Assembly (NCBI RefSeq): GCF_003324675.1
Contig: NZ_CP030918.1
Span: 1,470,001-1,502,000 of the forward strand
Source of the DNA: Paracoccus suum
GTDB taxonomy: Bacteria; Pseudomonadota; Alphaproteobacteria; Rhodobacterales; Rhodobacteraceae
DNA: 32,000 bases
Direction of reading: 5' to 3'
Shown here: piece after piece, positions 1 to 32,000 of the stretch
Layout of the letters: each line of letters begins with the position of its first letter
How positions within the stretch are numbered: the stretch's first letter is position 1
Made by a program: the position numbers and the translations under genes
The notes under the pieces: generated by a model
Told to the model about the DNA's origin: nothing
Seen by the model: the letters and a program-made list of their open reading frames with translations, nothing else
Database searches by the model: none

Positions 1-789
1 CAGCCCCAGGGCCATGGCTCGGCGCTGCCGCAATTGTGGGATCTGCCCCAGCCGGCGGCGGTCGCACCGCCCTCGGTCAGGCGACCGGGGCCGCTGCGCG
101 TGACCCTCGATCCCGGTCACGGCGGCCGCGATCCGGGTGCCGTCAGCGGCAACATCACCGAGGCTGCGATGATGCTGCAAGTCGCGCGCGAGGTGCAGGC
201 GGCGTTGCAGCAACGCGGCGTAGAGGTGACCCTGACCCGCCCCGACGACCGCTTCATGCCGCTCGAGCGGCGGATGACAGCGGCACGGGGGGCCGGGGCG
301 GACGCCTTTATCTCGCTGCACGCCGATGCGCTGCCTGCGGGCGCGGCCGCGGGCGCGGCAGTTTTCACCTGGACCCGCGAGGCCGACGACCGGGCCGCAC
401 GCGAGTTGGCGGCACGTCACGACCGGGACGATCTGCTAGGCGGCATGGACCTGGCCGGGCAGGACGACGAGGTCACCGGGGTTCTGATGGACATCGCGCA
501 GACCGATACACTGCCGCGCAGCCAGAACCTTGCGCAGTTCGTGCTGAGCGAGTTGGCGCTGGGCCGGATCGCGATCCGCAAGCGGCCGGTCAAGGGCGCG
601 GCTTTCAGCGTGCTGAAATCGCCCGACATTCCCTCGGTCCTGATCGAGACGGGCTTTCTCAGCGATTCCGCCGACCGGGCCAACCTGACCGATCCCGTCT
701 GGCGCGCGGAACTGAGCGGGGCCATCGCCCGCGCCGTCGTCGCCTGGGCCGAGGACGACAAGCTGCGCGATCCGCTGCTGCGGCGCTAG
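1..789 (+). CDS. N-acetylmuramoyl-L-alanine amidase (amidase_3 / AmiC-like), 5'-truncated by the window edge
   Basis: Frame 1 is open from base 1, so the TTG at 34 is only the ORF-track start. Translation carries amidase_3 signatures LDPGHGGRDPGA, ISLHADA and SVLIETGFLSD. Stop codon at 787-789. Confidence 0.85.
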   Translation, partial: QPQGHGSALPQLWDLPQPAAVAPPSVRRPGPLRVTLDPGHGGRDPGAVSGNITEAAMMLQVAREVQAALQQRGVEVTLTRPDDRFMPLERRMTAARGAGADAFISLHADALPAGAAAGAAVFTWTREADDRAARELAARHDRDDLLGGMDLAGQDDEVTGVLMDIAQTDTLPRSQNLAQFVLSELALGRIAIRKRPVKGAAFSVLKSPDIPSVLIETGFLSDSADRANLTDPVWRAELSGAIARAVVAWAEDDKLRDPLLRR

Positions 790-835
790 GGCTCAGGCCA
801 GCAAAGACGGGGCCCCAATTGCGCGAAAGGTTGTT

Positions 836-3436
836 TTGACGCGCCCGCCCCCCGCGTTTATAGCGGCCCTATCGCGCTGGGGGCCTGGTCTGTTGTTTCG
901 TTTTGTACTGTCCTTCATCGGGGCGATCTTTTCATGGTTCGTCACCGGCGCCGTATTTCTGGCGCTGATCATCGGCGCGATCTTCTGGATGTTCTCGCGC
1001 GACCTGCCCAGTCACGAGCAGTTGGCGCAGTACAGCCCCAAGACCATCAGCCGGATCTATTCGGCCGAGGGCAAGCTGATGGACGAATTCGCCGAGGAAC
1101 GGCGGATCTTCCAGCCGATCGACGAGATCCCTGATTCAGTCAAGCAGGCCTTCGTCAGCGCCGAGGACAAGAACTTCTACCACCACCACGGCTATGACCC
1201 GCGCGGCATGGCGGGGGCCTTTGCGCAGGCCCTGCGGGGCGGCGCGATGCGCGGCGCCTCGACCATCACCCAGCAGGTGATGAAGAACTTCCTGCTGTCG
1301 AGCGACCGCAGCATCGAGCGCAAGGTCAAGGAACTGATCCTCGCCACCCGGCTGGAGCGCACGCTGTCCAAGGACCAGATCCTCGAACTGTACCTGAACG
1401 AAATTTTCCTCGGCCAGAACAGCTTTGGCGTGGCTGCCGCCTCGCAAAGCTATTTCAACAAGACCCTCGACCAGTTGGCGCCGCACGAGGCGGCGATGCT
1501 GGCGGCCATGCCTCAGGCCCCGTCGCGCAGCGTGATCCGCGACCGCGAGCGCATCACCGAACGGCGCAACTACGTGCTGCGCGAGATGTGGCAGAACGGC
1601 TATTTGACCCAGGCGACCTACGAGGCCGAGGCCCGCCTGCCGATGCGCACCGTCCAGGCCGGCGATTATCCCGCCTTCCGTGACAGCCTGCCGCCACGCG
1701 ATTATTTCACCGACGAGATCCGCCGCCAGTTGAGCCAGCAATTCGGCGAAGAGGAATTCTTCAGCGGCGGCCTGCAGATCCGCGCGACGGTCGAGCCCGA
1801 GTTGCAGCAGATCGCTGCGGACGCCCTGCGCACGGCGCTCGAGAGCTATGACCGCGGCCTCGGCGTCTGGCGCGGGACCGGCCGGGCCATCGCCGCCGAC
1901 AAGCTGGGCCGCGAGGAAAGCTGGCGCGGCGCCCTCTATGCGACGCCGGTGCCGCGCGACATTCCCGGTTGGCACCCGGCCGTGGTGCTGGCGCTGAACG
2001 ACACCGACGCGCGCCTCGGGATCGAGGGGATCGAGGAGGACGCAGACGGCCACTGGCTGCCCGCCAAGGACGTGCAGTGGGCGCGGAAGCGGGGTGCCAA
2101 CGGCAAGCTGGGGCCGCGCGCCAAGACCGCGAGCGATCTGCTGTCGGTCGGCGACGTGGTCCTGGTGCGCGCCATGACCGAGGACGGCAGCGGCAAGTTC
2201 ATCCGCTGGACCCTGCGCCAGGTACCGGCGATTCAGGGCGGCTTCATGGCGATGGACGTCAACAGCGGCCGCGTTTACGCGATGCAGGGCGGGTTCAGCT
2301 ACCAGTCCTCGGTGTTCAATCGCGCGACCCAGGCCCAGCGCCAGCCTGGCAGCTCGTTCAAGCCGTTCGTCTATGCCGCGGCACTCGACAACAACTACAC
2401 CCCCGCGACCATCGTTGCGGACGAGCCGATCACCGTGAACACGCCCCAGGGCCTGTGGGCGCCCAAGAACTCGGGCGGCGGGTTTTACGGACCCACGCCG
2501 CTGCGCACCGGCATCGAGCAATCGCGCAACCTGATGACGATCCGCATCGCGCAGGACATCGGGATGAAGGTCGTCGCGAAATATGCCGAAAAGTTCGGCG
2601 TCTACGATCACCTCTCACCGTTCCTCGCCAACGCGCTCGGGGCGCAGGAAACGACGCTGTTCAAGATGGTCGCGGCCTATGCCATGTTTGCCAATGGCGG
2701 CGAGCGGGTCGAGCCGACGCTGGTTGACCGCGTGCAGGACCGTCGCGGCCGCACCATCTATCGCCACGACAAACGCGTGTGCCAGACTTGCGATCAGCCG
2801 GCGCTGCCGCCCGGCATGGCGCCACAGATCACCTCGGACCGCGAGCGGGTGATGGACGCGGTGACCGCCTACCAGTTGACCTCGATGATGGAGGGTGTGG
2901 TCAAGCGCGGCTCGGGCAAGGGCGTCCGCCTTCCGGTTCCTGTTGCCGGCAAGACCGGCACCACCAACGACGCCAAGGACGTATGGTTCATCGGCTATAC
3001 CAGCAACATGGTTGCGGGCTGCTACCTTGGCTACGACCAGCCGCGCAGCCTGGGCCAGCACGCCTTTGGCGGCACGCTGTGCGTTCCTGTGTTCAACGCC
3101 TTCATGAAGAAGGCCATACAGAAATATGGTGGCACCCGATTCCGCGTCCCGCCCGGCGGTCACTTCGTCAAGATCGACCGCCACAGCGGCGCGCGTCTGT
3201 CCGACAACGCCACCGGCGACAACGTGATCGCCGAATATTTCCGCAACGGCAGCGATCCCAACTGGTCAGCGCCGGCGCGGATCGTCGATGGCGGATTCCA
3301 GCGAACACCCGGGGTGCTACCGGCGCGTGCCGATGGCGACGGCGGCGCGCAACAAATCACTACCTCGACGGGGAAGAAAAAGGTCATCCCCAAGAAGGCC
3401 GATTTCGGGACAATCTCCTCGGGTGGCTTGTACTGA
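836..3436 (+). CDS. mrcA: Class A penicillin-binding protein 1A (bifunctional glycosyltransferase/transpeptidase)
   Basis: 866-codon ORF with an N-terminal TM helix (FSWFVTGAVFLALIIGAIFWMF). GT51 motifs are EDKNFYHHHG, GASTITQQ and RKVKE. Transpeptidase motifs are SSFKP (SxxK), SRN and KTGTT. Start is uncertain: TTG at 836 per the ORF track, with an in-frame TTG at 893 as an alternative. Confidence 0.9.
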   Translation: MTRPPPAFIAALSRWGPGLLFRFVLSFIGAIFSWFVTGAVFLALIIGAIFWMFSRDLPSHEQLAQYSPKTISRIYSAEGKLMDEFAEERRIFQPIDEIPDSVKQAFVSAEDKNFYHHHGYDPRGMAGAFAQALRGGAMRGASTITQQVMKNFLLSSDRSIERKVKELILATRLERTLSKDQILELYLNEIFLGQNSFGVAAASQSYFNKTLDQLAPHEAAMLAAMPQAPSRSVIRDRERITERRNYVLREMWQNGYLTQATYEAEARLPMRTVQAGDYPAFRDSLPPRDYFTDEIRRQLSQQFGEEEFFSGGLQIRATVEPELQQIAADALRTALESYDRGLGVWRGTGRAIAADKLGREESWRGALYATPVPRDIPGWHPAVVLALNDTDARLGIEGIEEDADGHWLPAKDVQWARKRGANGKLGPRAKTASDLLSVGDVVLVRAMTEDGSGKFIRWTLRQVPAIQGGFMAMDVNSGRVYAMQGGFSYQSSVFNRATQAQRQPGSSFKPFVYAAALDNNYTPATIVADEPITVNTPQGLWAPKNSGGGFYGPTPLRTGIEQSRNLMTIRIAQDIGMKVVAKYAEKFGVYDHLSPFLANALGAQETTLFKMVAAYAMFANGGERVEPTLVDRVQDRRGRTIYRHDKRVCQTCDQPALPPGMAPQITSDRERVMDAVTAYQLTSMMEGVVKRGSGKGVRLPVPVAGKTGTTNDAKDVWFIGYTSNMVAGCYLGYDQPRSLGQHAFGGTLCVPVFNAFMKKAIQKYGGTRFRVPPGGHFVKIDRHSGARLSDNATGDNVIAEYFRNGSDPNWSAPARIVDGGFQRTPGVLPARADGDGGAQQITTSTGKKKVIPKKADFGTISSGGLY

Positions 3437-3640
3437 TCCGCGGCCCGAGAGGGTGGGCGGATCAGCCTCCGCGGCAGGAACTGGCGGCGGACGCGCGAGG
3501 ATTGCGCCAGGCCCCTCATCCTCTTCATTAGCGCGAAGCGTTGGCGGGTGCCCTCTGCCGGCCACTGCGCCTGTCTTGCCCCGTCCCGCCGCGCGCGTTA
3601 TCACCCGCCGTCCGTTTTTCCGCCAGCGAAAGCCCCGCCC

Positions 3641-4768
3641 ATGCGCGCCGAGACCGAAGCCACCGTCGATGCCATCGAAAAGTCGCTCAAGCTTCTGGCG
3701 CAGCGGATGGACTGGGACACCGCGCCCCACCGTCTGGAAGAGATGAACGCCATGATCGAGGATGGCGATCTGTGGTCCGACCCGGCCCGTGCGCAAAAGC
3801 TGATGCGCGAGCGCCAGATGCTGCATGACGCCGTCGAAACCTATCGCCGCATTGGCCAGAACCTGCGCGACAATGTCGAGCTGATCGAGATGGGCGAGGT
3901 TGAGGGCGACGCCGAGATCATCACCGAGGCCGAGGCCTCGCTGAAGGCCCTGGCCGCCGAAGCCGCCCAGAAAGAGCTGGAGGCGCTGCTGAACGGCGAG
4001 GCCGACGGCAACGACACCTTCCTTGAAATCAACGCCGGCGCCGGCGGCACGGAAAGCTGCGACTGGGCCTCGATGTTGGCGCGCATGTATGTCCGCTGGG
4101 CCGAGAAAAAGGGCTACACGGTCGAGTTGCAGTCCGAAACCGCGGGCGACGAAGCCGGCATCCGCAGCGCCTCCTATAAGATCAGCGGCCCGAATGCCTA
4201 CGGCTGGCTGAAGTCTGAAAGCGGCGTGCACCGGTTGGTCCGCATCAGCCCCTATGACAGTGCAGCGCGCCGCCACACCAGCTTTTCTAGCGTCTGGGTC
4301 TATCCGGTTGTCGACGACAATATCGAGATCGTGGTGCCCGACAGTGAGATCAGGATCGATACCTATCGCAGCTCTGGCGCGGGCGGGCAGCACGTCAACA
4401 CCACCGACTCGGCCGTGCGCATCACCCACCTGCCGACCGGGATCGTCGTGACCAGCAGCATGAAATCGCAGCACCAGAACCGCGAGATCGCGATGAACGC
4501 GCTGAAATCGCGGCTCTACCAGCAGGAGCTTGATCGCCGCAACGCCGCCGTCAACGCCCAGCACGAGGCCAAGGGCGATGCCGGCTGGGGCAACCAGATC
4601 CGCAGCTACGTGCTGCAGCCCTACCAGATGGTAAAGGACCTGCGCACCTCGGTGGAAACCTCGGACACGCAGGGCGTCTTGGACGGCGACCTTGACGCTT
4701 TCATGGCGGCGACACTGGCGCTGGACGTCTCTGGCAAAAGCCGGGCCGAGGCCAACGCCGAGGACTGA
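3641..4768 (+). CDS. prfB: Peptide chain release factor 2
   Basis: ATG at 3641 gives [16 protein letters not shown]. It contains the GGQ loop ([20 protein letters not shown]) and the RF2-type recognition segment [19 protein letters not shown]. The 31 codons upstream in the ORF track (from 3548) look non-coding. The frame is uninterrupted with no internal in-frame UGA. Confidence 0.93.
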
Positions 4769-4776
4769 CGCTGGCG

Positions 4777-5451
4777 CTAGCTGCGTCGCCGCGGACCTTG
4801 GCGCGGCGGGAAGAGCCGTTGCCAGGCAGCATTCACGACCGCCTCTGCCGCCCAGCCGACCATCGCCCCCGCCACCACGTCGACTGGGTGATGCGCACCG
4901 CGCGGTACCTGGATTGCACCGATTCCGACTGCCGCCGCGCTCAGCAGCGGGGCGTTTTCCGGGCTGACCCGTGACAATGCGCACGCCGCCGCGACAGCGT
5001 TGGCAGTATGTCCTGACGGAAAGCTATTCCACGGCCCGTCATTTGGCCCGTTCAGGCCGGTCTCGTAATGTCCACGCTCCATCAGCACGAAGGGCCGGGT
5101 GCGGACAATGAACGCCTTGAGAACAGCCTTGCTTGCGGTCGCAACGCCAAGGGAGGCGAGGCAGCGAAAGCCAGCCTCGGCCAGCCGCGGGCGACCGGCC
5201 AGAACGCCGCCGACGGCCGCGAGACCGGCAAGCGTGAAGGCCGGCGGCTGGTCGCTGATCTCGCTGAGAAACCCGAGGCCCTTGATCAGAGGAGTTTCGC
5301 GATATTCGCCGGCCGTGACCGAGGCCGCGACATCGGCGGCATGGACGCGCTCGACAATGCCGGCGTCGTCGTCGGTCTCCGTCACCTCCTCGACGGCAGC
5401 CTCCACCTTTTGCTGGCTCGCCTTGGGTGGCAGCTTTTCCTCATCGCTCAT
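4777..5451 (-). CDS. PAP2-family (phosphatidic acid phosphatase type 2 / haloperoxidase fold) membrane phosphatase
   Basis: 224-codon ORF with the three PAP2 motifs KAFIVRTRP, PSGH and RGAHHPVDVVAG. It has an acidic N-terminal tail. It is convergent with prfB, with 8 nt between the stop codons. Confidence 0.8.
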   Translation of the reverse strand: MSDEEKLPPKASQQKVEAAVEEVTETDDDAGIVERVHAADVAASVTAGEYRETPLIKGLGFLSEISDQPPAFTLAGLAAVGGVLAGRPRLAEAGFRCLASLGVATASKAVLKAFIVRTRPFVLMERGHYETGLNGPNDGPWNSFPSGHTANAVAAACALSRVSPENAPLLSAAAVGIGAIQVPRGAHHPVDVVAGAMVGWAAEAVVNAAWQRLFPPRQGPRRRS

Positions 5452-5499
5452 CGGCGGACCCCCTCGTGCTGTCAGGGAACGCCGGGCAACGGGCTGGGT

Positions 5500-6090
5500 T
5501 CACCGCGACAGCTGCAGAATGTCCAGCGTCGATTCCACCATCGGCAGCGGGAAAAGGATGCGAGCGCTGCCGCCGCCTGTGACTTCGACAACTCCGGGCG
5601 CGGCGAGGATCTGCGGGGAGGCGGCCGGGTCGATCTCGGCCGGCAGAGCGCCATATTCCGGCGGGGTGTCGCCAGCGATATAGCCGACGCCAGCCAGCAA
5701 CAACGCGCCATCCGGGCCACGCTGCACCAGTCCGCGCACACGCTGCGAGCCGGTCAGTTTCTCGAACATGACGCCGTCTTCCGCCGGCGTGCCCCGGCAT
5801 TTGAACGGCGGGTAGGCGACAAGTCCCAGATCGCCGCCCAGCTTGAAGGTCCGGCAGGTCCAGTCGCCGGCCAGTGCCTCGGCGCCGGAGTTATCGGCCG
5901 GACCGCGCAATGCCTCGACCAGATCGGCCACATCGGCTGGCGCCCCCTTGGCGAACGCCTCGCGCAGGGCTTGGCCCGATGCGGCATCCAGCTGTTCCAG
6001 CCTGCGCAGGTCGTCGGCGCGCCAGGTGACCTCTGCGGCATGGACGGGCAAGGCGCCCAGCAGCGCGGCAGCAAGGGGCATCAATTTCAT
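5500..6090 (-). CDS. Secreted conserved hypothetical protein (resembles DUF4893 family; family name from memory)
   Basis: 196-codon ORF with a signal peptide (MKLMPLAAALLGALPVHAAE). Its ATG overlaps the stop of the upstream gene as ATGA (6087-6090). Third-position GC bias is consistent with coding. Confidence 0.72.
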   Translation of the reverse strand: MKLMPLAAALLGALPVHAAEVTWRADDLRRLEQLDAASGQALREAFAKGAPADVADLVEALRGPADNSGAEALAGDWTCRTFKLGGDLGLVAYPPFKCRGTPAEDGVMFEKLTGSQRVRGLVQRGPDGALLLAGVGYIAGDTPPEYGALPAEIDPAASPQILAAPGVVEVTGGGSARILFPLPMVESTLDILQLSR

Positions 6091-6485
6091 GTCTCGTCCT
6101 TCGCATTATCGCCGGCAGAGGGCGTAGCATGGGCGCGCAGCAACTCCATCGGCAGAATGTCCAGCGCCCTTGCGTGTGTCGCCTCCAGCACCACCTGGGG
6201 CGCGGCGAATTCCTGCGCGGCCTGCAGGAAGCGCGAGGCGCACAGGCACCAACGGTCCCCCGGCTGCAGTCCCTCGAAGCCGAAACCGGGCTGCGGGGTG
6301 CTGAGATCATTGCCCAGATAGCGCGAGACGGCCAGGAACTCGGCCGTGACGGTCACGCAAACCGTATGGCTGCCGTGATCGCCGGTGCCGGTGTCGCAGC
6401 AGCCGTTGCGGTAAAATCCCGTCAGCGGCCGGTTCGAGCAGGGCTGCAGCTGGCCGCCGAGCACATTGATTGAGGGTTCGATCAT
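6087..6485 (-). CDS. DUF2237 family protein (small Cys-rich cytoplasmic protein)
   Basis: 132-codon ORF. NVLGGQLQPCSNRPLTGFYRNGCCDTGTGDHGSHTVC, GNDLSTP and GDRWCLCASR match my recollection of DUF2237. It shares ATGA overlaps with both neighbours (6482-6485 and 6087-6090). Confidence 0.85.
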   Translation of the reverse strand: MIEPSINVLGGQLQPCSNRPLTGFYRNGCCDTGTGDHGSHTVCVTVTAEFLAVSRYLGNDLSTPQPGFGFEGLQPGDRWCLCASRFLQAAQEFAAPQVVLEATHARALDILPMELLRAHATPSAGDNAKDET

Positions 6486-7525
6486 GCGGCCTCCTCGATT
6501 GGCTGCCGGCGAACCCAGCGCCCGTGAAAATCAACCCGCGCCAAGTGCCATTGGCGGACCGCGCCATCCCAGAGGCGCAGCCGCAGCGCTGCGCCATCCG
6601 GCTGACCATCGGCCTCCATCGACAGATGCGCCAGCGGCGTGTCCGGACCCGCCGACAGGCCGGCAGTTTCCAGCGCAGCAAGGGCGCGATCGCGCGTGGC
6701 CGGGGCGAAATATTGCCAGGCAATGGAATGCTGAACGAGGCGAAGAGCGCCTGGTTCTGCTGGCACGGCCAGTTGGTCCTGCAGCCACTGACCGGCATCG
6801 GCCTGCGCGATCTGGGGCGGGCGGGCGCGCGCCTCGTCCGCGGCCGCGCGCAGGCGCGCCATCCGCTCTGGCTGATCCGCCCAGCAGTAGGCCAGCAGGT
6901 TCTCGGGATCGCGCACCGGGTTAAGGTCGACCCCGGCGGCGCTGACCACCTCGATGGGTTGCGGCGGTGGCGCATCGCCCTGCCATTCCGGGCGCAACAC
7001 GACCGGTGCGTCTGGCGGGCCATAGGCTGCGGCGCTGCCGACCGGCGCCACGCGAAACCGGGGCCAGCCGAGGTTCAGGCCGGCACTCGCGCCAAGCTCC
7101 ATGATCGCCAGCCGCAGCGGCCGGTCCAATTGCCCCAACGCGAAATGCGCGGCGGGCACGAGGGCGCCGCTGCGCGCGACTTCGTTGGTCTGCGGCGGGC
7201 TGTCCAGCATCTTTAACAGCGCGGCTTCGTGGTCGCGCAGCGCCGCCCGCAGGGTCCCCCATTGCACGGCCCCGGTGGCGTACTCGGCGGCAAGGTCGGG
7301 GGCGGCCCCGTCCAGCACCAGCCGGTGCAGCCCGCCGGCCAGGCGCAGGGGCAAGGCGGTCGCGGTGCCGCGCGGATCGCCGGGCCAGTCCAGCACACGC
7401 TGAGCCACCGCCCCGTCGGCCGGGGCCAGATGCTCTGCCATCAGGTCACACACCGCCGCTGTCAGCGGCGAGCCGAGCTTGCGGCAGGCCTGCGCCTGCT
7501 CGGCAAAGGCCTCGCGCGGGGTCAC
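6482..7525 (-). CDS. DUF2332 domain-containing protein (function unknown; family name from memory)
   Basis: 347-codon ORF. The N-terminus FAEQAQACRKLGSPLTAAVCDLMA and the segment LPLRLAGGLHRLVLDG resemble DUF2332 proteins. Its GTG start overlaps the pth stop as GTGA (7522-7525). Confidence 0.78.
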   Translation of the reverse strand: MTPREAFAEQAQACRKLGSPLTAAVCDLMAEHLAPADGAVAQRVLDWPGDPRGTATALPLRLAGGLHRLVLDGAAPDLAAEYATGAVQWGTLRAALRDHEAALLKMLDSPPQTNEVARSGALVPAAHFALGQLDRPLRLAIMELGASAGLNLGWPRFRVAPVGSAAAYGPPDAPVVLRPEWQGDAPPPQPIEVVSAAGVDLNPVRDPENLLAYCWADQPERMARLRAAADEARARPPQIAQADAGQWLQDQLAVPAEPGALRLVQHSIAWQYFAPATRDRALAALETAGLSAGPDTPLAHLSMEADGQPDGAALRLRLWDGAVRQWHLARVDFHGRWVRRQPIEEAA

Positions 7526-8226
7526 CGGAAACGCTCGCGCAGCGCCTGCAGCGGATCGACCGGGGCAGGGGTATCCGGCGTTGCGGCCGGAACAGGTCGC
7601 GGCGCTGCGTGCCGGGGTTGGCCCTCCGGGAGCGCGTCCCGCGGCCCGGCGTTTCGCGCTGGCTTCAACCGCGCAGCGACGGCGGTCTGGAACCGCGCCG
7701 GATCGTCCTGCGCTAACCAGCCGACTTCGCGCGCGATCGCATCGAGCAGCGGCTCCAGCCAGTCCCCCTCCGCCTTGGCGAAGTCCGACAGCACATGGCC
7801 GGTCACCCGCGCCTTGTCCCCCGGATGGCCGATGCCCAGCCGGACCCGGCCGTACCCCTCGCCGATATGCTGGTGGATCGAGCGTAGGCCGTTGTGGCCG
7901 GCATGGCCGCCGCCGAACTTGACCCGCATCTGCCCGGGCGCGAGGTCCAACTCGTCATGGAACACGGTCACGTCGGCGGGCTGCAGCTTGAGATAGCGCA
8001 TCGCCTCGCCGACCGACTGGCCGGAGAGATTCATGAAGGTCTGCGGCTTGAGCAGCGCGACGCGCGCATCGCCCACCCGACCCTCGGCCAGCTGCCCCTG
8101 AAAGCGCGGCCGCCAGGCGGGCAGGGAGTGGTGGGACGCAATCTCGTCCAGCGCCATGAACCCGATGTTGTGACGTTGCCGGGCATAGGTCGCGCCAGGG
8201 TTTCCAAGGCCAACGATCAATCGCAT
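7522..8226 (-). CDS. pth: Peptidyl-tRNA hydrolase
   Basis: ATG at 8226 gives MRLIVGLGNPGATYARQRHNIGFMALDEIA, the canonical Pth N-terminus. A GGAAGG Shine-Dalgarno lies 5 nt upstream. The 26 codons further upstream in the ORF track are unlikely to be coding. It has a Pro/Ala-rich C-terminal tail. Confidence 0.92.
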   Translation of the reverse strand: MRLIVGLGNPGATYARQRHNIGFMALDEIASHHSLPAWRPRFQGQLAEGRVGDARVALLKPQTFMNLSGQSVGEAMRYLKLQPADVTVFHDELDLAPGQMRVKFGGGHAGHNGLRSIHQHIGEGYGRVRLGIGHPGDKARVTGHVLSDFAKAEGDWLEPLLDAIAREVGWLAQDDPARFQTAVAARLKPARNAGPRDALPEGQPRHAAPRPVPAATPDTPAPVDPLQALRERFR

Positions 8227-8427
8227 CTCGAACCTTCCGCAATGCCGCGCCACCGGGATAGCCTGCCGCGCCGCAGTGTCAAATCGCCCGGCCGGATGGG
8301 ACAAATTCGATCCATCCTTGCGGCGGGGCAGTGGCGTTACTAAGACTCTGGCAAGATTTTCCGGTTAAGGGTGGGCCGTCGGTCCGCGCCGCAGATCGGC
8401 GACGTTTGACAGGGGCCAAGGACAGGC

Positions 8428-9060
8428 ATGACGACTCCGGCAGAATACTACATGAACAACCTGGTCCCCATGGTCGTCGAACAGACCAGCCGGGGCGAGC
8501 GCGCCTATGATATTTTCTCGCGCCTGCTGAAGGAGCGGATCATCTTTCTCGCCGGTCCGGTACATGACGGCATGGCGACGCTGATCTGTGCCCAACTGCT
8601 GTTTCTTGAGGCGGAAAACCCGTCCAAGGACATCAGCATGTATATCAACAGCCCCGGCGGTGTGGTGACGGCGGGCCTGTCGATCTATGACACGATGCAA
8701 TACATCCGGCCGCGCATCTCGACCCTGGTGGTCGGGCAGGCCGCGTCGATGGGCACCCTGCTGCTGACCGCCGGCGAAAAAGGCATGCGCTACGCACTGC
8801 CCAACAGCCGGATCATGGTCCACCAGCCCTCGGGCGGATTCCAAGGCACGGCGCAGGACATTCTGATCCACGCGCAGGAGACGGAAAAGCTGAAGCGGCG
8901 CCTGAACGAGATCTATGGCCAGCACACCGGCCGCACCCTCGACGAGATCGAGCAGGCGCTGGACCGCGACCGCTTCATGTCCCCGGAGGAAGCTAAGGAG
9001 TTCGGCCTGATCGACGAAATCCTGGCCGCCCGCGGCAAGGCCGAGCCTGACGCGAAGTAA
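8428..9060 (+). CDS. clpP: ATP-dependent Clp protease proteolytic subunit
   Basis: 210 aa with [24 protein letters not shown], catalytic Ser in GQAASMG and His in MVHQPSGG. An AAGGACAGG Shine-Dalgarno precedes the ATG. Confidence 0.96.
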
Positions 9061-9215
9061 CTAATATTGTAGGCGTGCCGCCAGCGGCGGCTGCCTTTGC
9101 GGGTTGTGGCCTCGCTAGGCCAACCTTAAACTAGACCGACCGGCCGTACGAGACAGCCCGGCCCGGACTGCAGCGGATGGGGCGATCCCCCTCGGCCGAG
9201 CGGAAGGAACAAACG

Positions 9216-10478
9216 ATGGCCAGCAATTCCGGCAGTGACAGCAAGAACACGCTCTATTGCAGCTTTTGCGGCAAGAGCCAGCATGAGGTTCGAAAGCTGA
9301 TCGCGGGCCCGACCGTATTCATCTGCGATGAATGCGTCGAGTTGTGCATGGACATCATTCGCGAGGAAACCAAGTCCTCCGGTCTCAAGTCGGGCGAAGG
9401 CGTGCCCACGCCGCGCGAGATCTGCGGTGTTCTGGACGATTATGTCATCGGCCAGGAACATGCCAAGCGCGTGCTCTCGGTGGCCGTCCATAACCACTAC
9501 AAGCGCCTGAACCACGGCAGCAAATCCGACATCGAGCTGGCCAAGTCGAACATCCTGCTGATCGGCCCGACCGGCTGCGGCAAGACGCTGCTGGCGCAGA
9601 CGCTGGCGCGCATCCTCGACGTGCCCTTCACCATGGCCGACGCCACCACCCTGACCGAGGCGGGCTACGTCGGCGAGGATGTCGAGAACATCATCCTCAA
9701 GCTGCTGCAATCGAGCGAATACAATGTCGAGCGCGCGCAGCGCGGCATCGTCTATATCGACGAGGTCGACAAGATCACCCGCAAGTCGGACAACCCGTCG
9801 ATAACCCGCGACGTGTCGGGCGAGGGCGTACAGCAGGCGCTACTGAAGATCATGGAGGGGACCGTTGCCAGCGTCCCACCCCAGGGCGGCCGCAAGCATC
9901 CCCAGCAAGAGTTCCTGCAGGTCGACACGACCAATATCCTGTTCATTTGCGGTGGCGCCTTTGCCGGGCTGGAGCGGATCATCGCCCAGCGCAACAAGGG
10001 CACGGCGATGGGCTTTGGCGCCTCGGTCAAGGAGAACGACGATCGCGGCGTGGGTGAGCAGTTCAAGGAACTCGAACCCGAGGACCTGCTGAAATTCGGC
10101 CTGATCCCTGAGTTCGTCGGCCGCCTGCCGGTCATCGCAACCCTGACCGACCTGGACGAGCCCGCCCTGATCACCATCCTGACCGAGCCCAAGAATGCCT
10201 TGGTCAAGCAGTATCAGCGCCTGTTCGACCTCGAGGACGTCAAGCTGACCTTCACCGACGACGCCCTGCGCGCCATCGCGCGTCGCGCGATCAAGCGCAA
10301 GACCGGCGCCCGGGGCCTGCGCTCGATCATGGAGGACATCCTGCTGGAGACCATGTTCGAGCTTCCGGGCCTCGACAGCGTCGACGAGGTGGTTGTCAAT
10401 GAGGAGGCCGTGGACAACGCTTCTGGCAAGCCGCTGTTGATCCACGCCGACAGCAAGCGAGAAGCCTCCGCCGGCTGA
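9216..10478 (+). CDS. clpX: ATP-dependent Clp protease ATP-binding subunit ClpX
   Basis: ATG at 9216 is preceded by GGAAGGA. It has the zinc ribbon [27 protein letters not shown], Walker A GPTGCGKT, Walker [10 protein letters not shown] and the GARGLRSI sensor motif. Confidence 0.96.
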
Positions 10479-10495
10479 TCGCATACAAGCATGAC

Positions 10496-10528
10496 AAAAA
10501 AGCCGCGCCTTGGGGCGCGGCTTTTTTG
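10496..10528 (+). terminator. Rho-independent terminator after clpX (symmetric A/T flanks, potentially bidirectional)
   Basis: The sequence is AAAAA-AGCCGCGCC-TTGG-GGCGCGGCT-TTTTT. It forms a perfect 9-bp GC-rich stem (10501-10509 / 10514-10522) with a 4-nt loop and a T-run at 10523-10527. Confidence 0.88.
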
Positions 10529-10808
10529 TGTGCGAGCGGAAACCTGCGACGGCGGCGTTGATCAGGGAATGGCGACGGCCCGCTCACTGTACTTCGGGGC
10601 CGGAGGCCGCTCGTCCGTCAAAGCAGGGAGTTCCTTCGGCGCTCCATAAGGTGCAGCCCGATCTTTGCCGCCGCGGCAGCTGGTTCTTCATCGGATTGAA
10701 CAAGCTGGCGGCGCGTCCACCACGTGGGGGGCCGCTGTTCCAAACCGTGATCAGCGTTGCGGCGCTCAGCTACTTTCGAGATGTCATGGCGCTCTCGTTC
10801 GCCCCCGC

Positions 10809-12323
10809 CTAAAGCCCCAGCTTGCGCGTCACCATCTCCGTCACCGCAGCCGGGTTGGCCTTGCCGCCCGTCGCCTTCAGCACCTGCCCGGTGAACCAGC
10901 CGGCCAGTTTGGGATTCGCCTTGGCCTTTTCGACCTGAGCCGGGTTGGCGGCAATGATCTCGTCCACGGCTGCCTCGATGGCACCCAGGTCGGTGACCTG
11001 CTTCATGCCGCGCGCTGCCGCGACCTCGGCTGGATCGCCGCCCTCGGTCCACAGGATCTCGAACAGGTCCTTGGCCATCTTGCCGGAAATCTCGCCCGAG
11101 GCGATCAGATCTACCACGCCGCCCAACTGTGACGCGCTGACCGGCGAGGTCTCGATCGTCAGGCCTTCCTTGTTGAGCCGGCCGAACAGCTCATTGATGA
11201 CCCAGTTCGCGGCCTGCTTGCCGTCGCGTCCAGCAGCCACCGCCTCGAAGAAATCGGCGCTCTCGACCTCGGCGGTCAGCACGCCCGCATCATATTCCGA
11301 CAGGCCCAGGGCGGCGACAAAGCGCGCCTTCTTCTCGTCCGGCAGTTCGGGCATCCCGGTCTGGATGTCATCCACCCAGGATTGCTCGATCTCCAGCGGC
11401 AGCAGGTCGGGGTCGGGGAAGTAGCGATAGTCGTGCGCCTCTTCCTTGGACCGCATCGAGCGCGTCTCGCCCCGGTCGGGATCGTAGAGGCGGGTTTCCT
11501 GCACGACACTGCCGCCATCCTCAAGGATGGCGATCTGCCGGCGGGCCTCGAAGTCGATGGCCGCCTGGATGAACCGCAGCGAGTTCATGTTCTTGATCTC
11601 GCAGCGCGTGCCGAGATGCGAGAAATCCTGGGTTTCCTGGTATTTTTCATAGGCGCCGGGCCGGCAGACCGACACGTTTACGTCGGCGCGCAAGTTGCCG
11701 TTCTGCATGTTGCCGTCGCAGGTCCCGAGGTAGCGCATGATCTGGCGCAGCTTCGCAACATAGGCGGCGGCTTCCTCAGGGCCGCGGATGTCGGGGCGGG
11801 ACACGATCTCCATCAGGGCGACGCCGGTGCGGTTCAGGTCCACGAAACTGAGGGCCGGGTCCATGTCATGGATCGACTTTCCGGCGTCCTGCTCCAGGTG
11901 GATGCGCTCGATCCGCACACGCCGCGCGGTGCCGGGACCCATGTCCACGATCACCTCGCCCTCGCCGACGATGGGGTGGTACAGTTGGCTGATCTGGTAG
12001 CCTTGCGGCAGGTCCGGATAGAAATAGTTCTTGCGGTCAAAGGCGCTGCGCAGGTTGATCGCGGCCCGCAGGCCGAGGCCGGTGCGCACGGCCTGTGCGA
12101 CGCAGAACTCGTTTACGACGGGCAGCATCCCTGGCATCGCGGCATCGACGAAGGCGACATTGCTGTTCGGTTCGGCCCCAAAGGTGGTCGAGGCGCCCGA
12201 GAACAGCTTGGCGTTGCTCGCGACTTGGGCATGAACCTCGAGGCCGATCACCAGTTCCCATTCGCCCGTGGCACCGTGGAGGACCTTGGGCGCGGGCGGG
12301 GTGAATTCGAGATGATCGAGCAT
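10809..12323 (-). CDS. gatB: Asp-tRNA(Asn)/Glu-tRNA(Gln) amidotransferase subunit B
   Basis: 504 aa with [24 protein letters not shown] and a C-terminal YqeY-like tail ([35 protein letters not shown]). Confidence 0.95.
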
Positions 12324-12478
12324 CGGCGGACTTTCCTTCGGCGAACCGGCACGGTGTAGGGCAGGGGCGGGCGCCGGGCAAGGCTGGCGGCTTTTCGCCG
12401 AGGGAAATTGCGCCCCGTTTCAGATCGGAACCCTTGCCGCTAAGCGGGTGCCAACGAGAAACAACGCTGGACAGTGAT

Positions 12479-13210
12479 ATGTCGAATCCTCGCCGACTGC
12501 GCCATGCGGCGCTTGCACTTGCTTTGATGATGCCGGTGGCGCTGGGCGCAACTGGCGCGATGGCGGCAAACGGCGAGGATTCGACCACGGCCATGACGCG
12601 GCAGGCAGCCGAGCGCGCAGCTGCGCAAAAGGCGGCCGCCGCCCCGGCGGTGCAACAGCAACGTCTGGCGCTGCGGCAGGCACCGGCTGGGACCAAAGCT
12701 CAGCCCGCTGCCACGGGCCGCGCGCCCAGCATGCGCTGGGGTAGCCGGCGCGGGTCGGACGCCTGGACCAGCGAGTTGCTGGCGGCACTCGAATCGCATG
12801 GCGGGCGCCTTGTGCAAGTCGTGCCGGCCGATGTCTCGGCCTACTGCCCCAGCTACGTCACCGCAGGCGTCGAGCAGCGCAAGGCATTCTGGGCTGGCCT
12901 CGTCAGTTCGATCGCCAAGCACGAGAGCACCTGGAACCCGGGTGCCCGCGGCGGCGGCGGCAAGTGGCTCGGCCTGATGCAGATCGCGCCCTCGACTTGG
13001 CGTGCCTACGGCTGCGATGGCCAGATCCTGGACGGGGGCGACAACCTGTCCTGCGCCGTGCGAATCATGGCCAAGCAGGTCGGTCGCGACGGTGTGATCG
13101 CTGGCGGCGGCGCGCGTGGTGTTGGCCGTGACTGGGCGCCGATGCGCTCGGGCTCAAAGCGGGCCGACATCGCCGGTTGGACGCGCCAGCAGAGTTATTG
13201 CAACGGCTAA
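12479..13210 (+). CDS. Secreted lytic transglycosylase (SLT domain) protein
   Basis: ATG at 12479 gives MSNPRRLRHAALALALMMPVALGATGAMA, a signal peptide, followed by an Ala/Gln-rich spacer. The SLT catalytic region is IAKHESTWNPGA followed by WLGLMQIAPSTW. Confidence 0.8.
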   Translation: MSNPRRLRHAALALALMMPVALGATGAMAANGEDSTTAMTRQAAERAAAQKAAAAPAVQQQRLALRQAPAGTKAQPAATGRAPSMRWGSRRGSDAWTSELLAALESHGGRLVQVVPADVSAYCPSYVTAGVEQRKAFWAGLVSSIAKHESTWNPGARGGGGKWLGLMQIAPSTWRAYGCDGQILDGGDNLSCAVRIMAKQVGRDGVIAGGGARGVGRDWAPMRSGSKRADIAGWTRQQSYCNG

Positions 13211-13225
13211 GCCTGGCAGGATGAC

Positions 13226-13825
13226 GTGACCTCGGCCTTTGTCTCGGGGTTTCTGACGTCGCTGTCCCTTATCCTCGCGATCGGGGCGCAAAACGCCTTT
13301 GTCCTGCGCCAGGGGCTGATGCGTCAGCACGTGTTCGCGGTCAGCGCGTTCTGCGCCATCTCCGATGCGATCCTCATCACACTGGGCGTCGCCGGCGCGG
13401 GCCGACTGATTGCCGCTGCGCCCGGCCTCATTTCCGCCATGCGCTGGGGCGGGGCGGCCTTCCTGATCTGGTATGGCGCGCGCAGCATGTTGTCAGCCTG
13501 GCGTGGCGGCCAGTCGCTACAGGCGATGGGTACGAACCCGCCCGCGCTGTGGCCGACGCTCGGCACGATCGCCGCGCTGACTTGGCTGAACCCGCATGTC
13601 TATCTGGATACCGTGATGCTGCTGGGTGCGATCTCGGCCAGGCACCCGCCGCCGCAGGCATTTGCTGCGGGTGCGATCCTCGCCTCGGGCGTGTTCTTCA
13701 TGTCGCTGGGATATGGCGCGCGGCTGCTCGCGCCAGTATTCGCGCGACCGCGGTCCTGGCAGGTCCTAGACCTGCTGGTCGGGTTGGTGATGTGGGCGAT
13801 TGCGGCGACGCTGATCGCCGGTTGA
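13226..13825 (+). CDS. LysE/ArgO family basic amino-acid exporter
   Basis: GTG start. The protein is 199 aa and multi-TM. LAIGAQNAFVLRQGLMRQHVFAVSAFCAISDAILI closely parallels the ArgO/LysE N-terminus. Confidence 0.85.
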   Translation: MTSAFVSGFLTSLSLILAIGAQNAFVLRQGLMRQHVFAVSAFCAISDAILITLGVAGAGRLIAAAPGLISAMRWGGAAFLIWYGARSMLSAWRGGQSLQAMGTNPPALWPTLGTIAALTWLNPHVYLDTVMLLGAISARHPPPQAFAAGAILASGVFFMSLGYGARLLAPVFARPRSWQVLDLLVGLVMWAIAATLIAG

Positions 13826-13834
13826 CAGGCGGCG

Positions 13835-14170
13835 TCAGAACAACTCGCACATCAGGGCGATGATCTGCGCGGCGCGCGGATCGGCCACCGAATAGACGCG
13901 TGCCTTGCCATCGCGCCGGCAGCTGACGATCCCCTCGGCACGCAGGCGGGCGAGCTGCTGGCTGACCGCGGCCTGCCGCTCGTTCAGCAGATGCTCCAGT
14001 TGGTTCACTGACTTCTCGCCCTCGGAGAGGTGGCACAGGATCATCATCCTGCCTTCATGGGCGAGGGCCTTGAGCAGTCCCGCTGCCTCGGCGGCACGCG
14101 CGGCCATGTTGGCCGCCTCCTGGACATGCGGGGCGGGCGCCTTGATCGGCTGAGTGTCCAGTGGCAGCAT
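13835..14170 (-). CDS. soxR: ArsR-family transcriptional repressor SoxR
   Basis: ATG at 14170 gives a 111-aa winged-HTH protein (LLKALAHEGRMMILCHLSEGEKSVNQLEHLLNERQAAVSQQLARLRAEGIV). It lies 2 nt downstream of soxS and next to soxXYZABCD. The rest of the 319-codon ORF-track entry overlaps soxS out of frame and is spurious. An alternative start is M22 at 14107. Confidence 0.85.
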   Translation of the reverse strand: MLPLDTQPIKAPAPHVQEAANMAARAAEAAGLLKALAHEGRMMILCHLSEGEKSVNQLEHLLNERQAAVSQQLARLRAEGIVSCRRDGKARVYSVADPRAAQIIALMCELF

Positions 14171-14172
14171 CT

Positions 14173-14634
14173 TCACCCCCCGGGTTCGGCGCTCGCAAGC
14201 GCAATGCCGGCTTCCTTGATCATCTTGTCGAGCAGCGGGAAGAAGTAGTTCTCGCCCACGTAACCTTCCAGCCGGCCGACCTCCTTGCCATCCTGCAGGA
14301 GAATGAAGGTTGGCGTGATGTTGGGCCTTCGCGCAAGCGCTATCCCGTCGGGCCAGGGTCCGTTGATCTCGACCCGGCGCAGCGGGGCGGTCTTGCCTTC
14401 TGTGGTCAGCGGATATTGCGGCATGATCTCGTGATGCCAGGCTTCGCAATAGATGCAGCCCTTTTGCTCGACCATCAGCAGTTCGACCGGGCCGATCACC
14501 TGGTCTGTCGAGGCTGCTTGAACGGGCGCCGCATCGCCGACCGCGGGGGGCACAGGGGTCTGCGCCGCGCCCGCGAGCGGGCCGCAGAGGGCAAAGGCGA
14601 GGGTCAGGGCAGTGAGTGCAGTAGGGCCGTTCAT
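14173..14634 (-). CDS. soxS: Periplasmic thioredoxin-like protein SoxS
   Basis: ATG at 14634 gives a signal peptide (MNGPTALTALTLAFALCGPLAGAAQ) and a thioredoxin fold with the CxxC motif CIYC. Its position directly upstream of soxR and divergent from the structural sox genes matches the soxS-soxR arrangement of Paracoccus pantotrophus. Confidence 0.8.
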   Translation of the reverse strand: MNGPTALTALTLAFALCGPLAGAAQTPVPPAVGDAAPVQAASTDQVIGPVELLMVEQKGCIYCEAWHHEIMPQYPLTTEGKTAPLRRVEINGPWPDGIALARRPNITPTFILLQDGKEVGRLEGYVGENYFFPLLDKMIKEAGIALASAEPGG

Positions 14635-14672
14635 CAAGGGTCTTTCCGCCGGATTGGCCTCGAAGGAAGCTC

Positions 14673-14693
14673 TGTGTTTCTCGTGGAAACATA
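14673..14693. promoter_or_regulatory. Inverted repeat TGTTTC-N5-GAAACA in the soxS/soxX divergent control region (candidate SoxR operator)
   Basis: The repeat TGTTTC TCGTG GAAACA lies at 14675-14691, 41 nt upstream of the soxS start, in a 217-nt divergent intergenic region. The operator assignment is inference only. Confidence 0.3.
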
Positions 14694-14769
14694 GGTGCCG
14701 CTGGCCTGCGCTGCAACGTAGGGATGCGAATCCAGACAGTACGGCGGCCCGGATGTTGCGGATGTGGAC

Positions 14770-14779
14770 TGTGTACACA
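14770..14779. promoter_or_regulatory. Perfect 10-bp palindrome TGTGTACACA upstream of soxX (candidate operator)
   Basis: It is self-complementary and lies about 73 nt upstream of the soxX ATG. It is followed by a locally AT-rich stretch (GCATTTATTACTTGC). It shares CTGTGT with the 14673 site. Confidence 0.3.
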
Positions 14780-14851
14780 TCGCGAATCAGGCATTTATTA
14801 CTTGCGCAGGACGCGCCGTTTGGGGCTTACTGCCGCGCAGGGAGCATATGC

Positions 14852-15355
14852 ATGGGAAAGCGCGTCATGAATCGGCCAATCTCCGTGTCCGTCTCTGTCC
14901 TTGGGGCGATCGCGTTCTGCACCGTCGGGGCGGCCTTTGCCGCCGAAGTGACGCCGCAGACCGTTGCCTTCGCAGAGGATGGCTCGATCGCCGAATCGCT
15001 GACGGGAACGCCTGGCGATCCGGCAGCCGGCGCCAAAACCATGGTCGAGCGTAGCCTCGGCAACTGCGCCGCATGCCATGTCATCGGCACCATGCCGGAC
15101 GTGCCGTTCCAGGGCACCATAGGCCCGGCCCTCGATGGCGCGGGCGACCGTTATTCCGAGGCGCAGCTGCGCGGCATAGTTGCCGACGCCAAGCACACCT
15201 TCCCCGACAGCATGATGCCCAGCTTCTTCAAATCCACCGGCTTCATCCGTCCGGGCGAGGGCTTCACCTCCAAGCCCGCGACCGAACCAGTCAAGCCGTT
15301 GCTGACCGCCCAGCAGGTTGAGGATATCACAGCCTACCTGCTGACCATGAAATGA
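14852..15355 (+). CDS. soxX: Monoheme cytochrome c SoxX
   Basis: ATG at 14852 has a GGAG 8 nt upstream. There is a signal peptide (VSVSVLGAIAFCTVGAAFAAE) and a single CAACH heme motif. It sits first in the XYZAB order. An alternative ATG is at 14867. Confidence 0.9.
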   Translation: MGKRVMNRPISVSVSVLGAIAFCTVGAAFAAEVTPQTVAFAEDGSIAESLTGTPGDPAAGAKTMVERSLGNCAACHVIGTMPDVPFQGTIGPALDGAGDRYSEAQLRGIVADAKHTFPDSMMPSFFKSTGFIRPGEGFTSKPATEPVKPLLTAQQVEDITAYLLTMK

Positions 15356-15374
15356 AGACTGTGAGGGAGTTACT

Positions 15375-15869
15375 ATGATCGACCGACGTGAGGTTCTGAC
15401 CTCGGCGGTGGTGGCCGCGGCGCTGGCCGCCGTGCCGCTGCGGGCCTTGGCCCAGACTGCCGCGGCACCCGCTGCGGCGCCGGCCGCCGCTGCTGCACCC
15501 GCTGCTGCCGCAGCCCCCGCCGCCGACGCCAAGACCGCCGACCAGCTGATCGCCGACTTCACCGGAGGGGCCGAGGCCGCTGAAGGTGGAATCACCCTGA
15601 CTGCCCCGGAAATCGCCGAGAACGGCAACACCGTGCCGATCTCGTTCGACGCGCCCGGCGCGACGTCGGTCCTTCTGGTTGCGTCCGGCAACCCCTCGCC
15701 GGAAGTTGCGACCTTCAACTTTGGCGAACTGGCCGGCAGCCAGGCTGCTTCGACGCGTATCCGGCTGGCCACGACCCAGGACGTGATCGCCGTCGCCAAG
15801 CTGCCCGACGGCAAGTTCGGCAAGGCCACCTCGAACATCAAGGTGACCATCGGCGGCTGCGGCGGCTGA
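15375..15869 (+). CDS. soxY: Sulfur carrier protein SoxY
   Basis: It has a Tat-type signal (MIDRREVLTSAVVAAALAAVPLRALAQ) and the diagnostic C-terminal VTIGGCGG swinging-arm motif. A GAGGGAG Shine-Dalgarno lies upstream. Confidence 0.94.
   Translation: MIDRREVLTSAVVAAALAAVPLRALAQTAAAPAAAPAAAAAPAAAAAPAADAKTADQLIADFTGGAEAAEGGITLTAPEIAENGNTVPISFDAPGATSVLLVASGNPSPEVATFNFGELAGSQAASTRIRLATTQDVIAVAKLPDGKFGKATSNIKVTIGGCGG
15456..15530 (+). repeat. Ala/Pro low-complexity insert in SoxY immediately after the signal peptide
   Basis: The segment translates to TAAAPAAAPAAAAAPAAAAAPAADA and is built from reiterated GCx/CCx codons. Confidence 0.85.
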
Positions 15870-15893
15870 TCGTCATCACGAAGGATATCATTC

Positions 15894-16220
15894 ATGGATA
15901 ACGTCAAACCCCGCGTCCGCGTGCCCAAAACCGCCAAGAAGGACGAGGTCATCACGATCAAGACTCTGATCTCGCATCCGATGGAATCGGGTCAGCGCAA
16001 GGACAAGGATGGCAAGCTCATCCCGCGCGAGATCATCAACCACTTCACCGCGACCTTTAACGGCAAGCCCGTTGTCGACGTCGCGCTGGAGCCGGCGATC
16101 TCGACCAATCCCTACATCGAATTCGACGTGAAGATCCCGGAATCGGGCGAGTTCGTTTTCACCTGGCAGGACGACGACGGCTCGACCTACGAGGACAAGC
16201 AGTCGATCGAAGTCGCCTGA
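15894..16220 (+). CDS. soxZ: SoxZ (partner of SoxY)
   Basis: 108 aa with RVRVPKTAKKDEVITIKTLISHPMESG and YIEFDVKIPESGEFVFTWQDD. It lies directly after soxY and has a GAAGGA Shine-Dalgarno. Confidence 0.94.
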   Translation: MDNVKPRVRVPKTAKKDEVITIKTLISHPMESGQRKDKDGKLIPREIINHFTATFNGKPVVDVALEPAISTNPYIEFDVKIPESGEFVFTWQDDDGSTYEDKQSIEVA

Positions 16221-16232
16221 GAAACCTACCTG

Positions 16233-16258
16233 TGCAGGCGGCCGAGAGGCCGGCTGCA
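16233..16258 (+). other. GC-rich hairpin in the soxZ-soxA spacer (no U-tract)
   Basis: The sequence is TGCAGGCGGCC-GAGA-GGCCGGCTGCA, with 10 of 11 stem positions paired. It may be an mRNA-stability or processing element rather than a terminator. Confidence 0.3.
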
Positions 16259-16332
16259 TCCTGCACTGAACAACGACAGCCCACGCAGCCGGGCGCCATG
16301 CTTCGGGCCATGCCCACACGGAGGACACGACT

Positions 16333-17199
16333 ATGAGGAACGCGATCCGGCTCGCCGCCACTCTTGGCTGCGCCTTCGCTATGGCGGTGCCGGCGCTGGC
16401 CGTGACCGAACCCGAAAGCGCCCCGCCAATCGTCATCAACGGGGGCGAGATCGAGCTGCCGACCAGTGCGCCGGCGCCGGAGTTTCTGAAGGGCGTGTTC
16501 GACACCATCTATTCCGGCTGGCTGTTCCGCGATGCGGACACCCAGGCGATGCAGACCGACGATTTCTCGAACCCCGGCATGATCTTCGTCGACCAGGGCG
16601 TTGACCAATGGTCCAAGGTTGATGGCACCGAGGGCAAGTCCTGCGCCGACTGCCACAAGGACATCTCGAGCATGAAGGGCGTGCGCGCCTCGATGCCCAA
16701 GGTCAATCCCGACGCCAAGGAGCTGTGGTCGGTCGAGAACTACATCAACGCTTGCCGCACCGAGCGGATGGGCGCCGAGCCGTGGGAATGGTCCAGTGCC
16801 CCCATGGAGGCGATGACGCTGGCGATCTCGCTGCAGTCGCGGGGCGAGCCGGTGAACGTCAAGATCGACGGCGATGCCGCCCCCTACTGGGAGCAGGGCA
16901 AGGAAATCTACTACACGCGCTACGGCCAGCTGCAGCTGAGCTGCGCCAACTGCCACGAGGATCACTACGGGGACATGATCCGGGCTGATCACCTTAGCCA
17001 GGGCCAGATCAACGGCTTCCCGGTCTATCGCAACAACGGCGCCGGTGTCGTATCGATCCACGAGCGTTTCTCGGGCTGTATCCGCGATACCCGGGCCGAG
17101 CCTTTCAAGCAGGGCAGCCCCGAGTTCCGCGCCCTGGAGCTCTACGTCGCCTCGCGCGGCGCGGGCTTGCCGGTCGAAGGCGCCAGCGTCCGCCACTGA
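16333..17199 (+). CDS. soxA: Diheme cytochrome c SoxA
   Basis: It has a signal peptide, two heme motifs (CADCH and CANCH) and the conserved distal cysteine context FSGCIRD. A GGAGGA Shine-Dalgarno lies upstream. Confidence 0.94.
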   Translation: MRNAIRLAATLGCAFAMAVPALAVTEPESAPPIVINGGEIELPTSAPAPEFLKGVFDTIYSGWLFRDADTQAMQTDDFSNPGMIFVDQGVDQWSKVDGTEGKSCADCHKDISSMKGVRASMPKVNPDAKELWSVENYINACRTERMGAEPWEWSSAPMEAMTLAISLQSRGEPVNVKIDGDAAPYWEQGKEIYYTRYGQLQLSCANCHEDHYGDMIRADHLSQGQINGFPVYRNNGAGVVSIHERFSGCIRDTRAEPFKQGSPEFRALELYVASRGAGLPVEGASVRH

Positions 17200-17208
17200 C
17201 AGTTGATT

Positions 17209-17248
17209 CCGCGCGTGCCAACAGGGCACGCGCGGTTTCCTTTTTTTG
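17209..17248 (+). terminator. Intrinsic terminator or attenuator between soxA and soxB
   Basis: A perfect 11-bp stem CCGCGCGTGCC (17209-17219) / GGCACGCGCGG (17225-17235) has a 5-nt loop AACAG. It is followed by TTTCCTTTTTTTG and begins 10 nt after the soxA stop. Confidence 0.75.
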
Positions 17249-17285
17249 ATAGTTGCAAATATCTTTATATGAAGGGACAGGGCCA

Positions 17286-18977
17286 ATGATCAGCCGTCGT
17301 GGTTTCATGCAGGCGTCTCTGGCTACCTCGGCGCTGCTCGCGGGTTTGGGCGTGACCAACCCCATGCGCGCCTTTGCCCAGCAAAAGCTGACACAGGACC
17401 AACTGCTGCAGTTCGATGATTTCGGCAATCTGACGCTGATCCACATCACCGACTGCCATGCCCACATCAAGCCCGTGTACTTCCGCGAGCCCGAGATCAA
17501 CATCGGCGTCGGCGACGCCGCCGGACGGCCGCCGCATGTCGTGGGCGAGGCGTTCCTCAAGATGTTCAACATCGCCCCGGGCAGCCCCGAGGCCTATGCC
17601 CTGACCTATCCCGACTTCGAAGCCCTGGCGAAAAGCTATGGCAAGATGGGCGGCTTTGACCGCATCGCCACGGTGGTCAAGGCGATCCGCGCCGCGCGTC
17701 CTGACAGCATCCTGCTGGACGGCGGCGATACCTGGCACGGCAGCTACACCAGCTACGAAACCAAGGGCGAGGACATGGTCAAGGTCATGAACCTGCTGGG
17801 TTCAGAGGCGATGACCGCGCACTGGGAGTTCACCTTCGGCACCGACCGCGTCAAGGAATTGACCGAGATGATGGACCAGCCGCTGCTGGGCGCCAATATC
17901 TTCGACGTCGAATGGGATGAGCCCGCGTTCGAGCCCTACAAGATCTTTGAAAAGGGCGGCGTAAAGGTCGGCGTGATCGGACAGGCGTTCCCGTACTTGC
18001 CGATCGCCAACCCCAAGTGGCTGTTCCCCGAATACAGCTTCGGCATCCGCGAAGAGCGGATGCAGGCCGTCGTCAACGAATTGCGCGACACCGAAAAGGT
18101 CGATCTGGTGGTCTGCCTGTCGCACAACGGCTTTGACGTGGACCACAAGATGGCCGGCCGGGTGAAGGGCATCGACGTGATCCTGTCGGGCCACACCCAT
18201 GACGCCATCCCCGAGCCGGTGCTGGTCGGCGAGACGATCATCATTGCCTCCGGCAGTCACGGCAAGTTCATCAGCCGCGTCGATCTCGACGTGCGCGACG
18301 GCCGGATGATGGGCTTCCGCCACAAGCTGATCCCGATCTTCTCGGACGTGATCGAGCCGGATGCCGAAATGACCGCGTTGGTCGACGAGGTGCGCGCGCC
18401 CTACGTCGAGAAACTGGACGAGGTCGTGGGCCACACCGACTCGCTGCTGTACCGCCGCGGCAATTTCAACGGCACCTGGGACAACGTCATCCTCGACGCG
18501 CTGATGTCCGAGCGGGACGCCGAGATCGCGCTCTCCCCCGGCGTGCGCTGGGGCGCCAGCCTGCTGCCGGGCGAGATCCGGCGCGAGGACGTCCATTCGG
18601 TCACGACCATGACCTATGGCCAGGCCTACCGCACCGAAATGTCCGGCGAGACGCTGAAGACGGTCATGGAGGATGTGGCCGACAACATCTTCAACAAGGA
18701 CCCCTACTACCAGCAGGGCGGGGACATGGTCCGCGTCGGCGGCATGGGCTTTACCATCGACCCGCGCGGCGAGATGGGCGGGCGCATCAGCAACATGACC
18801 TTCCTCAAGGACAACAGCCCGATCGACCCGGCGCGCAATTACGTGGTCGCGGGCTGGGCCTCGGTCAACGAGGGCACCGAAGGCCCGCAGATCTGGGACG
18901 TGGTCGAGGAATACCTGAAAAAGCAAGGCACCGTGTCGGCCGCACCCGCGACCAACATTGCCGTCACGGGACTATAA
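17286..18977 (+). CDS. soxB: Thiosulfohydrolase SoxB (dimanganese metallophosphoesterase / 5'-nucleotidase fold)
   Basis: ATG at 17286 gives a Tat signal (MISRRGFMQASLATSALLAGLG) and has an AAGGGA Shine-Dalgarno. Metallophosphoesterase motifs are HITDCHAH, GGDTWHGS, SHNG and SGHTHD. Confidence 0.95.
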   Translation: MISRRGFMQASLATSALLAGLGVTNPMRAFAQQKLTQDQLLQFDDFGNLTLIHITDCHAHIKPVYFREPEINIGVGDAAGRPPHVVGEAFLKMFNIAPGSPEAYALTYPDFEALAKSYGKMGGFDRIATVVKAIRAARPDSILLDGGDTWHGSYTSYETKGEDMVKVMNLLGSEAMTAHWEFTFGTDRVKELTEMMDQPLLGANIFDVEWDEPAFEPYKIFEKGGVKVGVIGQAFPYLPIANPKWLFPEYSFGIREERMQAVVNELRDTEKVDLVVCLSHNGFDVDHKMAGRVKGIDVILSGHTHDAIPEPVLVGETIIIASGSHGKFISRVDLDVRDGRMMGFRHKLIPIFSDVIEPDAEMTALVDEVRAPYVEKLDEVVGHTDSLLYRRGNFNGTWDNVILDALMSERDAEIALSPGVRWGASLLPGEIRREDVHSVTTMTYGQAYRTEMSGETLKTVMEDVADNIFNKDPYYQQGGDMVRVGGMGFTIDPRGEMGGRISNMTFLKDNSPIDPARNYVVAGWASVNEGTEGPQIWDVVEEYLKKQGTVSAAPATNIAVTGL

Positions 18978-18989
18978 AGGAGGTCCGCA

Positions 18990-20300
18990 ATGGACGATCT
19001 GACTATAGCTAAGGCCGCCGGGCTAAGCGGACGCATCGGCAGGCGCGGATTTCTGCGATCCGGCCTGGCGGGCGGCGTCGCCGCTGGCGCGCTGCTGGGC
19101 AGCGCGGCGGCCCGCGCGCAAGAGGCGCCCCCCGGCCCCGATCCGCTGATCACCGAGGTCCAGGACTGGGCGCGCAGCCTTGGCGACGGCGTCGATGCCG
19201 TGCCCTACGGCATGCCGATCGAGTTTGAATCCGACGTCATCCGCCGCAACGTGTCCTGGCTGACCGCCGACACAACCAGCAGCATCAACTTCACCCCGAT
19301 CCACGCGCTGGACGGCACGATCACGCCTCAGGGCTGCGCTTTCGAGCGTCACCATTCGGGCGCGATCTCGCTGGCAAAGCCTGACTACCGCCTGATGATC
19401 GACGGCCTGGTGGACCGCCCCCTGGTGTTCTCGTACGAGGACCTTGAGCGGTTCCCGCGGACCTCGGGTGTGTATTTCCTGGAATGCGCCGCCAACACAG
19501 GCATGGAATGGGCGGGTGCCCAGCTGAACGGCTCGCAGTTCACGCACGGCATGATCCATAATATGGAATACATCGGCGTCCCGCTGAAGACGCTGCTCGA
19601 CGAAGCCGGCATCAAGCCCGAGGGCAAATGGGTCTATGTCGAGGGCGCCGACGCCTCCTCGAACGGCCGCTCGATCCCGATGGAAAAGGCGCTCGCCGAC
19701 TGCCTGGTGGCCTTCAAGGCCAATGGCGAGGCGCTCCGCAAGGAGCATGGCTATCCCGTCCGGCTGGTCGTGCCGGGTTGGGAAGGCAACATGTGGGTCA
19801 AGTGGCTGCGCCGCATCGAAGTCACCGATGCCGCCGTCGAGAGTCGCGAAGAGACCTCGAAATACACTGATACGCTGGCCGACGGCGTCACCCGCAAGTG
19901 GACGTGGGTCATGGACGCGAAGTCGGTCATCACGGCGCCGTCGCCGCAGATGCCGATCAAACATGGCAAGGGTCCACTGGTCATCACCGGCCTCGCCTGG
20001 TCGGGTCGCGGCGCGATCAAGCGGGTCGACGTCTCGGTCGATGGCGGCAAGACCTGGCGTGAGGCCCGTCTGGCCGCGCCGGGCGTCGCGATGGCGGTCA
20101 GCCGGTTCTACCTCGACCATGATTGGGACGGCAGCGAGATGCTGCTGCAGTCGCGGGCGATGGATGACACCGGTTATGTCCAGCCGACCAAGGACGCGCT
20201 GCGCGCCATTCGCGGCGTCAATTCGGTCTATCACAGCAATGGTATCCAGACCTGGTGGGTCAAGCCGACGGGAGAGGCTGAAAATGTCGAAGTTTCCTAA
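18990..20300 (+). CDS. soxC: Sulfane dehydrogenase molybdopterin subunit SoxC
   Basis: An AGGAGG Shine-Dalgarno lies upstream. It has a Tat signal (GRRGFLRSGLAGGVAAGALLGSAAARAQ) and a sulfite-oxidase-family Moco domain with the Cys ligand context YFLECAANTG. Confidence 0.94.
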   Translation: MDDLTIAKAAGLSGRIGRRGFLRSGLAGGVAAGALLGSAAARAQEAPPGPDPLITEVQDWARSLGDGVDAVPYGMPIEFESDVIRRNVSWLTADTTSSINFTPIHALDGTITPQGCAFERHHSGAISLAKPDYRLMIDGLVDRPLVFSYEDLERFPRTSGVYFLECAANTGMEWAGAQLNGSQFTHGMIHNMEYIGVPLKTLLDEAGIKPEGKWVYVEGADASSNGRSIPMEKALADCLVAFKANGEALRKEHGYPVRLVVPGWEGNMWVKWLRRIEVTDAAVESREETSKYTDTLADGVTRKWTWVMDAKSVITAPSPQMPIKHGKGPLVITGLAWSGRGAIKRVDVSVDGGKTWREARLAAPGVAMAVSRFYLDHDWDGSEMLLQSRAMDDTGYVQPTKDALRAIRGVNSVYHSNGIQTWWVKPTGEAENVEVS

Positions 20301-21705
20301 GCTTCTGTTCCTCGGCGCGATGCTGGCACTGCCGGCCTCGGTGAGTGCCCAGACCTTCGGCCTCGGCCGGCCGGCGCTGCCGGAGGAGATCGCGGCCTGG
20401 AACGTGCGCGTGATGCCCGACGGCCGCGGCCTGCCCGACGGGCAAGGCAGCGTGGAGGATGGCGAGTCGCTGTTCTCGGACCGCTGCGCCATGTGCCACG
20501 GCGAATTTGCGGAGGGTGCCGGCCGTTATCCGGCGCTTGCGGGCGGCGAGGGCACGCTGGCCAATGACGATCCGGTAAAGACCGTCGGATCGTTCTGGCC
20601 GCACCTGTCGACCGTGTTCGACTATGCCCACCGCTCGATGCCGTATGGCGATGCGCAGTCACTGACGCCGGACGAAACCTACGCAATCGTGGCCTACATC
20701 CTCTACTCCAACGATCTGGTGGACGATGATTTCGTCCTGTCGAAGGACAATTTCCTCGACGTGAAATTGCCCAACGCGGACGGGTTCATCGAGGACGACC
20801 GCGATGCGAAGGAACTGCCCGAATTCTCCAAGGAGCCGTGCATGGACGGCTGCAAGGAGAAGGTCGAGATCACGATGCACGCGTCGAACCTGGACGTGAC
20901 TCCGGGCGAGGCGGACGACGGCGACGCCGGTGCCGTCTCGCTGGAGGGCGGCGCAGCGCCGGCAGGTGAGGCCGCTGCCACCGACGCCGCGCCTGCCGAT
21001 GCGGCAACCCCGGCGGATGCTGCCGCCCCGGCCGAGCCTGCTGCTCCCGCCGCGCCTGCCGACGCTGCTACGGCCGCTGAGGCTCCAGCCGCTGATGCGG
21101 CCGGCGCGCCTATTGGGACTGCGGCCGATCCCGAGCCCAAGCCGGCAAGCCCCGAGGCGGTCGATCCCGGCGCGGCGCAGATTCCGGCGACGCCGGAGGC
21201 CCCGGCGGCAAAGGAAACTGGCGACGCCGACAGCTCGGCAGCTGCTGCTGCGCCTTCGGAGCCGGCCGCCGCCCCGGCAGAGCCCGCACCGGCTGCCCCG
21301 GCGGCTGATGGCGCGGCCCCCGCTGCCGCTGCGGCCCCTGCTGCTGCCGCGCCGGCTGAGGCTGCCGCGGCCGCACCGGCTGCGGACCCGGAGATGATCG
21401 CCGCTGGCGAGAAGGTGTTCGGCAAGTGCAAGGCCTGTCACAAGGTGGGCGAGGGCGCCAAGAACGCTGTCGGCCCGCAGCTGAACGGCATCGTCGGGCG
21501 GCAGGCCGCGACGGCCGAGGGGTTCAAATACTCCAAGGCAATGGCTGACGCCGGCGCCGGGGGCCTCGTCTGGGACAGCGCCGCGCTGCACGGCTATCTC
21601 GCGGATCCCAAGGCCTACATGCCCGGCAATAAGATGAGCTTTGCCGGCCTGAAAAAGCCCGCCGACGTCGATGCCGTGGTCGCGTACCTGGCCTCGCATC
21701 CCTGA
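20284..21705 (+). CDS. soxD: Diheme cytochrome c SoxD
   Basis: ATG at 20284 overlaps the soxC end by 17 nt. It has a signal peptide (MSKFPKLLFLGAMLALPASVSAQ) and two heme motifs, CAMCH and CKACH, separated by a long Ala/Pro-rich linker. The ORF-track entry from 19636 is an in-frame upstream extension that overlaps soxC. Confidence 0.9.
   Translation: MSKFPKLLFLGAMLALPASVSAQTFGLGRPALPEEIAAWNVRVMPDGRGLPDGQGSVEDGESLFSDRCAMCHGEFAEGAGRYPALAGGEGTLANDDPVKTVGSFWPHLSTVFDYAHRSMPYGDAQSLTPDETYAIVAYILYSNDLVDDDFVLSKDNFLDVKLPNADGFIEDDRDAKELPEFSKEPCMDGCKEKVEITMHASNLDVTPGEADDGDAGAVSLEGGAAPAGEAAATDAAPADAATPADAAAPAEPAAPAAPADAATAAEAPAADAAGAPIGTAADPEPKPASPEAVDPGAAQIPATPEAPAAKETGDADSSAAAAAPSEPAAAPAEPAPAAPAADGAAPAAAAAPAAAAPAEAAAAAPAADPEMIAAGEKVFGKCKACHKVGEGAKNAVGPQLNGIVGRQAATAEGFKYSKAMADAGAGGLVWDSAALHGYLADPKAYMPGNKMSFAGLKKPADVDAVVAYLASHP
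20902..21390 (+). repeat. Low-complexity Ala/Pro/Asp/Glu linker of about 163 codons between the two heme domains of SoxD
   Basis: Translation runs PGEADDGDAGAVSLEGGAAPAGEAAATDAAPADAATPADAAAPAEPAAPAAPADAATAAEAPAADAAG and on to AAPAAAAAPAAAAPAEAAAAAPAADPE. The segment also generates long spurious ORFs on the opposite strand. Confidence 0.85.
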
Positions 21706-21710
21706 AAATC

Positions 21711-21736
21711 CGGGCGCGGCAGCAATGCCGCGCCCG
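21711..21736 (+). terminator. GC-rich hairpin after soxD (candidate terminator, no downstream U-tract)
   Basis: The sequence is CGGGCGCGGCA-GCAA-TGCCGCGCCCG, a perfect 11-bp stem starting 6 nt after the soxD stop. It is preceded by AAAA on the + strand, which would be a U-run for a minus-strand reading, but is not followed by a T-run. Confidence 0.4.
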
Positions 21737-21791
21737 ATCCTCGTGCACGCCGGGCATGGCGGTTTGGTAGAAGCCGGGTCATGATCTGACC

Positions 21792-22874
21792 ATGAGGCAC
21801 ATCATGCTGGACCTTCTGCCCGACCGCGACGCGCTCTACCGCGCGCTTGTGGATCGCAACCCGAAATTCGAAGGGCGTGCGCTGGTTGGCGTGACCACCA
21901 CCGGCATTTTCTGCCGCCTGACCTGTCCCGCCCGAAAGCCCCTGCCCGAAAACTGCCAGTGGTTCGCCGCCCCGGCCGAGGCGCTTGCCGCGGGCTTTCG
22001 CCCCTGCCTGCGCTGCCACCCGCTGGTCCCGGCCGAGGCTGATGGCGACCCGACCATCCGCCGCCTGACCCACGCACTGTCGGCCGACCCTGCCAAGGTC
22101 TGGACCGAAGCAGATGTCGCCGCCCTCGGCCTCGACCCCTCGACCGTGCGCCGCGCCTTTCGCCGCCATTTCGGCATGACCTTCCTCGAGCTATCGCGGC
22201 AGACCCGCCTGCGCGGCAGCGTCGCCCGGATCGGCCGGAGCGAGCCGGTGATCGAGGCGCAGTTGGATGCCGGTTTTGATAGCGCCTCGGGCTTTCGCGC
22301 CGCCTTTGCCCGGCTGTTTGGCCATCCGCCCGCGGCGATGCAGGCTGCAGATGCCGGGCTGATGGCCGACTGGATCGACACCCCGCTGGGCGGCATGATC
22401 ACCGTCGCCGACAATCGTAGCCTGCATCTGCTGGAGTTTGTCGGCCGCCGGGCGCTGGGGACCGAAGTGCGGCGCCTCTCCGACGGGGCAGGCGGGCGCA
22501 TCGGCGTCGGCCGCACCGCCGCCATCGACCGGACCGAAGCCGAACTGGCGCGCTATTTCGCAGCCGAGGCGGCCGAGTTCACCGTCCCCCTGGTCCTGCA
22601 CGGCACGCCGTTTCATCGTCAGGTGTGGGCGGCCCTGCAGGAAATCCCGCCGGGGGAGACCGTCAGCTATGGTGCGCTGGCCCAGAAAATTGGCCGGCCT
22701 ACCGCCAGCCGCGCCGTTGCGCGTGCCAACGGCGCCAACCAGATCGCGATCATCATTCCCTGCCACCGCGTGATCGGCGCGGATGGCAGCCTGACCGGCT
22801 ATGGCGGCGGTTTGTGGCGTAAGCAGATGCTTATCGATATCGAGCGGCGTCTTGGGGGACGCCAGACGGCCTAG
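21792..22874 (+). CDS. ada: Bifunctional Ada: methylphosphotriester-DNA / O6-methylguanine-DNA methyltransferase and AraC-type regulator
   Basis: The N-terminal Ada zinc domain is FCRLTCPARKPLPENCQWFAAPAEALAAGFRPCLRCHP. A central AraC HTH follows. The C-terminal MGMT active site is IIIPCHRVIG. An alternative ATG is at 21804. Confidence 0.9.
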   Translation: MRHIMLDLLPDRDALYRALVDRNPKFEGRALVGVTTTGIFCRLTCPARKPLPENCQWFAAPAEALAAGFRPCLRCHPLVPAEADGDPTIRRLTHALSADPAKVWTEADVAALGLDPSTVRRAFRRHFGMTFLELSRQTRLRGSVARIGRSEPVIEAQLDAGFDSASGFRAAFARLFGHPPAAMQAADAGLMADWIDTPLGGMITVADNRSLHLLEFVGRRALGTEVRRLSDGAGGRIGVGRTAAIDRTEAELARYFAAEAAEFTVPLVLHGTPFHRQVWAALQEIPPGETVSYGALAQKIGRPTASRAVARANGANQIAIIIPCHRVIGADGSLTGYGGGLWRKQMLIDIERRLGGRQTA

Positions 22875-22894
22875 TCGGGGGGCCGGAGGTGGCG

Positions 22895-23815
22895 TCAGGC
22901 GGCCGTCGCGTGCGGGCCGCCGGCGTCGGTGTCGCGGCCGCCCCAGGGACGGGCGAGCAGGCGCGACCAACGCGGCGCGGCGCGGGTGGGCAAGTGCCGG
23001 CGCAGCAACCACAGCGGCAGCGCCTCAGGCTGGCGCAACGCGGCGGCATAGAGTTCGAACAGGCCATCGCGCAAATAGGGCGACCAGTGCGAGTAGCGTT
23101 GCGCCTGCCCGCTGATCGGAAAGCCCATGCTTTTCAGCGCGGCCAGGGTGTCGGATGCGTCAATCTGGAGGTCAAGCCAACGGTCGGTGCGGCGCGACAG
23201 TCCAAAGCCGAGCGCCGGGCGCCGTCCGGCTGACAGCGCGATTTCCATTGCGAAATCATAAAGATCGTTCTCGCGGCTGGTAACGTTGATTACCTCGGCC
23301 AGCTGCCCGGCGGGGCTGGCGATGGCGACCTCGGCGCGGTCGCGCATCTCGGCGGCGGCCAACAGGATCAGCCGCCCAGCGGCGCCGGGGGCAGTGTGGC
23401 CCAGCGCCTCTAGCGCGACGCGCGCGCCCAGCGAGTGGCCGATCATCGCGACCGGCCGGCCGGCCGCGGAGGCCAGGGCCTCGACCAGCGGACCCAGATC
23501 GGCGCCCGCCGCAGCGGCTTGACCGTAGGCGGTGCGCAGCCTGCCGCGCGCCTCCCAGCCAAAGGCGACGGCCAATCCCTCGCGCGGATCATCGGCGTTG
23601 CCAAAGCCTAGGGCGCGCGGCCAGGAAACCGCACGGCGGCAGTCGGCGGGCGGGTGCAGGCCCAGGATGTGGTTGTGCGGGTCGTGGATCGAATGCGGCG
23701 AAAACCGGTAGCCGTGGATCATCACCACGATCGGCGCCCCGGCCGGAAGCGCGGCCGCGATCTGCCAGGTCCGTTCGGGTGGGGCTTCGCCTGCATTAAC
23801 AACGACCAGCGCCAT
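22895..23815 (-). CDS. Alpha/beta-fold hydrolase of unknown specificity
   Basis: ATG at 23815 gives MALVVVNAG. It has the nucleophile elbow IGHSLGA and the oxyanion-like VVMIHGY. It is convergent with ada. Confidence 0.72.
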   Translation of the reverse strand: MALVVVNAGEAPPERTWQIAAALPAGAPIVVMIHGYRFSPHSIHDPHNHILGLHPPADCRRAVSWPRALGFGNADDPREGLAVAFGWEARGRLRTAYGQAAAAGADLGPLVEALASAAGRPVAMIGHSLGARVALEALGHTAPGAAGRLILLAAAEMRDRAEVAIASPAGQLAEVINVTSRENDLYDFAMEIALSAGRRPALGFGLSRRTDRWLDLQIDASDTLAALKSMGFPISGQAQRYSHWSPYLRDGLFELYAAALRQPEALPLWLLRRHLPTRAAPRWSRLLARPWGGRDTDAGGPHATAA

Positions 23816-24000
23816 GCCAGACCGTCCTTTCCCAGTAATTGCGGGCAATGTGCCGGATGGTCGCGACAGCCGGATGTCCGCTGGGTTACATGAAGGTGAC
23901 GCCCGCGCGCGCTCGCCGGTTCCCGCGTCGCTGCTGCGCGAAAAACTTGCAGCAGCATCTGCGGCCCGCTAGGGACAGGCGGTCCCCCATGAGGCCCGCC

Positions 24001-25200
24001 ATGACCGACAGCCCCACCGAACGTGATCGCAAATCCATGGGCCGCCAGACCCGCGCGGTCCATGCCGGCGCGCGCCGCAGCCAGTATGGCGAGCTGGCCG
24101 AGGCGATCTTCATGACGCAGGGCTTTCTCTACGACTCGGCCGAGCAGGCGGAAAAGCGGTTCCTGGGCACCGGCCCGGACGAGTTCATCTATGCCCGCTA
24201 CGGCAACCCCACCTCGCGCATGTTCGAGGACCGGATCGCCAGCCTCGAAGGGACCGAGGATGCGTTTGCGACCGCCTCGGGCATGGCCGCGGTCAACGGC
24301 GCGCTGTTCGCCTATCTGCGGCCCGGTGATCGCGTCGTTTCCGCGCGCGCGCTGTTTGGCAGCTGCGCCTATGTTCTTGACCTGCTGGCGGGGTATGGTG
24401 TGCAGGTCGACTGGGTCGATGGGCTGGACCTGGCCCAGTGGCGCGCGGCGCTGGCGCAGCCGGCCAAGGCCGTCTTCTTTGAGAGCCTGTCCAACCCGAC
24501 GCTGGAGGTGATCGACCTTCCGGCCGTCGCGGCGCTTGCCCATGAGGCGGGCGCGCTGGTCATGGTCGACAACGTTTTCGTGACCCCGACATTCTCGCGC
24601 GCCGTCGAACAGGGCGCCGACGTGGTGATCTATTCGGCGACCAAGCACATCGACGGCAGCGGCCGGGCGCTGGGCGGGGTGATCTGCGGCACCCGCGATT
24701 TCGTGCGCGGCATCGCCGAGCCCTATCTGAAGCATACCGGCGGGGCCATTAGCCCGTTCAACGCCTGGATCATGCTGAACGGCCTCGTGACCATGGATCT
24801 GCGGGTCCGCGCACAATGTGCCAGCGCGGCGGTGATCGCGCAGGCGCTATCCGCGCGCGGCGATGTGCGGGTGATCTATCCCGGCCTTCCCGAGCATCCG
24901 CAGCACGATGTCGCGATGAAGGTCATGGGCACCGGCGGGACGATGATCGCGCTCGACTTGCCGGGCGGCAAGGAGGTGGCGTTCCGCGTGCTGGACGCGC
25001 TGCAGGTCATCTCGCTCAGCAACAACCTGGGCGATGCGCGCTCGATCGTAACGCACCCCGCGACCACCACCCATCAGCGCCTGGCGGACGAGGCGCGGGC
25101 GCGCCTGGGGATCGGTCCCGGCCTGTTGCGCCTCTCCATCGGGCTGGAGGATACGGCAGACCTGCTGGCCGACCTCGAATCGGCGCTGGCGGCGGCCTAA
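24001..25200 (+). CDS. metZ: O-succinylhomoserine sulfhydrylase (Cys/Met-metabolism PLP enzyme)
   Basis: It has RAVHAGARRSQYGELAEAIFMTQGF, YARYGNPT and the PLP-lysine context YSATKHIDGSGR. Start is ATG at 24001 (MTDSPTE) or 23989. The ORF-track start at 23839 is unlikely. Confidence 0.88.
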   Translation: MTDSPTERDRKSMGRQTRAVHAGARRSQYGELAEAIFMTQGFLYDSAEQAEKRFLGTGPDEFIYARYGNPTSRMFEDRIASLEGTEDAFATASGMAAVNGALFAYLRPGDRVVSARALFGSCAYVLDLLAGYGVQVDWVDGLDLAQWRAALAQPAKAVFFESLSNPTLEVIDLPAVAALAHEAGALVMVDNVFVTPTFSRAVEQGADVVIYSATKHIDGSGRALGGVICGTRDFVRGIAEPYLKHTGGAISPFNAWIMLNGLVTMDLRVRAQCASAAVIAQALSARGDVRVIYPGLPEHPQHDVAMKVMGTGGTMIALDLPGGKEVAFRVLDALQVISLSNNLGDARSIVTHPATTTHQRLADEARARLGIGPGLLRLSIGLEDTADLLADLESALAAA

Positions 25201-25268
25201 GCGCCGCCCCCTCGCTTTTCGACCGCACCTACCCCATATCCCTTGCGAGCATTATCCGAGGTGCCGCG

Positions 25269-26231
25269 ATGAATGACACGCGAGAGATCACCGCGACCTA
25301 TCCCGTGCTTCGGCGCGATTACCCGGCCGACTTCGTGGTCGACGACGCCTATCGCGCGGGCCTGCCGGACCTGCAGAATGGCCCCGCCAGCCTGATCGTC
25401 GGCGCGCGCGCGCCGATCCAGCACGTCGGGATCTCGAACTTCCGCCTGCCGATCCGCTACCAGACCAAGTCCGGCGGCGAGATGACGCTGGAGACGAGTG
25501 TTACCGGCACCGTCAGCCTTGAGGCGGACCGCAAGGGCATCAACATGAGCCGCATCATGCGCTCGTTCTATGCCCATGCCGAAAAGCAGTTCAGCCTGTC
25601 GGTGCTTCAAGCCGCGCTGGACGATTACCGCGCAGATCACGAAAGCCTCGGCGCGCGGATCATGATGCGACTCAGCTACCCCGAGCGGGTGCTTTCGCTG
25701 CGCTCTGGCCTTGAGGGTTGGCAGTATTACGACATTGCCATGGAACTGGTCGAGCAGGCAGAGCGCCGGTTGCGGATACTGCACCTTGACTACGTCTATT
25801 CATCGACCTGCCCCTGCTCGCTGGAATTGTCCGAACACGCGCGGGCCCAGCGTGGCCAACTGGCGACGCCGCATTCGCAGCGCTCGATCGCGCGCCTGTC
25901 GGTGGTCATGCAGGGCGAGGGCAAGCTGTGGTTCGAGGACATGATTGCGCTGGCCCGGCGCGCCATCGCGACCGAGACTCAGGTCATGGTCAAGCGCGAG
26001 GACGAGCAGGCCTTCGCCGAGCTTAACGCCGCCAATCCGATCTTTGTCGAGGACGCGGTGCGCGCCTTTGCGCAGCAGTTGCAGGCCGAACCGCGGGTCG
26101 GCGATTTCCGGGTGGTCGCGAGCCATCAGGAATCGCTGCACTCTCATGATGCCGTCAGCCTGCTGACCGAGGGGCCCACCTTTGCCCAGGTCAGCCTCGA
26201 CCCGCTTGGGTTCGCGGGCCTCAGCGCCTGA
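25269..26231 (+). CDS. folE2: GTP cyclohydrolase I type 2 (FolE2 / DUF198)
   Basis: ATG at 25269 (MNDTREI). It has PDLQNG, IQHVGISNFRLPIRY, GINMSRIMRSF and STCPCS, which are characteristic of FolE2. The upstream part of the ORF-track entry overlaps metZ and is spurious. Confidence 0.88.
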   Translation: MNDTREITATYPVLRRDYPADFVVDDAYRAGLPDLQNGPASLIVGARAPIQHVGISNFRLPIRYQTKSGGEMTLETSVTGTVSLEADRKGINMSRIMRSFYAHAEKQFSLSVLQAALDDYRADHESLGARIMMRLSYPERVLSLRSGLEGWQYYDIAMELVEQAERRLRILHLDYVYSSTCPCSLELSEHARAQRGQLATPHSQRSIARLSVVMQGEGKLWFEDMIALARRAIATETQVMVKREDEQAFAELNAANPIFVEDAVRAFAQQLQAEPRVGDFRVVASHQESLHSHDAVSLLTEGPTFAQVSLDPLGFAGLSA

Positions 26232-26405
26232 CCCAGGGCGCACGGGCTGCCGCGCGCCGATATTTCCTTTGTCCTTCGGCTTGAAGGCTCGGTGCGCCGC
26301 CCTATCTGGGACAGGTGGACCGGGCCCCTCTGGCGGCGCTTGCCGTGATGTCGGCCACGCTAAACGCGGCCGCGTGCGGCTGCCGAACGCACACAGAGAG
26401 GGGTC

Positions 26406-27401
26406 ATGGAACCTTCATTGCTCGGAACGATGTTTCTGGGTCAGCCCGCATGGATGTGGCTGACCTTTCTGGCTGCGGTCGTGGTCTTGCTGGTCTTCGA
26501 TCTCGGCATCCTCAACCGCGGCAACCGCGAGATCGGGGTGCGCCGCAGCCTGTCGCTGTCGGCCATGTATATTGCCCTCGGCGTCGGTTTCGGCGGCTTT
26601 GTCTGGTGGCAACTGGGGCAGGAACGCGCCCTCGAATACCTGACCGGCTTCGTGGTCGAGAAATCGCTGGCGATGGACAACGTGTTCGTCATTGCCATGA
26701 TCTTTGGCGCGCTGGCGATTCCGCGCGCGCTGCAGCACCGCGTGTTGTTCTGGGGAATCCTCGGGGTCATCGTCCTCCGCGGCATCATGATCGGTGTCGG
26801 CGCGACGCTGGTGGCGCGCTACGAATGGATCCTGCTGGTCTTTGCCGCCTTCCTAATCTTCACCGGCGCGCGAATGCTCTGGTCCGACGATCATGAGACC
26901 GACCTTTCCAAGAACCGGGTGTTTAATTGGTTGCGCCGCAACCTGCGCATCACCAACCGCCTGCATGGCGAGCGCTTCTTTGTGCGCCGCGCCGACCGCA
27001 ATGGCCGTCGCCACCTTTATGCCACGCCCCTGTTCCTGGCGCTCGCGATGGTCGAGGTCGCGGACGTCATCTTCGCGGTCGACAGCGTGCCGGCGATCTT
27101 TGCCATCACCACCGACCCCTACATCGTCTATACCAGCAACATCTTTGCCATCCTGGGACTGCGGGCCCTGTATTTTGCGCTAGCTGCGATCATCCACCGC
27201 TTTGCCTACCTCAAGCAGGCGCTGGCGGTGCTGCTGGTATTCATCGGCGGCAAGGTGTTCGTGGCCGAGTTCATGGGTATCGAAAAGGTGCCGCCGGTCG
27301 TCTCGCTGGGCGTGACCTTCGTCATCCTCGCCGCGGGGGTCGGATATTCGCTGTGGCGCACGCGCGAAGATCATGCCACGCCCGGGGTGAACAAGGCGTG
27401 A
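26406..27401 (+). CDS. TerC-family integral membrane protein (Alx/YkoY-like)
   Basis: A GAGAGGGG Shine-Dalgarno lies upstream. The protein is multi-TM with the TerC signature VVEKSLAMDNVFVIAMIF and a second repeat AVDSVPAIFAIT. Confidence 0.88.
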   Translation: MEPSLLGTMFLGQPAWMWLTFLAAVVVLLVFDLGILNRGNREIGVRRSLSLSAMYIALGVGFGGFVWWQLGQERALEYLTGFVVEKSLAMDNVFVIAMIFGALAIPRALQHRVLFWGILGVIVLRGIMIGVGATLVARYEWILLVFAAFLIFTGARMLWSDDHETDLSKNRVFNWLRRNLRITNRLHGERFFVRRADRNGRRHLYATPLFLALAMVEVADVIFAVDSVPAIFAITTDPYIVYTSNIFAILGLRALYFALAAIIHRFAYLKQALAVLLVFIGGKVFVAEFMGIEKVPPVVSLGVTFVILAAGVGYSLWRTREDHATPGVNKA

Positions 27402-27444
27402 ACACGGCCTTCCCACATGCCCCGGACTAGCCTATGTTCGGGGC

Positions 27445-29856
27445 ATGAGCGGATATGACGACAACGATGCCTTCGAGGCGGCGGTAGCCGCGGCCCAAGC
27501 CCCGCGGGTGCCCTTGTCCCAGCGGGCGACGGGGGTCGCGGCCGCGCGTCCGGCCGCCGATTACATGGCCGGTCTCAACGCTGCCCAATGCGCGGCGGTC
27601 GAGGCGCTGGACGGGCCCGTCCTGCTGCTGGCGGGCGCCGGCACGGGCAAGACCCGCGCCCTGACCACCCGCATCGCCCATCTGATCGCCATGGGCCGCG
27701 CACGCCCGGGGGACATCCTGGCGGTGACCTTTACCAACAAGGCCGCGCGCGAAATGAAAGAGCGCATCGCCCGCCTGATGGGCGAGACAGTCGAGGGGAT
27801 GCCATGGCTCGGCACATTTCACTCGATCAGCGTCAAGATCCTGCGCCGCCATGCCGAACTGGTCGGCAGCGGGACGATGCACCTGAAGCCCAGCTTCACC
27901 ATCCTCGATACCGACGATCAGCTGCGCCTGCTCAAGCAACTGATCGCGGCCGAGAATATCGATGAAAAGCGCTGGCCGGCGCGGATGCTCGCCGGGCTGA
28001 TCGACGGCTGGAAGAACCGGGCGTTAACCCCCTCGCGCGTGCCCCCGGGCGAAAGCCACGCCTATGACGGCCGAGGCGCAGCGCTGTATGCTGCCTATCA
28101 AGAGCGGCTGATTGCCCTCAACGCGGTCGATTTCGGTGATCTGCTGCTGCATTGCGTGACCATCTTCCAAGCCCATCCCGACATACTGGCGCGCTGGCAG
28201 CAGCGGTTCAGCTATATCCTGGTGGACGAGTATCAGGACACCAATGCCGCCCAGTATCTGTGGTTGCGGCTGTTGGCGCAGGCGCATCGCAATATCTGCT
28301 GCGTTGGCGATGACGACCAGTCGATCTATGGCTGGCGCGGGGCCGAGGTCGGAAACATCCTGCGCTTCGAGCAGGATTTCCCCGGCGCGCAGGTCATCCG
28401 GCTGGAGCAGAACTATCGCTCGACCCCGCATATCCTCGCCGCCGCCTCGGGGCTGATCGCGTCCAACAAGGGCCGCCTCGGCAAGACCCTGTGGACCGAG
28501 GCCGAGGGAGGTGAGCGCGTGCGCCTGATCGGTCACTGGGACAGCGAAGCCGAGGCGCGTTGGATCGGCGAGGAGATCGAGGCTTTTCACGGCGGCCACC
28601 GCGCTGCCGTCGGCAAGCGCGACCTGAACGACATTGCGATCCTCGTGCGCGCCACCCACCAGATGCGCGCTTTCGAGGACCGCTTCCTGTCCATCGGTCT
28701 GCCCTATCGCGTCATCGGCGGCCCGCGCTTTTACGAGCGCCAGGAAATCCGCGACGCGCTGGCTTATTTCCGCCTCGCCGTGAGCCCGGCCGACGATCTG
28801 GCGTTCGAGCGGGTGGTGAACGTGCCCAAGCGTGGCCTTGGCGAAAAGGCGGTGCAGACCATCCAGCGTGAGGCCCGCGAGCGCGGGCTGTCGCTGCTGG
28901 AGGGGGCGGCTGCCGCCGTGCAGGCCGGGGCGCTGTCCGGCAAGGCGGCGGCTGGGCTGCGCGAATTCGTGCAGGGCATGGGCCGCTGGCATGCCGATGC
29001 CATCGACAGTCAGTCCAGCCATGTCGAGCTGGCCGAACGGATCCTCGACGAATCGGGCTATACCGCGATGTGGCAAAACGACCGCTCGCCCGACGCCCCC
29101 GGCCGCCTCGACAACCTCAAGGAACTGGTCAAGGCGCTGGAAGGATTCGAGAACCTTCAGGGTTTTCTGGAACATATCGCGCTGGTCATGGACGCCGCCG
29201 AGGGCGAGCAGTCCGACGAGGTCAGCATCATGACCCTGCACGCCGCCAAGGGGTTAGAGTTTCCGGTCGTATTCCTGCCCGGTTGGGAGGACGGCCTGTT
29301 CCCCTCGCAACGCAGCATGGACGAGAGCGGGCTGAAGGGCCTCGAGGAGGAGCGGCGGCTCGCCTATGTCGGCATCACCCGGGCCGAAGACCTGGCGACC
29401 ATCAGCTTTGCCGGCAACCGGCGGATGTATGGCCAGTGGCAGTCGTCGCTGCCCTCGCGCTTTGTCGATGAGTTGCCCGAGGATCATGTCGAGGTGCTGA
29501 CCCCGCCTGGCCTTTATGGCGGCGGCTTCGGCGCGGCGATGGCGCAGGCCGGCACGACCTCGATGCACGAGCGCGCGGCCCGGGCCGACGTCTACAACTC
29601 GCCCGGCTGGAAGCGGATGCAGGACCGCGCCGCCGAGCGCGCCGCGCCGGTGCATCGCACCCCGATCGTGATCGATGCCGAGCCGGGCGCGCGCTTTTCA
29701 GTCGGTGACCGGGTCACGCATCCCAAGTTCGGCGAGGGCGAGATCATGGGCATCGCCGAAGATACGCTGACGGTCCAGTTCGAGGCTGGCTTCAAGACCG
29801 TTAAGGCTGCCTATGTGCAGATGGCAGGCGAGGTCGGCGATGACGTTCCGTTCTAG
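27445..29856 (+). CDS. uvrD: UvrD/Rep-family ATP-dependent DNA helicase (DNA helicase II)
   Basis: 803 aa with Walker A AGAGTGKT, the motif II sequence LVDEYQDTN, then GDDDQSIYGWRGA, QNYRS, TLHAAKGLEF and YVGITRA. It has the C-terminal Tudor-like tail (GDRVTHPKFGEGEI). Confidence 0.93.
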   Translation: MSGYDDNDAFEAAVAAAQAPRVPLSQRATGVAAARPAADYMAGLNAAQCAAVEALDGPVLLLAGAGTGKTRALTTRIAHLIAMGRARPGDILAVTFTNKAAREMKERIARLMGETVEGMPWLGTFHSISVKILRRHAELVGSGTMHLKPSFTILDTDDQLRLLKQLIAAENIDEKRWPARMLAGLIDGWKNRALTPSRVPPGESHAYDGRGAALYAAYQERLIALNAVDFGDLLLHCVTIFQAHPDILARWQQRFSYILVDEYQDTNAAQYLWLRLLAQAHRNICCVGDDDQSIYGWRGAEVGNILRFEQDFPGAQVIRLEQNYRSTPHILAAASGLIASNKGRLGKTLWTEAEGGERVRLIGHWDSEAEARWIGEEIEAFHGGHRAAVGKRDLNDIAILVRATHQMRAFEDRFLSIGLPYRVIGGPRFYERQEIRDALAYFRLAVSPADDLAFERVVNVPKRGLGEKAVQTIQREARERGLSLLEGAAAAVQAGALSGKAAAGLREFVQGMGRWHADAIDSQSSHVELAERILDESGYTAMWQNDRSPDAPGRLDNLKELVKALEGFENLQGFLEHIALVMDAAEGEQSDEVSIMTLHAAKGLEFPVVFLPGWEDGLFPSQRSMDESGLKGLEEERRLAYVGITRAEDLATISFAGNRRMYGQWQSSLPSRFVDELPEDHVEVLTPPGLYGGGFGAAMAQAGTTSMHERAARADVYNSPGWKRMQDRAAERAAPVHRTPIVIDAEPGARFSVGDRVTHPKFGEGEIMGIAEDTLTVQFEAGFKTVKAAYVQMAGEVGDDVPF

Positions 29857-29871
29857 CGGTCGGCTACCCGT

Positions 29872-30645
29872 TCAGGCGATGCAGGCAGTCAGCCGCGCCG
29901 CTTCCTCCGCCAGCCCATAGGGCGGGTTCACGACGAACATCCCCGAGCCGATCATGCCGTGGCCTTCGCGAGCCGGCGGAAAGGCCAGTTCGTGGCGCAG
30001 GGCGTCGGGGTGCGCGGCGGCAAGACTGTCCAGCATCTCGGCATGACGGGCTTCCGCCAGAAGTGGGTACCACAGCGCGATCACGCCGACATTCCACTTG
30101 CGGGCGATGCGGTCGACAAAGGCGGGCATGCGGGCGTAGTCCGCCTTGACCTCCCAACTCGGGTCGATCAGCAGCAGCCCGCGCCGCGGCTCGGGCGGGG
30201 CCAGGCGATTTGCCATGGCAAAGCCGTCCTCGAGATGCACATGCGCGCGGCGGCCCATGGTGCGGTTCAGGGCCTCGGCCTCGGCCGGGTGCAGTTCGGC
30301 CAAGTGGATCGGATCGGTGCGCCGCAACAGATGCGCGGCGATCATGGGCGAGCCGGGATAGGCAGTCGCGCCATGCTGCGCGCGGGTGGCGGCGATGGCC
30401 CGGGCCAGCGGGTGATCTACGGCCAGCCAACCGCGCGCCAGGGCGCGGGTTATGCCAGCCTCGGCCTCGCCGGTCCGGAGGGCCTCGGGGCCGGCCAGGT
30501 CATACAACGCGCGCCCGGCATGGGTTTCCAGATAGCTGAGCGGTTTTGGCTTGACTGTCAGGTAGTCCAGCATCCACGCCAGCAGCGCATGCTTGTGGAG
30601 ATCGGCGGCATTTCCGGCGTGGTAGGCATGTTGATAGGACAGCAT
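29872..30645 (-). CDS. rlmJ: 23S rRNA (adenine2030-N6)-methyltransferase
   Basis: ATG at 30645 gives MLSYQHAYHAGNAADLHKHALL, the canonical RlmJ N-terminus, then ETHAGRALYDL and LIDPSWE. A UAAGG Shine-Dalgarno lies 6 nt upstream. The 39 extra codons in the ORF track run into the hairpin array. Confidence 0.88.
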   Translation of the reverse strand: MLSYQHAYHAGNAADLHKHALLAWMLDYLTVKPKPLSYLETHAGRALYDLAGPEALRTGEAEAGITRALARGWLAVDHPLARAIAATRAQHGATAYPGSPMIAAHLLRRTDPIHLAELHPAEAEALNRTMGRRAHVHLEDGFAMANRLAPPEPRRGLLLIDPSWEVKADYARMPAFVDRIARKWNVGVIALWYPLLAEARHAEMLDSLAAAHPDALRHELAFPPAREGHGMIGSGMFVVNPPYGLAEEAARLTACIA

Positions 30646-30667
30646 ATCCCGCCTTACCCCCTTGCAC

Positions 30668-30714
30668 GGCAAAGAAAAAGCGGCGGCGTCTGGGGGAGGA
30701 CCAGACACCGCCGC
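30668..30714 (-). terminator. Intrinsic terminator closing the hairpin array (last hairpin plus U-tract)
   Basis: On the minus-strand RNA a 14-bp stem (one G-U pair) with loop UCCUCCC is followed by UUUUUCUUUGCC (30679 down to 30668). The rlmJ start codon is only about 22 nt beyond the U-tract. Confidence 0.7.
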
Positions 30715-30948
30715 TAAACGCTGATCCGGGGGGAGGACCCGGGCCGCGTAGAGCCGCGACACCGGCCTATGGGGGGAGGGGCCGGGGTCGCTTGGGTGCC
30801 GGACCTCAAGGGGGGAGATCGGTCCGGCGGCACCGGCTTCAGGGGGGAGGACCCTTCAACCGGCGATCTTTTGAGCGGCTACCCCTACAAGGGGGAGGAG
30901 TGGGGCGCCGCCCATGCCCCGGTCCAAGGGGGAGGAGAGTGGACCGGG
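30680..30948 (-). ncRNA. Array of seven C-rich-loop stem-loops (CcsR / 'cuckoo'-like sRNA cluster) in the 3' region of the DUF1127 gene
   Basis: The region has no credible ORF. The seven hairpins, in + coordinates, are 30918-30948, 30877-30909, 30833-30863, 30798-30828, 30762-30785, 30726-30742 and 30680-30714. Every loop reads CCUCCC(CC) or UCCUCCC on the minus-strand RNA. A G-U versus C-A asymmetry and a minus-strand U-tract support the minus orientation. Confidence 0.7.
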
Positions 30949-30956
30949 AAAACTGT

Positions 30957-31184
30957 TCAGAGGGCGAGGCCGTCGGCGGCGTCGCGGGCAACCTGCCGGA
31001 TCGAGCCACGGCTGAGGCCGAGGTCGGCGAGGTCGCGATCGCTCAGCGCACCAAGCTCACGCACTGTCTGGCGATAGATCGAACGACGTGCACGGGCGAC
31101 CCGCAGGTTCTCGAGCATGACGCTGACGCGCGAGGCGACGCCATGCTGGGCGGTGTGGGCGATATTCTGGTCAAACGCGGACAT
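30957..31184 (-). CDS. DUF1127 domain small protein (CcaF1-like)
   Basis: The 75-codon ORF contains RARRSIYRQTVRELGALSDRDLADLGLSRGSI, the typical DUF1127 Arg-rich / L-x-D-I/L-G-L-S-R core. The Shine-Dalgarno is weak. An alternative start is M23 at 31118. Confidence 0.75.
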   Translation of the reverse strand: MSAFDQNIAHTAQHGVASRVSVMLENLRVARARRSIYRQTVRELGALSDRDLADLGLSRGSIRQVARDAADGLAL

Positions 31185-31252
31185 TGGAGCGGACTTTCAA
31201 GTAAAGTTCTGCAGGCTGGCGTTGCCCTCGGGCTTGCTGCTGCGTTGGATCA

Positions 31253-31282
31253 TAGATGGCCTATTTGCTGCAGCTGCACAAT
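31253..31282 (-). promoter_or_regulatory. Candidate sigma32 (RpoH)-type promoter for the DUF1127/sRNA transcript
   Basis: The minus strand reads caTTGtgcagctgcagcaaataggCCATcTAT. The TTG-to-CCAT spacing of 19 nt fits CTTGAAA-N13/14-CCCCATnT geometry. It lies about 70 nt upstream of the DUF1127 ATG. This is pattern match only. Confidence 0.3.
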
Positions 31283-31534
31283 GCCCGTTCAGGCAAAACA
31301 GATATGCATTTCACGCACAAACACTGCGACAAAATGCAGCACGGCCTATCGAAATTGTTATTGAACCGCTCGGTTCCGTCACTATTCCTTCACAAGCCAT
31401 GCAATTAACGCAACGTCAGGTGTACCTGTTGCTGCGTTGCGGCATGGGGTCGAGTGCGCGCCGTTTGCGCCCCTGCACTTGTCGTTGTCGGGCCATGGGC
31501 ACAAGATCGTCCTGAACAGATGTAGGGGTGCGAC

Positions 31535-32000
31535 ATGACGATCAGCCGCGACGAGGTGATGGCCGTGCTTGATCAGATCGCGGTCGAAGGGGGCGGCACG
31601 CTCGCCTCGCGTGATCTGGTGCGCGCACTGTCCGTAGAGGGCGGCGCGGTCCGCTTTGTGATCGAGGTGCCAGACGCCGCGGCGGCAACCGCCATGCAAC
31701 CGGCCGAGGCCGAGGCCCGCGCCCGGCTAGAGGCGCTGGCGGGCGTTTCGCAGGTCAGCATTGTGACCACCGCCCCTACCGTGCGCGAATCCGGACGCGG
31801 CGCGGCGCCCGACCTCAAGATCGGCCGCCACCCGACCCCGCAGACGGGTCCCGAGCCCGTGCCGGGCGTCGGTCGCATTTTGGTCGTCGGCTCAGGCAAG
31901 GGCGGGGTCGGCAAGTCGACGCTGACCGCCAACCTCGCCGTTGCTCTGGCGCGGCAGGGGCGGCGGGTGGGGCTGCTGGACGCGGACATCTATGGCCCGT
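31535..32000 (+). CDS. apbC: Mrp/ApbC/NBP35-family Fe-S cluster carrier ATPase, 3'-truncated by the window edge
   Basis: I translated this by hand because it is not in the ORF track (no stop codon before the window end). ATG at 31535 has an AGGGG Shine-Dalgarno. The protein begins [45 protein letters not shown], a DUF59/MIP18-like N-domain, followed by the deviant Walker [26 protein letters not shown] and LLDADIYGP. Confidence 0.88.

Follow-up and report, generated by a model that had tools for sequence, protein, structure and literature searches.

A predicted CcsR/'cuckoo'-type small-RNA array between a DUF1127 gene and rlmJ in Paracoccus suum

What occupies the 311 nt between the stop codon of a small DUF1127 gene and the start of rlmJ in Paracoccus suum? 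Both genes lie on the minus strand of the window, that is, of the whole 32,000-nt stretch of DNA analysed here. The first (30957-31184) encodes a CcaF1-like protein of 75 aa that has a Pfam DUF1127 match (E = 3e-11) and is 100% identical to one from Paracoccus suum; searching NCBIfam and PDB with its sequence gave nothing informative. The DUF1127 protein of related locus L035, encoded immediately 5' of a CcsR1 match that reaches the Rfam threshold, shares 49% identity with it. The rlmJ gene has its ATG start at 30645, and its product begins MLSYQHAYHAGN, which we take to resemble E. coli RlmJ. That the spacer itself codes for protein, through a GTG-start extension of rlmJ (29872-30762) or the plus-strand ORFs 30769-31077 and 30792-31364, is hardly credible: these ORFs exist mechanically, as long spurious ones are expected to in a region of 70% GC, but the Pfam RlmJ match fits the ATG at 30645, the plus-strand ORFs run antisense over the well-supported DUF1127 gene, and the G-rich loop complement gives a Gly/Arg-rich, low-complexity translation. 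Judged from its sequence, the locus appears instead to be a CcsR/'cuckoo' small-RNA array, not annotated before, and we put the probability that it is a ccaF1-ccsR-type operon of P. suum, a cuckoo RNA 'CIN1' locus, at about 0.88.

The minus-strand RNA from 30660 to 30960 folds, in its centroid structure, into seven separate adjacent stem-loops within 30679-30954, which begin 4-9 nt past the DUF1127 stop codon and are on the same strand as that gene. Both hp7 (about 30918-30948) and hp6 (about 30872-30914) have the loop CUCCUCCCCCUU; they are followed by hp5 (30832-30865, loop UCCUCCC(CCC)), hp4 (about 30798-30828, loop UCUCCCCCCUU), hp3 (about 30756-30791, loop CCUCCCCCC), hp2 (about 30719-30749, loop UCCUCCC(CCC)) and hp1 (30679-30715, loop UCCUCCC(CC)), the putative terminator hairpin. 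In this fold the hairpins measure 31-43 nt, their stems 8-15 bp and the linkers between them about 2-8 nt. Four of the loops are 11-15 nt long in the minimum free energy (MFE) fold and those of hp5, hp2 and hp1 are 7 nt, because the closing G's that flank them form pairs with the extended C-run. A sequence-only reading of this DNA had described seven C-rich-loop hairpins between DUF1127 and rlmJ, and our refolding agrees with it on coordinates and sequences; it had listed only the inner parts of the stems of hp6, hp3 and hp2, which are longer composite stems.

The minus-strand MFE of -151.8 kcal/mol compares with -119.1 +/- 5.4 for shuffled sequences (z = -6.1; none of the 100 shuffles was as stable), whereas the plus-strand fold of the array reaches z = -2.2 only. 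The seven-hairpin centroid, at -145.1 kcal/mol, has 0.96 of the MFE energy, a ratio taken from ViennaRNA and not from the matcher of the cuckoo authors. The string CTCCCCC occurs nine times in the 64 kb of both window strands, with seven of the nine on the minus strand at 30692-30934, a cluster far beyond chance, the expectation for a sequence of the array's size being about 0.03; all six occurrences of GGGGGAGG in the window likewise fall inside the array. The loop region of hp5 (30839-30854) is a near-repeat of that of hp2 (30725-30740), with 94% identity. Tandem Repeats Finder reported no tandem repeat in the array, and a recent 120-nt duplication (hp7-6-5 versus hp4-3-2) lacks support at the sequence level, where only short loop-centred direct repeats were found.

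Where the transcript would end is suggested by hp1, whose 15-bp stem and 7-nt loop (30715-30679) are followed by TTTTTCTTT, with a U-tract at 30670-30678. The terminator scan, which reports the stem-loop and then UUUUUCUUU, is positive on the minus strand only, just as had been claimed from the sequence, and the accompanying argument for orientation is confirmed: the single wobble of hp1 is U-G on the minus strand and C-A on the plus strand. We interpret hp1 and its U-tract as a predicted intrinsic (Rho-independent) terminator forming the 3' end of the operon.

Because rlmJ starts only 34 nt past the terminator stem, and a search of 30400-31600 revealed no sigma-70-like promoter, the hairpins might instead serve as a cis-acting leader or attenuator of rlmJ, whose expression would depend on read-through of hp1 and whose G-rich ribosome-binding region the loops would sequester. 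The rlmJ leader does contain CAAGGGGG (30657-30664, minus strand), an exact complement of CCCCCUUG in the loops of hp7, hp6 and hp4, and the order DUF1127-array-rlmJ is kept in the syntenic relative L081. The complementarity between leader and loops is not kept there, however; in L082-L084, whose called genes were inspected, a different gene on the opposite strand follows the array, which stays with DUF1127 across the loci retrieved, and the strength of hp1 as a terminator, with its 15 bp and U-tract, also argues against read-through. As the sole explanation it is improbable; a cis effect on rlmJ could be an addition to the operon reading and not necessarily an alternative to it.

Family membership was assessed with covariance models, which divide most of the array into three two-hairpin units on the minus strand. 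Unit 1 (hp7 + hp6, 30870-30953), delimited by the fold and by matches to models R1, R2 and Rfam CcsR1, begins in AGUUUUCC just past the stop codon and is the positional equivalent of CcsR1. Unit 2 (hp4 + hp3, 30755-30828) has R1 and R2 matches and a below-threshold match to Rfam 6C, and unit 3 (hp2 + hp1, 30670-30749) is marked out by R1, R2, Rfam CcsR1 and the terminator scan; hp5 is a single hairpin outside every two-hairpin match. The Rfam scan gave no match at gathering score (CcsR1 65.3 bits, ar14 58.8 bits). Far under that score, CcsR1 (RF02791) aligns full-length with unit 1 (28.0 bits, E = 1.2e-4) and unit 3 (26.8 bits, E = 2.7e-4). Of the related models, ar14 (RF02344), which represents ar14/NfeR (Smr14C) of Sinorhizobium meliloti, a three-hairpin cuckoo variant, aligns in full length over hp7, hp6 and hp5 with 28.4 bits, below its gathering score, and hp5 is without a U-tail; the Sinorhizobium sRNAs, moreover, sit 5' of the DUF1127 gene (PMC8034643). 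Rfam's gathering thresholds gave four matches in 20 related loci, 19 of which come from other genera, with canonical arrays, and the authors of the cuckoo family state that such models do poorly on it (PMC4615179). Since the thresholds miss most canonical relatives and the poor performance of such models is on record, the Rfam shortfall is not decisive.

Model R1 was built from 12 geometry-matched first units from other genera, with the window and L081 left out, and realigned with Infernal. On related loci it found 193 units in 81 loci, and in the window it gives exactly three minus-strand matches, to unit 3 (35.1 bits, E = 7.8e-6), unit 1 (34.4 bits, E = 1.1e-5) and unit 2 (22.4 bits, E = 3.2e-3), the next best match in the window having E = 0.09. 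Model R2 scores unit 1 at 37.7, unit 3 at 36.7 and unit 2 at 29.8 bits (E = 7.5e-6, 1.2e-5 and 2.4e-4); the E-values of both models are rough because calibration was shortened. With these custom models the window scores 22-38 bits, at the bottom of the 31-87 bits seen across the family. The sequence-only reading had named a covariance score below threshold as grounds for giving it up; the Rfam scores are literally of that kind, while independent models recognise three units.

The highest raw Rfam scores in the region are those of the actinobacterial 6C RNA (RF01066), at 34.8, 33.9 (unit 2) and 25.0 bits, the best falling on units 2 and 3, and 6C shares with P. suum both the two-hairpin form and the C-run loops, here with C5-C6 runs. 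To take the units for 6C RNAs rather than CcsR/cuckoo RNAs is nonetheless extremely unlikely to be right: the scores are below the gathering value of 47, the E-values of 0.0098 and 0.014 are worse than the 1.2e-4 of CcsR1, 6C is known from a different phylum without DUF1127 context, and the host is an alphaproteobacterium (Paracoccaceae) whose gene context, promoter and homologous loci are those of the DUF1127/cuckoo lineage. The P. suum loop is a single U-to-C change away from the canonical 9-mer CCUCCUCCC, so that the likeness to 6C is best read as convergence.

Of 80 homologous DUF1127 loci from other Rhodobacterales genomes, about 68 have 2-14 CCUCC-loop hairpins directly behind the gene on the same strand, with almost none upstream or on the opposite strand. 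Hairpin number among 85 arrays has a median of 8 and a maximum of 17, and the copy number and density of the P. suum array are typical; the earlier suggestion that its copy number might differ is not borne out, seven being ordinary. Loop 'flavours' are lineage-specific and uniform within an array, pointing to concerted evolution.

Across the family the stems covary. In alignment A5, 94.3% of cells are paired and double changes occur at 20 of 20 pairs, and the covariation score is 0.641, compared with 0.200 in shuffled controls and no more than 0.114 when pairing partners are slid; these figures lean towards the model structure because the alignment was fitted to it. A MAFFT alignment of 55 first units yielded no consensus structure in RNAalifold, since stems of variable length put hairpin 1 out of register, a problem solved by the seeded 12-unit model with Infernal. 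A structural stack of REP-like palindromes or redundant terminators, lacking any RNA function in trans, would also account for GC-rich, densely packed hairpins at a mean spacing of 39 nt of which the last is a terminator. It would not account for conserved loops and covarying stems across genera, for elements confined to the 3' side of a single protein family's genes, on the same strand (192 of 193 R1 matches), or for a U-tract after hp1 alone among the seven; the homologous arrays of R. sphaeroides, furthermore, are experimentally shown sRNAs (PMC8034643). We regard such a stack as very improbable.

At closer range, L081 keeps the gene order and all seven hairpins: hp4 is identical, the outer stem of hp5 is maintained through G-C to G-U and U-G to U-A, and hp1 shows one compensatory U-A to C-G change. 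Over 81 pairs there are two compensatory, five one-sided and eight broken, which is not significant alone. As L081 is the sole close comparator, fine-scale covariation is underpowered. A metagenome scan with the P. suum DUF1127 protein found no relative above 55% identity, the genome scan for homologous DUF1127 loci returned no other Paracoccus locus, nor P. suum itself, and a profile protein search placed no other named Paracoccus among the best 120 matches.

Upstream of the DUF1127 gene, motif, spacing and a family-wide signature predict an RpoH-type promoter at 31252-31281 on the minus strand, made up of TTG (31281-31279), the family block TTGTGCAGCTGCAGCA (31281-31266) and CCATCT (31259-31254), with a predicted transcription start near 31245. 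The series TTG, 21 nt, ATCT matches positions -36..-34 and -12..-9, and its G-to-A distance of 22 positions is the same as in the R. sphaeroides RpoHI/HII logos, from -34 to -12 (PMC3441632), so that the predicted signature of an RpoHI/RpoHII-type promoter is present. At 67 of 122 related loci the exact 16-mer block pattern has a single occurrence, located upstream on the same strand as the gene, and the block is kept in L081; the motif TTG-N17-19-C.AT.T precedes the gene at 55 of 83 loci and appears in 22 of 642 control segments. A literature search on the promoter string returned nothing relevant. The family signature is very strongly conserved and reaches beyond generic RpoH elements, an observation that may be of modest specialist interest in itself, and the conserved spacer block TTGTGCA-N3-GCAGCA could be the site for an undescribed second regulator of ccaF1-ccsR operons. 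The earlier assignment to CcsR/cuckoo RNAs is supported on several sides: by the DUF1127 gene with its same-strand array and terminator, the homologous loci, the independent model and the RpoH-type motif.

The closest known system is CcsR1-4 with CcaF1 (RSP_6037) of Rhodobacter (Cereibacter) sphaeroides, which P. suum resembles in having a DUF1127 gene followed by same-strand two-hairpin units with C-rich loops, in the RpoH-type promoter and end terminator (both predicted in P. suum), and in GUUU(U)CC right past the stop codon, the site at which RNase E generates the 5' end of CcsR1 in R. sphaeroides (PMC8034643). Sequences analogous to the cleavage motifs GUUUCC and CUCUUC reported there (PMC8034643) also occur in P. 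suum. In the known system the stress-induced sRNAs are released by RNase E, depend on Hfq or CcaF1 and act on targets such as flhR (PMC8034643). The P. suum locus differs in having seven hairpins with linkers of at most 8 nt where R. sphaeroides has four clearly spaced two-hairpin sRNAs, in loops with CCUCCCCC(C) rather than the canonical 9-mer, in the partnerless hp5, and in rlmJ as downstream neighbour. CIN1, the cuckoo RNA neighbourhood with a DUF1127 orthologue group, was described by Reinkensmeier and Giegerich 2015 (PMC4615179), and the family is already reported in Paracoccus, for P. denitrificans (22224) and P. aminophilus (44) (Table 1, PMC4615179). P. suum is absent from that census and lacks its exact 9-mer, but is like CIN1 in its modular adjacent hairpins beside DUF1127, and compact multi-hairpin units are known in Paracoccus (PMC4615179). 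The published matcher takes at least two adjacent hairpins of 24-50 nt, with helices no shorter than 6 bp, interruptions no longer than 6 nt, linkers of at most 10 nt, loops of 9-27 nt with CCUCCUCCC or an allowed variant, and a family fold of at least 0.85 of the MFE energy (PMC4615179). The P. suum array is within these limits for hairpin size, helix length and linkers, and its energy ratio passes, while the 7-nt MFE loops of hp5, hp2 and hp1 fall under the loop range. Since all its linkers are at most 10 nt, the published rule would join the seven hairpins into one unit; reported cuckoo units have 2-4 hairpins only (PMC4615179), and equally contiguous runs of 9-11 hairpins occur in other related loci examined.

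By homology we infer the course of transcription, stress induction, processing and targeting and the role of the protein as follows. A stress-responsive RpoH-type promoter near 31281-31252 would drive a minus-strand transcript encoding the 75-aa DUF1127 (CcaF1-like) putative RNA-binding protein, with a 3' UTR of about 290 nt that would carry the seven hairpins, their C-rich loops anti-Shine-Dalgarno-like, and end at the terminator hp1. RNase E may cut the single-stranded linkers AGUUUUCC, CAAAAGAU and GGCUCUAC, by analogy with R. sphaeroides CcsR1-4, the likeliest products being two species of about 80 nt, hp7+hp6 and hp2+hp1, and one of about 110 nt, hp5+hp4+hp3. Their exposed CCUCCCCC or CUCCCCCC loops would base-pair with target mRNAs at G-rich or Shine-Dalgarno-like sites, and the DUF1127 protein encoded on the same transcript may modulate sRNA levels.

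The sole distinctive trait of the P. suum array is its loop variant. The canonical CCUCCUCCC is found in none of the seven loops, all of which carry CCUCCCCC or CUCCCCCC, rare elsewhere; CCUCC is kept in six of the seven, hp4 having CUCCCCCC instead. The suggestion of the sequence-only reading that the loops differ from those of described members was therefore well founded, and most L081 loops have changed in the same way. This might reflect a retargeted sub-lineage whose loops co-evolved with their G-rich targets, converging on a 6C-like logic; that idea and, separately, that of a second regulator at the promoter block we consider unlikely. The adjacent rlmJ leader is a possible candidate among the targets of such retargeted loops.

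CcsR/cuckoo arrays are widespread behind the DUF1127 genes of Rhodobacterales and known in Paracoccus, and the biology here is as expected; the practical value of the locus is in annotation. It had been claimed that ORF-based annotation would miss it, and ORF calling is indeed silent here, as is Rfam at its curated thresholds. Because both miss this locus, and Rfam most of its relatives too, the stress-regulatory sRNAs of this family are systematically under-annotated.

The DUF1127 gene of Paracoccus suum (Paracoccaceae, Rhodobacterales) and the 311-nt spacer separating it from rlmJ form an unannotated CcsR/cuckoo locus of the CIN1 kind, a cuckoo RNA neighbourhood with a DUF1127 gene, with a rare loop variant. 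The ORF at 30957-31184 on the minus strand has a Pfam DUF1127 match (E = 3e-11) and its product matches an NCBI protein of Paracoccus suum from end to end at 100% identity; rlmJ, also on the minus strand, begins with the ATG at 30645 (Pfam RsmJ, E = 1.9e-47). About 350 nt of low-GC (50-54%) intergenic DNA separate the DUF1127 gene, on its 5' side, from a divergently oriented apbC/mrp-like gene for an Fe-S assembly ATPase (31536-32000, plus strand), and such an upstream neighbour is also found in three further related loci, L082-L084.

The spacer is filled by seven hairpins, from hp7 beside the DUF1127 stop to hp1 nearest rlmJ. These had been listed in the sequence-only reading and agree with the sequence; the centroid structure of the minus-strand RNA 30660-30960 consists of seven independent stem-loops. 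Its minimum free energy is -151.8 kcal/mol versus -119.1 +/- 5.4 for dinucleotide shuffles (z = -6.1, with none of 100 shuffles folding equally well), whereas the plus strand has a z of only -2.2. Of the nine CTCCCCC words in the window, both strands counted, seven lie at 30692-30934 on the minus strand; all six GGGGGAGG words are inside the array. The sole terminator-like site within 30400-31600 is hp1, on the minus strand, with 15 bp and a 7-nt loop followed by UUUUUCUUU. Given the fold score, strand contrast, motif clustering and terminator, the array is real and strand-specific, far beyond chance, and the minus-strand orientation proposed earlier holds.

Scanning genomes with aligned DUF1127 homologues yielded 80 Rhodobacterales loci, the sources including metagenome-assembled genomes. 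A simple search for hairpins showed that about 68 of these loci have 2-14 of them, with CCUCC-type loops, immediately 3' of the DUF1127 stop and on its strand; hardly any lie upstream of the gene or on the opposite strand. Adding L082-L084 and L081, a close syntenic relative, brings the set to 84 loci; in 63 of them the 92 nt that follow the stop hold at least two CCUCC or CUCCC words, and most of those 63 regions form two hairpins that carry the words in their loops and are offset from the stop as hp7 and hp6 are. Many post-stop regions start with GUUU(U)C, a motif cleaved by RNase E in R. sphaeroides to give the 5' end of CcsR1 (PMC8034643); the window has AGUUUUCC at this position. Locus L035, whose DUF1127 protein is 49% identical to that of the window, carries an Rfam-valid CcsR1 (86.7 bits) directly downstream of its DUF1127 gene. 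L081, a Logan contig, keeps the order DUF1127-spacer-rlmJ, with a DUF1127 protein 76% identical and a spacer about 88-89% identical; a search of metagenomes found no closer relative. Comparing the spacer with a relative, as had been suggested, bears out all seven hairpins and their C-run loops, but the changes among 81 base pairs (two both-side changes still paired, in hp6 and hp1, five one-side changes still paired and eight broken) are not significant on their own.

R1, a custom covariance model of two-hairpin units, was seeded with 12 first units (the first hairpin pair after the stop) from other genera, the window and its close relative being excluded. At E <= 0.001 it finds 193 units in 81 related loci, 192 of them on the gene's strand, with 31-87 bits. 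Its units in the window number exactly three, each on the minus strand: 30679-30745 (35.1 bits, E = 7.8e-6), 30874-30948 (34.4 bits, E = 1.1e-5) and 30758-30828 (22.4 bits, E = 3.2e-3). After these the best window match has E = 0.09. R2, rebuilt from 150 hits, gives the three units 36.7, 37.7 and 29.8 bits respectively. In the 150-unit alignment 94.3% of cells are paired and double substitutions occur in all 20 pairs; covariation, scored on an alignment that was fitted to the model and so leans towards the structure, reaches 0.641, whereas shuffles give 0.200 and slid partners no more than 0.114. The window units are divergent family members, scoring at the low end of the family range. The CcsR/cuckoo-type identity first proposed from the sequence is thus upheld by the DUF1127 context, the like arrangement in relatives and the R1 and R2 matches.

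Rfam at curated thresholds gives no match in the array, its sole hit in the whole window being a terC RNA motif (RF03067) at 26312-26362 on the plus strand (50 bits; gathering score 39.9), directly 5' of a TerC-family membrane protein gene (26406-27401, plus). An E-value-mode search of an 801-nt slice gave CcsR1 (RF02791) at 30870-30953 (28.0 bits, E = 1.2e-4) and 30675-30754 (26.8 bits, E = 2.7e-4), ar14 (RF02344) at 30829-30954 (28.4 bits) and two 6C (RF01066) matches (34.8 and 33.9 bits), 6C being highest in raw bits because of the longer C-runs in the window loops. The Rfam check that had been proposed therefore returns minus-strand matches over the full length of each model, all below the gathering scores (CcsR1 65.3, ar14 58.8, 6C 47). 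A gathering-level control scan of 20 related loci, 19 from other genera with canonical CCUCCUCCC arrays plus L081, gave four hits only (two CcsR1, two ar14). Since the thresholds are narrow and the authors of the cuckoo family report that it is poorly captured by covariance models (PMC4615179), the sub-threshold score lowers confidence in family membership only slightly. Purely structural repeats, 6C membership and protein coding were each considered and are contradicted by context, covariation and scores.

Both copy number and loop variants had been expected possibly to differ from described members. The former does not: the window has seven motifs against a median of 8 and a maximum of 17 in 85 arrays, the mean hairpin spacing is 39 nt (n=7), contiguous runs of 9-11 closely spaced hairpins are present in other loci, and copy number and density are ordinary. 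The cuckoo family was reported earlier in P. denitrificans (22224) and P. aminophilus (44) (PMC4615179). The loops are the real peculiarity, as foreseen: CCUCCUCCC is absent from all seven, which carry CCUCCCCC(C) or CUCCCCCC. The 118 other loci contain 585 clustered hairpins, 391 of them with the canonical loop and just 32 with a C-run of five or more. In hp5, hp2 and hp1 the extended C-run pairs with G's beside it, which leaves loops of only 7 nt. Loop flavour is uniform within an array and differs by lineage (L007, L029, L045, L047, L049 and others versus the window), with CCUCCUCCC in most loci, CUCCUCCCUU in Jannaschia and Jannaschia-like loci and CCUCCCCC in P. suum and L081. As other lineages have their own uniform flavours, within-array homogeneity looks like a family-wide trait and suggests concerted evolution of the repeated loops.

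A predicted RpoH-type promoter lies upstream of the DUF1127 gene in CATTGTGCAGCTGCAGCAAATAGGCCATCTATGATCCAAC, with 22 positions from the G of TTG to the A of ATCT. This spacing fits the R. sphaeroides RpoHI/RpoHII logos, with TTG at -36 to -34, A at -12 and T at -9 (PMC3441632), and would place the transcription start near 31245. TTG-N17-19-C.AT.T is found upstream of the gene in 55 of 83 loci versus 22 of 642 control segments; of the 122 fetched loci, 67 have a single exact TTGTGCA-N3-GCAGCA on the gene's strand, placed 75-210 nt 5' of the DUF1127 match, and the window likewise has one (31266-31281, minus). Across genera, conservation of the extended signature (A)TTGTGCA-N3-GCAGCA-N5-6-CC.ATnT-N~9-CAAC is very strong. 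Its TTG and ATnT fit the RpoHI/HII geometry, whereas the GCAGCA spacer block goes beyond the published text on RpoH logos; this invariant block could be a site for a second regulator.

At the other end, rlmJ starts 34 nt past the terminator hp1 (leader 30645-30678, minus) and no sigma-70-like promoter was detected near it in 30400-31600, so it may be expressed by read-through or from a promoter within the array. It is conceivable that the array acts in cis on rlmJ, the leader's CAAGGGGG (30657-30664) being the exact complement of CCCCCUUG in the loops of hp7, hp6 and hp4; this complementarity is lost in L081, however, and in L082-L084, the other related loci with called genes inspected, a different gene follows the array on the opposite strand.

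Transcription of RSP_6037 (ccaF1)-CcsR1-4 in R. sphaeroides begins at an RpoHI/HII promoter, and RNase E cuts the RNA into four two-hairpin sRNAs, which act on flhR mRNA and so on C1 metabolism and pyruvate dehydrogenase, while the DUF1127 protein CcaF1 binds RNA and modulates CcsR1-4 levels (PMC8034643). The P. suum locus would by homology follow this scheme, the source of every functional statement made for it here. Its most likely products would be hp7+hp6, hp5+hp4+hp3 and hp2+hp1, a split that follows the covariance-model matches and the position of the AU-containing linkers AGUUUUCC, CAAAAGAU and GGCUCUAC; the ar14-like alignment of hp7-hp6-hp5 and a loop-region repeat common to hp5 and hp2 allow other splits. 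With four Rfam units in 20 loci against R1's 193 in 81, the CcsR/cuckoo sRNA family is systematically under-annotated by Rfam-based pipelines.
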